Shown here: piece after piece, positions 1-64,000 of the stretch
How the letters are laid out: every line of letters starts with the position of its first letter
How positions within the stretch are numbered: the stretch's first letter is position 1
Assembly (NCBI GenBank): GCA_039679545.1
Contig: JBDKUT010000163.1
Coordinates: forward strand, 17,997 to 81,996
Reading direction: 5' to 3'
DNA length: 64,000 nt
Origin: Thermotogota bacterium
GTDB taxonomy: Bacteria > Bipolaricaulota > Bipolaricaulia > UBA7950 > UBA9294
Program-made: the position numbers and the translations under genes
The notes under the pieces: generated by a model
Databases searched by the model: none
What the model was told of the DNA's origin: nothing
Seen by the model: only the letters and a program-made list of their open reading frames with translations

Positions 1-27
1 AGGCGGGAGGGATTGCTTCCGCGATGA

Positions 28-60
28 GCGGCCCCCACAAGTGGGGCCGCTTTCTTCTTT
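28..60 (+). terminator. Rho-independent terminator-like hairpin (gcggcccc / loop / ggggccgc followed by tttcttcttt), presumably terminating a gene upstream of the window
   Basis: 8-bp GC-rich perfect stem with ~7-nt loop followed by T-rich tract, read directly from sequence; coordinates +/-2. Confidence 0.5.
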
Positions 61-146
61 GCGAACCCAGGGCTCGCTCCGCGCCGCGTCCGGTTGCCCG
101 AGCGTACGGAGCTTGTATGATGAGTCCATCGAGGAGGCGATAGCCC

Positions 147-1157
147 ATGAGGCGTTCCATGCCGCGCACGTCGCTGACCGTGGCCATGCTTCTGGCCGTC
201 GCGCGCATCGCCGGGAGCCCTGGAACCACCGAACTCGCAGCTCCTCCGCTCGCCGTCGCCCTCCACCACACCCTTGAAGTCTCGCCCGATTGGGTTCACC
301 TCCTCGCCTTCCTCCCGGGGAATCGGCTCCTTGCCGCAAGCTGGCGCGAGGCCCGAATCTGGGACACGGAGGCGTGGGTCTGCATCGCCCGCCTGGAACG
401 GGACGGCGGACCGGGTGGCGTAATCGGAGTCTCGCCGGACGGATCGATTCTTCTTATCCACACGAGCGCGGGCAAGGTCGAAGTCTGGGATGCGGTCAGC
501 CTCGAACGGCGGTCGACCCTGTGCCCCCTTGAGGGATCCCACCGCCCACGGACTGCCTTCAGCCCTGACGGGCTCCTCGTTGCGATCAAGACGCAGAGCC
601 ACGACGCCGAAATCTGGGACCTTGCCTCCGGCCGATTGGTGTACGCCCTTCCGGGCGACACGTCGAGCCTGTTCAGTCTCGCGTTCTCTCCCGACGGCCG
701 CCTTCTGGCCGCAGGAACGGGACGCATCGAAGGCACGGCCAATGCGTGCGTCGTCCGAATCTGGGACGTAGCGACCGGATCCCTGGTTGTCACAGTCCCC
801 GCACCCGCCATCGCCAACGCCCTGGATCTCGACTTCGCCCCCGACGGATCGACGCTCACCGCGTCCGGGACCTACGGGATCCTCACGTTCAGCACAGCGA
901 CGTGGGCCCAGATCCAGGACATCGCGGGGCACCGGGCGTGGAGCCACGGCACCGCCATCTCCCCCGACGGGGACCTCCTCGCGAGCGCCGGTGACGAGGG
1001 TGGGGTTCGCTTTTGGAGCCCTGAATCCGGCGTCCTGCTCGCCGAGTTCCCGCTCCCGGACAAGGTGAGCGCCGTCGCCTTCTCGGGCGACGGCACGCTT
1101 CTCGCGTGTGCGGCGAGCAACGGGTCGATCTACATCCTTGGTCTGAGGGGCAGGTAG
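147..1157 (+). CDS. WD40 (beta-propeller) repeat protein with N-terminal signal peptide
   Basis: Repeated SPDG / FSPDGxxLA...IWD blade motifs; hydrophobic N-terminus; strong RBS GAGGAGG 8 nt upstream of ATG. Confidence 0.75.
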   Translation: MRRSMPRTSLTVAMLLAVARIAGSPGTTELAAPPLAVALHHTLEVSPDWVHLLAFLPGNRLLAASWREARIWDTEAWVCIARLERDGGPGGVIGVSPDGSILLIHTSAGKVEVWDAVSLERRSTLCPLEGSHRPRTAFSPDGLLVAIKTQSHDAEIWDLASGRLVYALPGDTSSLFSLAFSPDGRLLAAGTGRIEGTANACVVRIWDVATGSLVVTVPAPAIANALDLDFAPDGSTLTASGTYGILTFSTATWAQIQDIAGHRAWSHGTAISPDGDLLASAGDEGGVRFWSPESGVLLAEFPLPDKVSAVAFSGDGTLLACAASNGSIYILGLRGR

Positions 1158-1186
1158 AAACCTCACGCCACGCGTCGGCCTCGACG

Positions 1187-1774
1187 TCACGATGCGGCGC
1201 GGCGCGCTTCGATCGCTGTGCGAATTGCTTCTGCGTTCTTGGCTCGGTAGTGGTAGCATCGCGCGCCGGTGACGACTCGACCGTCGATCACCGGGGGATG
1301 GTCCTGCCCCACAAACAGTCCGCCCGCCTTCTCGATGGCGTCCTTGTCGTTCATGTGTCCCACGATCTGTTTCCCCGCGATCACGTCGGCGGCCGCCAGC
1401 ACGCGCACGCCTCGACACCAGCCGGAGATCACCAGCCCCGCCTCGCTTGCCTGCCGGAGCAGCTGCATCGCCCTCGGGGAGGCGATGAGCCCCGTGTACG
1501 CGGGACCCGGGAGCACGGACACGGCGTCGTAGGTTGCGATGTCGCCGATTTCGTCGATCGTACGGTCGAGAGCGAGAGGCGCCGCACCTCGCTCGGCCGC
1601 GAATCCGCACGGGCGGACGACGCGGTCGACCCCGGCGAGGGTTGCCTCCCACCCGTAGCTCGCGAACTTGTCGAGGATCGAGAGCTTCTTCTCACTGGAC
1701 GTGCAATTCGCACCGTAGAGGTCCCCCACGAGGAGAAGGATGCGCACCGGGCTCTTCTTCGTCTTCTCCGCCAC
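1187..1774 (-). CDS. DJ-1/PfpI (class I glutamine amidotransferase-like) family protein
   Basis: ORF 1187..2026 trimmed to GTG at 1774 preceded by AAAGGAGA; N-terminal VRILLLVGDLYG and overall fold-like pattern of DJ-1/PfpI; family-level call only. Confidence 0.55.
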   Translation of the reverse strand: MAEKTKKSPVRILLLVGDLYGANCTSSEKKLSILDKFASYGWEATLAGVDRVVRPCGFAAERGAAPLALDRTIDEIGDIATYDAVSVLPGPAYTGLIASPRAMQLLRQASEAGLVISGWCRGVRVLAAADVIAGKQIVGHMNDKDAIEKAGGLFVGQDHPPVIDGRVVTGARCYHYRAKNAEAIRTAIEARRAAS

Positions 1775-1976
1775 GCGATCTCCTTTCGCACCGCCTGTGC
1801 GACTCCAATGCCGACATGATCCCTCCTTTTCGTCTCCGTGACGTCTCCGCAACGACGCGGACGACGTGAGCGGAAGCGAGACGGGGTGGGCGCCCAACGC
1901 CACGGGTCTCCCGATCTGCGGCTCGGAATCGCGTACCATGGAGGCAAACGGGAGAACGGGAGAGGAGAGTAGGGCC

Positions 1977-3809
1977 GTGGCGCTTCTGGCTGTGCGGGAT
2001 CTCGGGAAGACGTACGCGTCGCACACGCTGTTCGAGCGCCTCTCCCTGACGTTTCACGCCGGCGAGCGCGTCGGTCTCATCGGGCCGAACGGAGCGGGCA
2101 AGTCGACCCTGCTGCGGATCCTCGTCGGCCTCGAGACGCCCGACTTGGGAGTCGTCGAGCGCGCCCGAGACGCGCGCATCGCCTACCTGCCCCAAGTCGA
2201 CGCCTTCCCGGCCGGTGTCACCGCCGAGGACGCGCTCTACGCGGCGTCTCGCGAGGTCCCCGCCGAGGAGCACGAGCAGACGGTCCGCGCCAAGAAGATG
2301 CTCCGTCGCGTCGGCTTTGAGCGCGGCGACGTCCGCGCTGACTCCCTGTCTGGCGGATGGCGCAAGCGCCTCGCCATCGGATGCCGCCTCGTTCAAGAGC
2401 CGGACCTCCTCCTGATGGACGAGCCCACGAACCACCTTGACCTCGCAGGCATCGATTGGCTCGAGCGCTTCCTCGAGCGCGCAAACCTCGCGTACGTCGT
2501 CACGAGCCACGATCGCTACTTCCTCGAACGGGTCACGGACCGCATCGTGGAGATCAACCGCCGCTATCCGGACGGGTTCCTCAGCGTCTCCGGGCACTAC
2601 AGCGACTTCCTCGAGAAGCGAGAGGCGTTCCTGCACATGGAGGACGCCGAGCGCCAGGCGCTCGCCACCGAGGTTCGCCGCGAGATCGACTGGCTTCGCC
2701 GCGGACCGAGCGCGCGAGAAACGAAGTCCGCGGCTCGGATTGGCTCGGCAAAGGAGAAGATCAGCAAGCTCGCCGAGGTCGGCCGCCGGCAGCGAAGCGA
2801 CGGGCGAATCGAGATCGACTTCGCGGCCAGCGGTCGGCGCACGCACGACCTGGTCACGGCCAAGGGGATCTCGAAGGCGCTCGGCGGCCGAGACCTCTTC
2901 AGGAATCTCGACCTCCACCTCTGCCGCGGAGATCGACTTGGAATCGTAGGGAACAACGCAACCGGGAAGACGACGCTTCTCCGAACGCTCGCTCGTCTCT
3001 CGCCGCCCGACATCGGAACGGTGAGCCACGCGACGGACCTTCGCATCGCGCTCTTCGATCAGCAGCGCGACCAGCTCGACCCGAGCGAGCGCCTCCGCCG
3101 GGCTCTCTCGCCATCGGGCGACACCGTTTCCTACCTCGGCCGGAAGTCGCACATCGTCGCGTGGGCCAAGCGGTTCGGCTTCCGCGCCGATCAGCTCGAC
3201 ACACCCGTCGGCGAGCTGTCGGGAGGCGAGCAGGCGCGGGTCCTGATGGCGCTCATGATCCGCGAGCCGGCCGACGTTCTGATGCTCGACGAGCCCACGA
3301 ACGACCTCGACGTCTCGTCGGTCGAGGTCCTCGAGAGCGCGCTCCTCGAGTTTCCGGGCGCCGTCGTCCTGATCACCCACGACCGGTACATGCTCGATCG
3401 CGCCTGCACCGACCTCGTCGGGCTTCACGGAGACGGCCGCTGGGCCAACTACGGAAGCGTCGCTCAGTGGATGGAGCGGGAGACGGAGATCCGCGCCGAG
3501 CGGCAATCTGCAGGCGAAGCCGACGCGCGGAAGTCCGGCGCAAAGGACAGGCGGTCCGCGACGGACGTCGACCCTTCGCCGAGGCCCGGCCTCACCTACC
3601 TCGAGAAGAAGGAGTGGGAGACGATCGAGGAGCGGATCCTCGCCGCCGAGCAGGACGTCGAACGCCTCCGGGCGGATCTCGACGATCCCGCCCTGGCCTC
3701 CGACCACGAGAAGCTCCACGCGGCCTACGAGGTCCACCAGGCCGCACGTCGCGAGCTCGAGGCTTTGTTCGCACGATGGCAGGAGCTCGAGCGCAAGTTG
3801 CTCGGGTAG
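1977..3809 (+). CDS. ABC-F family ATPase (tandem ABC domains, no TMD; EttA/Uup-like translation factor type)
   Basis: Two Walker A ([18 protein letters not shown]) and two LSGG signature motifs; C-terminal coiled-coil-like region; GTG 1977 with GGAGAGGAGAG RBS (alternative ATG at 1938). Confidence 0.85.
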
Positions 3810-3921
3810 CTTTGCAGGCCGGCACCGTTTTGGCTTCGCCTTCCTTGACAACTACGATCAATGATCTCAGGCGAGCAAAGGGTGCATCCCCTGGGTGGCG
3901 AAGCATCGGCTAGGAGGGAGC

Positions 3922-5238
3922 ATGAATGCAGGTAGGGTGGTGTCGATTGTCGTTGGATCGCTGCTGATTCTCGTCGCGATCGGGCTTCTGCTGGGCGGCG
4001 GATCGTTCCTCTTTCTGGAAAGCATGTACGCGGACGACGACGGCTTCTTGTCGCTCAACTCGATCACCCTTCATCGCGACACGTTCGCCATTGCCGCGCC
4101 CGCGTCCATTGCAGACGACTGGGCATGGATGTGGATGTCCCCGGCCACGCTCCGCGTCGAGGCTAGGGCCGTCTCGCCACACGGCGGGATCTTCGTCGGC
4201 GTGGCACCCCGCGACAAGGTGGAGGCCTACCTGCAAGGCGTCCCGTACGCGGAGATCGATCAGTTCCGGTTCGGGAGAGGCCCAGGAGACGCGATCGAGT
4301 ATCACGACCGAGCCGGCGGTTCCGTTCCCACGGCGCCGACTTCGCAGTCGTTCTGGCGAGCCGCCGTCACGGGCGAAGGGCCGCAGACGCTTCTCTGGGA
4401 CATCGAGGCCGGCGACTGGGTTCTCGTCGCCATGAACTCCGACGGCTCGCGCGTCGTCGACATCTCCGGCTCGATCGGAGTCAAGGCTCCCTGGCTCCAC
4501 GGCGTCGGAATCGGGCTGCTCGTGGCCGGCCTGATTCTCCTCGCCATCGGCCTCGCCCTCGTTCTCTTCGTCGCGCGGCGCGTGCGCGCCGTGCCGTCCG
4601 CCGATCAGGCGGTCTCACCCACGGAACCGTTCCCATCGGGGACCTTCCCGCTCACCTTCCGAGCTGAGAAAGACGACGCCCTCTCCCCGGCGCTCTGGCT
4701 CGTCAAGTGGTTCCTCCTGATCCCGCACTGCGTCGTCCTCGGCTTCCTCTTCGTCGGGTTCGCGGTGTCGTGGCTCGTGTCCCTCTTCGCGATCCTGTTC
4801 ACCGGCCGGTACCCGCGGGGGTTGTTCGACTACAACGTTGGCGTTCTCCGCTGGGCTTGGCGCGTCGGCTACTACGGATACCAGGCACTGGCAACAGACC
4901 GCTACCCGCCGTTCACGCTCCACGCCGGCGGCTATCCCGCAGACCTCGATGTGGTTTACCCCGAGCGGCTCTCGCCGGGCCTCGTCCTCGTCAAGTGGTG
5001 GCTTCTCGCCATCCCGCACTACGTGGTCGTGGCGTTCCTGCAGGGAGGAGCAGGCGTGTGGCGCATCGGCCTAGTCCCCATCCTGTCCGTCTTCGCCGGC
5101 GTGATGCTCCTCTTCACGGGCAGGTACCCCGAGGACCTCAGGCGCCTGATCGTGGGCATGGACCGCTGGACGTACCGAGTCTTCGCCTACGCGGCGCTCT
5201 TGACCGACGCGTACCCGCCGTTCCGGCTCGATGAATAG
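3922..5238 (+). CDS. Membrane protein with extracytoplasmic N-domain and two tandem DUF4389 modules
   Basis: TM helix then ~190 aa, then two repeats each containing FTGRYP...RW..RV..Y...LTDxYPPF; AGGAGGGAG RBS before ATG 3922. Confidence 0.7.
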   Translation: MNAGRVVSIVVGSLLILVAIGLLLGGGSFLFLESMYADDDGFLSLNSITLHRDTFAIAAPASIADDWAWMWMSPATLRVEARAVSPHGGIFVGVAPRDKVEAYLQGVPYAEIDQFRFGRGPGDAIEYHDRAGGSVPTAPTSQSFWRAAVTGEGPQTLLWDIEAGDWVLVAMNSDGSRVVDISGSIGVKAPWLHGVGIGLLVAGLILLAIGLALVLFVARRVRAVPSADQAVSPTEPFPSGTFPLTFRAEKDDALSPALWLVKWFLLIPHCVVLGFLFVGFAVSWLVSLFAILFTGRYPRGLFDYNVGVLRWAWRVGYYGYQALATDRYPPFTLHAGGYPADLDVVYPERLSPGLVLVKWWLLAIPHYVVVAFLQGGAGVWRIGLVPILSVFAGVMLLFTGRYPEDLRRLIVGMDRWTYRVFAYAALLTDAYPPFRLDE

Positions 5239-5250
5239 CGCGGCCTTACG

Positions 5251-5913
5251 CTACGCCGCGCCGCTGTCGTACAGCGTCCGCTCGAGGTCGGCGAAGGTCT
5301 CGTAGACGGGCACGCCGAGGGTGCGGAGGCGATTCCCCGACTGATGTCCCCGTGCAACGAGAACCGCGGAAACTCCAAGGTCGCGGGCGACATCGACGTC
5401 GTGGTCCGTGTCGCCGATCAGGAGGGTTTCGCTCGCGGAGAGGCGGAATCGCCCGAGGAGTTCCCTTCCTCGCACGATCTTCGAATCGGCCATCCGATGG
5501 TCGAGCCCGTAGATCGCCTCAAAGTGTCCGCCGATGTCGAGACGTCGGAGCGCCTCACGCAACGTTGTCTCCTCCATCGCGGAGAGGACGAACTGGCGGA
5601 CCCCAGCCGTCTCCAGTCGCTCAAGGACTGCCCGCACCCCGGCATGAAGGCCGCACGCGGGCGCGCCCGCCAGGTATACGTCGTGGAACTCGTCGGCAAG
5701 CCCCGCCATCGTTTCGACCGAGAGATCGAAGCCAAGCTTGCGATGGTAGTCGGCCAGAGGGAAGCCAAACACCTGCCGGTACTCGTCCAGGCTCAGGGGA
5801 GCGAGTCGACGCCGTGCCAGCTGGACGTTGATCGCCTCGACCGCGAGCGCGCAGTCGTCGACGAGTGTGCCATTAAAGTCCCAGATCACCGACTGCCAAC
5901 GTATCGTACTCAC
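5251..5913 (-). CDS. HAD-superfamily hydrolase (phosphoglycolate phosphatase-like)
   Basis: Motif I region VIWDFNGTLVDD, cap domain, C-terminal GDTDHDVDVARDLG; GTG 5913 with GGAGGTGG RBS. Confidence 0.75.
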   Translation of the reverse strand: MSTIRWQSVIWDFNGTLVDDCALAVEAINVQLARRRLAPLSLDEYRQVFGFPLADYHRKLGFDLSVETMAGLADEFHDVYLAGAPACGLHAGVRAVLERLETAGVRQFVLSAMEETTLREALRRLDIGGHFEAIYGLDHRMADSKIVRGRELLGRFRLSASETLLIGDTDHDVDVARDLGVSAVLVARGHQSGNRLRTLGVPVYETFADLERTLYDSGAA

Positions 5914-6073
5914 GTCGCGGTCCCCACCTCCGTGACGCAATGGTCGCCGAAGCCGCACCGCCGCGCACGCGGCGGTGACGGCCAGTCCAGCCAATACGTA
6001 GAAAGACAGGGCGGCGGCCGTACCGCACCGCCGCCCGCAGTTTCAGACTACCTCGCTCCTTCGCCGTCGCTTT

Positions 6074-7426
6074 CTAGCTGCTCGCCTCAACCCAGATGAA
6101 GCCAGGGCCGTCGATCTGCGACGAGTCCTTTGTCCCCATCAGGGTCGACTGGCACGGGGAGTTGCCGACCACGCAGGCGTGGAACGTGTTGTTCGAGTAG
6201 TTCGCCCAGCCGATCATGTTCCCAAGCACGGCGATGCCGGTCGGGACGTTGACCTTCGACACTTCCGGGCCGGCAAGCTTCTCCGACTTCGCGGGGAACG
6301 ACCCGTTCAAGGAGCAGCGCCGAATCGTGTTGTCGCCTCCATTCGCCCAATAGAGGTAGCCGTCCACAACGCGGATAGCGCCAGGCTGGTCGACTCCGGA
6401 CACGACGGGACCTGCCACCGTGACGGCTTCATCGATCGTGCAGTAGGTCAGAAGGCGGGCACGACGAATCGTGTTGTCCCCGGCGTCCGCCCAGTAGAGG
6501 TAACCGCCCGCGACCTGGATGCCGTAGGGCTTTCCAAGGAGGAGAAGTGCATCGTACTTGCCGGTCTCTCGAGACACCATAGTTGGATCCTTCGCTACCG
6601 AGCCCTCCATCGTAATGACGCCGATCGTGCCGCCCATGTCCCCGCCCTGATTCGCCCAGTACAGAGTCTTCCCGCCGGCAACGCACAACCCGCTTGGCTG
6701 GTTGACGCCGTCATCCTTGTCGGCGATCTTGACGGGCAAATCCCCGCTGCCGACCTCCTTGGCGTAGATCGTGTTGTTGCCGTAGTTTGCCCAGACGACC
6801 CATCCTTCCGAGTACTGGATCCCGGTCGGCTTGTTCACATACGGGGCGCCTTCGGCCATCTTGATCGACTTCCCGTACATCCCGCCGGTCGAGTGTGCCC
6901 TGCGAATCGTGTTGTCGCCAATGTTCCCCCAATAAATCGTGAGCGACACCCCGAGCTGCGCCGGCTGGCCGGACTGGTTCTGCTGGCCGCCCGGCAGCGG
7001 CCATGGCCATAGCCACGGCCACCCTTGCGACTGGCCTTGTCCCTGTTGACTGCCTCCGCCGGACGGCATGACCCAGATGTAGTTCACCCTCGTCTGGGTC
7101 AGTCGGTACATCATTCCCTGCACGTTCAGCGTCAGCACCAGCCGAACGGTGTGCCATCCGACCACGTTGTACGTGTGCGTCGGGTTCTGCTCCGTCGCGT
7201 CGACCGTTCCGTCGTTCGTGAAGTCCCACTCGTACGCCAGAGCCGGCGCGGCGCTGAAGTGGACTTCCAGCGGAGCCGGCCCCGAGATCGGCGAGGCGCT
7301 GAAGTACGGCACATTGGGGGTATACCCACTCGCCAACCCGCAGGTTGCAAGCACCACGACGAACCCACTCAGCGCAGCGAGGCTCAGTCTGACAGTCCGC
7401 GCCCACCTTCGCGTTCTCTGTTCCAC
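6074..7426 (-). CDS. Secreted protein: PKD domain + Q/G/W/P-rich linker + six YWTD/LDL-receptor-class-B-like beta-propeller repeats
   Basis: Signal/lipobox-like N-terminus; PKD signature WDFTNDGTVDATEQNPTHTY; six LYWAN/DxGDNTIRR repeats; GTG 7426 after AAGGAGGA (alternative GTG 7456). Confidence 0.65.
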   Translation of the reverse strand: MEQRTRRWARTVRLSLAALSGFVVVLATCGLASGYTPNVPYFSASPISGPAPLEVHFSAAPALAYEWDFTNDGTVDATEQNPTHTYNVVGWHTVRLVLTLNVQGMMYRLTQTRVNYIWVMPSGGGSQQGQGQSQGWPWLWPWPLPGGQQNQSGQPAQLGVSLTIYWGNIGDNTIRRAHSTGGMYGKSIKMAEGAPYVNKPTGIQYSEGWVVWANYGNNTIYAKEVGSGDLPVKIADKDDGVNQPSGLCVAGGKTLYWANQGGDMGGTIGVITMEGSVAKDPTMVSRETGKYDALLLLGKPYGIQVAGGYLYWADAGDNTIRRARLLTYCTIDEAVTVAGPVVSGVDQPGAIRVVDGYLYWANGGDNTIRRCSLNGSFPAKSEKLAGPEVSKVNVPTGIAVLGNMIGWANYSNNTFHACVVGNSPCQSTLMGTKDSSQIDGPGFIWVEASS

Positions 7427-7862
7427 ACTCTCCTCCTTCGGGCGGCACGAGCGCACCGTGGCGCCGATTCCTCACGCCAGAAGTGCGTCTACTTGCTTCC
7501 GAGCACAACTACGTTCGGCTCGTTCGCAGGGAAAGGCTCGACGCGGACACCTCGCCGCCCTGATGCACCGGTGTCTGTAGTCAGCATTCTATGTCTGCTC
7601 GCAATTGATGGTTGTTTAGCTGCAATGCTATCTGGTACATCGTCTCTTGACAGTGGAACGGCCGATCCCTTAGGGTTCCGATGGGAAGGGCTCGAGCACG
7701 CGCGACGATGATGTTTCTCCAGCCCGCGGAGGCTCACACGCCGCGCACCAAATCCCGACATCCCCTCCTCACGCTGCGCACAGGACTGCCACAGGGCCAC
7801 CGCACTTCCGCCAACTCACGCCGGCACCCTGTCGTCATCCTATGCAGCACGAGGTGCAAGTC

Positions 7863-8231
7863 ATGAACAAACGAAGACTAAGCTGGATCGTCGGAATCGC
7901 CGCCGTGGGCCTGCTCCTTGCGGGCGCTGTCGGTCTCGCCGGCAACGGCTTCGGCCGCGGGGCGAGCAACGGGACACAGACGATGCCGTGCCAGGCGAAT
8001 CTCAATGCCGACACGGCATGTCCGGCGAACCTCGACGCCGACGGCGACGGAACCCCGAACGGCCAGGACCCCGACTGGGGCGCAACGTGCAGTAGAGCGG
8101 GGCTGGGAGCCGCGCTCGGTGGCGCAAACTGTCCCGCATCGTGCCCGAATGCCCAGGCCAGCGCCGGAAGCGGTCAGGGTGGCGCCCGTATGCAGGGCAG
8201 TTCCCGAGGGTGCGGAGGCGGCGGCTCGTAG
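7863..8231 (+). CDS. Small secreted Cys-containing protein with thrombospondin-type-3-like Ca-binding Asp repeat (DADGDGTPNGQDPD)
   Basis: Signal peptide MNKRRLSWIVGIAAVGLLLAGAVGLA; GAGGTG RBS; high GC3. Confidence 0.5.
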   Translation: MNKRRLSWIVGIAAVGLLLAGAVGLAGNGFGRGASNGTQTMPCQANLNADTACPANLDADGDGTPNGQDPDWGATCSRAGLGAALGGANCPASCPNAQASAGSGQGGARMQGSSRGCGGGGS

Positions 8232-8275
8232 CAGGTTCACCCGAGGCGTAGAGACCAGGAAGTGCGACGGGCGGC

Positions 8276-9685
8276 CTAACGGCCGCCCGTTCTTCTCTTG
8301 GGATGAACGCCAAGGCGCCCGTCCCGAGACGGGGCGGACGCAGTCGTCATCCGCCGGAGCTTGCGGACCTCAAGGACAAGCATGGGCATGACGATCAGAG
8401 CCGACACGAAGTCGGCGACCGGGAAGGCAATCCAGACGCCTTTTGTGGAGAAGTGCGACGAGAGGACAAGGACGGCAGGGATGACGAGAATGATGTCGCG
8501 CAGGAACGAAAGCGCGAACGCCCGCCCGGCCCGTCCCATCGCCTGATAAAAGCTGCCGACGATGGGCTGTAGCGCAAGAAGGGGAATCACTACGACGGTA
8601 ATCCGTAGTGCCACCGATCCCTCGGCAATCATCGCCGGATCCGAGCTGAACATGGAGAGGAACACGGTCGGCAGGAAGAGGAGCAGCGCCCAGGAGGCGA
8701 AAGCCAGTCCGATGGCGAGAACGAGGGCATGCTTGAGTGCTGAGATCACCCGCGGGTAGTTGCCCGCACCGTAGTTGTAGGCGTAGATCGGTTGGGAACC
8801 GTCTGCCACACCGAAGACCGGCATCCGGGCGAGGGTGACGATGCGGTTGATGACGCTATAGATCGCGAGCGCCACGCCGCCGCCGTACGCTCCGAGAGTG
8901 CGGTTGATAACGACCGCGGCCGCGCTCGAGGCGAAGATCCCGACAAACGAGGGCACTCCTACGCTCACGATCTCCCACGTCGTCCGCGCCTTGGGGACGA
9001 CGTTGCGCGGAGAGAAGCGAACCGACGTCTTCCTCTGCAGGACGCTGTAGACGTAGTAGGCCACGCCGATGCTCGAGGAAACCACCGTCGCCCAGGCGGC
9101 TCCCGCCGTTCCCATGTGGAGCACGAAGATGAAGATCGGCTCGAGGAAGATGTTGAGAATGCCGCCTACGATCATCGGGAGCGTGGCGCGCGACGCGTCC
9201 CCCTGCGCGCGGAGAACGGACATGAAGATCGATGGGAAGATGAAGGCGAACGAGCCCGTCAGGACCACGGTCGTGAACGAGTCCGCGTACGGGAGGACGT
9301 CCGGCGTCGCCCCAGCGAAGACCAGGAGCGGGCCTCGATAGAGTCGGCCGAGCACCGCCACGAGGATGCTGGCCACTGCTCCAAGCGTTACGGCGTTTCC
9401 GAAGGCCCGCTCTGCAAGCTGAAGGTCTCCCTTCCCCAGCGCGCGCGACAAGACGGAGGCGCATCCAGCGCCGATGAATTGCCCGATACCGATGACGACG
9501 AGGAAGATCGGGAACGCAACGCCGATCCCCGCCATGGCCAGGGTTCCCACCCCGCGTCCAACATAGATCGCATCGACAACGTTGTAGAACGCCAGGACGC
9601 CGAGTGAAACGATGGACGGGGTAGCCAGCCGCACAATCAGCTTCCGAATCGGGTCGATCCCGAGCGCCTTCGTCTTGTCCCGCAT
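8276..9685 (-). CDS. MATE family multidrug/oligosaccharidyl-lipid efflux transporter
   Basis: 12-TM profile, typical MATE N-terminus (LATPSIVSLGVLAFYNVVDAIYVGR), 469 aa. Confidence 0.9.
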   Translation of the reverse strand: MRDKTKALGIDPIRKLIVRLATPSIVSLGVLAFYNVVDAIYVGRGVGTLAMAGIGVAFPIFLVVIGIGQFIGAGCASVLSRALGKGDLQLAERAFGNAVTLGAVASILVAVLGRLYRGPLLVFAGATPDVLPYADSFTTVVLTGSFAFIFPSIFMSVLRAQGDASRATLPMIVGGILNIFLEPIFIFVLHMGTAGAAWATVVSSSIGVAYYVYSVLQRKTSVRFSPRNVVPKARTTWEIVSVGVPSFVGIFASSAAAVVINRTLGAYGGGVALAIYSVINRIVTLARMPVFGVADGSQPIYAYNYGAGNYPRVISALKHALVLAIGLAFASWALLLFLPTVFLSMFSSDPAMIAEGSVALRITVVVIPLLALQPIVGSFYQAMGRAGRAFALSFLRDIILVIPAVLVLSSHFSTKGVWIAFPVADFVSALIVMPMLVLEVRKLRRMTTASAPSRDGRLGVHPKRRTGGR

Positions 9686-9957
9686 CGGCTCGACTCCTTC
9701 TTCCTTGTGCCCCCCTCACCCGCCGGCGCCCGACGCTCTTCCGAGGCCACGTACCTTTCTCACACCGAAGTTAACCCACGTCGGCGCCCCTCGATCCCCG
9801 CTCCCATTGTCGCAGATCAGATCCTGCAACGCGAGCGCGCCCCCCCAAAAAAGCTCCTTTCTTCTCGTTAACACGAATCCCCTCGACAAGCGCCACCCGT
9901 CCTCACGGGCATGGTCCCCAGGCTTTCACGGAATCGACGGCGAAGCCCAATCCTCCG

Positions 9958-11895
9958 CTACGGCCCGAGGCCGATCCGTCGGAGAAGATCGCCGTACCGG
10001 GGATCGGAGCGGCACGAAGCGAGTTTCGGATCCGAGCTCATTTCCGTGAGTTCGTGGTCGTGCGCCGCGTAGGCGCGTTCAAGGAGAGCGAACCCTGCGT
10101 CGTTCCGACCGAGCGCGAAGTAGAAGAGGGCAAGGGCGTAGGGGGCCACGGGGTGGCGCTCGGTGTCCTCGAGAACCTGGCCGAGGCACTTCTCGACCGT
10201 GCCCTTCTCACCCGCAGCTTCGCGGAGTTGCGCCAGAGCGAGGGTGACGTGCGGCTCCGGGAAGCCCGCAAGTTCCTTCGCTTTCTCGAGGTCGGCTCGA
10301 GCAAGATCATGCCGGCCTTGGCTGAGATAGCATTCCCCCCGATACAGACGCAGGATCAGGTTGTCCGCCCCGAGGTTGAGAGCCATGTCGAATTCGGCAA
10401 TGGCCAACCCGAGAGTCCCGGCGCAGTAGTAAACCTGCCCCAACGCGCCGCGCTGCACGGCAGAGAGGGGGTCGAGAGCTTGAGCAGTCTGGAGCGCAGC
10501 GATCGCCTCGTCGAACCGGCACAGCGTGAGAAGGAGCATTCCGAGCCAGTGGTGCGCGCCAGCGTAGCTCGGTGACGACTCGATCGCCGTCCGAAGCTCG
10601 CGTTCGGCGCCGACCCAATCCCATTCCTCCATCAGGCACACAGCGAGGGCGGCGTGCGCCTCCGGCAGGCCTCCGTCAAGAGCGAGGGCCGCGAGCGCGC
10701 TCCGTTTCGCCTTGGCCTGGACATCTTCCGGAACTCGTGCCGTGTAGTTGGGCAGAATCGCGCGAGCCGCACCCAACGCCGCATGCGCCTCGGCGTACGC
10801 CGGGTTGAGCTCGACGGCGCGTTCGAAGCATCCGATGGCGGCTTCGATGTCCGCCGCGGTTCTCTTGGCGAGAAGGGCGCGCCCCTTCAAGTACGCCGCG
10901 TACGCCTCCGGATCAGCGTGCTCGGGCGGTTTCGCACCCCGAGCAGGCTTCGGCGCGAGCTGCACCTCCAGCGCTGACGCCACGCTCCGCGCGACCTCCG
11001 TCTGCACCGCAAACACATCGTCCAGCGTGCGGTCGTACGCCTCCGACCACAGGTGTCCCTCGCCGACCACGTCGATCAGTTGCAGCGTGATCCGCAGGCG
11101 ATTCCCCGCCTTGCGCACACTCCCTTCGAGAACTGCTCCCACCCCGAGTTCATTCCCGATCTCCGCCACCGCCTTCTTCGCCCCGCGGTACTTCATCGCC
11201 GATGTCAGCGCGATCACTTGCAGACCGCTCACCTTCGACAGCGTGAAGATCAACTCCTCCGTCAGCCCGTCGGCGAAATACTCGTCCCCCGCATCGGGGC
11301 TCATGCTCACGAGCGGCAGCACCGCCAGCCGAGACCGATCCGCCGTCCGCCCCACCGGCGCCTCGGTCTGCATCCACGGAAGAAGCATCCCGTAGACCTC
11401 GATCGGCACCTTCACGTTCTTCAGGTCCTTCTTGCCCAGGCTCGCCATCCGCACGTCGATCTTGTTCCACACCTGGTCGTAGACCTGGCGCGATAGGCAG
11501 ATTCCTCCCGGCTCGGCCAGCGGCTCGATCCGCGCCGTGATGTTCACCCCGTCGCCGAAGATGTCCCCGGCTCGGTGCACGACGTCTCCCAGGTGAACGC
11601 CAATCCGCACCTGGATCGCTCGATCGAGCGAGACCGCCGCGTTTCGCTCGTAGAGCGCCCGCTGGATTTCGACGGCGCATCGGACGGCCTGGAGCGCGCT
11701 CGGGAACTCGACGAGAAACCCGTCCCCCGTTCCCTTGACTTCGCGGCCGCTGTGTTCGGCGAACAGCGGCCGAAGGAGCGCCGCGTGCTCCGCGAGCAGG
11801 GCCAGCGTCAGAGCCTCATCCGTTTGCGTCAGTGCCGTGTAGCCGACGACGTCCGTCAGCATGATCGCGGCGAGTTGCCGGATGTCATTCTCCAT
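9958..11895 (-). CDS. Class III adenylate/guanylate cyclase fused to TolB-N-like region and TPR repeats
   Basis: CHD catalytic motifs (MLTDVVGYTAL, GTGDGFLVEF, RIGVHLGDVV, GDGVNITARI) followed by TPR-like helical repeats; ATG 11895 after GAGGG. Confidence 0.85.
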   Translation of the reverse strand: MENDIRQLAAIMLTDVVGYTALTQTDEALTLALLAEHAALLRPLFAEHSGREVKGTGDGFLVEFPSALQAVRCAVEIQRALYERNAAVSLDRAIQVRIGVHLGDVVHRAGDIFGDGVNITARIEPLAEPGGICLSRQVYDQVWNKIDVRMASLGKKDLKNVKVPIEVYGMLLPWMQTEAPVGRTADRSRLAVLPLVSMSPDAGDEYFADGLTEELIFTLSKVSGLQVIALTSAMKYRGAKKAVAEIGNELGVGAVLEGSVRKAGNRLRITLQLIDVVGEGHLWSEAYDRTLDDVFAVQTEVARSVASALEVQLAPKPARGAKPPEHADPEAYAAYLKGRALLAKRTAADIEAAIGCFERAVELNPAYAEAHAALGAARAILPNYTARVPEDVQAKAKRSALAALALDGGLPEAHAALAVCLMEEWDWVGAERELRTAIESSPSYAGAHHWLGMLLLTLCRFDEAIAALQTAQALDPLSAVQRGALGQVYYCAGTLGLAIAEFDMALNLGADNLILRLYRGECYLSQGRHDLARADLEKAKELAGFPEPHVTLALAQLREAAGEKGTVEKCLGQVLEDTERHPVAPYALALFYFALGRNDAGFALLERAYAAHDHELTEMSSDPKLASCRSDPRYGDLLRRIGLGP

Positions 11896-12177
11896 GGTGT
11901 CTTCGACCCTCACTGTCGATGGAGCAGTATGGAATGAGCCTCTGCGCGCGGCAAGTGACGTTGTCCCTTCGACCTCGCAAGCCGACCCAGGACGAGAGCA
12001 CGGCAAAGCGTTCCCGGGCTCGACGCAGGGCGTCCGCATCGACGCGTCCAAGAGGGGTCTCGGTCCGGCAGGTTCGCTCGGAGATCCGCAGCTATGCGGA
12101 GGCGAACCCCTCACGCGGTTTGAACGTCCACGTTCGCCGTAGCGTGTCGGCACCGATCCGATCAAGGTCGGCCGGGG

Positions 12178-13458
12178 TCACCGCGACCCCGAGGGGGCGA
12201 GCGCTTGCGCAACGGCGTCCGGCGCGTAGAGCCCGCGGGAGAAGAAACCGCCCACGAGGTTCGACAAAGCCTGTCTCCATCGCTCCTCCGCGAGGAGGAC
12301 GTCAACCGTTTCGTCGTCCGTTCGTGGCACCCCGCCCCCTGAAGCCTTCGGGGTGAGGCGGTCGCCAGCGCTATCGAGGTGGCTGTGACGAGAACCGGTG
12401 AGGAATCCGAGGGGGCAGGCCGGCCCGGTGTGATACCCGGGCAATCTCGTTTCCATTGAGTGCAAGCGCGAACTCTCTCCCGCCGTAGACGGAGGACGCG
12501 TGCTCGACACCCCGAGTGAGCGGTAGAGGTCCGTGGGCCGACGGACGATTCGGCGGACCGCGGAGGCATACGCCTCCGACTCGCCCCACGCCAAGGGGAC
12601 GCCGCCGAGATCATCCTTGGTGACGAGCCCCTTCTCGTACACCTCGGTGGACCAGGCGAGAATGCCCCCTCACTCAGCGCGTCGAGTCCCTGGTTTTCAA
12701 CCTCGTCGGCAAGGCGCAGGATCCCCTCGGGATCGGCGACGCCGAGCAGACGCCCGAGGGCATAGATCAACTCACAATCGTAGCCTAGCGTGGATGTCTT
12801 GTAGAAAGTACGGCTCTTGGGGATGAGACTCCGGAGCGCGGCGAAGTAGATGCAGGCCACCGGGCAGTTGGCTGCAGGCGAGTCGGCGCCCAAGGAAGCG
12901 TCTGCCATCGCCTCACCGGAGATCGCTTCGGCCCCCTCGAACTGCGCCGCTTTGAGATTCCGCGCGGGAGCGCCCCGGACTCGTTCAAGGGAAAGACGTT
13001 CATCGGGGTCCCGAGGTTGTGGTACTTCTTCATGGCGGGCGACGTCGCCGCGGCGCGGAAGAGGGCGTCGTACTCGCGCCGGCACGCCGCCGGATCGGCT
13101 ACCGAGAGCGTCCGATTCCCGGCAATCACGATCCCTTTACGCCGCTTGCTCCCGAAGACGGCGCCGAACGGGCCAGCATCGCGGCAGTTCCCGCATCCGA
13201 TGCACAGTTCGGGGTGAAGCCGAACCCCGCTGCCTTCGCGGGGCGTCAGAGCATCCGTGGGGCAAACCGCGCGCAGGGAGGCTCGGCGCAGGCACGGCAA
13301 ACCACAACGGCGAACCCCTTTCGCGTCCTGCCCGCTGATCGGACACCGATCCGCGACCCGGCCGTCCCTCCAACGCTCGCCCGCCGCGCACAAGCGAACA
13401 GGCACAACTGGCAACCGACACAGCGGTCGACATCGATAACGTACAAGCGCCTGGCCAT
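12178..13458 (-). pseudogene. Decayed 4Fe-4S dicluster ferredoxin + aldehyde:ferredoxin oxidoreductase (AOR family) remnants, frameshifted and internally deleted
   Basis: Minus-strand ORF fragments in three frames: ferredoxin CVGCQLCLFAC / CPTDAL...CIGCGNC; AOR-like segments (ENQGLDALS, YEKGLVTKDDLGGVPLAWGE, LPGYHTGPACPLGF); total length far short of a ~600-aa AOR. Confidence 0.6.
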
Positions 13459-13480
13459 GGCCTCCTTACCTCGAGCCACT

Positions 13481-15022
13481 CTAGAACGGCGGCGTGGAGG
13501 AAGCAACCGACCGCAGCCGAAGCATGTGCTGTGCCAGGCGATAGCTCACGCCCTTCGGGGTGACCGGGGCGATCTCCCACTCGAGCGTGACGAGCGCCTC
13601 GAGGAAGCGCCGGTCGTGGCTCACAAGGAGGAGCGCGCACTCCGTCTCACGCAGCGCCGATTCGAGGCACTCCACCGACGGCAGATCCATGTGATTGGTC
13701 GGCTCGTCCAGGATGATGAGGTGTGGTTCATCAACCATCCGGACAGCGAGCAAGAGCTTCCGCACCTCGCCGGGACTCGGAGCTCGGCTCTCCAGAACCC
13801 TCCGAGGGTCGGATCCGAGGCGGCTCACCCACTGCATCGCGACGCCGAGGTTTTTCCGGGGAAGGCGCCGTACGTCCTCGAGCAGGCCGGACGAGCTCTC
13901 AAGAGGAAGTTCCTGAGGGACGTAGAGCACTCGCTCGGGCGGAAGCGTCAGTCCCACGACAATGTGGCGGACAAGCGTGCTCTTTCCACTCCCGTTGGGT
14001 CCCGTGAGGGCTATCCGATCCCGGGGCTGAATATTGAGGTCGGGAAACTCCAAACGGCGAGGCGACCCCAGTTCGAGGCTTCCCGCGGCGACTCGCACGA
14101 CCGCGTTGCGGTCCGATGGACGGCTGCGGAGGCCGATCCCGAGATCGCGCACCGGGGTTGGCGAGAGGGCCAACTCGCGTTCCGCCGTCTGGCGGAGCCG
14201 ACCCTTCAGCTGGCGGAAGCCCTGTCCGGAACCGCGGTCGTGATCGCGTGCGGCCCTCGCCTTCTCCCGCGCGTCGTGATCTCGGGGCGCGACGCCACGC
14301 AAAGACTTCTCCTGCTCCGCCTTCCACGCGCGGGTTCGACGCGCCTTGACTTCGCGTTCGAGCCTCGCGCACTCCTTTCGGAGCTTCCTGCGAGCCTCGC
14401 GCGCTGCGCTCTCTTCGTCCCGGATGGCACGCATCGCCGCGGTGTACCCGCCGGCGCGAAGCTCGACACCTGGAGGAGACACGAAGAGCGAGTGAGCGCA
14501 GAGGCCGTCCAACAGGTCGCGGTCATGGCTGACCAGAAGTCCGATGCCGCGATACGTCCGCAGCGCCTGCAGAACTCTCTCCCGACCGGCCGCGTCAAGG
14601 TGGTTCGTCGGCTCGTCGGCGGCGAGCAAGTCCGGCTTGAGCCACAGGCTCGTCGCGATCTGCATGCGCTTGCGCTCGCCGTCGGAGAGGGTGTCCCAGC
14701 GGCGGAGCCAATCGTCGTCGATCCCGAGAATGCCGCGCAGTCGAAAGGCCTCCGCGTCGTTCGAAGCGAGGAAGCTCGCCGATTCCGGCATGGGCGCGTC
14801 GGTTCGCTGGGGACAGTACACGCGCGCCGCGGGCGCATCGATCCTCCCGCGGCGGGGAACGAGTTCTCCGCACGCAAGCCGCAGCAGGGTCGTCTTGCCG
14901 CACCCGTTCACACCGATGAAACCTGTCCATCCGGAGCCGACCCCGACCTCGATCCCCGAGAAGAGCGCGTCCGGCGAACCAACGTACGCGAAGGAAACGC
15001 TGTGGAAGATGAGCGACGACAC
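13481..15022 (-). CDS. ABC-F family ATPase (second paralog)
   Basis: Two NBDs (GVNGCGKTTLL / LSDGERKRM; GPNGSGKSTL / LSPGEVRKL, DEPTNHMD); GTG 15022 after AAGGAGG (short spacer). Confidence 0.85.
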   Translation of the reverse strand: MSSLIFHSVSFAYVGSPDALFSGIEVGVGSGWTGFIGVNGCGKTTLLRLACGELVPRRGRIDAPAARVYCPQRTDAPMPESASFLASNDAEAFRLRGILGIDDDWLRRWDTLSDGERKRMQIATSLWLKPDLLAADEPTNHLDAAGRERVLQALRTYRGIGLLVSHDRDLLDGLCAHSLFVSPPGVELRAGGYTAAMRAIRDEESAAREARRKLRKECARLEREVKARRTRAWKAEQEKSLRGVAPRDHDAREKARAARDHDRGSGQGFRQLKGRLRQTAERELALSPTPVRDLGIGLRSRPSDRNAVVRVAAGSLELGSPRRLEFPDLNIQPRDRIALTGPNGSGKSTLVRHIVVGLTLPPERVLYVPQELPLESSSGLLEDVRRLPRKNLGVAMQWVSRLGSDPRRVLESRAPSPGEVRKLLLAVRMVDEPHLIILDEPTNHMDLPSVECLESALRETECALLLVSHDRRFLEALVTLEWEIAPVTPKGVSYRLAQHMLRLRSVASSTPPF

Positions 15023-15246
15023 GTGCCCTCCTTCGTCTCTAGAGAGACGCACGCGGGCACGCCGTCGAACAAGAGGGAAAAGAGAGACAGGAAAGCAGCC
15101 CACGCGCGTCCATTGCGCGGCTGTACGTCAGCCGCGGATGTTCGCCGCGATCGAGCTACTCCGTCATCGGAATGCCTCCCTGAATCACTGCACTCCAGTA
15201 TAGCGGCCGCATCGGCCGTCGCTCAACGTCCAGGCGAATTCTCGAG

Positions 15247-16230
15247 CTACAGCTTCATTCCCATCGACTTGTTCGACGTGCGGGGGACAAAGCCGAGTGT
15301 CTCGGCTTCGCGAGCGACGGATGGCATCCACGCAGGTACGAAGATCTCAACCCGCAGCGTCGGGCTCTTCGCGAGAACCTCGGAGAGCGCCTTGCGCACA
15401 AGGTACGGAGCGAGGTCCGCGTGCGCTGGGTCGAGACGGGCTCGGATAGAGTTCGTCCCCTTTCCCTTCTTCGACACCGACCACCCGGCGCGAGCGACGA
15501 TGACGTGATCGTGGGTGCGCCGAACGATGACATCGCGATCCCGCGCGGTCTCGAAAAGCGGAGCCACGACGCGAATGGGCCAGGGTGTTCGGTAGCGGCC
15601 GGGGGTGATGGGCTCGAACTCCTGGAGGCCGGCAGGTACGACGCGCTTGTCCATCTCGTAGCGCGTACGCCAGTCGAACTCCGCGAGGGCCTCCTCGACG
15701 TAGCCCGCGGGCAACGGTGGCCGGTCGACGCCTCCGGCCGGCGTGAGCGAGTACCGGGTCGACCCGCCGTACTCGACAAACCCAAGCGAGCGGTAGAGGG
15801 ACTGTGCAGGTGTGTTCCCGTCGATCACGCCGAGTCGGACCCGGGAGCCGCCTCTTGCCCGCATCATGTCGAGCGTCGCGACGAGCAGCTGCCGCGCCAC
15901 GCCGCGCCCGCGCCACGCCGGGAGGACCCCGACAGTTCCGATGTACCACATGGACGTCGTTCCCTCGCGCTGCGCGATCGTCAGTCCGCAGATCGCTCCG
16001 CCGCCCTCCCACACGAAGCCCCGGATCAGGTCGCGCATCCCGGGAGAGACGAGCGCAAGCGCTCGGACGACCGGCCAGATACGGCGGATCCGCTGTATCC
16101 CATCGACAAGCTGTTCCTGTTCGTCCGACCGGACACCCCATTCCGGGTGCTCCGGGTACTGGAACGTCTTGACAAGCATGTCGGCGGCGGGGATCAAGTC
16201 CCGCGGCAGACGCAACGGACGTACGGTCAT
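15247..16230 (-). CDS. GNAT family N-acetyltransferase (two-lobed, ~327 aa)
   Basis: ATG 16230 after AAGGAGA; acetyl-CoA binding-like motif LPAWRGRGVARQLL; the 5' 630 bp of the listed ORF is antisense shadow of bfr. Confidence 0.7.
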   Translation of the reverse strand: MTVRPLRLPRDLIPAADMLVKTFQYPEHPEWGVRSDEQEQLVDGIQRIRRIWPVVRALALVSPGMRDLIRGFVWEGGGAICGLTIAQREGTTSMWYIGTVGVLPAWRGRGVARQLLVATLDMMRARGGSRVRLGVIDGNTPAQSLYRSLGFVEYGGSTRYSLTPAGGVDRPPLPAGYVEEALAEFDWRTRYEMDKRVVPAGLQEFEPITPGRYRTPWPIRVVAPLFETARDRDVIVRRTHDHVIVARAGWSVSKKGKGTNSIRARLDPAHADLAPYLVRKALSEVLAKSPTLRVEIFVPAWMPSVAREAETLGFVPRTSNKSMGMKL

Positions 16231-16470
16231 GATGTCTCCTTCGTGGCGAGGCCCTTCGCCATCTGACGTGGCCGCGACGCCGCACCTGCGGCGCGGGCGG
16301 GCCATCGTACGTCGTCGAAAAGCGACGTAGCGGTTCAGCGGTCGGCGGCCTTCGCGGCGAGCGCTGTGCCCCGTCTCGCAGGGTCTCTCGAGGGGAAGTC
16401 TCCGATTCGTCACGGATCCACGATCCTCGCTATAGTCGCGGGGGAACAACCCGAAGGAAAGGAGCCGCGG

Positions 16471-16938
16471 ATGAAGGGAAATGCCAAGGTCATTGCCAAA
16501 CTGAACGCTCGACTGGCCGAGGAATTGGCGGCCGTGAACCAGTACATCCTGCATTCGGAGATGTGCGCGAATTGGGGGTACGGGAAGCTCCACGAGGTGA
16601 TCGAGAAGCGGGCGATCGACGAGATGAAGCACGCCGAGATGCTCATCGCGCGCATCTTGTTCCTCGAGGGGAAGCCGACGGTGAGCAAGCTCGCCGACAT
16701 CCACGTCGGTGACAAGGTCGAGACGCAGTTCAAGAACGATCTCGCCGCCGAGCACGGCGCCGTCAAGGCGTACAACGACGACATCCGCTCCGCCGACGAG
16801 CTGGAAGACGGCGGAACGCGCGATCTCCTCGAGAAAATCCTGAACGACGAGGAGGACCACGTCGATTGGATTGAGGCCCAGATCGACCAGATCGCGCAGA
16901 TGGGGATTTCGAACTACCTCGCGGAACAGCGCGGCTGA
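16471..16938 (+). CDS. bfr: Bacterioferritin
   Basis: 155 aa; ferroxidase-centre residues and heme Met region (NAKVIAKLNARLAEELAAVNQYILHSEM...EMKHAEMLI); GAAAGGAG RBS. Confidence 0.9.
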   Translation: MKGNAKVIAKLNARLAEELAAVNQYILHSEMCANWGYGKLHEVIEKRAIDEMKHAEMLIARILFLEGKPTVSKLADIHVGDKVETQFKNDLAAEHGAVKAYNDDIRSADELEDGGTRDLLEKILNDEEDHVDWIEAQIDQIAQMGISNYLAEQRG

Positions 16939-16960
16939 CGCCGTACCGCTTGGCCGCGGC

Positions 16961-17524
16961 CTACCCCGCGGAGGCTCGCCTCATCCACTCGGCTCGTGAG
17001 ATCTCGTAGACGTAGTGCGGAACGGGCGTCGTGAAGTCCCGCATCAACGCGGGAAACCCAGCGACGCCCTCTCCGACGCGCTTCATCGCCGCCGACTCCT
17101 GCATCCGGATGGAGGCGATGTTCGCCACGTTCGGCGTACCTCGGACAATGACGCACGTTGTGCGCAAGAACGCCTGATCAACAAGCGCCGCCCACAACTC
17201 GCGGCCGTAGCCGCGGCCCCAGAAGGACGGATGAAGCTTGATGTCCGGCTCGCTGACGCCTGACGGACTCGGCTCCCCAAGCATGCACTGGCCAACCGGT
17301 TCTCCGTTGACGCACAGCTCCGCGATGAGGAGCACGTCATCTCCACGGCCGCGCTCGATGCGGCGCGGGACGTCTGTGGCCGCCGTCGGGATTCCGTGTG
17401 GGAAGCCTACGAACCGCATCACTCGAGGATCGCTCCAGAGCGACGCGATGAACGCGGCATCCTCAGGCACGGCGTCCCGGACAACGAGCCGCCGGGTCTC
17501 GAGCCGGACGCGCGTCTTCCTCAC
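16961..17524 (-). CDS. GNAT family N-acetyltransferase (RimJ/RimL-like)
   Basis: LETRRLVVRD start region typical of RimJ-like GNATs; GTG 17524 overlapping TGA of upstream gene (GTGA). Confidence 0.75.
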   Translation of the reverse strand: MRKTRVRLETRRLVVRDAVPEDAAFIASLWSDPRVMRFVGFPHGIPTAATDVPRRIERGRGDDVLLIAELCVNGEPVGQCMLGEPSPSGVSEPDIKLHPSFWGRGYGRELWAALVDQAFLRTTCVIVRGTPNVANIASIRMQESAAMKRVGEGVAGFPALMRDFTTPVPHYVYEISRAEWMRRASAG

Positions 17525-18351
17525 GTCTGGCACCGCGGGCAGACGTAACAGGACCCGCCGAGGTACTGCGTCTTCGCGATCGGAGTGCCGCAGGTCGGAC
17601 ACGGCCGCCCGGCCGCGCGGCCGTCGAGGAGGGGCACGTAGCGCCCGGGTTCGTCGAAGAGATCCCGTTCGGTGTCACGCCCGCCGAGGTTCGCCGCCTC
17701 TTGGAGCGTCTGGCGAAGCGCGCGGTACAACGCCGCCCTCTCCTCCGGCGAGAGGCTCGACACCTTGCGCTTGGGGCTCAAGCGCGCGCGGAACAGGACG
17801 TCCTGCAGGTACCCATTCCCGATTCCCGCGACGTTCGGCGAGTGCGTCAAGAAGGCCTTGATCGGTTTGTCCTGGCCCGCCGCGTGGCGATCTAGCCGCT
17901 CGAAGAACGCAGCCTCCGTGAACCCGGCGTCGAGCGGCGTAAACGCGAGGGTCCCCGCGTAGGGATGCCGGACGATCTCATCCTGTGTGAGCACGCCGAG
18001 GAAACCCCACATTTGGATCGCGAGCGAGAAGTGCGACCCGTCGTCGAACTCCGCGATCCAGTGTCGCTTGGCGGGAATCGGCGTCCCCGCGGGGTGGAAG
18101 AGAAGGCGCCCGCCGAACTCGCCGAACAGGAGCGTCCGCCCGTCATCCAGGCTACAGAAGATCCACCGCCCGCGGGAAGTTGCCTCCTCGATACGGCGGC
18201 CCGCCAGGGCGCGTTCGAAGGCGGGCGTGTCGGGCGAAAGGAAGAGGAACTTGGGACGTCCGGCTGGCACTTCCACACGCACGATCGTCCTCCCGACAAC
18301 CGTCCCCTCAAGTTGCCGCGCCAGATGGATGACCTCCGGGAGCTCGAACAT
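17521..18351 (-). CDS. Fpg/Nei family DNA glycosylase (formamidopyrimidine-DNA glycosylase-like) with Pro2 replaced by Phe
   Basis: N-terminal MFELPEV, H2TH region, C-terminal zinc finger CPTCG...CYVCPRC; GGAGG RBS 5 nt before ATG 18351. Confidence 0.85.
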   Translation of the reverse strand: MFELPEVIHLARQLEGTVVGRTIVRVEVPAGRPKFLFLSPDTPAFERALAGRRIEEATSRGRWIFCSLDDGRTLLFGEFGGRLLFHPAGTPIPAKRHWIAEFDDGSHFSLAIQMWGFLGVLTQDEIVRHPYAGTLAFTPLDAGFTEAAFFERLDRHAAGQDKPIKAFLTHSPNVAGIGNGYLQDVLFRARLSPKRKVSSLSPEERAALYRALRQTLQEAANLGGRDTERDLFDEPGRYVPLLDGRAAGRPCPTCGTPIAKTQYLGGSCYVCPRCQT

Positions 18352-18360
18352 GCCAACCTC

Positions 18361-18807
18361 CTACTCGATGCGCTGCAGGCCCAAGTATCGTGTCTTGGGA
18401 AACCCGCGCTGCAGGTCGTCCCAAAGGAGTCCCTTCAGGATCGCCGGATGAACGACCCAATCAGCCATTTCGCCGCGGGACGCGAAGCACGCTTCGACGA
18501 CAAAGCCTTCGTCGGGGTCTCGGTGCTCGACGGTCGGCGACCCCTCGGCCGCCCGCGCGAGAATCCAGAACTTGCAGAAGTGGAGGTCCCCCTCGAGAAA
18601 CTCCTCGATGTAGACGACGCGCTCGGGCACGACGTTGAGGCCCGTCTCTTCATACGTCTCGCGCCGGGCGCAGTCGAAGATCGACTCCTCGCCGCGAAGC
18701 CGCCCGCCGGGGGGGACCCAGAAGTCCTGTCGGCTGTCCAGGTGGTGCACGACCAGAAGAGCGCCCTCCCGGGCGACGATCGCGCCGGCACTGATCGCGT
18801 AGCGCAT
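18361..18807 (-). CDS. NUDIX hydrolase
   Basis: Nudix box GGRLRGEESIFDCARRETYEETGL; start chosen at MRYAISAG (weak RBS). Confidence 0.8.
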   Translation of the reverse strand: MRYAISAGAIVAREGALLVVHHLDSRQDFWVPPGGRLRGEESIFDCARRETYEETGLNVVPERVVYIEEFLEGDLHFCKFWILARAAEGSPTVEHRDPDEGFVVEACFASRGEMADWVVHPAILKGLLWDDLQRGFPKTRYLGLQRIE

Positions 18808-18900
18808 GGTCTTGTGAGTGTCTTCCCGAGGCCGTCCGGCTTCAATCCCTCCCCATGGCGCGCCCAACCTCGATCGGCTATGGTAGCCATCGAGGGGACG

Positions 18901-20925
18901 ATGGCTCACGATTCCTGGCTTGACGAACTGAATCCCGCACAGCGCGCCGCCGTCACGCACGGCGCTGGCCCGCTGCTCGTCGTGGCGGGTGCCGGCACCG
19001 GCAAGACGAAGACCCTCGCCTATCGCGTCGCCTACCTGATCTCGCAAGGCGTCGACCCAGGGCGGATTCTCCTCCTCACGTTCACGCGCCGTGCGGCGCA
19101 GGAGATGCTTGAGCGCGCGTCAACCATCGTCGCTCGCGGTGCCTCGTCGGCAGGACGGGTCTGGGGAGGCACGTTCCACTCGATGGCCCACCGCCTGCTC
19201 CGGCTCTACGCTCCGTCTATCGGGATCGCCCGTGACTTCACCGTCCTCGATCAGGGCGATGCAGAGAACCTGATCCACTTCATCCGCCACGAGATGGGCC
19301 TCCACGAGAAGGAAAAGCGATTCCCTCGAAAGGGAACGTGTCTCGCCATTTACTCGCGCTGCGTGAACTCCGGTGACGACCTCAAGGCCGTCCTCGAGCG
19401 CGACTTCCCGTGGTGCGATGAATGGGAAGAGGAGCTCCGGACGCTGTTCAGGAAGTACGTCGTCCGCAAGCAGGATCGAAGCGTCCTCGATTATGACGAC
19501 CTCCTCCTGTACTGGATGGCTCTGCTCGACGTCCCGCAGCTGGCCGACGAGATCGGCGGACGGTTCGATCACGTTCTCGTGGACGAGTACCAGGACACGA
19601 ACATCGTGCAGGCGCGGATTCTCTTCGGGATGCGCAAGACGTGCCGCAACCTCATGGTCGTCGGCGATGACGCCCAGAGCATCTATGCGTTCCGCGGCGC
19701 CACGGTGCGCAACATGCTCGATTTCCCAGCGCAGTTCCCGGGAGCGACGATCGTCAAGCTTGAGCAGAACTACCGATCCGTCCTCCCGATCCTCGACACG
19801 GCGAATCGCCTGATCGCCGGGGCAAGCGAACGATTCGTCAAGGACCTCTGGTCGGAACGTCGGAGCACGACCCGACCGAAGCTCGTCACCTGCAAGGACG
19901 CCGCCGAGCAGGACGAGTACGTCGTCGACGCCGTGCTTCGGCACTACGAGGAAGGCATTCCCCTCCGCCGCCAGGCGATCCTCTTCCGCGCTGCCCACCT
20001 CTCCGACACACTCGAGATCGAGCTCGCGCGGCGGAACATCCCGTACCACAAGTACGGCGGGCTCCGTTTTCTCGAAGCCGCTCACGTGAAGGACCTACTC
20101 GCCTTTCTCCGCGTGCTTGAGAATCCTCGCGACGAGCTGGCGTGGTTCCGCATCCTTGAACTTCTGGAGGGAGTCGGTCCGACAACGGCGTCACACGTCG
20201 TCGAGCACGTCGGACAGAGCGGCAATGACCCGCGTGTTGTTCGCTCGTTCGGCGGCTCTGCCGCCGCGCGTGCCGGTCTCGCCGACCTCGCCGATGTCTT
20301 CGACGACCTCGTCCCGCTCGGACCGAAGAACCCCGAGGCGCAGATTGAGCGGATCCGACGCTTCTATGACCCCGTGTTCGAGAGAACGTATGAGAACCCG
20401 GTTGTTCGGGTCCGCGACCTGATCAGTCTTGAGCAGATTGCCGGGGGATACCGCTCACGACACCAGTTCCTCGCCGACGTTCAACTCGACCCGCCGACCT
20501 CAACGAGCGATCTCGCCGGAGCCCCCCACCTGGACGAGGATTGGCTCGTTTTGTCGACGATCCACTCGGCCAAGGGGTGCGAGTGGGACGTCGTCTACCT
20601 CATCCACGCCGCCGATGGATTCCTCCCGTCCGACCTCTCGACCGGCTCGCAGGATGAGATTGAGGAGGAGCGCCGCCTCGTCTACGTAGCGCTCACCCGA
20701 GCGAAGGATCACCTCTACATCACGTGGCCTCTGCGCTACTACCACAAGTGGTACGCGCTCGGTGACGACCACGGCTACGCCCAGCTCTGTCGCTTCTTCA
20801 CCCCAGACGTGCTCGACACGATCGACAACGTTGCACTCGCGGCACCCAAAGAGAGGGACGACGGAGGATCGTTCTACGACGTCGACGCGGACGTACGGCA
20901 GCGGATGCGTGACATGTGGGAGTAG
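18901..20925 (+). CDS. UvrD/PcrA/Rep family ATP-dependent DNA helicase
   Basis: Helicase motifs AGAGTGKT (Walker A), DEYQDT, VGDDAQSIY, C-terminal VALTRAK; 675 aa from ATG 18901. Confidence 0.9.
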   Translation: MAHDSWLDELNPAQRAAVTHGAGPLLVVAGAGTGKTKTLAYRVAYLISQGVDPGRILLLTFTRRAAQEMLERASTIVARGASSAGRVWGGTFHSMAHRLLRLYAPSIGIARDFTVLDQGDAENLIHFIRHEMGLHEKEKRFPRKGTCLAIYSRCVNSGDDLKAVLERDFPWCDEWEEELRTLFRKYVVRKQDRSVLDYDDLLLYWMALLDVPQLADEIGGRFDHVLVDEYQDTNIVQARILFGMRKTCRNLMVVGDDAQSIYAFRGATVRNMLDFPAQFPGATIVKLEQNYRSVLPILDTANRLIAGASERFVKDLWSERRSTTRPKLVTCKDAAEQDEYVVDAVLRHYEEGIPLRRQAILFRAAHLSDTLEIELARRNIPYHKYGGLRFLEAAHVKDLLAFLRVLENPRDELAWFRILELLEGVGPTTASHVVEHVGQSGNDPRVVRSFGGSAAARAGLADLADVFDDLVPLGPKNPEAQIERIRRFYDPVFERTYENPVVRVRDLISLEQIAGGYRSRHQFLADVQLDPPTSTSDLAGAPHLDEDWLVLSTIHSAKGCEWDVVYLIHAADGFLPSDLSTGSQDEIEEERRLVYVALTRAKDHLYITWPLRYYHKWYALGDDHGYAQLCRFFTPDVLDTIDNVALAAPKERDDGGSFYDVDADVRQRMRDMWE

Positions 20926-21016
20926 CCAGTTCTGTGGGCGACGCCGGCCCTCCGAGGAGTGAGAGCCTCGAGCGCGCCTGTTCCATTCCATTGGGTTGTA
21001 GCGACATGCGGCGGTA

Positions 21017-21105
21017 TTGACGAGGACCGGCCTCGGATTATAATGGCAACGATTTCGGAAAACGATACACCTTAGAACTGAACAGCGCGAAAACGTTTTC
21101 CGAAA
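21017..21105 (+). promoter_or_regulatory. Sigma70-type promoter TTGACG-16-TATAAT plus LacI-family operator (tttcggaaaacg ... palindrome GAAAACGTTTTC), copy 1
   Basis: -35 ~21017-21022, -10 ~21039-21044; 12-mer at 21053-21064 and its reverse complement at 21094-21105; element duplicated at 27073-27161. Confidence 0.6.
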
Positions 21106-21111
21106 CAGCCC

Positions 21112-21402
21112 ATGAACCGACGAGAGCCGAGGAAGCGAGCCACAGTCCGCGACGTCGCACTTCGCGCCAGTGTATCCATCGGCAACGTCTCCCGAGTGAT
21201 CAACTACGGTGTCTCCTCCCAAGTGCACGACACGACGCTCACGCGTCTGACCCAGGGTGCATATCAACTCACGCGATCCACAATTACAGGAGACACCCCG
21301 CAAGCACGAGCGATACGAAAACGCTGCCCGTGCAGCAAGGGAGGTGGTCGCAGAGCCAATGCGCTTGGTGCATTACGTGATGATAATGTCATATACATTT
21401 AA
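21112..21402 (+). pseudogene. LacI-family regulator remnant retaining only the HTH headpiece (first ~47 codons homologous to the intact paralog at 27168)
   Basis: MNRREPRKRATVRDVALRASVSIGNVSRVIN...SSQVHDTT aligns with the 27168 gene; remainder of ORF unrelated, ligand-binding domain absent. Confidence 0.55.
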
Positions 21403-21413
21403 AGGAGGTTGCG

Positions 21414-23000
21414 GTGGTCATTAGGCGTAAGCGCGTGTACGTCGCAGTTCTCGTAGGAGCGCTGTCCTTGTTGCTCTATGGGACGCCTCTGCTCGCTAGT
21501 ACTCCTGCAGACACCTTGGTCGTTGGAACCTTGCAGGAGATCTCTCTTGTGGACCCATCTATCGACTACAGCTTCACCGGCGGGCCCATCTTCCCAGCTG
21601 CGTATGAGCGCCTCGTCACCTTCAATAGCCACACCGGGAAGGTTGAGCCTGAGCTAGCCGTCAGTTGGGACATATCGGAGGACGGCACGGTCTACACCTT
21701 CAACGTGCGGCAGGGAGTGCAGTTTCACGATGGGTCAGCCCTCAACGCGGAATCTGTCAAGATCGCGTTTGACCGAACGATGAAGATCAACAGGGGACCG
21801 GCATGGATGCTGCGCGACTACGTCAAGGAAGTCGCTGTCGTCTCACCCTACGTCGTGCAGATTACTCTGAAGGCTCCGTTCGGCCCCTTCTTGAAGGTGC
21901 TGACCTCCTCTTGGGGTATGTCGATCATGAGCCCGAAAGCCTTGGCCGATCATGAGGAAGCGGGCGATCTCGCGCAAGGCTGGTTCCACGACAATATGTG
22001 CGGCACGGGACCGTACAAACTCGTCAGCTGGACGAAGGGCCAACAGATGGTGTTCGAGAAGTTCGACGCATATTGGCGCGGATGGGACGGGAACCATGTT
22101 GACCGAGTCATCGTGCGGGTGGTCCCTGACCCTACGACCTTGGTCATGATGCTTCGAAACGCTGATATAGACATCGCCTCGTACGGGCTGGTTTCCGAGT
22201 TAGGACCAAGCCTCGAGGGTGCCCCCCACTTGGTCACAGAGTCATACGAGACCTACACAACGGAAGCCGCTTTCATGAACACGACACGCGCCCCTCTTGA
22301 CGACGTCAGAGTGCGCCGAGCCATGTCGTACTCATTCCCCTACGAGGGAGCCTTGCAGGCCTATGGCGGCTACGCGGAGCGCTTGATTGGCCAATTGCCG
22401 CCCTCCTTGCCTGGTTTTGATCCCAACAGTCAGGTCTATCATCAAGACCTGGCCCTGGCCAAGAAACTGCTCACGGAAGCAGGAATCAATGAGGGTAGCC
22501 TGGCCTTGGAGTGCACGTGGGTTACTGAACAGCCAACCGGTGGAAGAATCGCCGAGCTCTGGCAACAGGATCTGGCAACGATCGGAGTGACCCTCAAGCT
22601 GACCGAGGTGAACGCTGCCGGCGGTTGGCTCCGAATATCCAGCCCGGAGACAACGGCTGACTTCACGATCACGAGGTGGGGAGTCGACTACCCTGACGCT
22701 CTGTCCAATCTGCTGCCTCTATACAAGAGCGATCTCACACCTGACAAAGGCGGGTACAACATCGGGCGATACAGCAATCCCTACGTGGATCAGCTCCTCA
22801 TCCAAGCCTCTCAGGAGGCGAATGTAGAAAAGGCAGTGCTCCTGGAGCAAGAAGTTCAACGCTACATCACGGACGATGCCCCGTCCATCTTCATCGTTGC
22901 AGTACCGCAGCTTGTCTGCTATCAGGACACCGTCAAGGGGTTTGTCTACGACCCGGGCTACTTCAGCTCCTTCAACCTCTATAACATGTACAAGGAGTAG
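21414..23000 (+). CDS. ABC transporter substrate-binding protein, family 5 (peptide/nickel/opine type)
   Basis: Signal peptide, SBP_bac_5 pattern; ~60% identical to paralog 28295..29854; AAAGGAGG RBS before GTG. Confidence 0.9.
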   Translation: MVIRRKRVYVAVLVGALSLLLYGTPLLASTPADTLVVGTLQEISLVDPSIDYSFTGGPIFPAAYERLVTFNSHTGKVEPELAVSWDISEDGTVYTFNVRQGVQFHDGSALNAESVKIAFDRTMKINRGPAWMLRDYVKEVAVVSPYVVQITLKAPFGPFLKVLTSSWGMSIMSPKALADHEEAGDLAQGWFHDNMCGTGPYKLVSWTKGQQMVFEKFDAYWRGWDGNHVDRVIVRVVPDPTTLVMMLRNADIDIASYGLVSELGPSLEGAPHLVTESYETYTTEAAFMNTTRAPLDDVRVRRAMSYSFPYEGALQAYGGYAERLIGQLPPSLPGFDPNSQVYHQDLALAKKLLTEAGINEGSLALECTWVTEQPTGGRIAELWQQDLATIGVTLKLTEVNAAGGWLRISSPETTADFTITRWGVDYPDALSNLLPLYKSDLTPDKGGYNIGRYSNPYVDQLLIQASQEANVEKAVLLEQEVQRYITDDAPSIFIVAVPQLVCYQDTVKGFVYDPGYFSSFNLYNMYKE

Positions 23001-23010
23001 TTTCTTCTTT

Positions 23011-23040
23011 CCCCCTGCGGTGCCTGCGCACCGCAGGGGG
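23011..23040 (+). other. Intercistronic perfect 13-bp stem-loop (ccccctgcggtgc-ctgc-gcaccgcaggggg) between SBP and permease genes
   Basis: Read directly from sequence; no T-tract downstream on + strand, so likely mRNA-stabilising/attenuating rather than a full terminator. Confidence 0.6.
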
Positions 23041-23053
23041 CCCATTCGACATC

Positions 23054-24067
23054 ATGGCCTACGTCATCTACGTCCTGAAGAGATGCGCTCTGCTGCTGCT
23101 CGTGATCCTTGGGGTCGTGACACTGACCTTTTTCGTATCTCACGTGCTGCCTGCGGATCCCGCCAGACTCAGCGGCGGGATCCGTGCTAGACCGGAACAG
23201 GTCGAAGCCCTTAGGGCAAAACTGAACCTCGACAAGCCCATACTCACGCAGTATTGGCTGTATCTTAGGGGACTGTCGAGAGGCGACTTGGGTACCTCGG
23301 TTCGCACGGAGCAACCAGTGAGTAGAGATCTTCTCACCTACTTTCCCGCTACTCTTGAGTTGACGTTCTCTGCGGTGATGCTTGCCATGTGCGTCGGTAT
23401 CCCGCTCGGAGTCCTTTCGGCCACCTCAAGAAGACGCTTCTTCGACTTCGGTGTCAGGACCTTCTCTGTTGGCGCTGTCTCTATACCCTCGTTCTGGCTT
23501 GGCCTGATGCTTCAACTGGTGTTCTACATGAACCTCAACCTGCTGCCTTGCCAAGGACGCCTCAGCCCCTTTGTCGCCCCTCCCAGCCACACTACCGGCC
23601 TGTACGTTCTAGATAGTCTCTTGGCTTGGAACGGTGCAGCCCTGGTCAACTCTCTGCAGCACCTCGTTCTGCCCACGCTGGCCTTAGGTGCTGGATCACT
23701 TGCAGTCATGACACGAATGACGCGGTCCAGCGTACTTGAGGTTCTTCGTACTGACTATGTTCAGACAGCGTGGGCGAAGGGGCTCTCGAAACAGGCCGTT
23801 CTCCTCAAGCATGTGCTTCGGAACGCTCTCCTGGCAATATCCACCGTGATAGGCCTTCAAATCGGCGCTCTTCTTGCAGGATCTATCCCCATCGAAGTCG
23901 TGTTCTCCTGGCCTGGTGTTGGCTCCTACGCTGCGAAAGCCATCACGTTTGTGGATTTCAACGCCATTCTCGGGGTCACCATCATCAGCGCGGTGGCATA
24001 TGCAGTGCTGAATCTCATGATCGATCTGCTGTACTTGTCAATTGACCCGCGTATTAGGTATGTCTAG
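23054..24067 (+). CDS. ABC transporter permease (DppB/OppB-like)
   Basis: 6-TM BPD_transp_1 pattern; paralog of 29924..30928. Confidence 0.9.
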   Translation: MAYVIYVLKRCALLLLVILGVVTLTFFVSHVLPADPARLSGGIRARPEQVEALRAKLNLDKPILTQYWLYLRGLSRGDLGTSVRTEQPVSRDLLTYFPATLELTFSAVMLAMCVGIPLGVLSATSRRRFFDFGVRTFSVGAVSIPSFWLGLMLQLVFYMNLNLLPCQGRLSPFVAPPSHTTGLYVLDSLLAWNGAALVNSLQHLVLPTLALGAGSLAVMTRMTRSSVLEVLRTDYVQTAWAKGLSKQAVLLKHVLRNALLAISTVIGLQIGALLAGSIPIEVVFSWPGVGSYAAKAITFVDFNAILGVTIISAVAYAVLNLMIDLLYLSIDPRIRYV

Positions 24068-24457
24068 CGCGCCTGACTCCATGCGAAAAACCGGCAGCCA
24101 ACCAGCCAAACATAGGCCAGCGGTTCTCGGTCGCCTAGGCCTCCGCCCTCTATTGTTGTGTTTTCTGCAACGGGGTTGCGTGGGCCTAGAGGGATCGATG
24201 TGGCTGATCCTCGACTATGACTGGCTCCGACGCTGGGCCGTGGCGTTCGGGTGCGCGAAGCGCCTCATGCGGACTGGGACACAGCGAGTGCTGCCCGGCT
24301 GCGAATCCGACATGTCATGGCGCATCCGGGCGGCGCCTGACCCTGCACGCCGCATCGCCGATAGCCAACCGAGAAGCCCAGTCCCCGCAACGGTCACGCC
24401 GCCACAATGGAGGTCCGCCGAGTGATCAGGAAGAGCTGCTACCTAGCCCGCAAGCTG

Positions 24458-25294
24458 ATGAGCGTCCAGCGGGTCATCTCCAAGGATGCAATCGGCGTAG
24501 TGGGAGCATCGATATGTGTGCTCATGCTGGGCATTGCGCTGCTTGCCCCGCACATTGCGCCCTACAATCCTTTGGCAGCGGACATGAAGATCCGGCTAGT
24601 CGCTCCGTGCGCTGCGCATGTCATGGGAACGGATGAACTGGGCCGAGACGTCCTTTCTCGGGTGATCTACGGCTCTCGGATCTCACTGCTCGTATCGATT
24701 TCGGTTGTCTCTATCGCGTTCCTCGCCGGGGTCCTCTTGGGCGCTGTCAGTGGCTTCTTTGGCGGCTGGGTCGACAACCTCATCATGCGGGTGACAGATG
24801 TCTTCCTTGCGTTCCCCGCATTGATGCTGGCGATGGTTGTTGCGTTCGCCTTCGGTCCCGGAATCCGTTCAACCGTTCTGGCGATGTCGGTTGTCTGGTG
24901 GCCCTGGTATGCACGGCTGGTGCGGGCTTCTGCTCTCTCCATTAGGGAGCACACATTCGTTGAAGCCGCTCGTGCTACTGGTGTTTCGAGGGGGGGCATC
25001 CTCTTCCGCCACATACTCCCAAACTGCCTCGCTTCGTCTCTCGTGCAGGCGACGTTGGATATGGGGTATGCCATCCTTACGACAGCGACTCTGAGTTTTC
25101 TGGGCCTCGGCGCGCAGCCCCCAACCCCCGAATGGGGATCAATGATCAACCAGTCACGATCGTATCTTCTGGTCGCGTGGTGGACAATTACGTTTCCAGG
25201 CATAGGCATCTTCATCACAGTGCTCGGGATCAATCTCCTCGGAGATGCCGTTCGGGATTTCATGGACCCGAAACTGCGCCATGTCAGGAACTGA
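24458..25294 (+). CDS. ABC transporter permease (DppC/OppC-like)
   Basis: Paralog of 30941..31792; start set at MSVQRV (ORF extends to 24407). Confidence 0.85.
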   Translation: MSVQRVISKDAIGVVGASICVLMLGIALLAPHIAPYNPLAADMKIRLVAPCAAHVMGTDELGRDVLSRVIYGSRISLLVSISVVSIAFLAGVLLGAVSGFFGGWVDNLIMRVTDVFLAFPALMLAMVVAFAFGPGIRSTVLAMSVVWWPWYARLVRASALSIREHTFVEAARATGVSRGGILFRHILPNCLASSLVQATLDMGYAILTTATLSFLGLGAQPPTPEWGSMINQSRSYLLVAWWTITFPGIGIFITVLGINLLGDAVRDFMDPKLRHVRN

Positions 25295-25306
25295 GAATGG
25301 AGGACC

Positions 25307-26359
25307 ATGATGGCAGAACCAAGATGGAGTGACTATTCTGGTGTTGTGCACGTCCACTCTACGTGTTCTGATGGCTTGGGTTCGATGGAACAGATCATCG
25401 ATGCGGCGTGTGCGGAGCACCTGGATTACCTGATTACTACGGATCACAACACGCTGGCACCAAGGCACCATGAAGGATGGCACGGCGATACCCTCGTCCT
25501 GGTAGAAGAGGAAGTCACTCAACCCGCCAACCATCTCTTGGCTTTGAACATCCGCGATGAGATCGTTCCGCCAATTAGCCCACAGCAATCGATCGACGCA
25601 GTGCTCGCACAGGGGGGGCTCGCTTTCATGGCCCATCCCTTCTATCAGGGGAGCAAACTTCTCGGCGATCCACCGATCCCCTGGACTGATTGGAAGGCGA
25701 CTGGCTTCACCGGGATGGAGATCTGGAACTTCACGGCGGAATTGTATGAGAGCCTCTCGGAAGAGAAGGAGCTGCGACCGCTCGAGACGTATCGTGCGCT
25801 GATGCGGCCTAAAGCAGAGGTGTTGAGAACATGGGACCGGCTTCAGCAAGAACGCCGCGTTGTAGGCCTTGCTGGGCTTGATGCTCATGCGGAGCAGATC
25901 GTGCAAGGCGGAGAGAGAGTGACTCTATTGCCTTACGCAACGATATTCCGCACTCTCCGCATGCATGTACTCCTTGAGCATCCATTCACCGGTAGCCTGC
26001 CAGATGACAGACGAGCTGTCTATGCGGCTCTACGAGACGGTCATGGTTATATCGCCTTCGAATACGAGTCCCCAGTAGACTCCTTCACCTTTGCGGCCGT
26101 TGACAGAACGGGAGCAATTGCAGGGGTGATGGGCGATGAGTTCGGATGGAAGCCTGGCATGCGTTTGTCCATCGCACTCCCCAGACCAGCAGCAATCAGG
26201 GTCATCCGGAATGGAGAAACGCTCGAAGAGGTCTGCGGCCCTTCACTCCTTCTTTCTGTTGAAGAGGACGGCTGCTATCGCGTAGAGGTCCAGCGGGACG
26301 CTCTCCCGTGGATAGTGTCCAACCCCATATACATTCGAAATGGGCGCTCCTCAACTTGA
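25307..26359 (+). CDS. PHP-domain metal-dependent phosphoesterase
   Basis: N-terminal HVHSTCSDG...TDHN PHP motifs; GGAGGA RBS; present only in copy 1 of the duplicated operon. Confidence 0.8.
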   Translation: MMAEPRWSDYSGVVHVHSTCSDGLGSMEQIIDAACAEHLDYLITTDHNTLAPRHHEGWHGDTLVLVEEEVTQPANHLLALNIRDEIVPPISPQQSIDAVLAQGGLAFMAHPFYQGSKLLGDPPIPWTDWKATGFTGMEIWNFTAELYESLSEEKELRPLETYRALMRPKAEVLRTWDRLQQERRVVGLAGLDAHAEQIVQGGERVTLLPYATIFRTLRMHVLLEHPFTGSLPDDRRAVYAALRDGHGYIAFEYESPVDSFTFAAVDRTGAIAGVMGDEFGWKPGMRLSIALPRPAAIRVIRNGETLEEVCGPSLLLSVEEDGCYRVEVQRDALPWIVSNPIYIRNGRSST

Positions 26360-26374
26360 GAAGAGCAGTACGGC

Positions 26375-26520
26375 GTGTTGGACGGCCGCCTAGCACAGCG
26401 GATGCGGATGCAGGCCATGCGGGCCGAGGTCGGCTGCACAGTTCGCCGGTCGCCGATCGACCGGGCACTCGGGCCTTTGACCGCGCGTTCACCGCAGCGG
26501 GAAAGACGTTCGGCCGCTGA
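26375..26520 (+). pseudogene. Class-III aminotransferase remnant: first ~15 codons fused to last ~30 codons (internal ~1.3 kb deletion)
   Basis: MLDGRLAQRMRMQ ~ MMDGYLAQRKRMQ of 31838 gene; ...IDRALG...RAFTAAGKTFGR* ~ C-terminus IDRALGIFDRAFAAAERKFGR*. Confidence 0.55.
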
Positions 26521-26529
26521 GGTGGGCCA

Positions 26530-26700
26530 CGCCACAAGTCAGCCAGCCAAGGTGCCGTGCTCGGGTCAACCAACGCCGGCCTCGTCGCACGCATGGCCTC
26601 GCTGCCGCAGCCGGGAGAGATGGCCCTCAGTCATGTCGCACTACCCGGGCGGAGAATAGCCCAACCAGGCCGTCGCGGCCGACACGCCGGGAGGTGGACG
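26530..26700 (+). pseudogene. pfkB/ribokinase-like kinase remnant (start codon lost, frameshift and in-frame stop)
   Basis: Nucleotide homology to 33305.. (gccagtcATGagccaaccagcc vs gccacaagtcagccagcc; VLGSTNAGLVARMASLPQPGEMALS vs [25 protein letters not shown]); end approximate. Confidence 0.5.
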
Positions 26701-27072
26701 AGCTCCTCTACGTCCACCCAAACCACGGGCTCCCCTCGTTCACTGCGTTCCGCAGTGGCTGATCGGGGCGCGGACGCTCGATGGGTCCATCTCGGAAGCG
26801 GTCTCGGACTTGGCCGCCTCGAGACGATGCCGTGAGCCGACGCCATCACGACTTTTCCTGTCACGATGAGCAGACGCACGGCCGCGGACTCCACACCGGG
26901 GAACCCAGGCAAACGAACAAGAGCGACGGTTCACCGACACGTCCACAGGAACGAGCACTTTTCTGATAACCGCCTCGCGGAGTTGTCAAGTCACGTGAAG
27001 GATCTCCGGAAAGCCGGACGCTGGAGAGGTCTCCTGCTCGACTTTGGCTAGTCGGAGCGGTTTGCGTCGGCA

Positions 27073-27161
27073 TTGACTGGGGGTGAGTCCTGACTATAAT
27101 GGCAACGATTTCGGAAAACGATACCCCGAAGAACCGAACAGCGCGCAAACGTCTTCCGAAA
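27073..27161 (+). promoter_or_regulatory. Sigma70-type promoter TTGACT-16-TATAAT plus LacI-family operator, copy 2 (upstream of intact LacI gene)
   Basis: -35 ~27073-27078, -10 ~27095-27100; tttcggaaaacg 27109-27120; cgtcttccgaaa 27150-27161 (1 mismatch to inverted copy). Confidence 0.6.
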
Positions 27162-27167
27162 CACTCC

Positions 27168-28232
27168 ATGAATCGACGAGAGCCGAAGAAGCGAGCCACG
27201 ATCCGCGACGTCGCCCTCCGCGCAGGGGTTTCGATCAGCACCGTCTCCCGGGTGATCAATCACAAGGACTCCTCGCAAATGCGCGACACCACGCGGGAGC
27301 GCGTCGTCGACGCGATGGCGGCCCTCGACTACACGCCGGTGAAGGCCGCCCGCGACCTGCGCCGGCGAAGAACTCACGTCGTGGCCCTCCTCGTCCCCGA
27401 CATCTCCAATCCGTTCTTCTCGCTCCTCGCACGCGGGGTCGAGGCCGCCGGATTCAAGGTGGGGTACTCGACGCTGATCTGCGACACCAACAACTCCGGG
27501 GACGAGGAGCGGCAGTACATGAGCGTCCTCCTTCGGCAGAACGTGGACGGGGTGATCCTGGTCCCGGTAGGAAAGCCCGACCGCGCGAGTCTGGAGAGGC
27601 TGGACCGCTCGAACATCCCGGTGGTCACGGCGGATCGCCGGGCGCCGGGCATCCCGCACGTCGAGGCCGACAACGCCGGAGGCAGCCGCAACCTGGCGAA
27701 GAGCCTCGTCAGCCTTGGGTACCGAAGGATCGCGTACCTCGGAGGCCCGCAAGAGGTCAGTACGGCCGAGGACCGGCTCCAAGGCTTTCTGGAAGGCCTC
27801 GCCGAAGGCGGCGCCGCTCCGGCGGCGGTTCGCCGAGGAGATTTCACGTACGACTCCGGGGTGTCCTTGGGCGCCGAGATTCTGGGGGAAAAGCGCCTGG
27901 ACGCCGTCGTCGCCGGCAACGACCTGATGGCGATCGGCGTCCTCCACGCGGCGATGGCTGCGGGGCGAAGAGTGCCCGAGGACCTTGGAGTCGCCGGATT
28001 CGACGACATTCAGTGGGCGGCCCTCGTGCGGCCGCGGCTCACCACGGTCCGGGTCCCCTTTCTGGAGATCGGGCAGTGCGCGGCACGTGCCCTCGTCGCC
28101 CGCATCCTGTCCCACGAGAGCGCAGAGGAGCACACCCGTCTCCCCGTCAGCTTGGTAATCGGCGACTCGACGTGTGCACAAAGGAATACAGGACTGGGTC
28201 GTCCTCGGGGAACGGACCCGAAAGCGAGGTGA
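27168..28232 (+). CDS. LacI family transcriptional regulator
   Basis: N-terminal HTH (ATIRDVALRAGVSISTVSRVIN) and periplasmic-binding-like sugar-binding domain; 354 aa. Confidence 0.9.
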   Translation: MNRREPKKRATIRDVALRAGVSISTVSRVINHKDSSQMRDTTRERVVDAMAALDYTPVKAARDLRRRRTHVVALLVPDISNPFFSLLARGVEAAGFKVGYSTLICDTNNSGDEERQYMSVLLRQNVDGVILVPVGKPDRASLERLDRSNIPVVTADRRAPGIPHVEADNAGGSRNLAKSLVSLGYRRIAYLGGPQEVSTAEDRLQGFLEGLAEGGAAPAAVRRGDFTYDSGVSLGAEILGEKRLDAVVAGNDLMAIGVLHAAMAAGRRVPEDLGVAGFDDIQWAALVRPRLTTVRVPFLEIGQCAARALVARILSHESAEEHTRLPVSLVIGDSTCAQRNTGLGRPRGTDPKAR

Positions 28233-28294
28233 TCGAAGGTCGAAGGGCAGTTCGGGAGCGTAGGCTACGGCAAGTGTGCAGGGAGGCTTGAACC

Positions 28295-29854
28295 ATGAGA
28301 ACCCGTTTTGCTTGTTGCCTTGTGGCGTTGCTCGGCGTCTCGGCGGTCTCCGCGATCGCCTCCACCCCCGCCGACACCTTGGTGGTCGGGGTTGTGGAGG
28401 AAGTCACGACGATGGATCCCGCTATCGACTACACGTTTGGAAGCGGACCGCTCTTCCGGGCCGCTTACGAAAGGCTCGTGACCTTCAACACGGCGTCCGG
28501 GAAGATCGAGCCGCAGCTGGCTCTCTCCTGGGACGTGTCGGACGACGGCCAGTTCTACACGTTCCACCTCCGCAAGGGCGTGACGTTCCACGACGGCGCG
28601 GCGTTCAACGCAGCGGCCGTAAAGACGGCCTACGACCGCGTCATGACGATCAACGAGGGTCCGGCGTGGATGCTGACCTCGTACGTCGCGGCAATCGATG
28701 TCGTGGATGACGCGACCGTCCGATTCACAATGAAGACGTACCCATTCGTCCCATTCCTGCGCGTGCTCAGCTCCTATTGGGGCATGTGCATCGCCAGCCC
28801 CACCGCCATCACCCAGAACGCGGGCGACGACATGGGGAAGACGTTCTTCCGAAATCACATCGTCGGAACCGGCCCGTACAAGCTCGTCGAGTGGGTCGAG
28901 GGCCAGCAGATGGTGTTTGAGCGCTTTGACGGGTACTGGGGCGGCTGGACCGGCAACCACGTGAACCGCATCGTGCTGCGGAAGATCCTCGACACGACGA
29001 CGATGGCCCTGCTCCTCGAGAGCGGCGACCTGGACATCGCGTACGGGATCCCGCTCGATGAGCTGACGAGCCTGAACGGCAAGCCCGGCGTCGTCATCGG
29101 CGTCCACGACACGTTCACGACGAACATGATCGCGATGAACACGACGAAGGGCCCGCTCGCCGACGTTCGCGTGCGCCGAGCGCTCTCCTACTCGTTCGAC
29201 TACGCGAGCGCGATGGAGGTCTTTGCCGGGTACACAACGCCCCTCATTGGCCAGATTCCGGCCGGCATGCCGGGTCACGACGACAGCCTGCCGCACTACG
29301 TCTTCGACCTCGACGTGGCGAAGCAGCTGCTCGCCGAAGCAGGGTACGCGAAGGGGCTTTCGCTCGAGTACACCTGGGTCACGGAAGAGCCGGAGGGACG
29401 CCGGGTCGGCGTTCTGTGGCAGGACACGCTACGGAAGATCGGCGTCGATTTGAAGGTCACCGAAGTCACGGTCGCCGGACACTGGGACCGAGTCTCGAAC
29501 ATCGAGACGATGCCGGATCTCGCCAACTACCGGTGGGGCATCGACTACCCAGACCCGTCGTCCGTCCTGGTGCCGCTCTACCACGGCGACAACGCGCCCC
29601 CGGCGGGCTACAACCTCTCGCGGCTCGCGGATCCGCGGGTCAACGCCATCCTCGACGCATCGGGGAAGGAACCCGATGAGACGAAGAGACTCCAACTCCT
29701 GGCGGAGGCCCAGTCGCTCCTGCTGACCGGTGCTTCCAACATCTGGATCACGGCGGTTCCGGTCACGGTCTGCATGCGCAGCAACGTGCAGGGCTACGTT
29801 TTTGAACCGGCCGCGTTCTCATCGTTCAACTTCTACGACATCTACAAGAAGTAG
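28295..29854 (+). CDS. ABC transporter substrate-binding protein, family 5
   Basis: Signal peptide; SBP_bac_5 pattern; GGGAGG RBS. Confidence 0.9.
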   Translation: MRTRFACCLVALLGVSAVSAIASTPADTLVVGVVEEVTTMDPAIDYTFGSGPLFRAAYERLVTFNTASGKIEPQLALSWDVSDDGQFYTFHLRKGVTFHDGAAFNAAAVKTAYDRVMTINEGPAWMLTSYVAAIDVVDDATVRFTMKTYPFVPFLRVLSSYWGMCIASPTAITQNAGDDMGKTFFRNHIVGTGPYKLVEWVEGQQMVFERFDGYWGGWTGNHVNRIVLRKILDTTTMALLLESGDLDIAYGIPLDELTSLNGKPGVVIGVHDTFTTNMIAMNTTKGPLADVRVRRALSYSFDYASAMEVFAGYTTPLIGQIPAGMPGHDDSLPHYVFDLDVAKQLLAEAGYAKGLSLEYTWVTEEPEGRRVGVLWQDTLRKIGVDLKVTEVTVAGHWDRVSNIETMPDLANYRWGIDYPDPSSVLVPLYHGDNAPPAGYNLSRLADPRVNAILDASGKEPDETKRLQLLAEAQSLLLTGASNIWITAVPVTVCMRSNVQGYVFEPAAFSSFNFYDIYKK

Positions 29855-29923
29855 GATTCGGCTCTCAGATGGGGGAGTTCCTCCGATGAGGAGAGGGCTC
29901 CCCCCTTGCTGGATCGGCAGGTC

Positions 29924-30928
29924 ATGGTTCGCTACATCGTGAAGCGGTTGGCGCTCTTGACCATCACGCTCCTGGGCGTGTTGACGCTGACCTTCTTTGT
30001 CTCGCACGTCGTTCCCGGAGATCCGGCGCGCCTCGCGGCGGGCGTACGCGCCAGGCCCGAACAGGTCGAAGCACTCCGAACAAGGCTCGGCCTCGACCGC
30101 CCGCTGTGGCAGCAGTACGGCCACTACATCGCTGGCGTGGTTCGGGGGGACCTCGGAGAGTCGATCCGGACGCGCCGTCCGGTCTCCGCCGACCTGGCCG
30201 AGTACTTCCCGGCCACGGTCGAACTCACCGCATTCGCCATGATCCTCTGTCTTCTCATCGGGATTCCACTCGGAATCGTCTCGGCCGTCAAGCGAGAGTC
30301 GGTCATCGACCACGTCTCCCGCGTCGCGTCGACGGCGGCCGTGTCCATGCCCACGTTCTGGCTCGGCCTGCTCTTGCAGCTCCTCTTCTTCCGTTGGCTC
30401 CAGATTCTCCCGGCGACGGGGCGCCTCGGCTTCTACCTCTCGCCGCCCGCCCACGCGACGGGGCTGTACGTGCTCGACAGCCTGTTCTCGGGGAACTGGA
30501 CCGCGCTCGGAGACAGCCTCGTCCACCTCATTCTCCCAGCCACGGCGCTCGCGGCGAGTTCCATGGCCGTGATCACGCGCATGACGCGATCGAGCCTCCT
30601 CGAGATCCTCTCCCTTGACTACGTCCGAACGGCTCGTTCGAAGGGACTGGCCGAGAAGGTCGTCATCCTCAAGCACGCACTTCGCAACGCGCTCTTGCCG
30701 AGTCTCACCGTCATCGGCCTGCAGGTTGGCGTGCTCCTGGCCGGAGCCGTGCTGATCGAAGTGGTCTTCAGCTGGCCCGGGATCGGGTTGTACGCCGTCC
30801 AATCCATCACGTTCGTCGACTTCCAGGCAATCCTCGGCGTCACCCTGATCACGGCGATCGTCTACTCCGGGGTCAACCTGATCGTCGACGTCTTGTACGG
30901 GGTCATCGACCCACGAATTCACTACTAG
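29924..30928 (+). CDS. ABC transporter permease (DppB/OppB-like)
   Basis: Start at MVRYIVKRL by analogy to paralog MAYVIYVLKR. Confidence 0.9.
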   Translation: MVRYIVKRLALLTITLLGVLTLTFFVSHVVPGDPARLAAGVRARPEQVEALRTRLGLDRPLWQQYGHYIAGVVRGDLGESIRTRRPVSADLAEYFPATVELTAFAMILCLLIGIPLGIVSAVKRESVIDHVSRVASTAAVSMPTFWLGLLLQLLFFRWLQILPATGRLGFYLSPPAHATGLYVLDSLFSGNWTALGDSLVHLILPATALAASSMAVITRMTRSSLLEILSLDYVRTARSKGLAEKVVILKHALRNALLPSLTVIGLQVGVLLAGAVLIEVVFSWPGIGLYAVQSITFVDFQAILGVTLITAIVYSGVNLIVDVLYGVIDPRIHY

Positions 30929-30940
30929 GAGAACGGGGAC

Positions 30941-31792
30941 ATGAAGGCATTCTGGGAGAAGCTCGGACGATGGATCGCGGTGAGGCCGCTCGCCGCCGCC
31001 GGAGCGGCGACCCTGCTCGCCATCCTGCTTCTCGCGCTCCTCGCACCGGTGCTCCCGCTTCAGGACCCTCAGTCCGTGAACATGCACGACAAGCTCCTTC
31101 CGCCGTCGGCGGCGCACCCGATGGGGACCGACGACCTCGGCCGCGACATCCTCAGTCGCGTCGTGAACGGTGCGCGGACCTCGCTCTTGGTGAGCGTTGT
31201 GGTCGTCGCCTGTGCCTCCGTGTTCGGCATGGGCGTCGGCCTGACGGCGGGCTACTTCGGTGGAATGGCGGACGAACTCATGATGCGGACGACGGACATC
31301 TTTCTCGCGTTCCCCGGACTCATCCTCGCCATGGCCGTCGCCGTCGTCCTCGGCCCCGGCGTCGTTCCGACGATCGTCGCTCTGTCCATCGTCTGGTGGC
31401 CGTGGTACGCCCGGCTGGCTCGATCGGAGGCGCTGATGCACAAGCAGGCGGACTTCGTGGAGGCGGCCCGAGCAACGGGCGTCCCGACGTGGAGGATCCT
31501 CCGTTCCCACATCCTTCCGAACTCGCTGTCGCCGCTCATCGTTCAGGCGACGCTCGACATGGGGTACGCGATCCTGACGACGGCGTCGCTGAGCTTTATC
31601 GGATTGGGCGTGCAGGAGCCGACCGCGGAATGGGGCGCCATGCTCAACATCGGCCGAAAGTACCTTCTCTCCGCATGGTGGTTCATCACGTTCCCGGGTC
31701 TCGCCATCTTCATCACGGTTCTGGCGATCAACCTCGCCGGAGACGGCCTTCGAGACTACCTCGACCCGAGAACGAGGAAACGGGGCGCCTGA
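30941..31792 (+). CDS. ABC transporter permease (DppC/OppC-like)
   Basis: 6-TM permease; AGGAGAACGGGGAC ATG. Confidence 0.9.
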   Translation: MKAFWEKLGRWIAVRPLAAAGAATLLAILLLALLAPVLPLQDPQSVNMHDKLLPPSAAHPMGTDDLGRDILSRVVNGARTSLLVSVVVVACASVFGMGVGLTAGYFGGMADELMMRTTDIFLAFPGLILAMAVAVVLGPGVVPTIVALSIVWWPWYARLARSEALMHKQADFVEAARATGVPTWRILRSHILPNSLSPLIVQATLDMGYAILTTASLSFIGLGVQEPTAEWGAMLNIGRKYLLSAWWFITFPGLAIFITVLAINLAGDGLRDYLDPRTRKRGA

Positions 31793-31837
31793 CCCGCTTC
31801 GGGGCGGGCGCCCCACGTTAAAACAAAGGAGTACGAC

Positions 31838-33292
31838 ATGATGGACGGTTACCTGGCGCAACGTAAGAGGATGCAGATCTCGCAGGTCGAGATCGATCGG
31901 CGCATCGCGGAAGCCCCATTCGGACCTGCCTCGAAGGAGTGGGCGAGCCGCTGGCTCTCCGCCGAATCGTGGGGGCAGGTCGGCCTCGCGCTGTTCGACC
32001 TTCCGCCGATCGTCGAACGCGCGGAGAACGACCTCTTGATCGACGCCGACGGCAAAGAGTACGTTGACCTCTTGGCGGGATTCTCGGTTTCCTCGCTCGG
32101 GCAGTGCAACGAGGAGATCGCCCAGGTCATCCGCAACCAGGTCGGGAAGCTCGTCCACTACTTCGATCTACCCCACCCCGAGCGGATCAAGCTCGCCGAG
32201 CGCCTGAAGGAGATCTCGCCGATCGCCGGGAGTGACTCGCGCGTCTTATTCGGCGTCACCGGAGCGGACGCCATCGAGTTGTCGGTTCGCGCGGCGCGGT
32301 TCTACACCGGGCGACCTCTCATCCTGACCGCCTTCGGCGACTACCACGGCGTCACGTACAGCACGATGGCCCTGACGGGCAAGGGCGGCATGTGGGCGTA
32401 CTTCTACCCGGTGCTTCCGCACTGCGAAGGCATCGGGTACTTCCCGTTCCCGTATCCATACCAGTCGCCGTTTGGACGCCCGCCGGCCGGCGAAGACGAC
32501 CAGGCCTGGTGCCTCGACCGACTGCGCGACTACTTCGAGTACTACTTCAAGAGCAAAGAATCCCCCTACCGTGAAGTGAAGAGCGGAATCACCAACGTCG
32601 CCGCGTTCGTCGTCGAGCCATTTCAGAGTTCCGCCGGGTACATTCTCCCCTCCGCCGGCTACCTGAAACTCCTGCGGCGCTTGGCAGACGAGTACGGAAT
32701 CCTCCTGATCATCGACGAGATCCAGACAGGACTCGGGCGCACCGGGAAGCTCTGGGCCACCGACTGGGAGGACGTAAAACCTGACATGCTCGTCACGTCG
32801 AAGGCTCTCGGAGGTGGCCTGCCGCTCTCGGCCGTCGTGGCGCGCGCCGAGATCCTCGAGGCGTGGGGACCCGGAGCCCACGTCTCAACGCAGGCGGGCA
32901 ATGTCCTCGCTTGTGCTGCCGGGAACAAGGCCCTCGATCTCCTCACAGCGGACGGCTTCCTCGACAAGGTCCGAGCCCACGGTGCGTACTTCGAGGCCGA
33001 ACTCGCGACGCTCGCGAAGAAGCATCCTCTGATTGGCCACATCAATGCCCGCGGCATGTACATCGGACTCGAGCTCGTCCGAAACCGAGACACGCGAGAA
33101 CCCGCGCCGGATGAAGCCAGCTTCATTCTCAAGGAGTGCGTCCGCGAGGGGATGGTGTTCGAGAAGGGCGGGTACTTCCACAACCGATTCCAGCTCATCC
33201 CGCCGCTCACGATTCGTCGATCGACCATCGACCGGGCCCTCGGGATCTTCGACCGTGCGTTCGCGGCGGCAGAAAGGAAGTTCGGCCGCTGA
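31838..33292 (+). CDS. Class-III pyridoxal-phosphate-dependent aminotransferase
   Basis: DEIQTGLGRTGKLWA and TSKALGGG(L) (Schiff-base Lys) motifs; AAAGGAG RBS. Confidence 0.9.
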   Translation: MMDGYLAQRKRMQISQVEIDRRIAEAPFGPASKEWASRWLSAESWGQVGLALFDLPPIVERAENDLLIDADGKEYVDLLAGFSVSSLGQCNEEIAQVIRNQVGKLVHYFDLPHPERIKLAERLKEISPIAGSDSRVLFGVTGADAIELSVRAARFYTGRPLILTAFGDYHGVTYSTMALTGKGGMWAYFYPVLPHCEGIGYFPFPYPYQSPFGRPPAGEDDQAWCLDRLRDYFEYYFKSKESPYREVKSGITNVAAFVVEPFQSSAGYILPSAGYLKLLRRLADEYGILLIIDEIQTGLGRTGKLWATDWEDVKPDMLVTSKALGGGLPLSAVVARAEILEAWGPGAHVSTQAGNVLACAAGNKALDLLTADGFLDKVRAHGAYFEAELATLAKKHPLIGHINARGMYIGLELVRNRDTREPAPDEASFILKECVREGMVFEKGGYFHNRFQLIPPLTIRRSTIDRALGIFDRAFAAAERKFGR

Positions 33293-33304
33293 GGCGGGCC
33301 AGTC

Positions 33305-34255
33305 ATGAGCCAACCAGCCAGAGTGTCCGTGCTCGGGTCGATCAATGCTGACCTCGTTGCGCGTGTGGTTTCGCTGCCGCGGCCGGGAGAGACGGTCCTG
33401 AGCAGCTCGTTGTCGCACTATTCGGGAGGCAAGGGGGCGAACCAGGCGGTCGCCGCTGCGCGGATGTCGGCCCGCGTCACGTTCTACGGGAAGACGGGGG
33501 CCGACTCCGCGGGAGACCAACTTCTCGCCGGGCTCCGCACCGAGGGGATCGGCACAAAGCAGATCCAACGGATGAACGGGGTCGAGACGGGGATGGCACT
33601 CATTCTCGTCAGCGACGCAGGCGAGAACACGATCGTCGTCGTTGCGGGTGCCAACGATCACGTCGACGCGGAATACGTCGACGCGGTCATCACCGACGTC
33701 GGCTTTGCCGACACGCTTCTGCTTCAGTTCGAGGTTCCGCCCGAGGCGATCCGCCGTCTGCTCGATCGCCTCCCGCCGAATCGCCCAAAGGTGATCGTCG
33801 ATCCCGCTCCCGCGCGGGACGTTACCGACCTTCCGCTCGCCCGGATCGACGTCATGACCCCGAACCGAACTGAGTTGGCTGCGCTGACGGGCGTAGACGA
33901 CATCGAGACCGGCGGTCGACGCCTGCTCGATCGAGGCGTCAAGTGCGTCATCTGTACGTGCGGATCAGACGGCAGCTACCTCATCGAGAACAGGGGAACG
34001 ACCCACTTTCCAGCGTTCCCGGTGCACGCCGTCGACACGACGGCGGCGGGCGACGCGTTCGCGGGCGCCTTGGCCGTCTTCCTCTCCAGCGGGGACTCGA
34101 TCGCTGTCGCAATCCGCGCAGCAAACGCCGCGGCGGCGCTTTCGACCACACGCCCTGGCGCTCAACCGTCGTTGCCAACGCGGCGGGAGGTGGACCAATT
34201 CCTACAGGCCCACCCCGGCCACGGCATCCCCTCGTTTGCTCCGTTTCGCGGCTGA
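33305..34255 (+). CDS. pfkB-family carbohydrate kinase (ribokinase-like)
   Basis: [14 protein letters not shown] and [13 protein letters not shown] motifs. Confidence 0.9.
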
Positions 34256-34269
34256 TGCGGCGAGGGCGC

Positions 34270-34881
34270 TCAGTTTCCTGAAGCGGTGATCGATGGTTCG
34301 ATGAGTTCTTGCATGCCGCCGCATCCTCCCTGGCTGATCGGAGTCGAGCAAAGGCTACGATAGCACGAGCCTTCGGTCGTCAGGCCGTAAGCGGCCGGGT
34401 CGATGCCCCGCGCCACCATCTCCGCGGCAACATAGTAGTCCCAGCGAGCGAAGTGGAACCACTGGAGAACGCTTTCACGGACCTGGTCAATCGTGAAGTT
34501 GAGGTCGAGGAGGAGGTGTGCGGCAAGCCCCTTGCCGCTTCGGATGATATTGCACGCCTGGCCCTCTTCCGTCTCGCAGCAGCAATGGAACGTCATATTG
34601 TCGTCACAGCACGGAGCGACAAGCGCCGACAGCGCCTCGACGTATCGCGGGTCCGTTTCCGCGGCCGGAACCAGCGAGTACCACCAGCCGATGAAAAGCG
34701 GGAGGGACTCCCGGGACAGCGGAATCCCGTACTCCGTGGCAGTTCCGAGTGCCGGAACGATCTCCGACTTGATCGCCTCAACAAGATCTCCATCCGCCAG
34801 CACCGCGATTCCTGCGGCGCTCACCAAGAGCAGGCCGACCGCCGTCACACGCCAGCAACGCATTGCCTTCTCGCTTCTCAT
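34270..34881 (-). CDS. Membrane-anchored/secreted hypothetical protein with dense Cys cluster (APCCDDNMTFHCCCETEEGQAC)
   Basis: Hydrophobic N-terminus (start uncertain: 34881 or 34863 or 34923); no family recognised. Confidence 0.5.
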   Translation of the reverse strand: MRSEKAMRCWRVTAVGLLLVSAAGIAVLADGDLVEAIKSEIVPALGTATEYGIPLSRESLPLFIGWWYSLVPAAETDPRYVEALSALVAPCCDDNMTFHCCCETEEGQACNIIRSGKGLAAHLLLDLNFTIDQVRESVLQWFHFARWDYYVAAEMVARGIDPAAYGLTTEGSCYRSLCSTPISQGGCGGMQELIEPSITASGN

Positions 34882-35013
34882 CCTCAAGATCCGTCTCCAT
34901 CTATATTGGACCATGATATCCATATTCGTGGAGGCGACGTGTCGAGAATGTGGACTCTATCTGAAGAGAATCACCGTGCCTTGTGAAACGGGATCAGCCG
35001 ACTCCCGTCAGGG

Positions 35014-35772
35014 TCAGGAAGCGGGCGGATGGAGCACAGCTTCCGACTGCGCCGAGAGCCAGCCGCAGAACCGATCCAGGCGCTCCGCGGCCTCGGAGAG
35101 GATCGTCCTCCCCTTCTCCTCGTCGGCCAGCGATGGGTCTCCGACGTTGCCGAGGTCAGAGAACTCAGCGGCGTCAAACGCGACTTGCACCCCTTCGACG
35201 AACCTTCCCCACGGCGCGCAAGCGCCGCGATCGGCGCTCGCATCGCCCATACGCTCCGTGCGGACGGATTCGGGGTCGATGACAAGCATCGCGCTCGTCT
35301 CGACCGCACCTCCGTGCGCGTCGGTCTTCGGGAAGAGCACGGCAAGCGTCTCTGGGACGGCCAGCCACCAGTTGAACGTGAACGCGTAGACGGACTCCTC
35401 GCGCAGACGGAGGACGGCCTCGGCCAGGGGTGCTGCATTCGAGCCGTGGCCGTTCACGAAGACCAGCCGGCGAATCCCGTGTGCACCGAGCGACCGGCCG
35501 CAGGAGATCGCGAGGTCGCGAAGTTGGTCCGGAGACACGGAGAGGGTGCCGGGGAACTGCCGGTGTTCGTGGGAGACGCCCACAGTCAGAGCCGGAAGAA
35601 GGAGGCGATCGCCTCGGCCCGCCACAGCGCGCCCGAGGTACGAGGCAATTGCGGCATCGGTACCGAGCGGCAGGGCGGGGCCGTGCTGTTCAACGGCGCC
35701 GACCGGAAGGAGAGCCACGCAATCAGCGGGAAGATCAGCGATCTCCTCCCACGTCATCCTGACGAGTTCCAT
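35014..35772 (-). CDS. Creatininase-family amidohydrolase (creatinine amidohydrolase / MftE-like fold)
   Basis: LPVGAVEQHGPALPLGTD and VNGHGSN motifs; AGGAGG RBS 6 nt before ATG. Confidence 0.85.
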   Translation of the reverse strand: MELVRMTWEEIADLPADCVALLPVGAVEQHGPALPLGTDAAIASYLGRAVAGRGDRLLLPALTVGVSHEHRQFPGTLSVSPDQLRDLAISCGRSLGAHGIRRLVFVNGHGSNAAPLAEAVLRLREESVYAFTFNWWLAVPETLAVLFPKTDAHGGAVETSAMLVIDPESVRTERMGDASADRGACAPWGRFVEGVQVAFDAAEFSDLGNVGDPSLADEEKGRTILSEAAERLDRFCGWLSAQSEAVLHPPAS

Positions 35773-35917
35773 TGGATTCCTCCTGAGCAGCCGTCGGCCA
35801 TGATAGCTTTCCCACGACCGCGTGGAAAGCGGTGCCACGGTCCGTGACCGCGGGTTCGCAACCCGGTAGTATCGACCGGTTCGTTGCCGCGCAGAGTCAT
35901 CGAGTGAGGGGGCTGGG

Positions 35918-36790
35918 ATGTCGACGTGGGCGATTCCCCTGGCCGTGGGTGCCGCCGCGGCGTGGGCGTTGGGGATGACGACGGCGAAGCCGGCCCTGCG
36001 GTCGTGGGACGGGCTGTCGTACCTTCTTGGACGCTGGGTTCTGGTTGCGCTGCTCGCACTCCTCTACGCCGGGATCAGCGGACGACTCGCATTCCCGGGG
36101 TGGAAACCCGCGGCCATGGCATCTCTCGCCGGCATTCTCGACGCCGCCGCCGGCGGGATCCTCTATGTCACGGCCCTCGAGCGAACGTCGGCGTACCGGG
36201 CGACGACCCTCTCCAACACAGCGCCCTTCTGGGGTGTCCTTGCCTCCGTCTTGTTCCTTGGCGAGCCGCTGCGGTGGGGCGTCGTCGTGGCAGCGGGGTT
36301 GGTGGTTATCGGCGCGTGGTTCCTGACGGAGCGGGACATCGTGAGCGGGAGGCCGTCGGATCCGTTCGGAACCTTCCTGGCCCTCTCGGCGGGGATCCTC
36401 TGGGGATTCGCCGAAACCGTCCCGTCGAAGCTCGCCCTGGAAGGAGGCCTTTCCCCGTCGGCGCTGCTCTTCGTCTTCGCCGTCGCCGGCGTCCTCGGCC
36501 TGCTCGCGCTCATGCCGCTCCTGCGGCGTCGTGTCCCACGCCGGGCTGATCGCCGCGGGCTCCGCTTCGTACTGCTTTCCGCCGTCGGCGGCGCGTTCCT
36601 CGGATGGATTCTCTGGCTCGTCGCTCTCACCCAGGCGCCGGCCAGCGTCCTCTCCCCGGTGCGCGGCGCGACGATGATCTTCGCGTTCGCGTACTCCGTT
36701 GTGTTCCTGCGCGAGCGGCCGACACGCCGAGCGATGGCCGGGCTCGCGTTCGCCGTGGCCGGCGTGTTCCTCGTCGTGTTCGCCGTCTAG
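35918..36790 (+). CDS. EamA/DMT-superfamily transporter
   Basis: 10 predicted TM helices, two EamA-like halves. Confidence 0.85.
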   Translation: MSTWAIPLAVGAAAAWALGMTTAKPALRSWDGLSYLLGRWVLVALLALLYAGISGRLAFPGWKPAAMASLAGILDAAAGGILYVTALERTSAYRATTLSNTAPFWGVLASVLFLGEPLRWGVVVAAGLVVIGAWFLTERDIVSGRPSDPFGTFLALSAGILWGFAETVPSKLALEGGLSPSALLFVFAVAGVLGLLALMPLLRRRVPRRADRRGLRFVLLSAVGGAFLGWILWLVALTQAPASVLSPVRGATMIFAFAYSVVFLRERPTRRAMAGLAFAVAGVFLVVFAV

Positions 36791-37356
36791 GACGAGCGGC
36801 CCGCGGCGATCTGCCGCCCCAGCAAGAACGCCTCCTCGAGCCGCTCGGGAGTCTCGAGGATCGGGATGTCGCGGTCGGCCTCAGGATCGTAGGTCTGGCA
36901 GACGATCGAATGGCATCGACTCCCAAAGGCACGGGTGATCCGGTTCAGCCACTCGACCATCGACCCGTAGTAGTGGCGGTACCCGATGAGGAGAACGAAA
37001 TCCTTCCCTCCGAAGTATGTCGGAGACACGACCGACTCCAGCCGGTCGAAGAGCGTCTTCAGCTGCGACGTCATGTACCCCCAGAACATCGGCGTAGCGA
37101 CGACGACGACGTTGGCCTCCCGCAACGCGGGATACACGGCCTGCATGTCGTCCTGCACGATGCACCCCGCCGTACCGCCGTCGCCGCCGCACGCCATGCA
37201 TGCGGCTCCCCGGCAATGAGCGATGTTCATGTCAATCGCATGGAAGTGGCAGACCTCGTGGCAACCTTCTTCGGCCATCCCCGCCAGAAAGCGTTCGGCC
37301 AGAGTGTCCGTATCCCCACCCTTGCGGGCGCTGCCATACAGAACCAGAACCTTCAC
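36787..37356 (-). CDS. Flavodoxin-like NAD(P)H-dependent FMN reductase with compact Cys motif (iron-sulfur flavoprotein-like)
   Basis: MKVLVLYGSARKGGDT flavodoxin-like start; HCRGAACMACGGDGGTAGC cysteine cluster. Confidence 0.75.
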   Translation of the reverse strand: MKVLVLYGSARKGGDTDTLAERFLAGMAEEGCHEVCHFHAIDMNIAHCRGAACMACGGDGGTAGCIVQDDMQAVYPALREANVVVVATPMFWGYMTSQLKTLFDRLESVVSPTYFGGKDFVLLIGYRHYYGSMVEWLNRITRAFGSRCHSIVCQTYDPEADRDIPILETPERLEEAFLLGRQIAAGRSS

Positions 37357-37511
37357 GCGTCCTCCTTCTCGACGGCGCCTCTGCCCAAAGTGGCGGCTTG
37401 ACGTCTCGACAGCGTCCCTCCGCCCCGCGGCCCTGGTGCCGCTTGGCGATCCTTCGAGAGCGCGATATCGTACGCGATGGGAGCATACGGGAGTCCAACA
37501 AGGAGGGGCAC

Positions 37512-37763
37512 ATGCATGGGTTCCTGTCGTTTCGGAAGTTCTTCACGCCCGAGCTGATCCACGTTCTTTTCTGGATCGGCATCGGGGTTTGCGTCCTCAG
37601 GGGGATCACAATGATGGCGACGGCCAGCGTCTACCACCAGGCGATGGGAATCGTGGACGGCCTCATCATCCTCTTCGTCGGCCCCGTCATCGTCCGCGTC
37701 GTCTGCGAGATCCTGATGGCTGTGTTTCAGATGCACGAGTCGATCACCCGAGACCGCGTGTAG
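37512..37763 (+). CDS. DUF4282-like small membrane protein (83 aa)
   Basis: MHGFLSFRKFFTPELIHVLFWIGIG...; AGGAGGGG RBS. Confidence 0.6.
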   Translation: MHGFLSFRKFFTPELIHVLFWIGIGVCVLRGITMMATASVYHQAMGIVDGLIILFVGPVIVRVVCEILMAVFQMHESITRDRV

Positions 37764-37771
37764 GAGAGCCG

Positions 37772-38374
37772 ATGTCGAAGAAGAACTACGACGCCCTTCG
37801 CCAGGTCATTGAAGCGCGAAGGACCGTGCGCCGGTATACGGACGCTCCGGTTCCGGAGGAGGACGTGCGACGAATCCTCGATGCGGCCCGCTACGCGCCC
37901 AGTTCGGGGAACGAGCAGCCGTGGAAGTTCCTCGTCGTGCGCGATCGAAAACGGATGGACGAGCTGCGCGACGTCGCGGTGCGGATCACGCTCGACTACT
38001 GCCACACAAAGCTCGGGATGAACGCGGAGCAGATCGAGGAACAACGGAAGACGCAGACGGAGTACGTCGCCGGTTGCCTCTCCGCCCCCGTGCTCGTCAC
38101 GATTCTCGTCGACAAGGAAGCGAAGTGGGCCAGCTACAGCCGGCATGACGGAGCGCTGGCGGCGGCCAACCTGATGCTCGCGGCCCGCGCGCTGGGTTAC
38201 GGCACGATTTACGGAACCGACGGCGTGCCCGAGGCTGCCGTCCGTGAGGTATTCTCGATCCCCGAGCGGTACGAGTTCGTGATCCTCACGCCGATCGGTG
38301 TTCCCGAAAGCTGGCCCAAGGCGCCGGAGCGGAAGGACCTCGAGTCGTTCCTCGTCTACGAGCGTTTCGAGTAA
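37772..38374 (+). CDS. Nitroreductase family protein
   Basis: RRTVRRYTD...PSSGNEQPWKF signature; GGAGAG RBS. Confidence 0.85.
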   Translation: MSKKNYDALRQVIEARRTVRRYTDAPVPEEDVRRILDAARYAPSSGNEQPWKFLVVRDRKRMDELRDVAVRITLDYCHTKLGMNAEQIEEQRKTQTEYVAGCLSAPVLVTILVDKEAKWASYSRHDGALAAANLMLAARALGYGTIYGTDGVPEAAVREVFSIPERYEFVILTPIGVPESWPKAPERKDLESFLVYERFE

Positions 38375-38413
38375 TGGCCCCATGGCCCATACGTCGAACG
38401 AAGGGGGGACTGG

Positions 38414-38839
38414 ATGAGCAAGAAAACCCAAGCGTGGATTGCCGATGTCGTTCGCGAGATGGAGAAGAACACCGACGCGTCGACGTGCGCGCACATCCTG
38501 GAATCGTGCGGCCGCCACTGCGCCCCGGCGAGCTTGATCCAGAAGGCCAAGAACATCTACAAGAGCTCAGGGGGGATTCCCGAGTTCCTCGCTCGACTCG
38601 GCGAAGTGTTCGAAGCGCTCCAAATCGAGGACGGCGCCGTGTACGTAGTCTACCCTCGCTGCTATTGCGGCCAGATCAAGGGCATGCCGCCGGCCGACAT
38701 CCCAGACGCCTACTGCAACTGCTCCGTGGGGTGGATCCGCGAGGTTTTCGAGCAGGCGATCGGGCGTCCGGTGAAGGTCGAGCGCGTCACGACGGTCGTC
38801 TCCGGCGGCGACGAGTGCCGCTTCAAGGTCGTCCTCTAG
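38414..38839 (+). CDS. Cys-rich hypothetical protein (putative metal-binding; CxxxxC...CxxxC, CYC, CNC, C-terminal C)
   Basis: 141 aa, 8 Cys in conserved-looking spacing; high GC3; family not recognised. Confidence 0.55.
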   Translation: MSKKTQAWIADVVREMEKNTDASTCAHILESCGRHCAPASLIQKAKNIYKSSGGIPEFLARLGEVFEALQIEDGAVYVVYPRCYCGQIKGMPPADIPDAYCNCSVGWIREVFEQAIGRPVKVERVTTVVSGGDECRFKVVL

Positions 38840-38859
38840 CCGCGGCGGCTTCCATGCTG

Positions 38860-39612
38860 CTACGGGTTCGCGTCCCTTTCGAGGGATGACAGCGCTGCGA
38901 CGAACGTCGCAAACTGCAGTTCGTGCCGGCGAGCGATGGACTGGCGGATGAAGCGAAACTGGTAGTACCCGTAGCGATACGGGTCGCCGGCAAGGCTCGG
39001 GTAGAAGGTGTTGAAGTACGTAGCCGCATTGAGTGACGCGGGGGTCGGATCGGAGAGCCGCTCGAGGGCGGCGGCGAGAAGCGCGTCCAAACGGAGGAAG
39101 CGGTCTTCGCTCTCCGAGAACAGGTTGTAGAATGCAACCGCGCCGTCGTTGGCCAAGATCTCGGCGTCGTAGTAGTCCAGCTCGGCGCCCTGCACGGTCT
39201 GCAGCCAGTGCGTCAGCTCATGGGCAACGAGAAACCACTGGAACAGCTCCGCAAACAGCTCCCTCGCAACGGCTTCATCTCCGCCTGTCAGGGTCAGGAA
39301 GAAGCTCACCGTGGATTCCTGCGGAGGCCAGTACGGGATCACGATCCGCTGGGCCTTCGGGCTGAAGTGCGCCAAGTACGGGGTGTTTCGAACGACAACC
39401 TCGGGAAGCGAACCGACGTCTCCCCCAACGTCAGACACGGCCAGCGCGTAGGCCTCTACCGTACGCTCGATGTCTGCCTGGATCGCCGCAACGTCGGCGG
39501 GAGGGCACGGGGTCTGTGCCCGTCCGAGGACGCCGATCCCGCACACGGCGAACCCCACCAGGCACAACGCCCCCGCCCGCTTCCAGCACTCGTCGATGTC
39601 CACGGCCTCCAT
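38860..39612 (-). CDS. Putative secreted zinc metallopeptidase-like protein (HExxH: VAHELTHW)
   Basis: Signal-like N-terminus with Cys (possible lipoprotein), single HELTH motif; start ambiguous (ATG 39612 abuts GGGAGG; GTG 3 codons later). Confidence 0.55.
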   Translation of the reverse strand: MEAVDIDECWKRAGALCLVGFAVCGIGVLGRAQTPCPPADVAAIQADIERTVEAYALAVSDVGGDVGSLPEVVVRNTPYLAHFSPKAQRIVIPYWPPQESTVSFFLTLTGGDEAVARELFAELFQWFLVAHELTHWLQTVQGAELDYYDAEILANDGAVAFYNLFSESEDRFLRLDALLAAALERLSDPTPASLNAATYFNTFYPSLAGDPYRYGYYQFRFIRQSIARRHELQFATFVAALSSLERDANP

Positions 39613-39747
39613 CCTCCCGAGAGTCGCGAAGAGGATGCTCGAATCCGCACACCCCTCCGCCATCCTACGCCCCTTGACAGATCCCCGAGGACAGGATATC
39701 GTTCGCTACTTAACAATTAGCCGGTTGATGATTGAGGAGCAAACCGA

Positions 39748-40257
39748 ATGATCCACCACCCACGACAGCCAGAAGAGATGACGCTCGGGCAGCTGCTGAC
39801 CGAGGTCGCTCGGCTGACCGGCGACCGACTCCGCATCCAGATGAAGCAGATCGGCCTTCACCGCGCTCAGGCCTTCGCCCTGTTCTGCCTGTGGCACCAC
39901 GACGGGCTGGCACAGAACGAACTCGCGAGAAGAGTCCACGTTACGCCGGCGGCGGTCACGCCGATGCTCCAACGCATGGAGCGCGACGGCTGGGTGGAGC
40001 GCCGAACCGACCCGGACGATCAACGCATCTCGAGGGTCTACATGACGGACAAGGCACGAGCGCTCCGCCGGCAGGCATCGAGCGTGTTCCGTGATCTCGA
40101 CGCGGAGGTTGCAGGGGCGCTCTCGGCCGACGAGCGCGATGCTCTGCGGAAGCTCCTGATGAAAGTCCATGCGGAGTTCCGACGGCACATGGCACCGCTC
40201 CACCAGCACCGGTTCGGTTGGCTCCCCGGCGATGACGACCAGGAGGAAGGTTCGTGA
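39748..40257 (+). CDS. MarR family transcriptional regulator
   Basis: Winged-HTH MarR pattern (QAFALFCLWHHDGLAQNELARRVHVTPAAVTPMLQRMERDGWV); GAGGAG RBS. Confidence 0.9.
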   Translation: MIHHPRQPEEMTLGQLLTEVARLTGDRLRIQMKQIGLHRAQAFALFCLWHHDGLAQNELARRVHVTPAAVTPMLQRMERDGWVERRTDPDDQRISRVYMTDKARALRRQASSVFRDLDAEVAGALSADERDALRKLLMKVHAEFRRHMAPLHQHRFGWLPGDDDQEEGS

Positions 40258-42056
40258 AGTCCCTCATGCGGCTGTACCGGTTCGTGGGGCCGTACAAGTG
40301 GAAGGCGCTCGGCGCGCTTGCCCTCCTGCTGGGCATGGTGGCGGCCGATCTCGCCATCCCGCGGTTGTCGCAGCGGATCATCGATCAGGGCATCGGACAC
40401 CAGAACCTCCACGTCGTCTGGACCACGGCACTCATCATGCTCGGCACGGCGCTCGCGAGCGCCCTGTTCGCCATCGTCAACAACGCGCTCTCCGTCCAGG
40501 TTGGACAGAGCTTCGCGGCCGATGTCCGCAGCGCGCTGCTGCGGAGGGTTCAGCAGTTCTCGTTCGGGAACCTCGACCGGCTCCAGACGGGGCAACTCGT
40601 CGTTCGCTCGACGAGCGACGTCAACTTCGTTCAGATGATCGTCCAGATGTCGCTCCGCATCCTCACCCGCGCGCCGGTCTGGATGCTCGGCGCCATCGGA
40701 TTCCTGTTCGCCACAAGCATCGAACTCGGGTGGATTGTGCTTGCCTTCTTCCCCGTCATCATCCTGTTCATGGTCGTTTTCACCGGCCCGGCGACGAAGA
40801 TGTTCCTCGCCGTGCAGAAGCGGCTCGACCGCTTGAACACGGTCCTTCAGGAGAACCTGGCCGGCGTCCGCGTCGTCAAGGCGTTTGTCCGGGAGGATCA
40901 GGAAATCGAGCGTTTCGGGTCGGCGAACGAGGCGCTGACGGCGCAGTCGATCCGCGTGTTCCGCGTGCTCGCGCTCCTCATGCCGCTCATGATGGTGGTC
41001 ATGAACGCGGCCGTGATCGTGGCCCTGTGGTTCGGCGGGTCGATGACGCTCGAGGGCCGCATGACGGTTGGACAGGTCGTCGCCTCCGTTAACTACCTGT
41101 CGATGGCCCTCTTCCCGCTCCTCATGCTCGCCGGAATGGTGGCCCCGCTGGCCGCCGCCGACGCCTCGGCCAGCCGGATCCTCGAGGTCCTCGACGGCGA
41201 GCCCGAGGTCAAGGAGCGGCCCGGAGCGAAGACTCTCACAGCTCCGCGCGGCCGGATCGCCTTCGAGAACGTGTCGTTCGCCTACGGCGGCAACGGCGCT
41301 GATTCCGTCCTCCGCGACGTCAGCTTCGTCGCCGAGCCGGGCGAGACCGTGGCGATTCTCGGCGCCACCGGGTCAGGCAAGTCGACGCTCATCCACCTCA
41401 TCCCCCGGTTCTACGACGTGACCGCCGGACGGGTAACGTTCGACGGAGTCGACGTCCGCGACCTGACGATCACGTCGCTGCGGTCGCACATCGGCATCGC
41501 ACTGCAGGAAGCCGTCCTGTTCAGCGGTACCATCCGAGACAACATCTGCTACGGGCGCCCCGACGCATCGCAGATGGAGATCGAGGCCGCCGCCGCCGCC
41601 GCCCAGGCAGCGGAGTTCATCGCCTCCTTGCCGAACGGCTACGACACCGTCATCGGAGAGCGGGGGACGACGCTCTCCGGCGGGCAGCGGCAACGCCTGG
41701 CCATCGCCCGCGCGCTCGTCGTGCGCCCTAAGGTCCTCATCCTCGACGACTCGACGAGCGCGGTGGACATCGAAACCGAGGTGAAGCTCCAGGATGCCCT
41801 CGATCGCCTCGTCTCGGAGTCGGAGCACGCGACGACTCGATTCATCGTCGCACAGCGAATTTCCACCGTGCTCCTGGCTGACAAGATCCTTGTTCTCGAC
41901 GGCGGGAGAATCACCGCCGCGGGCACCCACCGCGAGTTGATGGAGACAAGCCCCGTGTACCGTGAGATCTACAACTCGCAGTTGGGGGAAGGCCGGCGAT
42001 CGCCGGCGGTCGACGCTGATCGGTCGACATCGGCGGGGGAGGTGCGGCATGGCTGA
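40254..42056 (+). CDS. ABC exporter, fused TMD-NBD (type I, heterodimer half 1)
   Basis: 6 TM + Walker A GATGSGKST, LSGGQRQRLAIARAL; GTG overlaps MarR stop (GTGA). Confidence 0.9.
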   Translation: MKSLMRLYRFVGPYKWKALGALALLLGMVAADLAIPRLSQRIIDQGIGHQNLHVVWTTALIMLGTALASALFAIVNNALSVQVGQSFAADVRSALLRRVQQFSFGNLDRLQTGQLVVRSTSDVNFVQMIVQMSLRILTRAPVWMLGAIGFLFATSIELGWIVLAFFPVIILFMVVFTGPATKMFLAVQKRLDRLNTVLQENLAGVRVVKAFVREDQEIERFGSANEALTAQSIRVFRVLALLMPLMMVVMNAAVIVALWFGGSMTLEGRMTVGQVVASVNYLSMALFPLLMLAGMVAPLAAADASASRILEVLDGEPEVKERPGAKTLTAPRGRIAFENVSFAYGGNGADSVLRDVSFVAEPGETVAILGATGSGKSTLIHLIPRFYDVTAGRVTFDGVDVRDLTITSLRSHIGIALQEAVLFSGTIRDNICYGRPDASQMEIEAAAAAAQAAEFIASLPNGYDTVIGERGTTLSGGQRQRLAIARALVVRPKVLILDDSTSAVDIETEVKLQDALDRLVSESEHATTRFIVAQRISTVLLADKILVLDGGRITAAGTHRELMETSPVYREIYNSQLGEGRRSPAVDADRSTSAGEVRHG

Positions 42057-43905
42057 CGCTCGCACCCAGCAAATCTCCAGACCCCACATGCCGGGCCCCG
42101 GCCCCGGACCTCGCGGCCACGGAATGATGGCCGTCGAGCGCGCGAAGAACGTGCGTGGAACCCTGAGCAGGCTGGTGCGGTACGCCGCGCCCTACCGAGC
42201 GGCTCTCGTCGTCGTCATCGTCCTCGCCGCGGTGAGCACCGGCATGGGACTCGCCGGCCCGTACCTCTTGGGGAAAGGCGTCGACGCCATCATCAAGATC
42301 GCCATGGGCCAAGCCGGGATCGACGTCCTGTTCCGGATCATCCTCACCATGATCGGCGTCTACGTCGTGTCGTGGGTCGCGAGCGCCGCCCAAGGGTGGA
42401 TCGTCGCAGGCGTGGCGCAGAAGATGATGCGCGCGCTCCGCGCGGAGCTGTTCGACCACATGCAGACCCTGTCGCTCCGCTTCTTCGACTCACGGACGTC
42501 GGGCGAGTTGATGAGCCGCCTTACGAACGACATGGATGCCGTGAGTCGAGTCCTGTCGCAGAACGTCACACAGCTCTTCTCTGGAATCCTGACCCTGGTC
42601 GGAGTGCTCGTCATCATGTTCGTCCTGAACCCGCTCCTCGCGCTCGGAACCCTCGTGGCGTTCCCGTTGATGGTGGGACTCGTCGGACTGGTCGGGTCGA
42701 AGACCCGCAAGGCGTTCCGCGGCTACCAGGCGAACCTGGGGGCGCTGAACGGCATCCTCGAGGAGGCGTACAGCGGCCAACGGGTCGTCATGGCCTACGG
42801 GCAGCAGGACGCGGTGCTCCAGAAGTTCGACACAGCCAACGAGGCCGTGCGCAAGGTGGGAACCCACGCGATGACGTACTCCCTCCTCGTCATGCCGCTG
42901 ATGGGCATTCTCTCCAACGCCAACATCGCGATCGTCGCCGGACTCGGAGGGTGGATGACGATCGTCGGCATGGCCACCATCGGCACGATTGCGTCGTTCA
43001 TCGGGTACTCGAACCGATTTGCCGAGCCGCTTCGCATGCTCGGCGATCTCTACAACCAAGTTCAGGCGGCCGTGGCCGGCGCGGAGCGCATCTTCGGCAT
43101 CATCGACACCGCTCCCGACCAAACCGATCCCGAGAACGCGACGGAATTGGGGCGCATCGAGGGCGATGTGCTCTTCGACCACGTGACGTTCTCGTACGTC
43201 CCGGGCGTGCCCGTCCTGAAGGATGTCTCCCTGCACGCGCGACCCGGAGAGCGGATTGCCCTCGTCGGCCCCACCGGTGCCGGCAAGACGACGATGGTGA
43301 ACCTTCTGTCGCGGTTCTACGACTTGGACTCCGGCTCCATCAAGATCGACGGAATCGACGTGCGCCAGGCGTCGCGCGCCAGCCTGCGCCGCAACCTCGG
43401 AATCGTCCTGCAGCAGTCGTTCCTGTTTGCGGAGAGCGTGATGGAGAACATCCGCTACGGGCGGCCGGATGCGACGGACGAGGAAGTCATCGCCGCCGCC
43501 ACCCTCGCGCGGGCCGACGGGTTCATCCACCGACTGCCCAAGGGCTACTCGACGATCCTGTCGGAGCGGGGCGCGAACCTCTCCGAGGGGCAGCGTCAGC
43601 TGATTGCGATCGCGCGGGCGATTCTCGCGGATCCGCGCATTCTCATTCTGGACGAGGCGACGTCAAGTGTGGACACGCGCACCGAAGTACGCATCCAGGA
43701 AGCGCTGCTCGCGCTGATGAAGGGGCGGACGAGTTTCGTGATTGCTCACCGCCTCTCGACGATCCGCGGCGCCGACCAAGTGATCATGATCGACCAAGGA
43801 GAGCTCGTGGAGCGTGGATCACACGAGGAGCTCATGCAGGCTCAAGGCGCCTACTACCGCCTCTACATGAGCCAGTTCCGCGGCCAAGCCGCGGCCTCCG
43901 CATGA
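42049..43905 (+). CDS. ABC exporter, fused TMD-NBD (heterodimer half 2)
   Basis: GPTGAGKTT, LSEGQRQLIAIARAI; 8-bp overlap with upstream gene. Confidence 0.9.
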   Translation: MADARTQQISRPHMPGPGPGPRGHGMMAVERAKNVRGTLSRLVRYAAPYRAALVVVIVLAAVSTGMGLAGPYLLGKGVDAIIKIAMGQAGIDVLFRIILTMIGVYVVSWVASAAQGWIVAGVAQKMMRALRAELFDHMQTLSLRFFDSRTSGELMSRLTNDMDAVSRVLSQNVTQLFSGILTLVGVLVIMFVLNPLLALGTLVAFPLMVGLVGLVGSKTRKAFRGYQANLGALNGILEEAYSGQRVVMAYGQQDAVLQKFDTANEAVRKVGTHAMTYSLLVMPLMGILSNANIAIVAGLGGWMTIVGMATIGTIASFIGYSNRFAEPLRMLGDLYNQVQAAVAGAERIFGIIDTAPDQTDPENATELGRIEGDVLFDHVTFSYVPGVPVLKDVSLHARPGERIALVGPTGAGKTTMVNLLSRFYDLDSGSIKIDGIDVRQASRASLRRNLGIVLQQSFLFAESVMENIRYGRPDATDEEVIAAATLARADGFIHRLPKGYSTILSERGANLSEGQRQLIAIARAILADPRILILDEATSSVDTRTEVRIQEALLALMKGRTSFVIAHRLSTIRGADQVIMIDQGELVERGSHEELMQAQGAYYRLYMSQFRGQAAASA

Positions 43906-43985
43906 AGGGCACCGAGGGGCTTCACAAATTGCACAAGGGACTTACGTAGCATCGGTTCTGGAAGTCAGGAAACGAGAGGAGTGAC

Positions 43986-44576
43986 ATGAAAAGGATAGCA
44001 GGCTTGCTTTGCGTAGCGGTGGTTCTTGCGGTGGCGGGCACGGCGCTCGCCCAGACCGACCTCAGCGTGTTCCCGAGCGGAACAACGAAGATGGTCTACA
44101 AGATGCGAACGGAGGACATGACCCAGCCGATGCCGCTCGAGCTCAGCGTAACCGTGCACGGAGACGGCACGTATACCGTCCGGATGGTGACGGAGGGGAC
44201 CGGCACGGAAGACGAGCTTGGGTCGTTCGGATTCATCGGCGGCATGACCTCCGTCAGCGCCAGCGGTCACGACGTGAGCTACACGTCGCTCCAGGCGCTC
44301 ATGGACCAGCGCAACCGCCTTCAGGAGGGTCAGGAGTATCTCCTCCCCGGCGGCGGCGCGTTCACCAACATCGTGGGCGCGACCATCGCCGGAGTGTGGT
44401 GCCTGCAGGGGACCCTCGTCGATCCGGATAACGCAGACGTGCGGACGACGGTGGCATTCGCCCTGTCCAAACCGGTCTACATCTCGCCCCTCATTCGCGT
44501 CGAGGAGCTGCGCAACGGTCAATGGGTTGAAGTCTTCTCGCTTGAGCTCGTTGAGTACACGGTGACCGGGAGCTAG
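43986..44576 (+). CDS. Secreted hypothetical protein (signal peptide), first gene of MacB-type ABC module
   Basis: MKRIAGLLCVAVVLAVAGTALA signal; GAGAGGAG RBS. Confidence 0.7.
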   Translation: MKRIAGLLCVAVVLAVAGTALAQTDLSVFPSGTTKMVYKMRTEDMTQPMPLELSVTVHGDGTYTVRMVTEGTGTEDELGSFGFIGGMTSVSASGHDVSYTSLQALMDQRNRLQEGQEYLLPGGGAFTNIVGATIAGVWCLQGTLVDPDNADVRTTVAFALSKPVYISPLIRVEELRNGQWVEVFSLELVEYTVTGS

Positions 44577-44578
44577 GC

Positions 44579-45265
44579 ATGGCACTGCTCGATCTTCAGG
44601 GTGTCACCAAGGACTACCCGCTTGGCAGCACGATCGTGAACGCGCTCCGCGGCCTCAACCTCTCCATCGAGAAGGGAGAGATCGTGGCGATCATGGGCCC
44701 GTCGGGATCGGGAAAATCCACGCTGATGCACATCCTCGGCGCGCTCGATGCCCCGACCGACGGGGAGGCACGGCTGGAGGGACAGGACCTCCGCAGCCTC
44801 TCCGAGAACGAGCTGGTGACGCTTCGGGGGAGGAAGGTCGGCTTCGTCTTCCAGACGTTCAACCTGATCCAAACTCTGACGGCGCAGCAGAACGTCGAGC
44901 TCCCGATGACGTTCCTCGGCGCGCGGCGAAGCGCTCGCGCGGAGCGAGCGCGGGCGCTGCTCGCCAAGGTCGGGCTCGCCGAGCGCGTGGGACATCGGCC
45001 GAACGAGCTCTCGGGGGGCGAGCGCCAACGAGTCGCCATCGCCCGCGCGCTGGCCAACGACCCGGAAATCCTCCTCGCCGACGAGCCCACGGGGAACCTC
45101 GACTCGGAGACCGGTGCAACGATCCTACAACTCCTGAAGCAGCTATGCGAGGACGAGGGGAAGACGATGATCCTCATCACCCACGACCCCGACGCCGCCG
45201 CGATCGCGGACCGCATCGTCCGGCTGCGCGACGGTCGCGTCGTCGAGGAGGCGCGCCATGTTTAG
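44579..45265 (+). CDS. ABC transporter ATP-binding protein (MacB/LolD-like)
   Basis: GPSGSGKSTL, LSGGERQRVAIARAL. Confidence 0.9.
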   Translation: MALLDLQGVTKDYPLGSTIVNALRGLNLSIEKGEIVAIMGPSGSGKSTLMHILGALDAPTDGEARLEGQDLRSLSENELVTLRGRKVGFVFQTFNLIQTLTAQQNVELPMTFLGARRSARAERARALLAKVGLAERVGHRPNELSGGERQRVAIARALANDPEILLADEPTGNLDSETGATILQLLKQLCEDEGKTMILITHDPDAAAIADRIVRLRDGRVVEEARHV

Positions 45266-46508
45266 GGATTTTCTCCTGCTCGCCGTGCAGAGCATCACGC
45301 ATCGGAAGCTGCGAAGCGCCCTCTCCGTGGTTGGCGTCTTCATCGGCATCATGGCGGTCGTAGCCTTGCTCACCTTTAGTCTCGGCGTTGAAAAAGCGAT
45401 CAACGATCAGGTCTCGAAGGTGTTTGGTGTTGACACCTTTATGTTGATCCATGAGGATCTCATGACGTCCAGGAATCACTCTAGCGACCTGAAGGGGTTC
45501 GCGCTCGATATCGAGGAGTTGCGGCGCGTAGACGGAGTGAAGACCGTCGCCGCCATCCGACAACGGACCGGGTTCCTCCAAGGGCCGCCCGGCGAGAGCG
45601 GCCAGAGCCAGCAGGGATTCCTGCCTGTGATGGGATTGACGCCTGAGATGTCGACGGAGTTCAAGTCCTTCCTCGGAGATATCGTCATCGAAGAAGGCGG
45701 CCGAGGGATTGAGCCAGGCGACACTCACACCGCGTTGCTCGGGAAGGAGATTGCGGAGCGCCTGAAGGCGAAGGTCGGCGACCAGATCATCATTGCGGGC
45801 GACAAGAGCGCAGAGATCACGGTCACAGTGGTCGGGGTTCTGACCGAGCAGAAGGAAGAGCAAGGGAGCGGATTCGGGTTTAGCACTGGTCCGAGTCTCG
45901 ATACGGTCTACGTCCCCTACGACTCCATGGACATGCTGTGGCCCGAGTCGAACGACGTTGTCTTCACGCTCGTTCGCACCGAACCGGAGCGGGATGTCGA
46001 CGAGGTTGCGGACCGCGTGGAGGCAGCGATGAAGGCGCGCGGATCGAAGGTGTCCGCAATGACCTTCACCGACATTTCGAAGACCATCGGCATGGTCACG
46101 GCAGTCATCAGTGGCTTGTTCGCTGGAATCGCTGGCATCTCCCTCCTCGTCGGCGGCATCGGGGTTATGAACACGATGTTCACCTCTGTGCTCGAGCGGA
46201 CGAAGGAAATCGGAATCATGAAGGCCGTCGGCGCGAAGAATCGCCACGTCCTGGCAGTCTTTCTCATTGAGTCAGGCCTGATGGGCCTAGCCGGCGGAAT
46301 CATCGGGGCGCTGGCGGGCATCGGGCTCGGCGCTGCTGCGACGTGGATTGTCCGCGCGATGTTCGACGTCAGCGTACCGCTCGTCATCAGCCCTATCGTC
46401 GTCGCCATGACGCTTCTAGGGGCCTTCGCACTTGGCGTCGTGGCCGGTTGGTGGCCGGCACGGCGCGGCGCTCGGATGCCGGTGGTGGACGCACTTCGGT
46501 ACGAGTAG
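45258..46508 (+). CDS. ABC transporter permease, FtsX/MacB family
   Basis: N-terminal TM, large periplasmic domain, C-terminal FtsX 3-TM bundle. Confidence 0.9.
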   Translation: MFRDFLLLAVQSITHRKLRSALSVVGVFIGIMAVVALLTFSLGVEKAINDQVSKVFGVDTFMLIHEDLMTSRNHSSDLKGFALDIEELRRVDGVKTVAAIRQRTGFLQGPPGESGQSQQGFLPVMGLTPEMSTEFKSFLGDIVIEEGGRGIEPGDTHTALLGKEIAERLKAKVGDQIIIAGDKSAEITVTVVGVLTEQKEEQGSGFGFSTGPSLDTVYVPYDSMDMLWPESNDVVFTLVRTEPERDVDEVADRVEAAMKARGSKVSAMTFTDISKTIGMVTAVISGLFAGIAGISLLVGGIGVMNTMFTSVLERTKEIGIMKAVGAKNRHVLAVFLIESGLMGLAGGIIGALAGIGLGAAATWIVRAMFDVSVPLVISPIVVAMTLLGAFALGVVAGWWPARRGARMPVVDALRYE

Positions 46509-46622
46509 CCGATTGCGGAAGGACGATCTTCGAGCCGTTGCGATATACGGGCGGCGCGGGAGCCGGATCCGCCGGCGCGGGTCCGGATCCCGCGCGACGT
46601 CCTCGTCGCGTCGCCGGACGAT
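46509..46622 (+). repeat. Imperfect direct repeat A (~80% identical to 47386-47500, which is the 5' end of gene 47393..48394)
   Basis: gacgatcttcgagccgttgcg...gggagccggatccgccggcgcgggtccggatcccgcgcgacgtcctcg vs gacgatctccgagccattgcg...gggagccggacccgccggtgcgggtccggctcctgcgcgacgtcctcg. Confidence 0.6.
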
Positions 46623-46708
46623 CCTCGTCCGTGCGCCTCGTGCGTCAAGCCGTGACTTCTGGACCCGCTACCCGAAGTCAACTACGCTGCGGTGCCCATC
46701 GGCAGGGT

Positions 46709-47269
46709 CTACTTCCCCCTTGCTCCGCCGATGCACCAGAGGTCATCCTGCCCCCACTGCGGATCGAAGCCATCTCCGTACCGATGAAGTGGCTGATAGC
46801 TGCCCTTCAACGGCGGTTCCAGCTTGCTCCCCAACGAGTCCACGTAGTCGAGCAGCTGTAGTGCACCGAGTATGCTTTTCAGTTTGTTCGCGGTTCGGGT
46901 CATAGGCGGCTGATACTGCAGAGCCTTCGCCACGTCGAGCGTCCCGTCGGGCGTCATCACAAGCTGCAGCTCGGCACTCAGCGCTGGCCCTATCACGTAG
47001 TACACAGCGAACGATAGCCCGATCTCGGCCCCCGTGACTACAAGGCCTGCTACCCCGGACGTCAGGGCCGCCGCGCCAAGTGCCGTCAACCCTGTTGTCG
47101 CCCCCTCGGCAATGGCAAAGCCGACGGAGATTGCCGACAGTGCAGTGCTGGCCGCCGCTCCTGGTGTAACGCGAGGTGGTTCCGGCTCAGCTGGTCTTCC
47201 CACACAGCTGACGCTGACAACCAGGGTGCTGCAGAGCACTATGCACCACACGATAGCCTTTCTGTACAT
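46709..47269 (-). CDS. Hypothetical lipoprotein in a lower-GC islet
   Basis: Signal + lipobox-like VSVSC; strong AAGGAGGTG RBS; local GC ~58% vs ~67% flanks. Confidence 0.65.
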   Translation of the reverse strand: MYRKAIVWCIVLCSTLVVSVSCVGRPAEPEPPRVTPGAAASTALSAISVGFAIAEGATTGLTALGAAALTSGVAGLVVTGAEIGLSFAVYYVIGPALSAELQLVMTPDGTLDVAKALQYQPPMTRTANKLKSILGALQLLDYVDSLGSKLEPPLKGSYQPLHRYGDGFDPQWGQDDLWCIGGARGK

Positions 47270-47385
47270 GACTGCACCTCCTTGGTCATCACTATACGTC
47301 TACTTCATGTCATATACTACCACTGAGTGACAACACCGTAGCGCGAGCCTGGCGCATCTACCATTCCACTGGATCCGTAGTACGA

Positions 47386-47500
47386 TTGCGCCATGTTAGC
47401 GCGGGACGATCTCCGAGCCATTGCGGTGCAGGTGCTGCGCCGGGAGCCGGACCCGCCGGTGCGGGTCCGGCTCCTGCGCGACGTCCTCGACGCGCCGATC
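47386..47500 (+). repeat. Imperfect direct repeat B (partner of 46509-46622)
   Basis: See repeat A. Confidence 0.6.
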
Positions 47501-48394
47501 GACGACTCGCGACTCCGAAGTGCCCGCGAGGGGCTCGACGATTCACCTCACGTTCTACTCTTGGTCTCGGAGCAACGCGACGACGGAAGCTGGGGCCGAC
47601 TTCACTCTCGCGACACCCACGCCGCCGCTGCCGTTCCGACGACCGAGTGGGCCGTCGAGCGGGCGGTCGCGCTCGGCGTCGACAGAGACCATCCGATGCT
47701 TCGGAGCGCCGCTGACCATCTCGCCGCTGTCGTCACGGGGCTCGCGGCACCGAGCGACCCTCCGGAACGAAACGACCGCTGGCCGACCGGCGTGGCCCTC
47801 TTCGCGGCGTCCACGCTTGCCCTCGTCGACTCCGAGCACCCGGCGCTCGACCCGGTCTGGGCTCTGTGGCACGAGATCGCCCGGCGCACCTTGGCAGGCG
47901 GAATCTACAATCCGGACGCCGAGGCAGCCGCGCATCGCGACCTCACCGGCGCCTCAGTTCGCGGAACCTACCTGACACTCGAGAATCGCTACGCCGTAAC
48001 CCTGCTCGCCTCCCGCGGCGACCGGATGGATCCCCACGTGCGCGCGGCCCTCTACCGCTGGCTGTGGAACCACCCGAAGGGGCTTGGCTACTTCGAGACT
48101 CCTCCTGCTGTTCCTCCGTCCGGCCGCGCGACAAGCGGTTTCATCGAGCGGTGGATCTGGACGCACGAGATCCTGGCGAGCCTCTCGACGCACGCCGCCG
48201 TGGGGCCGATCCTCGACGCACTTGAAGCCAACCGGCGCAGCGACGGGTTGTGGGACCTTGGCCCTCGCGCGTCGTTCGCATCGGCTCTTCCCCTTTCGGC
48301 GACATGGCGGGCCAAGGACGCACGCGCCGTCGACTGGACGACACGCATCCTCACGCTCGCGTCCCGCTGGCTGGGGAACCTCGCTTCCGCGTAG
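47393..48394 (+). CDS. Hypothetical protein (possible alpha/alpha-toroid, QxxDGSWG-type repeat)
   Basis: High GC3 333-aa ORF; single QRDDGSWG and SDGLWD motifs; no RBS. Confidence 0.6.
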   Translation: MLARDDLRAIAVQVLRREPDPPVRVRLLRDVLDAPIDDSRLRSAREGLDDSPHVLLLVSEQRDDGSWGRLHSRDTHAAAAVPTTEWAVERAVALGVDRDHPMLRSAADHLAAVVTGLAAPSDPPERNDRWPTGVALFAASTLALVDSEHPALDPVWALWHEIARRTLAGGIYNPDAEAAAHRDLTGASVRGTYLTLENRYAVTLLASRGDRMDPHVRAALYRWLWNHPKGLGYFETPPAVPPSGRATSGFIERWIWTHEILASLSTHAAVGPILDALEANRRSDGLWDLGPRASFASALPLSATWRAKDARAVDWTTRILTLASRWLGNLASA

Positions 48395-48432
48395 AGCAAG
48401 AACCTTCTTCCCAACTCCCATGGCGCGACCTC

Positions 48433-48477
48433 TTGACAGAGCGCCGATCGCCTGTAGAATGACTGACCAGTCAGTCA
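48433..48477 (+). promoter_or_regulatory. Consensus sigma70 promoter TTGACA-16-TAGAAT followed by perfect inverted repeat TGACTGAC-CA-GTCAGTCA (candidate TetR operator)
   Basis: Read directly; IR overlaps -10/+1, 20 nt upstream of AAGGAG RBS of TetR gene. Confidence 0.65.
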
Positions 48478-48496
48478 GTAGCAGCTAAGGAGCCAC

Positions 48497-49087
48497 GTGG
48501 ACGACGGCAAGAAGGATCAGATCCGCAAAGCGGCGCTCGCCGTGTTCGCACGGCGCGGCTTTCACGGAACGACGGTGGCCGAGATCGCACAGGAGGCGGG
48601 GATCGCCAAGGGGACGATCTACCTCTACTACGCGAGCAAGGAGGAAATCCTGATCGCCGTCTTCCGCCGCTACATCGATGGGATGCTCGACTTCGTCGAC
48701 GGCCTCCTCGATTCGGCCCTTTCCGTGCCCGACATCCTGAGCGCGTTCGTCAAGAAGCAGATCGACCTGTTCCGCGAGGAGCCCGATCTGATGCGTGTCC
48801 TCAGCCGTCGCTCGCTCCTCGCACTGAGCGACGGCGACGAGCGAATGCTCGAGTTCCAGCGCTACCTGCTCGACCGCATCGCCACCCTGCTCAAGCGCGG
48901 GAAGGTCCTCGGCGAGATGCGCGTGCTCGACGTCCGGATTGCGGCGTGTGCGATGCTCGCGCTGCAAGAGGCCCTGCCGCTCTACCTCACGGTGTACGCG
49001 GAGGACCTGCCGAAGGATGCGCTGGGCCGTGTGACCCGAGAGCTCGCTCAGTTCATGTGGGCGAGCGTTCGAAAGGAGCCCGCATGA
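48497..49087 (+). CDS. TetR/AcrR family transcriptional regulator
   Basis: N-terminal HTH (IRKAALAVFARRGFHGTTVAEIAQEAGIAKGTIYLYY). Confidence 0.9.
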   Translation: MDDGKKDQIRKAALAVFARRGFHGTTVAEIAQEAGIAKGTIYLYYASKEEILIAVFRRYIDGMLDFVDGLLDSALSVPDILSAFVKKQIDLFREEPDLMRVLSRRSLLALSDGDERMLEFQRYLLDRIATLLKRGKVLGEMRVLDVRIAACAMLALQEALPLYLTVYAEDLPKDALGRVTRELAQFMWASVRKEPA

Positions 49088-49584
49088 AGATGAAGCGCTC
49101 GATCCTCGTTGCGCTCTTCCTTGGCCTCGTCGTCGGGGGGAGCTTCGCCGCGGTCGCCGATTCCTCGTCCGCGTCGCCGTACCGCGTTCTCGTGGTCGAC
49201 GGGACGAAGACGCTTGCGTCGACGCTGCGCGTGGTGGGATTAGCCGGTGGCATCCGACAAAGCGGCGTCGCGGACGTCGCCATCATCCTCGCCGACGATC
49301 TGGGCCCGTTCGTCGACCCGCTGCGAGACCGATCTCGCCCGGAGACGCCGTACGACCTGATCTTGATCGTACCACGCGGCATCGACGACGGGTCGGCATC
49401 CCGGATCTGGATCCTCGTGGCGGGGAACCCCCGCGAGACCCCGCTCACCGCGCAGGCGATCGAGCTTCTGCGCGCGGGAATCGACCGCGCGTTCGCCGGG
49501 ATCGCGTCCGGCGTCGATCCGCTCGACGACCTCTGGGCGGCCCTCATGGCGTCCTGCTACGTTCGGGAGGGGTGGCTTCGGTGA
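49084..49584 (+). CDS. Secreted hypothetical protein (signal peptide) preceding MMPL transporter
   Basis: MKMKRSILVALFLGLVVGGSFAAVA; ATGA overlap with TetR stop; AAAGGAG RBS. Confidence 0.65.
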   Translation: MKMKRSILVALFLGLVVGGSFAAVADSSSASPYRVLVVDGTKTLASTLRVVGLAGGIRQSGVADVAIILADDLGPFVDPLRDRSRPETPYDLILIVPRGIDDGSASRIWILVAGNPRETPLTAQAIELLRAGIDRAFAGIASGVDPLDDLWAALMASCYVREGWLR

Positions 49585-51911
49585 TACGTCGCATCTTTGC
49601 TTGGATCGTCGACCACGCGTGGTGGATCATTGGGGCCGTCGGACTGCTGACGATCGCGCTCGTCATCCCCCTCTTCTCACTCCAGACGAACGTCGATTTC
49701 GCCAGCTACATGGACCCCAAGGACCCGGCGTACATCCTGATGAAGAACGCCGAGGACCGCTACGGCTCGCAGACCCTGTTGATGGTTGCCGTCATCGCGC
49801 CGGACGGCATCTTCAACGCAGCGACCCTCGCGAAAATGGAGCAGTTGGAGGCACGCTTTGCCGAGATCCCCGGCGTCGAGGAGGTCCAAGGGCCGCTCAG
49901 CCAAGACGTGATCACGAGCTCGGAGACCGCGCTCGACGTGGGTCCGGCGGCGCCCGACGGCCGAGCTCCCGCGACGCCGGAAGGCATCGCGGAGTACCGC
50001 GAGCGGATCATGTCGATGGAGTCGATCCGAGGACTCCTCATCGCCGAGGATGGATCGGCGGCCGCGATCCTCATCCGCATGGAGCGGGACGCCTCCGAGT
50101 TCGAGGTCACCAGAGCGGTTCGAGAGGTCATGAACGAAGTCGGCACGCCGCCGGAGCGGTTCTCGATCTCCGGCGAGCCGTACATGATGCTGTCGCTCAC
50201 GGAATCGATTCAGCGCGACCTCGTGGTCCTCATCCCGATCATCCTCGCCGTGATGTGCGGTGTTCTCTTCCTGACGTCGCGGACCGTTCGCGGGGTCTGG
50301 ATCCCGCTCCTCGTCGTCGGGCTCTCCGTCGTGTGGCTTTTCGGACCGCTGGGAATCCTCGGGATCAAGGTCTCGATCATGACCTTCATCTTGCCGGTCC
50401 TCCTGCTCGCGATCGGGATTGCGTACGGAATCCACGTCATGCACCGATACGACGAGGAGATCGCCCTCGGGAAGCCCCGCCGCGAAGCGGTCATCGAATC
50501 GGCAACCGCGATCAGCGGCGCCGTCGTCATGGCCGGTTTGACCACGGTCGGCGGCTTCCTGTCTCTCCTCACCTGCTATATGCCCCTGTTCAAGGAGTTC
50601 GGGGGCATCGCCGCCATCGGGGTCGCGCTCGCCCTCGTCCTCGCCCTCCTCGTGGTCCCGGCTCTCCTCGCGGTCCTGCCTGCGCCGAAGCTCCGGCTGA
50701 AGACGGCAGCGGACCACGGCACGAACGGACGACTGGCGCGGACGCTCGGCACCGTGGTGGGCGGGGTCGCGCGACGCCCTCGCTGGTTCCTCCTCGTCAT
50801 CGCGATTGTTATCGCGGGGCTTGCGATCGCGGTCCCCCTCTTGAAGACGGATTCGTCGATGGCCGCATTCCTCGGCAAAGAGCATCCGGCGATCCTCGGC
50901 ATGACCGACTTCGACCAGCACTTCTCGGGGAGCGAGCAGCTCATGATTGAGATCGACACCGGACAGAGGGACGGGCTCAAGGACCCGGAGCTCCTTGGAA
51001 AGATGCTCGATCTTGAGGCGTACCTCCGCACGCTCGGCGTCCGGAAGACGTCGTCGATCACCGACCTCGTGCGGGAGTTGGACCTCCGCTTCCACGCCGA
51101 CGACCCCGCGTTCTACGCCATCCCGTCGGAACGAAAGCAGGTCTCGCAGCTTCTCGCCCTGTTCTCGTTCCAGGGTGGCGACTTTGGGACGGTCGCCCTC
51201 CCCGACTTCTCGGCCGGGGAGATCGCCGGCTACTACCCCCGCGCCGACGGCGAGACGAAGGCGAAGCTTGTCCGCGACATTCGTACCTACCTCGGCGAGC
51301 ACTTCACCGGCGATGCAAAAGCAGAGATGGTTGGACCGACGCAGCTCTTCGACTCGATGTCGCGGCAGCTCATCCGAAGCCTGATCTCGAACATCTACTC
51401 GTCGGCGATCGTCGTCTACCTGATCGTCGCCGTCATCATGGGGTCGCTCGTCGCTGGCCTCGTCTGCCTGATCCCGCTTGCCTTCACGCTGCTGGCCATT
51501 TTCGCCGTCATGGCCCTGGGGACCACCCTCAATATCGCCTCGGCGGCGATCGCGAGCATCACGATGGGAACGGGCATCGACTATGCGATCCACTTCGTCA
51601 GTCGCTATCGAACTGAGATGGCCGTCGACGGCGACTGCGTCCGTTCCGCGGAGCGGACGGCCCGTTCGGCTGGGCGCGCGATCCTGTTCAACGCCGCCGC
51701 CGTCGGGGCGGGGTTCCTCGTCCTCTGTGTCTCGAAGTTCATGGCGTTCCGCAGCCTCGGAGGACTGCTCGGCCTCGCCATGGCGGCAAGCGGCACGGCC
51801 GCGCTGACGATTGTCCCCGCCGTCCTCGTGACGCTGCGGCCGCGGTTCGTGACGACTCCCCCGTGGAGCCGACTGCGTCGTTTCTGGGAATCAAGAACCA
51901 AAAAGACATAA
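49581..51911 (+). CDS. MMPL/RND-superfamily membrane transporter (lipid/hopanoid exporter-like)
   Basis: 12 TM in two 6-TM bundles with two periplasmic loops, ~777 aa; GTG 49581 overlaps upstream stop (GTGA), GGGAGGGG RBS. Confidence 0.9.
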   Translation: MIRRIFAWIVDHAWWIIGAVGLLTIALVIPLFSLQTNVDFASYMDPKDPAYILMKNAEDRYGSQTLLMVAVIAPDGIFNAATLAKMEQLEARFAEIPGVEEVQGPLSQDVITSSETALDVGPAAPDGRAPATPEGIAEYRERIMSMESIRGLLIAEDGSAAAILIRMERDASEFEVTRAVREVMNEVGTPPERFSISGEPYMMLSLTESIQRDLVVLIPIILAVMCGVLFLTSRTVRGVWIPLLVVGLSVVWLFGPLGILGIKVSIMTFILPVLLLAIGIAYGIHVMHRYDEEIALGKPRREAVIESATAISGAVVMAGLTTVGGFLSLLTCYMPLFKEFGGIAAIGVALALVLALLVVPALLAVLPAPKLRLKTAADHGTNGRLARTLGTVVGGVARRPRWFLLVIAIVIAGLAIAVPLLKTDSSMAAFLGKEHPAILGMTDFDQHFSGSEQLMIEIDTGQRDGLKDPELLGKMLDLEAYLRTLGVRKTSSITDLVRELDLRFHADDPAFYAIPSERKQVSQLLALFSFQGGDFGTVALPDFSAGEIAGYYPRADGETKAKLVRDIRTYLGEHFTGDAKAEMVGPTQLFDSMSRQLIRSLISNIYSSAIVVYLIVAVIMGSLVAGLVCLIPLAFTLLAIFAVMALGTTLNIASAAIASITMGTGIDYAIHFVSRYRTEMAVDGDCVRSAERTARSAGRAILFNAAAVGAGFLVLCVSKFMAFRSLGGLLGLAMAASGTAALTIVPAVLVTLRPRFVTTPPWSRLRRFWESRTKKT

Positions 51912-51921
51912 GGAGACTTGC

Positions 51922-52794
51922 ATGAATAGCATTCGCCATACCCTCAAGGCGGCCGCAGCGATCGCGATCGTCGTCTGTGCCGCGACGGCGGCGTTCGCCG
52001 TCACCGGAGACGACGTCCTCAACCGCATGCAGGACACGTTCAGCATCGGAGGCGCCGACAGCGGAGAAGGGATCCTGCTCTCGATCGCCGTCCTCAACCA
52101 ATACGCGTCGGGCATCACGACCGACTACAACCTCGCCGTCGTGGCGGAGACGATCATCGACTCGAGCAAGCCTTCGGACGCCGATGAGATAAGCCGCGCC
52201 CTGATGTACTTCGTGGGCGGCGACGACGAGGGAATGATCTTCCTCCTCTCGACGCCCGAGGCGAAGGGCGAGAAGAGCCAGATGTGGCTCTACATCTCAT
52301 CGTTTGGCCTGACCAAGCAGCTCGTCTCGGACGAAGACCAGTCGGGGAACTTTGCCGGGAGCACGCTCACGTACGCCGACATCGCCGGGGCGAGCGACCT
52401 GCGCGACGACTATACCGCCGCGATCCTACGCGAGGAGACGCTCACTGTTGGAAGCGAGGAGCGCGCCGTGTGGGTTCTCGAACTGACTCCGAGACCCGGC
52501 GTTGACACCGACTACGCACGCATGCTCCTCTGGGTCGACAAAGAAGAGGACATGTTCCTGCGACTCGAGGGGTACGGCGCCTCGGGCGCCGAGACGAAGG
52601 AGATCGTGGTGGCGAGCCTCGGCACGTTCGAGGACCGACGGATCCCTGACGTGATGGTCGGACGCGACCTCGAGACCGGGGACGTCTCGACGATCACCCT
52701 GTCCGGAATGCGCCGGCCCGCGGACGGCCTGCCGGAAAGCACGTTCGATCCCGCGAACCTTGGGAGCTTCGATCCAAGCGCGTACGGCTTCTAG
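51922..52794 (+). CDS. LolA-like outer-membrane lipoprotein-sorting family protein
   Basis: Signal peptide; family commonly encoded downstream of MMPL/RND exporters; AAGGAGA RBS. Confidence 0.75.
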   Translation: MNSIRHTLKAAAAIAIVVCAATAAFAVTGDDVLNRMQDTFSIGGADSGEGILLSIAVLNQYASGITTDYNLAVVAETIIDSSKPSDADEISRALMYFVGGDDEGMIFLLSTPEAKGEKSQMWLYISSFGLTKQLVSDEDQSGNFAGSTLTYADIAGASDLRDDYTAAILREETLTVGSEERAVWVLELTPRPGVDTDYARMLLWVDKEEDMFLRLEGYGASGAETKEIVVASLGTFEDRRIPDVMVGRDLETGDVSTITLSGMRRPADGLPESTFDPANLGSFDPSAYGF

Positions 52795-52938
52795 AAGTTC
52801 GGTCCGCCGAGGGCCGCTGCACTTTGCTCCCGCGGCCGGAGCGAGTAAGGTGTCGCGAGGTGGTTCACGCTGAGCAGAAGGGAGAGCCGCTCGTCTCCTG
52901 AAGACGGCCCTGGTCGACGCCATGCGTCTCGCCGCCAC

Positions 52939-53928
52939 ATGTCCTCGCGACGCGCCCTGAGGCGGGTCCGCAAGGCCTACGTGCGCGGCGGCGAGGGTGC
53001 CCTGGAAATGGCGTTTGCCGACGTGCGCTGGCGAACGAGGGGATTCCGCGCCCTCCTCGCGGCGGTCGAGCGGTTCTACCCGATGTCCGGGATCGTCCGG
53101 TTTGCCGGAGAGGTAGACCGCGGAATCCGCGGGTGGGGACTCTCAACCGGATGCCGCGCCGCGGCCGAACGCCTGGGCCTGCCCTACGAGTTCGAAATGC
53201 CGGAGGCCACGCGGGAGGTTCTCGCTCGATCGCCCGCCATCGTCTACGGGAATCACCCGACGCTGTTCACGCCGTTCCTCCTCGGAGCGGCCATCGACCG
53301 ACCGGACCTACGATTCTTCATGTTAAGCTATGTGGGCCGACTGATCCCCGCACTTCGGACCTACATGTTGCCGCTCGAGTCGTCGGCGCCGCGCCGCCTC
53401 ACGGAGTGGCGACGCGGTGGCACGCGGCGGATGATCGCCTACTGGCTGACCGGCCTGTTGGAGCGAGGACGGACTCGCGAGGAGCCGAAGTCGGCGAACC
53501 AACGCAGGCTCATGCAGGGCGTCGACCACGTGCGTGGAGGTGGGTGCGTCGTCATCTTCCCAAACGGAGGAGGACGCCGAGACACGCCGTGGTACCCGGG
53601 CATCGGCGTCGTCGCGGCCGCCTTGGCCCGGGGCGGCGGCGACCGAGTCGCCCTGGTCCCAATGCGCGAGGAAGGAAGCACGAACCACCACGTCTACGCC
53701 TCCTTCCGCTACGCGGGAAGACCGCACTCCCCAGCAGAGAAGCCGGACCTCACCCCCATCCGAATCCGCTTCGGGAAACCCGTCCCATTGAGCGAGCTGG
53801 CGGGCCCGGAGAGCACCCCGGCGGAGATCGTCGCCCGACTCCGCGCCCACTACGGGACCGTCTTCCCCACGCCGAAGCGCCGCCAGATCTTCCGAGCTTC
53901 GTCCAACCGAGGAGCAACCAAAGAATGA
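52939..53928 (+). CDS. Putative lysophospholipid acyltransferase-like protein (PlsC-like)
   Basis: GNHPTLFTPFLL and VIFPNGG motifs resemble acyltransferase blocks I/III but canonical HX4D Asp is absent; start uncertain. Confidence 0.5.
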   Translation: MSSRRALRRVRKAYVRGGEGALEMAFADVRWRTRGFRALLAAVERFYPMSGIVRFAGEVDRGIRGWGLSTGCRAAAERLGLPYEFEMPEATREVLARSPAIVYGNHPTLFTPFLLGAAIDRPDLRFFMLSYVGRLIPALRTYMLPLESSAPRRLTEWRRGGTRRMIAYWLTGLLERGRTREEPKSANQRRLMQGVDHVRGGGCVVIFPNGGGRRDTPWYPGIGVVAAALARGGGDRVALVPMREEGSTNHHVYASFRYAGRPHSPAEKPDLTPIRIRFGKPVPLSELAGPESTPAEIVARLRAHYGTVFPTPKRRQIFRASSNRGATKE

Positions 53929-54725
53929 CCACCCCTGCCACCGTCTTCTGGTTTTCCGGGACCGGCAACTCCCTCGCCGTCGCTCGGCGGGTCGCCGCGT
54001 CCTTCGACGGGGCATGTCTCGTCCCCATCGCCTCGTTCGACAACGTCGCACGGCCAGAGGGTGTCGTCGGCGTCGTCTGTCCGGTCTACTTCGAGGGACT
54101 GCCGCTGATCGTGCAGGAGTTCCTCGCACGCCTTGACGCCCGGGCCGCGACGTACAGCTTTCTCGTTCTCACCGCCGGCGGGTTCGCTGGCTGGGCGCCA
54201 GTTCAGGCAAGGTGGCTCGTCCGAAAAGCAGGACGTCCTCTCGATGCCGCCTTCTCGGTCAAGATGCCGGACAGCTACAGCGCGATCCTCGACCTACCCC
54301 CACCCGCAAAACAGAAGGAGATCCTCTCACGGGCGGACCGCGTCATCGACGAGATTGCCGGTGCCGTGGCGCGGCGTGAGAAGCGTCTCGGCGTCGGGGT
54401 CACTGCGTCCCTTGGCGCGCTCGCTCACCTCATCATGGGGCGGCAGTTCGCCCGCACGTGCCGCCGCCAGGACGAGCGGTTCACGGTCTCCGACGCATGC
54501 ACCGCGTGCGGCCTGTGCGTGCGCGCCTGCCCAAAGGGAAACATCGTGCTCTCCGACGGCCGTCCCGAGTGGAGTCACCGCTGCGAGCAGTGCTTCGCCT
54601 GCATCAACCTCTGCCCTGTCGCGGCGATTCAAGTCCGGAACCGCCCCACGGCACGCCGACGGCGCTATCGCCACCCGGACGTGAGCGTCGCCGACATCGG
54701 CTCCCAGCAGCCGCGCCCGGCGTAG
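53925..54725 (+). CDS. EFR1-family ferredoxin (flavodoxin-like domain + 2x[4Fe-4S])
   Basis: VFWFSGTGNS N-terminus; CTACGLCVRACP and CEQCFACINLCP clusters; ATGA overlap with upstream gene. Confidence 0.75.
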   Translation: MTTPATVFWFSGTGNSLAVARRVAASFDGACLVPIASFDNVARPEGVVGVVCPVYFEGLPLIVQEFLARLDARAATYSFLVLTAGGFAGWAPVQARWLVRKAGRPLDAAFSVKMPDSYSAILDLPPPAKQKEILSRADRVIDEIAGAVARREKRLGVGVTASLGALAHLIMGRQFARTCRRQDERFTVSDACTACGLCVRACPKGNIVLSDGRPEWSHRCEQCFACINLCPVAAIQVRNRPTARRRRYRHPDVSVADIGSQQPRPA

Positions 54726-54735
54726 TCTCCTCGGC

Positions 54736-54808
54736 GCGCACCCAGCTTTCTAGGTGCGCACACCCAGTCTCCCGGGTGTCCATGTGCACGCCCAGCTCCC
54801 CAGGCGCG
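54736..54808 (+). repeat. Three imperfect tandem ~22-bp repeats (gcgcacccagctttctaggt / gcgcacacccagtctcccgggt / gtgcacgcccagctccccaggc)
   Basis: Read directly from sequence; contain palindromes GTGCGCAC and GTGCAC. Confidence 0.5.
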
Positions 54809-54957
54809 CCGCGGCGACAAGAGCCGCCCGCTCTGCCGATTCTCGCAGGACGAGACAAGCAACTCGGACAGAGAGCGGCCCAGCTTCCCCGATGGAGGAA
54901 TTGCCGGACTGTTCGACAATCCCTACGCTGAATGGGCTTCGCGGAGGTAGCAGAATC

Positions 54958-55224
54958 ATGAATTGGGATCCGGTAACAACGTTCAACCTTGTCCTCAGCG
55001 CGGCGATCTGTGCCGTGGGAATCGTCGGCTGGGTCCGCGTCAGGAATGCCCTCGCGCTGTACATCGGCCTCGCGTTCGGGCTGTTCGCCTTGTCTCACCT
55101 GGCGACCGTTCTGGGGAAGGCCGAATCGCTCGAGGCGCTCCTAATCCTGCTGCACGGGGTGGGCTACATCTTGGTTGCCATCGCGATCTACAAGGTCGCG
55201 TTCCCGCGAAAGCCCCAGAACTAG
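54958..55224 (+). CDS. Small membrane protein (88 aa, 3 TM)
   Basis: MNWDPVTTFNLVLSAAICAVGIVGW...; GGAGG 11 nt upstream. Confidence 0.5.
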   Translation: MNWDPVTTFNLVLSAAICAVGIVGWVRVRNALALYIGLAFGLFALSHLATVLGKAESLEALLILLHGVGYILVAIAIYKVAFPRKPQN

Positions 55225-55269
55225 GCGTACATCGCCAACCCGTTCCCTTCAGGGAAACGCCCGGTCTCT

Positions 55270-55743
55270 CTACGATCCGCGGACGAAGAGGAGAACCAGG
55301 GCGATGATGCCGACGACCACGAGGCCGAGGATCATCGTGGACCCGTGGTCCTGCAGCCAGCCGGAGACGCCGGGGCGGCGCGCCTTCTTGCCGGGAGGCC
55401 GCAGCGCCATGCGCTGCGCGTCCTTGTAGGTCCTCACGAACTCGTGATATTTGCCTTGCCGTTTGTAGACCACGGCGAGGTTGTTTTTCGCGCGGTCGTG
55501 CTCCGGATCGAGCTCAAGGACGCGACGGTAGGCACGCTCGGCACGGTCGAGGTCGCCCTTGTCGATGTAGAGGTTCCCGAGTCGGAAGTAGATCGCCGCG
55601 TGGTCGATTTCCCGTGCCAAAGCCTCGTTCAGGATTCGGATCCCCTCGTCGTACGCCTTCGCCTGGCGCAGCTCTTCCGAGCGCTCAAGCGCCGAAGCTA
55701 CGAAAGTACAGTCTTCGGGGGTCTTCTCCTTCTGCGGTTCCAT
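55270..55743 (-). CDS. TPR-repeat protein with C-terminal TM anchor
   Basis: Three TPR-like helical pairs (AIYFRLGNLYIDKGDLDRAERAYRRVLELDP...) and hydrophobic C-terminus; GGAGAGGA RBS. Confidence 0.75.
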   Translation of the reverse strand: MEPQKEKTPEDCTFVASALERSEELRQAKAYDEGIRILNEALAREIDHAAIYFRLGNLYIDKGDLDRAERAYRRVLELDPEHDRAKNNLAVVYKRQGKYHEFVRTYKDAQRMALRPPGKKARRPGVSGWLQDHGSTMILGLVVVGIIALVLLFVRGS

Positions 55744-55826
55744 CGTTCCCCGTCCTCTCCCTCGGCTCCTCGCGGCGGAGTATCCCCGGCGGACGTCACG
55801 TCGTCAACGGCGCGATTGCGTGTCCG

Positions 55827-56342
55827 CTAGAAGACGACGATCTCCGCCGACCGCGTCCGCGTGTCAAACAGAACGGCCGTCGAACGTCCTGTCAGCCAGC
55901 CGCACGCCTCGCCGGGGTTCACGACGGCGGCCGCTGGTTGGCCGCCTGTGGCCAGCGAGCCGGGGCTTCCCGGACGCACGTCGACCTTGTGCGTGTGACC
56001 GTAGACAACGAGGTCGTAGGCTCCGCTCGCGGCCAAGGCATCGATCGACCTCGGCTCGTGCATGAGAGCGACACGCACACCGTCGACATCGAACGTATGG
56101 TACCCCTCGTGGATCGTTCCGAACCCTTCGAACCGGCGAACCAGGTAGAGGCGGTCGCCATCGTTGTTGCCGAAGACACCAACGAGCGGCGCGACCAGTT
56201 TGCCGAGCGGACCTGCAGTGAACGGTGACACGAAGTCGCCGGCGTGGACCACCAGATCAACCTTCTCCGCGTTGAACCGCTCGACCATCCGCTCGATCGC
56301 CGGAAGGTTGTCGTGGGTGTCCGACAGAATCCCGATCTTCAT
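55827..56342 (-). CDS. Metallophosphoesterase, YfcE/MJ0936 family
   Basis: MKIGILSDTHDN...VHAGD...GNND...GHTH motifs. Confidence 0.85.
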   Translation of the reverse strand: MKIGILSDTHDNLPAIERMVERFNAEKVDLVVHAGDFVSPFTAGPLGKLVAPLVGVFGNNDGDRLYLVRRFEGFGTIHEGYHTFDVDGVRVALMHEPRSIDALAASGAYDLVVYGHTHKVDVRPGSPGSLATGGQPAAAVVNPGEACGWLTGRSTAVLFDTRTRSAEIVVF

Positions 56343-57010
56343 CCATCCTCCCTTCGCGGTCCGAAAAGGGCCGTTCCGAGGCGAACCATCGACGCGCCTT
56401 CGTCGATCGCCTCGCGGTAGGAGTCGCTCATCCCCATCGAGAGAATCGTCATCCGCGCGTTCGGAAGCTCGAGCCGCGTCAGCTCATCAAACCTCCGTTT
56501 CGTCTCCGCAAAGAACAACCGGAGCGCGCCGGGCGCGCAGAGCGCCGGTCCCAGGGTCATCAGGCCGCGCACCTCGATCGACGAGAACCCTGCGATCTCG
56601 CGTGCGAACGCCTCGACGTCCTCCGGAAGGACTCCCGCCTTCTGCGGCTCACGACCGCTGTTGACCTCGATCAGGATCGAAACAACCCGGCCGATCTTCC
56701 GGCCTTCGGCGTCGAGCTTCTCGGCCAGCCGGACCGAATCGACGGTCTGGATCAGGTCAAAGAGGCGGACCGCGTCTTTCGCCTTGTTCCGCTGAAGCGC
56801 GCCGATCAGGTGCCACTCCGCGGCGGATCGGCCGAGGGCATTCTGCGCGACCTCGGCTTCCTGGACATAGTTCTCCCCAACCGCGCGAATCCCGCCCGCG
56901 AGCGCTTTGCGGATCTCGTCGGGCGTGCGGGTCTTCGCGGCGGCCACCACCGCCACGCGAGCGGGAATCCTCCCAAGGACCTCACGCACACGCTCTTCGA
57001 TCCCCGCCAT
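56339..57010 (-). CDS. yggS: YggS-family pyridoxal-phosphate homeostasis protein
   Basis: VAAAKTRTPDEIR...GENYVQE...ALQRNK (PLP-Lys) pattern; ATGA overlap with downstream gene. Confidence 0.9.
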   Translation of the reverse strand: MAGIEERVREVLGRIPARVAVVAAAKTRTPDEIRKALAGGIRAVGENYVQEAEVAQNALGRSAAEWHLIGALQRNKAKDAVRLFDLIQTVDSVRLAEKLDAEGRKIGRVVSILIEVNSGREPQKAGVLPEDVEAFAREIAGFSSIEVRGLMTLGPALCAPGALRLFFAETKRRFDELTRLELPNARMTILSMGMSDSYREAIDEGASMVRLGTALFGPRREDG

Positions 57011-57028
57011 TCGCCCTTCCCTCCGTCG

Positions 57029-58957
57029 CTACTCGGCCTTCGTTGCGAGCGCCTCCCACTCGCGGTAGTTGGCCTCGAGATCGGCCGTCACGGCCTTGTG
57101 CTCCACGCCAAGCGATGCGATTCGTTGGCCGTTCCCCGCTTCGCTTTCCGTCACAAGGTCCCGCTCGATCTCGCCGAGCCGCCTCTCAAGCTCCTCGATC
57201 GAACGCTCGATCGCGGTTCGCGCATCGTCGAGCCGCTTCTGCTCGTACTTGTCGAGCTTCCTCGGGCGTACATCCGACGCCTCGTTCGACCGATCCGGCT
57301 TCTCGCCTCGCCGTTCCGACGCACCGGACGAAGCCGCCGGACGGCCTTTCCCGGCGACGGCGTGTCGCGACTCTTCACTGCGCCGTCGGTACTCGGCATA
57401 TCCGTACGACGAAACCGACAGCCGGCCGTCCTCGACCCGCCAAAGCTGCGTCGTGACGGCCTCCAGAAGGGCGCGGTCGTGCGAGACGAGGAGAACCGTG
57501 CCGTCGTACTCTTGAAGCGCCTGCTCGAGGATCTCCTGGCTCGCGAGGTCGAGGTGATTCGTCGGCTCGTCAAGCAAGAGAAGGTTCCCCTCCATCAGCG
57601 AGAGGAGGGCGAGGGCGATCCGACTTCGCTCGCCGCCCGAGAGGGCCTTCGCCTTCTTCTCGACCTCGTCGCCCGAGAAGAGGAAGGCTCCGAGCAGGCC
57701 GCGGGCTTCACTGATCGTGAGCGAACTCCTGCCGAGGATCGTCTCGAGGACGGTTCGGTCGCCGTGGAGCCCTTCTTGCGTCTGCGAGTACACGGCGACC
57801 CGCACGCCGTGGCCAAGCTCCGCCGCCCCTCGAAGGGGCACCAACTCGCCGGTGATCGTGCGCAGAAGCGACGTCTTTCCGCACCCGTTCGGCCCTACGA
57901 CGGCAACCTTCTCCCCGCGGTAGAGCTCGACGTCGCCGCACTCGATGAGCGGCCGGTCGAAACCGACCGCGAGGTCGGACAATGACAGGACGCGCTTCCC
58001 ACTCGCCGTCCCCGCACGGATTCGGAGCGAGATCCGCTTGGCCTCGCGCGGCCGCTCGATCCGCGCCTCTTCGATCCGCTCGAGCTTCTTCTCGCGGTCC
58101 TTTGCCTGGCGGTGTTTCTGCCCCATTTTGTGGCGGCGGATGAAGTCCTTGTACTTCTCGATCGTCTCTTCCTGCGTCACGAAGGCTTCGAGGAGCTTCT
58201 CCCGTTCCGCGTCGCGCGCCCCGCGCGACGCCTCGTACCCAAGCCGGTAGATCGTGACCTGGCCGAAGGCCACCTCCCACGTCCGGTTCGCGACGCGCTC
58301 GAGGAGGTGCCGGTCGTGGGAGACGAGGACCAGAGCGCCCGAGAAGCTGAGGAGCTGTTCTTCGAACCAGTCGAGGGCCGCGAAGTCGAGGTGGTTCGTC
58401 GGCTCGTCCAGGAGGAGGACGTCGGGATTCTCGAGAAGGACGCGGGCGAGGGCCGCTCGCGCCTCCTCCCCTCCGGACAGAATCTCGACCGGCTTGTCGA
58501 GCTCGTCCTCGCCGAATCCGACGCCGGCCAACGCCGCGCGCACGGCGGCGTCGATCTCATAGCCCCCCTCGGCGTCAAACCGGTGGAGCAGGTCGTCGTA
58601 GCGATGGACGGCGTCCGGCGACGCGCCGGAGCCCAGCTCGACCTCAAGGGTGCGCAGCTCTGCCTCCATCGCCCGCAGCGGCGCGAACGCTTCCTCCATC
58701 GCCTGCCGAAGCGTTCCCGATCCGCGCAGCCGTGCCGTCTGCGGCAGGTAGCCGACGCGGACCGGCCCGATCCGTCGGACGACGCCGCCAGATGGGCGTT
58801 CCTCCTCCGCGAGGAGCTTGAGGAGGGTCGATTTCCCGACGCCGTTGTCGCCGATCAACGCAATCCTGTCCCCGCTGGCGATCTGCCCCGAGAACGGCGC
58901 GAACAGGGTATCGACCCCATACGCCTTCGTGAGCTGCTCGACTTGGATGAGGGACAT
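57029..58957 (-). CDS. ABC-F family ATPase (third paralog, 642 aa)
   Basis: GDNGVGKSTLL / LSGGEEARAAL and GPNGCGKTSLL / LSGGERSRIAL; C-terminal Arg/Lys-rich coiled coil. Confidence 0.9.
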   Translation of the reverse strand: MSLIQVEQLTKAYGVDTLFAPFSGQIASGDRIALIGDNGVGKSTLLKLLAEEERPSGGVVRRIGPVRVGYLPQTARLRGSGTLRQAMEEAFAPLRAMEAELRTLEVELGSGASPDAVHRYDDLLHRFDAEGGYEIDAAVRAALAGVGFGEDELDKPVEILSGGEEARAALARVLLENPDVLLLDEPTNHLDFAALDWFEEQLLSFSGALVLVSHDRHLLERVANRTWEVAFGQVTIYRLGYEASRGARDAEREKLLEAFVTQEETIEKYKDFIRRHKMGQKHRQAKDREKKLERIEEARIERPREAKRISLRIRAGTASGKRVLSLSDLAVGFDRPLIECGDVELYRGEKVAVVGPNGCGKTSLLRTITGELVPLRGAAELGHGVRVAVYSQTQEGLHGDRTVLETILGRSSLTISEARGLLGAFLFSGDEVEKKAKALSGGERSRIALALLSLMEGNLLLLDEPTNHLDLASQEILEQALQEYDGTVLLVSHDRALLEAVTTQLWRVEDGRLSVSSYGYAEYRRRSEESRHAVAGKGRPAASSGASERRGEKPDRSNEASDVRPRKLDKYEQKRLDDARTAIERSIEELERRLGEIERDLVTESEAGNGQRIASLGVEHKAVTADLEANYREWEALATKAE

Positions 58958-59047
58958 GGCTCCGGATGGTACGACAACCCCGGAACTCCGGGTAGCCTCG
59001 CTTCCTCACGCACCCCCCCTGTGCTAGCATGCGGAGGTGACAGGGAG

Positions 59048-60064
59048 ATGAAGGAAGCGACGCTCTACGATCACGGTCGAGACAACGCGGTGCACTGCCG
59101 CCTGTGCGCTCACGGGTGCACGATCGCCCCCGGATCCCGAGGGCTGTGCGGCGTTCGCGAGAACGACGACGGAACGCTCTACGCGCTCAGCTACGGGCGA
59201 CTGGTCGCCCGCGACGTCGACCCGATCGAGAAGAAGCCGATGTTTCACTTCTACCCGGGGTCGCGCGCCTACTCGATCGCCACCGTCGGCTGCAACTTCA
59301 CGTGCCAAAACTGCCAGAATCACTTCATCTCGCAGTACCCGCGCCAGCACGACGGCCGCCTCGTCGGCGACGCGGCCGAGCCCGACGAGATCATCGAGGA
59401 GGCGGTCCGGACCGGTTGCCGATCCATCGCCTACACCTACACGGAGCCCACGATCGCGCTCGAGTTCTACCTCGAAGTCATGCGGCACGCGAGGACCGCC
59501 GACCTCGCCAACGTCTGGGTGTCGAACGGCTACTTCTCGCACGACGCCGCCGACCTCCTCCTCCCCTGGCTGGATGGGATCAACATCGACCTCAAGGGCA
59601 TCTCGGACGAGTTCTACCACCGCGTGATCGGCGGCAACGTGCGCCCCGTCCTCGACTCCATCGAGCGCGTTCACGAAGAGGGCGTGTGGGTTGAGGTCAC
59701 GACCCTCGTGATTGCGGGGCTCAACGACTCGGACGACGCGCTCCGCTGGACGGCCGAAGCCATCGCGGGGATCTCGCCGTCGATTCCGTGGCACGTTAGC
59801 CGGTTCTTCCCAGCGTTTCGGATGATCCAGCACGCTCCGACGCCGCTGGAGACGCTTGAGCGAGCGCGCCGCATCGGCCTCGATGTCGGGCTTCACTACG
59901 TTTACATCGGCAACGTCCCCGGCGAGGGAGAAGAAACCCACTGCCCGTCGTGTGGCGCCGTCGTCGTCCGACGCAGGGGGTACTTCGTGTGGGAGAACCG
60001 CCTCGCCGGCGGCACGTGCCCGTCATGCGGCGCGCCCGTCGATGGGGTCTGGGACACAACCTAG
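59048..60064 (+). CDS. AmmeMemoRadiSam-system radical SAM enzyme (PflA-like)
   Basis: N-terminal Cys cluster (CRLCAHGC...C) and CNFTCQNCQN radical-SAM motif; C-terminal CPSCG...CPSCG. Confidence 0.8.
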   Translation: MKEATLYDHGRDNAVHCRLCAHGCTIAPGSRGLCGVRENDDGTLYALSYGRLVARDVDPIEKKPMFHFYPGSRAYSIATVGCNFTCQNCQNHFISQYPRQHDGRLVGDAAEPDEIIEEAVRTGCRSIAYTYTEPTIALEFYLEVMRHARTADLANVWVSNGYFSHDAADLLLPWLDGINIDLKGISDEFYHRVIGGNVRPVLDSIERVHEEGVWVEVTTLVIAGLNDSDDALRWTAEAIAGISPSIPWHVSRFFPAFRMIQHAPTPLETLERARRIGLDVGLHYVYIGNVPGEGEETHCPSCGAVVVRRRGYFVWENRLAGGTCPSCGAPVDGVWDTT

Positions 60065-60391
60065 CGCCCCCGAGCCGTGACGATCCGACACTGCAGAGTG
60101 CCCCCCAAGGGAAGGCCGAAACAACGGGTTTCCGGGGTTGCGAAGACTCCACGCCCGGCCTGATGCGCTGTCTGTCGACCCTCCGCGGACGGGAAGCGGG
60201 CCGATCTCACCGCAGAGCGCGCGGAGCTACGCACAGGAAAAGACTGGCAAGAGACGGAATCGCGGCTGTTGGACAGGGCAAGCAACGCTTGAACCTCCGC
60301 GCAGATCCTTGGGATGCTGGTCGACGATCTGGCTTTCCTCCGCGCTCTTAGCGGCCTCTGCGGTGATCGGCTTCTGACAGAAAAGGACGGC

Positions 60392-60814
60392 CTACCGCAT
60401 GCGGAGCTGGACGCGGCGGGAGCCGTCGTCGAGGAGCTCGATCTCCACGAGCGCGTCGCTCGCTTCGACCAGGCCATCAATTCGCTCCGGCCACTCCACG
60501 ACCGTGACGCCGCGATCCGGCGGGAGATAGGCGTCGAGGCCCACCTCGGCCAGTTCCGCAAGCGACCCCACGCGGTAGGCGTCCACGTGGTGCAGAGCCA
60601 GGCGCCCCTTGTACTCGCGAGCGAGCACGTAGCTCGGCGAGACGACAACGTCGGTGATCAAAAGCCCCTTGGCGATTCCCTTCACGAACGTCGTCTTCCC
60701 CGACCCGAGCGGGCCGACGAGAGACACCAGCTGACCGTCGCGAAGTCGGGAAGCCAGCTCCTCTCCGACGGCCTCCATTTCCGACGCGTCGTGGGCGATG
60801 ATCGTCTTGTTCAT
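60392..60814 (-). CDS. tsaE: tRNA threonylcarbamoyladenosine biosynthesis protein TsaE
   Basis: GPLGSGKTTFVKG P-loop, ~140 aa. Confidence 0.85.
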   Translation of the reverse strand: MNKTIIAHDASEMEAVGEELASRLRDGQLVSLVGPLGSGKTTFVKGIAKGLLITDVVVSPSYVLAREYKGRLALHHVDAYRVGSLAELAEVGLDAYLPPDRGVTVVEWPERIDGLVEASDALVEIELLDDGSRRVQLRMR

Positions 60815-63186
60815 GCCGAGCGCACGTGCACGTCGATCTCGCCGAGCCGTCTCGCGAGACGTTCGACGATCTCGGCGACCTCGGCGTCGGTGAGGGTGCG
60901 ATCCGAGACGCGCAATGAAAGCTCGTATGTTAGGCTCTTTCGCCCTTCGCCAACCTGCTCGCCTGCGTAGAGGTCGTAGAGAAGAATCGACTCAACCGCG
61001 GACTCCGAGGCGAGGACGGCGCGTACGCGCGCTTCTTCAACCTCGACGGGGACGGTGAGGGAGAGGTCTCTCTTCGCCGCCGGCAGCTGAGGAATCGGCG
61101 CGTAGCGCGCCGGACGATCGACTGTCAGAAGTGCAGCGAGTCCAAACTCGAAGGTGTAGACCGTCGTCGAGATGGCAAACCGATCCGCGAGGTCCGGGTG
61201 GAGCTCCCCGAAGGTTCCGACCGACCGGCCGCCGTGGGTCCAAACGCCGCTGCGTCCCGGGTGGAGGTACGGAGGCGTGCCGTCGGCGACAACGCCCATC
61301 CCGTCGAGGCCGAGGCACTCAAACAGACGATCGAGGAGGCCCTTCGCGGCGGAGAAGGAGACGCGTTCCTTGCCCGACAAGGGAAGTCCCGTTCGCCCGA
61401 ACAAGGCTCCTCCGAGCGCGTTCGTCTCGCCTCGGGCCACCGAGAAGATCCGCCCCAACTCGAAGATCATTCCTCCGTCCACGCCGCGACGGAGGTTCGT
61501 CTCGACCGTCGCAAGGAGCCCCGGGAGGAGGCTCCCACGCAGCGCGTCCTGGCCAGCCGCCATTGGGTTCCGCACCTTGACCAGGTCCTCTTCGGGGATC
61601 GAAAGCACCTCTCTCCAAGAGCGCTCGTCGAACCCGGGGTTCACGACCTCGTCCATCCCGAGGCCCACGAGCGCGCGGCGAACCCGGTCCTTGCCGACCT
61701 CAACCTCGTCCTTCCGCCCTACCCGCACGGCCCCGCGCGGCGCTGCCGACTCGAGCCGGTCGTAGCCGTAGATGCGGCCGACCTCCTCGATCAGGTCAAC
61801 CTCGCGCTCCAGATCGGGCCGGAACGACGGGATCTCGGCAGTCACGTCAGCCGAGGCTCCCCGCCCCTTCTTCGCCGGGATCTGGAGTCGCCGAAGAAGG
61901 TCGACAACCTCCTCGGCTCCGATCTTCATCCCGAGGAGGGCGCGCGCCCGTTCGGGCCGAAGCGCCACGGTCCGTGGGGCCACGGGAGCGGGGTACGCGT
62001 CTTCCAGCCCCGCGACCACGCGACACCCGGTCAGCATCTGCATCCAGTGCGCCGTGCGCGCCGCGACGAGAGGGATTCCCTCCGGGCCGACGCCGCGCTC
62101 GAACCGGTGTGACGCCTCGGTTTGAAGTCCCACGGAACGCGACGACTGTCGGATCGTCTGGTGGTTGAACGTGGCGACCTCAAGGAGAATGCGCTGGGTC
62201 TCGCTGCGGATCTCGCTCTCCTCCCCTCCCATGACCCCGGCGAGGGCGATCGGCCGTCCGCCGTCGGTGATGAGAAGCGCCCTCGGGTCGAGCGCTCGCT
62301 TGACCCCATCGAGGGTTCGGAACGACTCGCCTTGCCGCGCCCGGCGAACGAGGATCGTCTTCCCGAGGAGGTCAGCGTCAAACGGGTGGATCGGGTGCCC
62401 AAGTTCGAGCATCACGTAGTTCGTCACGTCGACGGCGTTCGACACCGGGCGCATTCCGGCTTTGATGAGCCGATGCTGGATCCGGAGCGGCGACGGCCCG
62501 ACGGTCACCCCGTCCATGCAGCGCAGGGCATAACGCGGCGTGTCGTGGGGATCCTCGATCTGGATCTCGATCCGATCGGAGGCCCGCGTCTCTTCGCAGG
62601 ACACATCCAGCGGACGTAGCGGCCGGTCGAGCACGGCGGCCACCTCGCGCGCCACACCGTAGACCCCGAAGCAATCCGTCCGGTTCGACTTCACCTTGAT
62701 GTCGAGGACGTAGTCGTCGTATTCGAGCAGCTCCGAAAGGTCCGCGCCGATCGTGAGGCCGAGGCGCTCGTCGAAGATCCAGATCCCGTCGGACTTCTCC
62801 TCGAGGCCCAGCTCGGTCTTCGAACAGATCATCCCGTTCGAGACTTCGCCGCGTACCTTCCGTTTCGCAATCCGGAAGCCGGAGGGAAGCTCCGCGCCGA
62901 TGCGGGCGAGCGGGACCATCGCGTCAACGCGTACGTTGGCTGCGCCGCAGACGACGTCGAGTGCCTCCGCGCCGACGTCCACGCGGCACAGCGACAGATG
63001 GTCGGAGTCCGGGTGAGGGCGGCACGCCACGACGCGTCCCACCACGACACCGGAAAGCGTCCCCGTGGGCCGGATCTCTTCGACCTCAAGCCCCGCCAGG
63101 GTCAGCCGCTCCGCGAGCCGGTCGATCTCCGGTCCGCTCACCTCAAGGTCGACGTAGTCGCTCAGCCATCGACTCGGAATCCCCAT
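60811..63186 (-). CDS. pheT: Phenylalanine--tRNA ligase beta subunit
   Basis: tRNA-binding N-domain, B3/4 and B5 regions, C-terminal FDX-ACB-like domain; 791 aa; ATGA overlap with tsaE. Confidence 0.9.
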   Translation of the reverse strand: MGIPSRWLSDYVDLEVSGPEIDRLAERLTLAGLEVEEIRPTGTLSGVVVGRVVACRPHPDSDHLSLCRVDVGAEALDVVCGAANVRVDAMVPLARIGAELPSGFRIAKRKVRGEVSNGMICSKTELGLEEKSDGIWIFDERLGLTIGADLSELLEYDDYVLDIKVKSNRTDCFGVYGVAREVAAVLDRPLRPLDVSCEETRASDRIEIQIEDPHDTPRYALRCMDGVTVGPSPLRIQHRLIKAGMRPVSNAVDVTNYVMLELGHPIHPFDADLLGKTILVRRARQGESFRTLDGVKRALDPRALLITDGGRPIALAGVMGGEESEIRSETQRILLEVATFNHQTIRQSSRSVGLQTEASHRFERGVGPEGIPLVAARTAHWMQMLTGCRVVAGLEDAYPAPVAPRTVALRPERARALLGMKIGAEEVVDLLRRLQIPAKKGRGASADVTAEIPSFRPDLEREVDLIEEVGRIYGYDRLESAAPRGAVRVGRKDEVEVGKDRVRRALVGLGMDEVVNPGFDERSWREVLSIPEEDLVKVRNPMAAGQDALRGSLLPGLLATVETNLRRGVDGGMIFELGRIFSVARGETNALGGALFGRTGLPLSGKERVSFSAAKGLLDRLFECLGLDGMGVVADGTPPYLHPGRSGVWTHGGRSVGTFGELHPDLADRFAISTTVYTFEFGLAALLTVDRPARYAPIPQLPAAKRDLSLTVPVEVEEARVRAVLASESAVESILLYDLYAGEQVGEGRKSLTYELSLRVSDRTLTDAEVAEIVERLARRLGEIDVHVRSA

Positions 63187-63210
63187 CGCCCGACTCCTTC
63201 GCGTCCCTTC

Positions 63211-63999
63211 CTACAGCGAGAACCCTACGTAGACGGCGGGAACCGGCTCACCGGTGACCGGCACGGCAACTCCGACGCGAACAGAGAGGGAGACGAGCCC
63301 GCCCAACGTAGAGAGGTCGAACGCCTCTTCGATCCCGGCCTCTACGCTGGGGGACGTTGTACCGAATCGATCGACGCTTGTCCAACCCACGCCGCCGGCA
63401 ACGTAGACGCGCAGGCTTTGTCCGTCAATCATCGCCAGGTTGAATACGTTGTACGGAAGCCCTTCTGCCGATGGGAACTCGAGTTGGAGGCTTGCCGAGA
63501 GCTTGTTCGGCGCCGGCGCCGGCGCCATGGACACGAGCTCGTTGAAGTCAAAGAGGAGGCTCTGCGGGACGTCTCCCGAACTGAAGCCGAGGAACCCGGT
63601 CCCCTGAAGGTACATCCCCGGGAAGACTCGCAGCTCATCAAACGCCGTGAGGGAGAGGCGCGCGGACCCTCCCGAAACGAGGTCCACGGCCGCCGCGGCG
63701 ATCCGGCTCGTCGTCACGGACGGCAACCGGACGGCCGCCAACCGCGCGACGTAGAACGGTTCGCCCTGGGAAACGAGCCGATACGCCGAGCCGGTGATCG
63801 TGAGCGCGGCGTCCCACGTGGTCCCGGGCGCGCCAGTTTCGATCGGCTCGTAGCGCGTGACGGCGTAGGCGAAACTTCCAACAAGCCCCGCCGACGAGAG
63901 CGCCGCGGCGGCGGAGATTTCAACGTCGCGCCCTTGCCGCACGACGACGGCCGCCGAGGTTTCCTCGAGGTCGAGCTCGAACCGATCGAGACGAGACAA
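63211..63999 (-). CDS. Hypothetical protein, C-terminal part (ORF runs off window end)
   Basis: High-GC3 ORF without recognisable motifs; occupies the position where pheS would be expected but lacks PheS motifs. Confidence 0.4.
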   Translation of the reverse strand: MSRLDRFELDLEETSAAVVVRQGRDVEISAAAALSSAGLVGSFAYAVTRYEPIETGAPGTTWDAALTITGSAYRLVSQGEPFYVARLAAVRLPSVTTSRIAAAAVDLVSGGSARLSLTAFDELRVFPGMYLQGTGFLGFSSGDVPQSLLFDFNELVSMAPAPAPNKLSASLQLEFPSAEGLPYNVFNLAMIDGQSLRVYVAGGVGWTSVDRFGTTSPSVEAGIEEAFDLSTLGGLVSLSVRVGVAVPVTGEPVPAVYVGFSL

Positions 64000-64000
64000 G

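Follow-up and report, generated by a model that had tools for sequence, protein, structure and literature searches.

A probable recombination scar with two copies of a gene start at an ABC permease junction in a Bipolaricaulota genome

Target-site duplications made by transposons and IS elements have a short fixed length (typically 2–14 bp), and their copies are identical when formed. Allelic cassette replacement by way of conserved flanks occurs at capsule and O-antigen loci. For displaced gene ends in type VI secretion system (T6SS) and Rhs loci, homology-facilitated illegitimate recombination (HFIR) has been proposed (Kirchberger et al., 2017; PMC5361080), while single crossovers of circularised DNA have been found experimentally to leave duplications of 109–950 bp flanking the insert (PMC3240628).

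The locus described here lies in a 64-kb stretch of Bipolaricaulota DNA (the whole of which is referred to as the window), where an islet carrying one small gene separates the permease gene of an ABC transporter from a conserved downstream gene. It may resemble the Rhs orphan 3′ regions and Vibrio cholerae T6SS arrays attributed to HFIR in the one-sided homology of the entry beside a conserved gene, in the truncated orphan of the resident gene which stays behind and gives direct repeats of a gene end around the insert, and in the passing of the resulting block between strains by homologous recombination (PMC5361080). The anatomy in the window fits this type, with permease and orphan continuous with islet-free alleles and homology breaking at ~46644; no close stub-free relative of this islet was among the loci found. 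However, it is the 5′ end of a gene (~47 codons) that is orphaned here, not a 3′ toxin domain, there is a single displacement and no array, the insert is a small membrane protein beside an ABC permease with no toxin or immunity signature, and the mechanism is deduced from anatomy only.

Campbell-type integration likewise flanks its insert with direct repeats of a homologous segment (~100 bp to 1 kb; PMC3240628), but neither a circular donor nor a plasmid backbone is present, one gene of chromosomal type makes up the insert, and the two copies differ in allele type over their full length instead of being reciprocal donor/recipient hybrids, a pattern which later recombination could have erased. 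With cassette replacement of the capsule and O-antigen type the locus shares a divergent core between conserved flanks, sharp switches and the presence of the same allele in unrelated backbones, although one permease gene and a 0.9-kb islet are involved and not a multi-gene biosynthetic locus. Direct repeats bracketing a single inserted gene also recall transposon target-site duplications and integron cassettes. The repeat in the window is far too long for the former and its copies are 73–82% identical and allelic; neither a transposase gene nor inverted repeats were found at the islet ends (the only supported ORF being that of the 186-aa small protein), and no integrase was found in the 14 kb around the islet and no attC-type site at the islet.

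The junction and the two copies of the gene start

A relative, L001, is 99–100% identical to the window in both flanks and carries neither the islet nor the class A permease found in the window. The features of the locus are as follows.

45242..46508, plus strand: permease gene of the class A allele, left part of the exchanged patch (ORF 45258-46508, 416 aa)
46501 to ~46644, plus strand: left repeat copy, a pseudogene stub with ~47 codons from the start of the downstream gene, at the ancestral position and overlapping the permease stop
46554..46595, plus strand: hairpin in the stub (inverted repeat I3), 19-nt arms and 4-nt loop, ~45 nt past the permease stop
46645..46708, no strand: spacer of 64 nt from the stub end to the stop codon of the small gene
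46709-47269, minus strand: gene for a small secreted or membrane protein (earlier called a lipoprotein), single ORF, 186 aa
47270..47392, no strand: divergent intergenic region, 123 nt, 52% GC
47275..47283, minus strand: Shine-Dalgarno sequence of the small gene, AAGGAGGTG, 5 nt upstream of the ATG
47393..47528, plus strand: right repeat copy, the live 5′ end of p333, of L001 type from 47405 and containing a conserved hairpin (47443-47474)
47393..48394, plus strand: p333, the live downstream gene, 333 aa (336 aa in islet-free loci, there p336), a conserved protein of unassigned function

In the ancestral arrangement, as seen in 12 distinct islet-free Bipolaricaulota loci, a MacB/FtsX-type permease gene overlaps p336 (54–98% identical across these loci) through an invariant GGTATGAGTAG. 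L019 was excluded from this set, being of the L099 lineage (99.9%) with a contig that ends inside the stub; a more distant locus (P0033/L100) also has the permease and the gene adjacent and without an islet. In this phylum the normal start of p336 thus lies inside the permease stop region (TATGAGTAG), so that the gene is likely translated by coupling. The polarity from islet-free to islet-bearing is assigned by parsimony only, and L001 could in principle be the derived form.

The working start of p333 is a new ATG, 883–884 bp downstream of the original one. Codon-level alignment (MLARDD... against MSSRLRKDD...) places it at the position of ancestral codon 4, and a new start at or beside ancestral codon 4–5 is the common right-hand edge of all four islets found. 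Among 111 homologues of p333 none has a Pfam domain, and no Pfam or NCBIfam match was obtained for p333 itself. Its predicted fold is all-alpha and alpha/alpha-toroid-like (AlphaFold2 pLDDT 93), with weak fold or sequence matches to squalene-hopene cyclase, AGE epimerase and AprG.

An initial sequence-only reading of the window had reported a direct repeat of ~115 bp and ~80% identity, with its left copy directly at the permease stop codon, a single minus-strand gene with an unusually strong ribosome-binding site between the copies, and relatives in which FtsX should be followed directly by the gene at 47393. These observations hold. The repeat is 82.4% identical across 102 nt with one 1-nt indel (46521-46621 against 47404-47505; blastn E 5e-22), pairing 46521-46560 and 46557-46621 with 47404-47443 and 47441-47505 at a spacing of 883 or 884 nt, and there is no third copy in the 64-kb window. 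The left copy lies at the permease stop codon, exactly at the position of the GGTATGAGTAG junction, and one ORF (46709-47269) separates the copies. Its Shine-Dalgarno sequence lies 5 nt before the ATG, and the 8-mer AGGAGGTG occurs only four times in the window. The direct succession of permease and downstream gene was seen in the 12 islet-free loci, among them L001. Reading codon by codon extends the homologous span to 46510-46644 against 47393-47528, with an overall identity of 73%.

Alignment of the left copy to the 12 islet-free junctions showed the permease and the stub to be continuous with islet-free alleles, and an nhmmer match (E 4e-64) covers the stub through 46644. The stub is a pseudogene, since its former start codon is changed from ATG to ACG (46501-46503; silent in FtsX, TAT to TAC), a 1-nt deletion at ~46557 causes a frameshift in the three-frame translation, and its reading ends after ~47 codons, homology breaking at ~46640-46644. 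An HMM of the p333 family run against six-frame translations matched no other part of the islet region than the stub, and the idea that the islet is a full-length duplicate of the downstream gene which has decayed, with the small gene arising in antisense to it, was therefore ruled out.

Allele typing at 25 sites where L001-type and L017-type alleles differ gave 17 L017-type, one L001-type and seven matching neither for the stub, which is of L017/L002 type along its full length; the live copy is of L001 type. A similar result was obtained for the stub of L099 (20:5:2 in the same order). By these sites, the stub and the live copy belong to different allele lineages. From 47405 onward the right copy differs from L001 at a sole position (47413) in the first 236 nt. 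Between the stub and L017, 19 of 144 nt are different, against only 5% of permease third positions (P = 2e-4); the stub is therefore older than, or of another source than, the L017-like permease tract, so that at least two events or an unsampled donor are needed. Two of the 19 differences fall in the first 40 nt of the stub, a clustering which is not significant (p = 0.07).

The hairpin in the stub folds as RNA with 18 pairs and is also conserved in the live alleles, those of islet-free loci included, where protein constraint could explain much of the conservation. Strong hairpins are present in the equivalent spacers of L099, L003 and L018. A consensus scan found no T-tract terminator at the hairpin, which lies between the convergent permease and small genes and is a candidate terminator or stabiliser. 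For the 64-nt spacer that follows, no homology could be detected (p = 0.78 against gene 5′ ends). The small gene and the uncoupled downstream gene must both have their promoters in the region 47270..47392; a consensus scan found no sigma-70-like site in it, and nothing in the way of promoters or terminators across 46300-47600. In the divergent intergenic regions, no remnant of the permease 3′ end reached significance after 16 tests, and Rfam gave chance-level matches only.

The exchanged permease patch

The permease of the window has the MacB-like periplasmic core and C-terminal FtsX domain of MacB/LolCE/FtsX-type ABC permeases (Pfam MacB_PCD PF12704, 6e-25; FtsX PF02687, 2e-22) and an adjoining ABC ATPase gene (44579-45265) which overlaps its start; its NCBIfam matches to MacB and LolCE fall below the equivalog cut-offs. 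A metagenome scan with this permease returned only relatives at 40% identity or less. Permease alleles fall into classes with 54–60% protein identity between them, as against 80–98% for the ATPase. The window protein is 98% identical to that of L017 and 57% to that of L001, the reverse of the flanking ATPase (98% to L001 and 85% to L017).

The window and L001 are collinear across the 14 kb that surround the islet. Nucleotide identity to L001 is 98–100% up to ~45000 and from 47405 onward, and 46–78% (per 100-nt window) across 45200-46500; identity to L017 is 95–100% across 45259-46458 and 67–95% in the flanks. This is the pattern of a mosaic allele, with flanks near L001, a core (45259-46458) near L017 and sharp switches at both ends. 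The left switch from L001 type to L017 type lies at 45241|45245, within the 3′-terminal part of the ABC ATPase gene, and the right edge between 47405 and 47420. The L001 permease diverges from that of L002 as much as its flanks do and so looks native. Since the flanks of the window are L001-like and its permease shares 98% identity with the one in a third, more distant genome, 45242-47404 (class A permease, stub and islet) is an allelic patch, which moved by homologous recombination in the conserved flanks. Neither edge is more than ~20 nt from where non-homology begins, although L001-type and L017-type flanks differ every few bases there, which is awkward for a direct L017-like donor.

The recombination-mediated acquisition which had been offered as one interpretation of the locus is supported by these switches, although the acquired unit is larger than was then supposed and includes the whole divergent permease gene from 45242. 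Of the other interpretation, an old insertion that brought a target duplication with it, the insertion stands and the duplication in the transposon sense does not, the copies being different alleles (17:1). Relatives also speak against the duplication idea: in L003 and L018 an islet of this kind is present and no repeat was detected, an outcome which the initial reading had itself named as refuting.

The small gene of the islet

The small protein begins with a hydrophobic segment ending VSVS-C22 (VSVSC), which by eye fits a permissive lipobox pattern, and its hydropathy profile shows one or two further hydrophobic segments. It also carries the motif YQPPMTR. Homologues were found in three other lineages (L018, L003 and L099) at the same junction and in the same orientation, and are very divergent: the protein matches that of L018 at E 4e-6, and those of L003 and L099 are linked to it through L018 (2e-8, 4e-9 and 8e-7). 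All three have an N-terminal hydrophobic segment with, by eye, no canonical lipobox. The codon-position pattern GC3>GC1>GC2 is shared by all four genes, and GGAGGTG also precedes the genes in L003, L018 and L099.

Outside these loci, no Pfam or NCBIfam family matched the protein, and in a word-indexed search of 5.8 billion proteins it matched nothing but itself. A full HMMER search of 1.8 billion representatives gave one borderline, Gly/Ala-rich match in an unrelated context (P0233, E 3e-4), which was judged spurious. The small gene is present at four of the five class A/C permease loci and at none of the 12 standard loci, and between lineages the small protein is 25–35% identical where the neighbouring class A permeases are 83–91% identical.

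The four islet-bearing loci include two with a stub (~140 nt in the window and ~110 nt in L099) and two without (L003 and L018). In the spacers of the latter nhmmer finds no stub; a Smith-Waterman search for a decayed stub, evaluated against dinucleotide shuffles, gave p = 0.15 for L003 and p = 0.04 for L018, the latter lost on correction for three tests.

Base composition had been cited as evidence of insertion, with ~58% GC in the islet and ~67% in the flanks. These figures require revision: the islet (46623-47385) has 60.6% GC and the left flank, which is the permease gene, 60.8%, and only the right flank is high (69.7%). An equal or lower GC was found in 8.8% of same-size windows. In the relatives, all permease alleles have 60–64% GC and all four homologous small genes 61–62%. 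With the islet at the 8.8th percentile and relatives' permeases and small genes of the same GC, composition was ruled out as a sign of foreign origin, and that of the islet is typical of membrane proteins and not a foreign signature.

Origin and meaning of the arrangement

Overall, the locus is an ordinary recombination scar in a Bipolaricaulota genome and not a mobile element. At a probability of roughly 0.7, the left copy is the dead original 5′ end, and the right copy the live 5′ end, of one conserved gene. The stub and islet would then be a hybrid, in which an islet-free allele (permease and gene start) was joined with an islet-bearing allele. The candidates for the first origin of the stub are one-sided illegitimate joining, with one homologous end as in HFIR, and integration of a circularised fragment by a single crossover. 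The permease and the initial ~40 nt of the stub may since have been renewed by conversion tracts from islet-free relatives. Among the expected consequences, the downstream gene would be uncoupled from the permease and would need its own promoter, the stub hairpin may now give the ABC operon its 3′ structure, opposite the convergent small gene, and recombination between the direct repeats of ~100–135 nt could delete the islet again, which would leave the defective ACG start here.

A possible, though doubtful, alternative is a primary duplicative insertion, in which one Campbell-type crossover with a small circle carrying a ~140-nt copy of the gene start duplicated that start on both sides. L003 and L018 would then hold the same insertion after decay or deletion of the stub, and the stubs of the window and L099 would look young through overwriting by recombination with islet-free relatives. 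One origin is suggested by the common right-hand edge of all four islets, and the reported single crossovers of circularised fragments, with flanking duplications of 109–950 bp (PMC3240628), offer a precedent. The borderline collinearity of the L018 spacer with the gene 5′ end (p = 0.04) also favours it, but fails three-test correction, the L003 value is p = 0.15, and nhmmer finds no stub in either; similarly, the two L017 differences out of 19 in the first 40 nt of the stub would fit a conversion tract ending in an older stub, but their clustering is not significant (p = 0.07). The two stubs moreover end differently (~110 and ~140 nt), and no source for such a circle is known.

The remaining explanations are each very improbable. 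Tandem duplications are common, and direct repeats in the same orientation around a single gene could be expected if the permease/gene junction had been duplicated locally, foreign DNA inserted between the copies and the copies left to diverge in place. This is opposed by the stub being of L017/L002 type at 17 of 18 resolvable informative sites with a live copy of L001 type, by the near-isogenic L001, which has neither duplication nor class A permease, and by the continuity of the stub with a permease allele foreign to the backbone. As improbable is the insertion of a transposon or IS element that duplicated its target site, or a relic of an integrase-driven element or integron cassette which rebuilt the gene start it interrupted. 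Some integrative elements carry a replacement gene end, and an insert with direct repeats which restores an interrupted gene resembles them. Each repeat copy does contain a palindrome, but this is conserved coding sequence in every allele, islet-free ones included. Furthermore, a repeat of ~100–135 nt with allelic copies was not identical at formation, the islet spans 0.75 kb, holds a single small gene and lacks terminal inverted repeats, the surrounding 14 kb hold ABC transporter, TetR, MMPL and similar genes with no transposase or integrase, the islets of L003 and L018 have no repeat at all, and the small gene is found nowhere else. The window belongs to a metagenome-assembled genome and shows a mosaic pattern of identity, as a chimera of two co-occurring strains would; such an artefact is the least credible explanation. 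Two further assemblies from separate runs (SRR15035647 and SRR15035648) are 100% identical across 4.6 kb and 1.3 kb including the junctions, the same stub-plus-islet architecture occurs in the independent genome L099 and in L019 from another sample, and the parental types differ every 3–10 nt at the left junction, which leaves no shared k-mer for a mis-join.

It might further be speculated, as a rather unlikely reading, that the small protein is a dedicated partner or substrate of the variant MacB/FtsX-type transporter and that the block of permease and small gene is a long-lived balanced polymorphism. In that case the block would be shuffled among Bipolaricaulis strains, for example as surface variation under phage or antagonist pressure, the stub would have been exapted for its conserved hairpin as the operon 3′ end, and the insertion would be reversible through the direct repeats.

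Taken as a displaced gene start, the locus illustrates a familiar process, at good resolution, in the uncultured phylum Bipolaricaulota/Acetothermia and opens no new mechanism: a gene fragment was left as a new gene entered an operon junction, and exchange of the divergent allele block gives strain-level mosaicism. For annotation, caution is advised, as neither the stub nor any ORF running across it is a gene and the start of the downstream gene is a new one. The locus is evidence of active homologous recombination between fairly divergent lineages in Bipolaricaulota, and it draws attention to a hypervariable, unannotated family of small proteins that is tied to a single ABC-transporter locus.

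The repeated gene start at the permease junction

The repeat search returned two adjoining pairs of direct-repeat blocks (46521-46560/47404-47443 and 46557-46621/47441-47505) spaced 883 and 884 nt apart, which are a single repeat with a 1-nt indel. The copies share 82.4% identity over 102 nt (E 5e-22, blastn), and no third copy was found within the window. The elements of the locus are as follows.

45258-46508: MacB/FtsX-type ABC permease gene
46501 to about 46644: left repeat copy
46709-47269, minus strand: small gene, 186 aa
47393-48394: downstream gene, 333 aa; its 5' end is the right repeat copy

The sequence-only reading had described a lower-GC lipoprotein islet between direct repeats. 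The repeat, the minus-strand ORF and its strong ribosome-binding site (AAGGAGGTG, 5 nt upstream of the ATG) were all confirmed, but the GC dip was not. The islet has 60.6% GC, and an equally low GC is found in 8.8% of same-size windows; the adjoining permease gene has 60.8%, and in relatives all permease alleles lie at 60–64% and all homologous small genes at 61–62%. Since islet, permease alleles and small genes are alike in this respect, the islet is not marked by its GC, which is the usual look of membrane proteins in a GC-rich genome. The window's lowest-GC stretch, a far stronger dip, lies at ~20500-25900 (down to 55% against a mean of 64.9%).

The downstream protein belongs to a well-conserved family for which no Pfam or NCBIfam model was found, and its nearest relatives are all Candidatus Bipolaricaulota. 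Genomic context was gathered for close and distant relatives. In 12 distinct islet-free loci, with downstream proteins 54–98% identical to that of the window, the MacB/FtsX-type permease gene runs directly into the downstream gene (12/12), the adjacency that had been predicted. The junction GGTATGAGTAG is invariant in all 12, its TAG being the permease stop and the ATG 4 bases earlier the start of the next gene, which encodes 336 aa beginning MSSRL(R/T)(K/R)DD.

The family is widespread (Bipolaricaulota, Chloroflexota, Bathyarchaeia, Bacillota and others; window 47393-48394 and loci L030-L097), and is found beside an FtsX-type permease only in Bipolaricaulota. The protein carries a QW-like motif, EQRxDGSWGRLHS; its AlphaFold2 model is confident and all-alpha (pLDDT 93), with weak resemblances to alpha/alpha-toroids. 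In all loci examined, the ABC ATPase and permease genes are immediately preceded by a gene (43986-44576) whose conserved 196-aa product has a signal-like N-terminal segment, lacks a family assignment and possibly belongs to the transporter system.

The left copy sits exactly at the ancestral junction position and reads GGTACGAGTAG. Its start codon has changed from ATG to ACG (46501-46503), which is silent for the permease; it continues SSRLRKDDLRAVA..., a 1-nt deletion at about 46557 puts it out of frame, and its similarity to the gene is wholly gone at about 46640-46644. Taken together, these features make it a pseudogene stub that covers the gene's first ~47 codons, still at their ancestral site. 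The right copy is the gene's working 5' end, its new ATG (47393) pairing codon for codon with ancestral codon 4. When the family HMM was run against six frames of the region from permease to live gene it matched the stub alone, so the remainder of the islet is not a decayed gene copy.

Allele types and the mosaic neighbourhood

The two copies were typed at 25 sites where gene starts of the L001 type (GCA_040960625.1, an islet-free near-twin) and the L017 type (GCA_041302705.1) differ. The stub is L017-type at 17, L001-type at 1 and neither at 7, whereas the live copy has the L001 type. This excludes a recent local duplication with later divergence of the copies and, by the same token, a target duplication of the transposon type. 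At 19/144 positions the stub departs from L017, whereas third positions of the permease are 5% diverged (P = 2e-4); it is not simply part of the recent L017-like tract. Either an L017-like conversion tract ended within an older stub or the true donor is unsampled; 17 of the 19 differences lie beyond 46540, a clustering which alone is not significant (p = 0.07).

L001 is 98–100% identical to the window up to ~45000 and 99–100% identical from 47405 over 7 kb. Between these points it has an ordinary overlapping junction and a permease with 46–78% DNA identity per 100-nt window (57% in protein). L017 shows the reverse pattern, with 95–100% across 45259-46458 and 67–95% in the flanks. Followed one site at a time, the window changes from the L001 type to the L017 type between 45241 and 45245, a few scattered L017-type sites occurring from 45003, and is L001-type again by 47420, only 47413 differing within the first 236 nt. 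The L001 permease looks native to its clade, as its distance from that of a further locus, L002, equals the distance between their flanks. On this evidence the unit that differs is 45242-47404 (class A permease, stub and islet), and the pattern implies that it must have been exchanged by recombination in conserved flanks. An assembly artefact was ruled out, as two more assemblies, built from separate runs, show no difference from the window across the junctions, and the parental types have no long identical words in common at the left junction.

A second short divergent patch between the window and L001 takes in the downstream gene's 3' end and the intergenic DNA beyond it (48280-48480; 89, 53 and 94% identity in successive 100-nt windows, with 99–100% around it). 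Across 48200-48560, identity to L017 (86%) slightly exceeds that to L001 (84%). A near-consensus promoter (within 48433-48477) lies directly upstream of a TetR-family gene (48497-49087), which precedes an MMPL/RND transporter gene.

48433-48438: TTGACA, followed by a 16-nt spacer
48453-48460: TG-TAGAAT of the TetR-gene promoter
48460-48477: perfect 18-nt palindrome TGACTGACCAGTCAGTCA, overlapping the promoter

About 25–29 nt of this region are conserved in loci L003 and L004-L006, and the palindrome region is probably an autoregulated tetR operator.

Small-gene islets in other lineages and the origin of the stub

Three further loci (with L019 counted as the same lineage as L099) have a minus-strand small gene between permease and downstream gene.

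L003: minus strand, 137 aa
L018: minus strand, 146 aa, beside a class A permease
L099: minus strand, 193 aa, beside a class A permease

Pairwise E-values (L099-L018 4e-9, L003-L018 2e-8, L099-L003 8e-7, window-L018 4e-6) place the four small proteins in one family. Common to all are a hydrophobic segment at the N-terminus, a hydrophobic middle part rich in Gly and Ala, and a Y-x-[PS]-P-x-x-R motif, yet identity among them is just 25–35%. Each gene has GGAGGTG as its ribosome-binding site and shows the GC3>GC1>GC2 pattern of coding sequence. No further relatives were found among 5.8 billion or 1.8 billion proteins. The lipoprotein label is uncertain, as a lipobox-like Cys context is present in the window's protein and absent from its three homologues. 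At NCBI the small protein of the window is assigned to a 'Thermotogota bacterium' MAG, and another locus (L022) to 'uncultured Thermotogae'; the close relatives of the locus are all Candidatus Bipolaricaulota/Bipolaricaulis, and these names are likely a taxonomic mislabel or mis-binning.

With a nucleotide profile built from the 12 islet-free junctions, a stub of about 110 nt was detected in L099, an intact ORF of about 60 codons (L099 4133-4320) whose ATG overlaps the permease stop. This ORF runs antisense into the small gene's 3' end, while the stub itself ends 4 nt from that gene's stop. The profile detected no stub in L003 or L018, where there is a clean break at the permease stop (shuffle tests of the spacers, p = 0.15 and p = 0.04, respectively).

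From this anatomy we infer that an islet-free left half (permease and gene start) was joined to an islet-bearing right half, which would have supplied the small gene, the divergent intergenic region and the new start. If homology on the permease side was combined with an illegitimate join on the other, the process would be homology-facilitated illegitimate recombination, which has been put forward to explain orphaned gene ends at T6SS and Rhs loci (PMC5361080); independent joins would fit the unequal stub lengths of L099 and the window. A second possible route, with neither favoured by the data, is a single crossover with a circularised fragment, such crossovers having given flanking duplications of 109–950 bp in experiments (PMC3240628); the stub-free islets would then have descended from stub-bearing ones by decay. 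There is no support for transposition, integron capture or integration by an integrase: the 14 kb around the islet are collinear with L001 and contain no recombinase, the islet lacks terminal repeats, and the palindrome found in both copies belongs to conserved coding sequence, present in islet-free alleles too. Of the earlier interpretation, insertion and recombination-mediated acquisition thus stand, while target duplication and a GC-marked islet do not. The locus is a recombination scar of known kind within an allelic patch of known kind.

Likely consequences for the operon, and the permease classes

In the window the downstream gene no longer overlaps the permease stop, and its transcription would now have to start in the 123-nt intergenic region (52% GC) common to it and the small gene; a consensus scan of this region found no promoter. 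The permease and the small gene are now convergent, and in 4/4 islet-bearing loci a strong hairpin, which may be a 3' structure of the operon, lies in the spacer that separates the small gene from the permease stop. In the two stub-bearing loci it is the gene start's conserved coding-region hairpin. The latter (15–18 bp, codons ~17-31, peptide REPDPPVRVRLL) lies at 47438-47479 in the live copy and 46554-46595 in the stub. Its conservation extends over 16 alleles (alignment A5; 93% of cells paired), and in five sequences a G-C pair has become A-U through a Glu to Lys change with a matching synonymous change at a Leu codon. Such a pattern points to selection on the structure of the RNA or DNA, but protein conservation is a confounder. 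The repeats could in principle delete the islet, which in L099 would restore an intact coupled gene and in the window would leave the ACG start.

Protein identity matrices resolved three deep permease classes, mutually 54–60% identical.

Class A: 416 aa; window, L017, L018 and L099
Class B: 421 aa; majority of loci
Class C: L003

In the same genomes the ATPase gene is 80–98% and the downstream gene 69–97% identical, neither with such a split (window, L001, L002, L003, L004, L017, L018 and L099 compared). The class A allele is present in at least three different backbones, and the split looks like a long-lived polymorphism moved by recombination. The islet is present in 4/5 non-B permease loci and 0/12 standard loci. 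The sole lead with some novelty is a hypervariable small membrane protein tightly associated with divergent permease classes.
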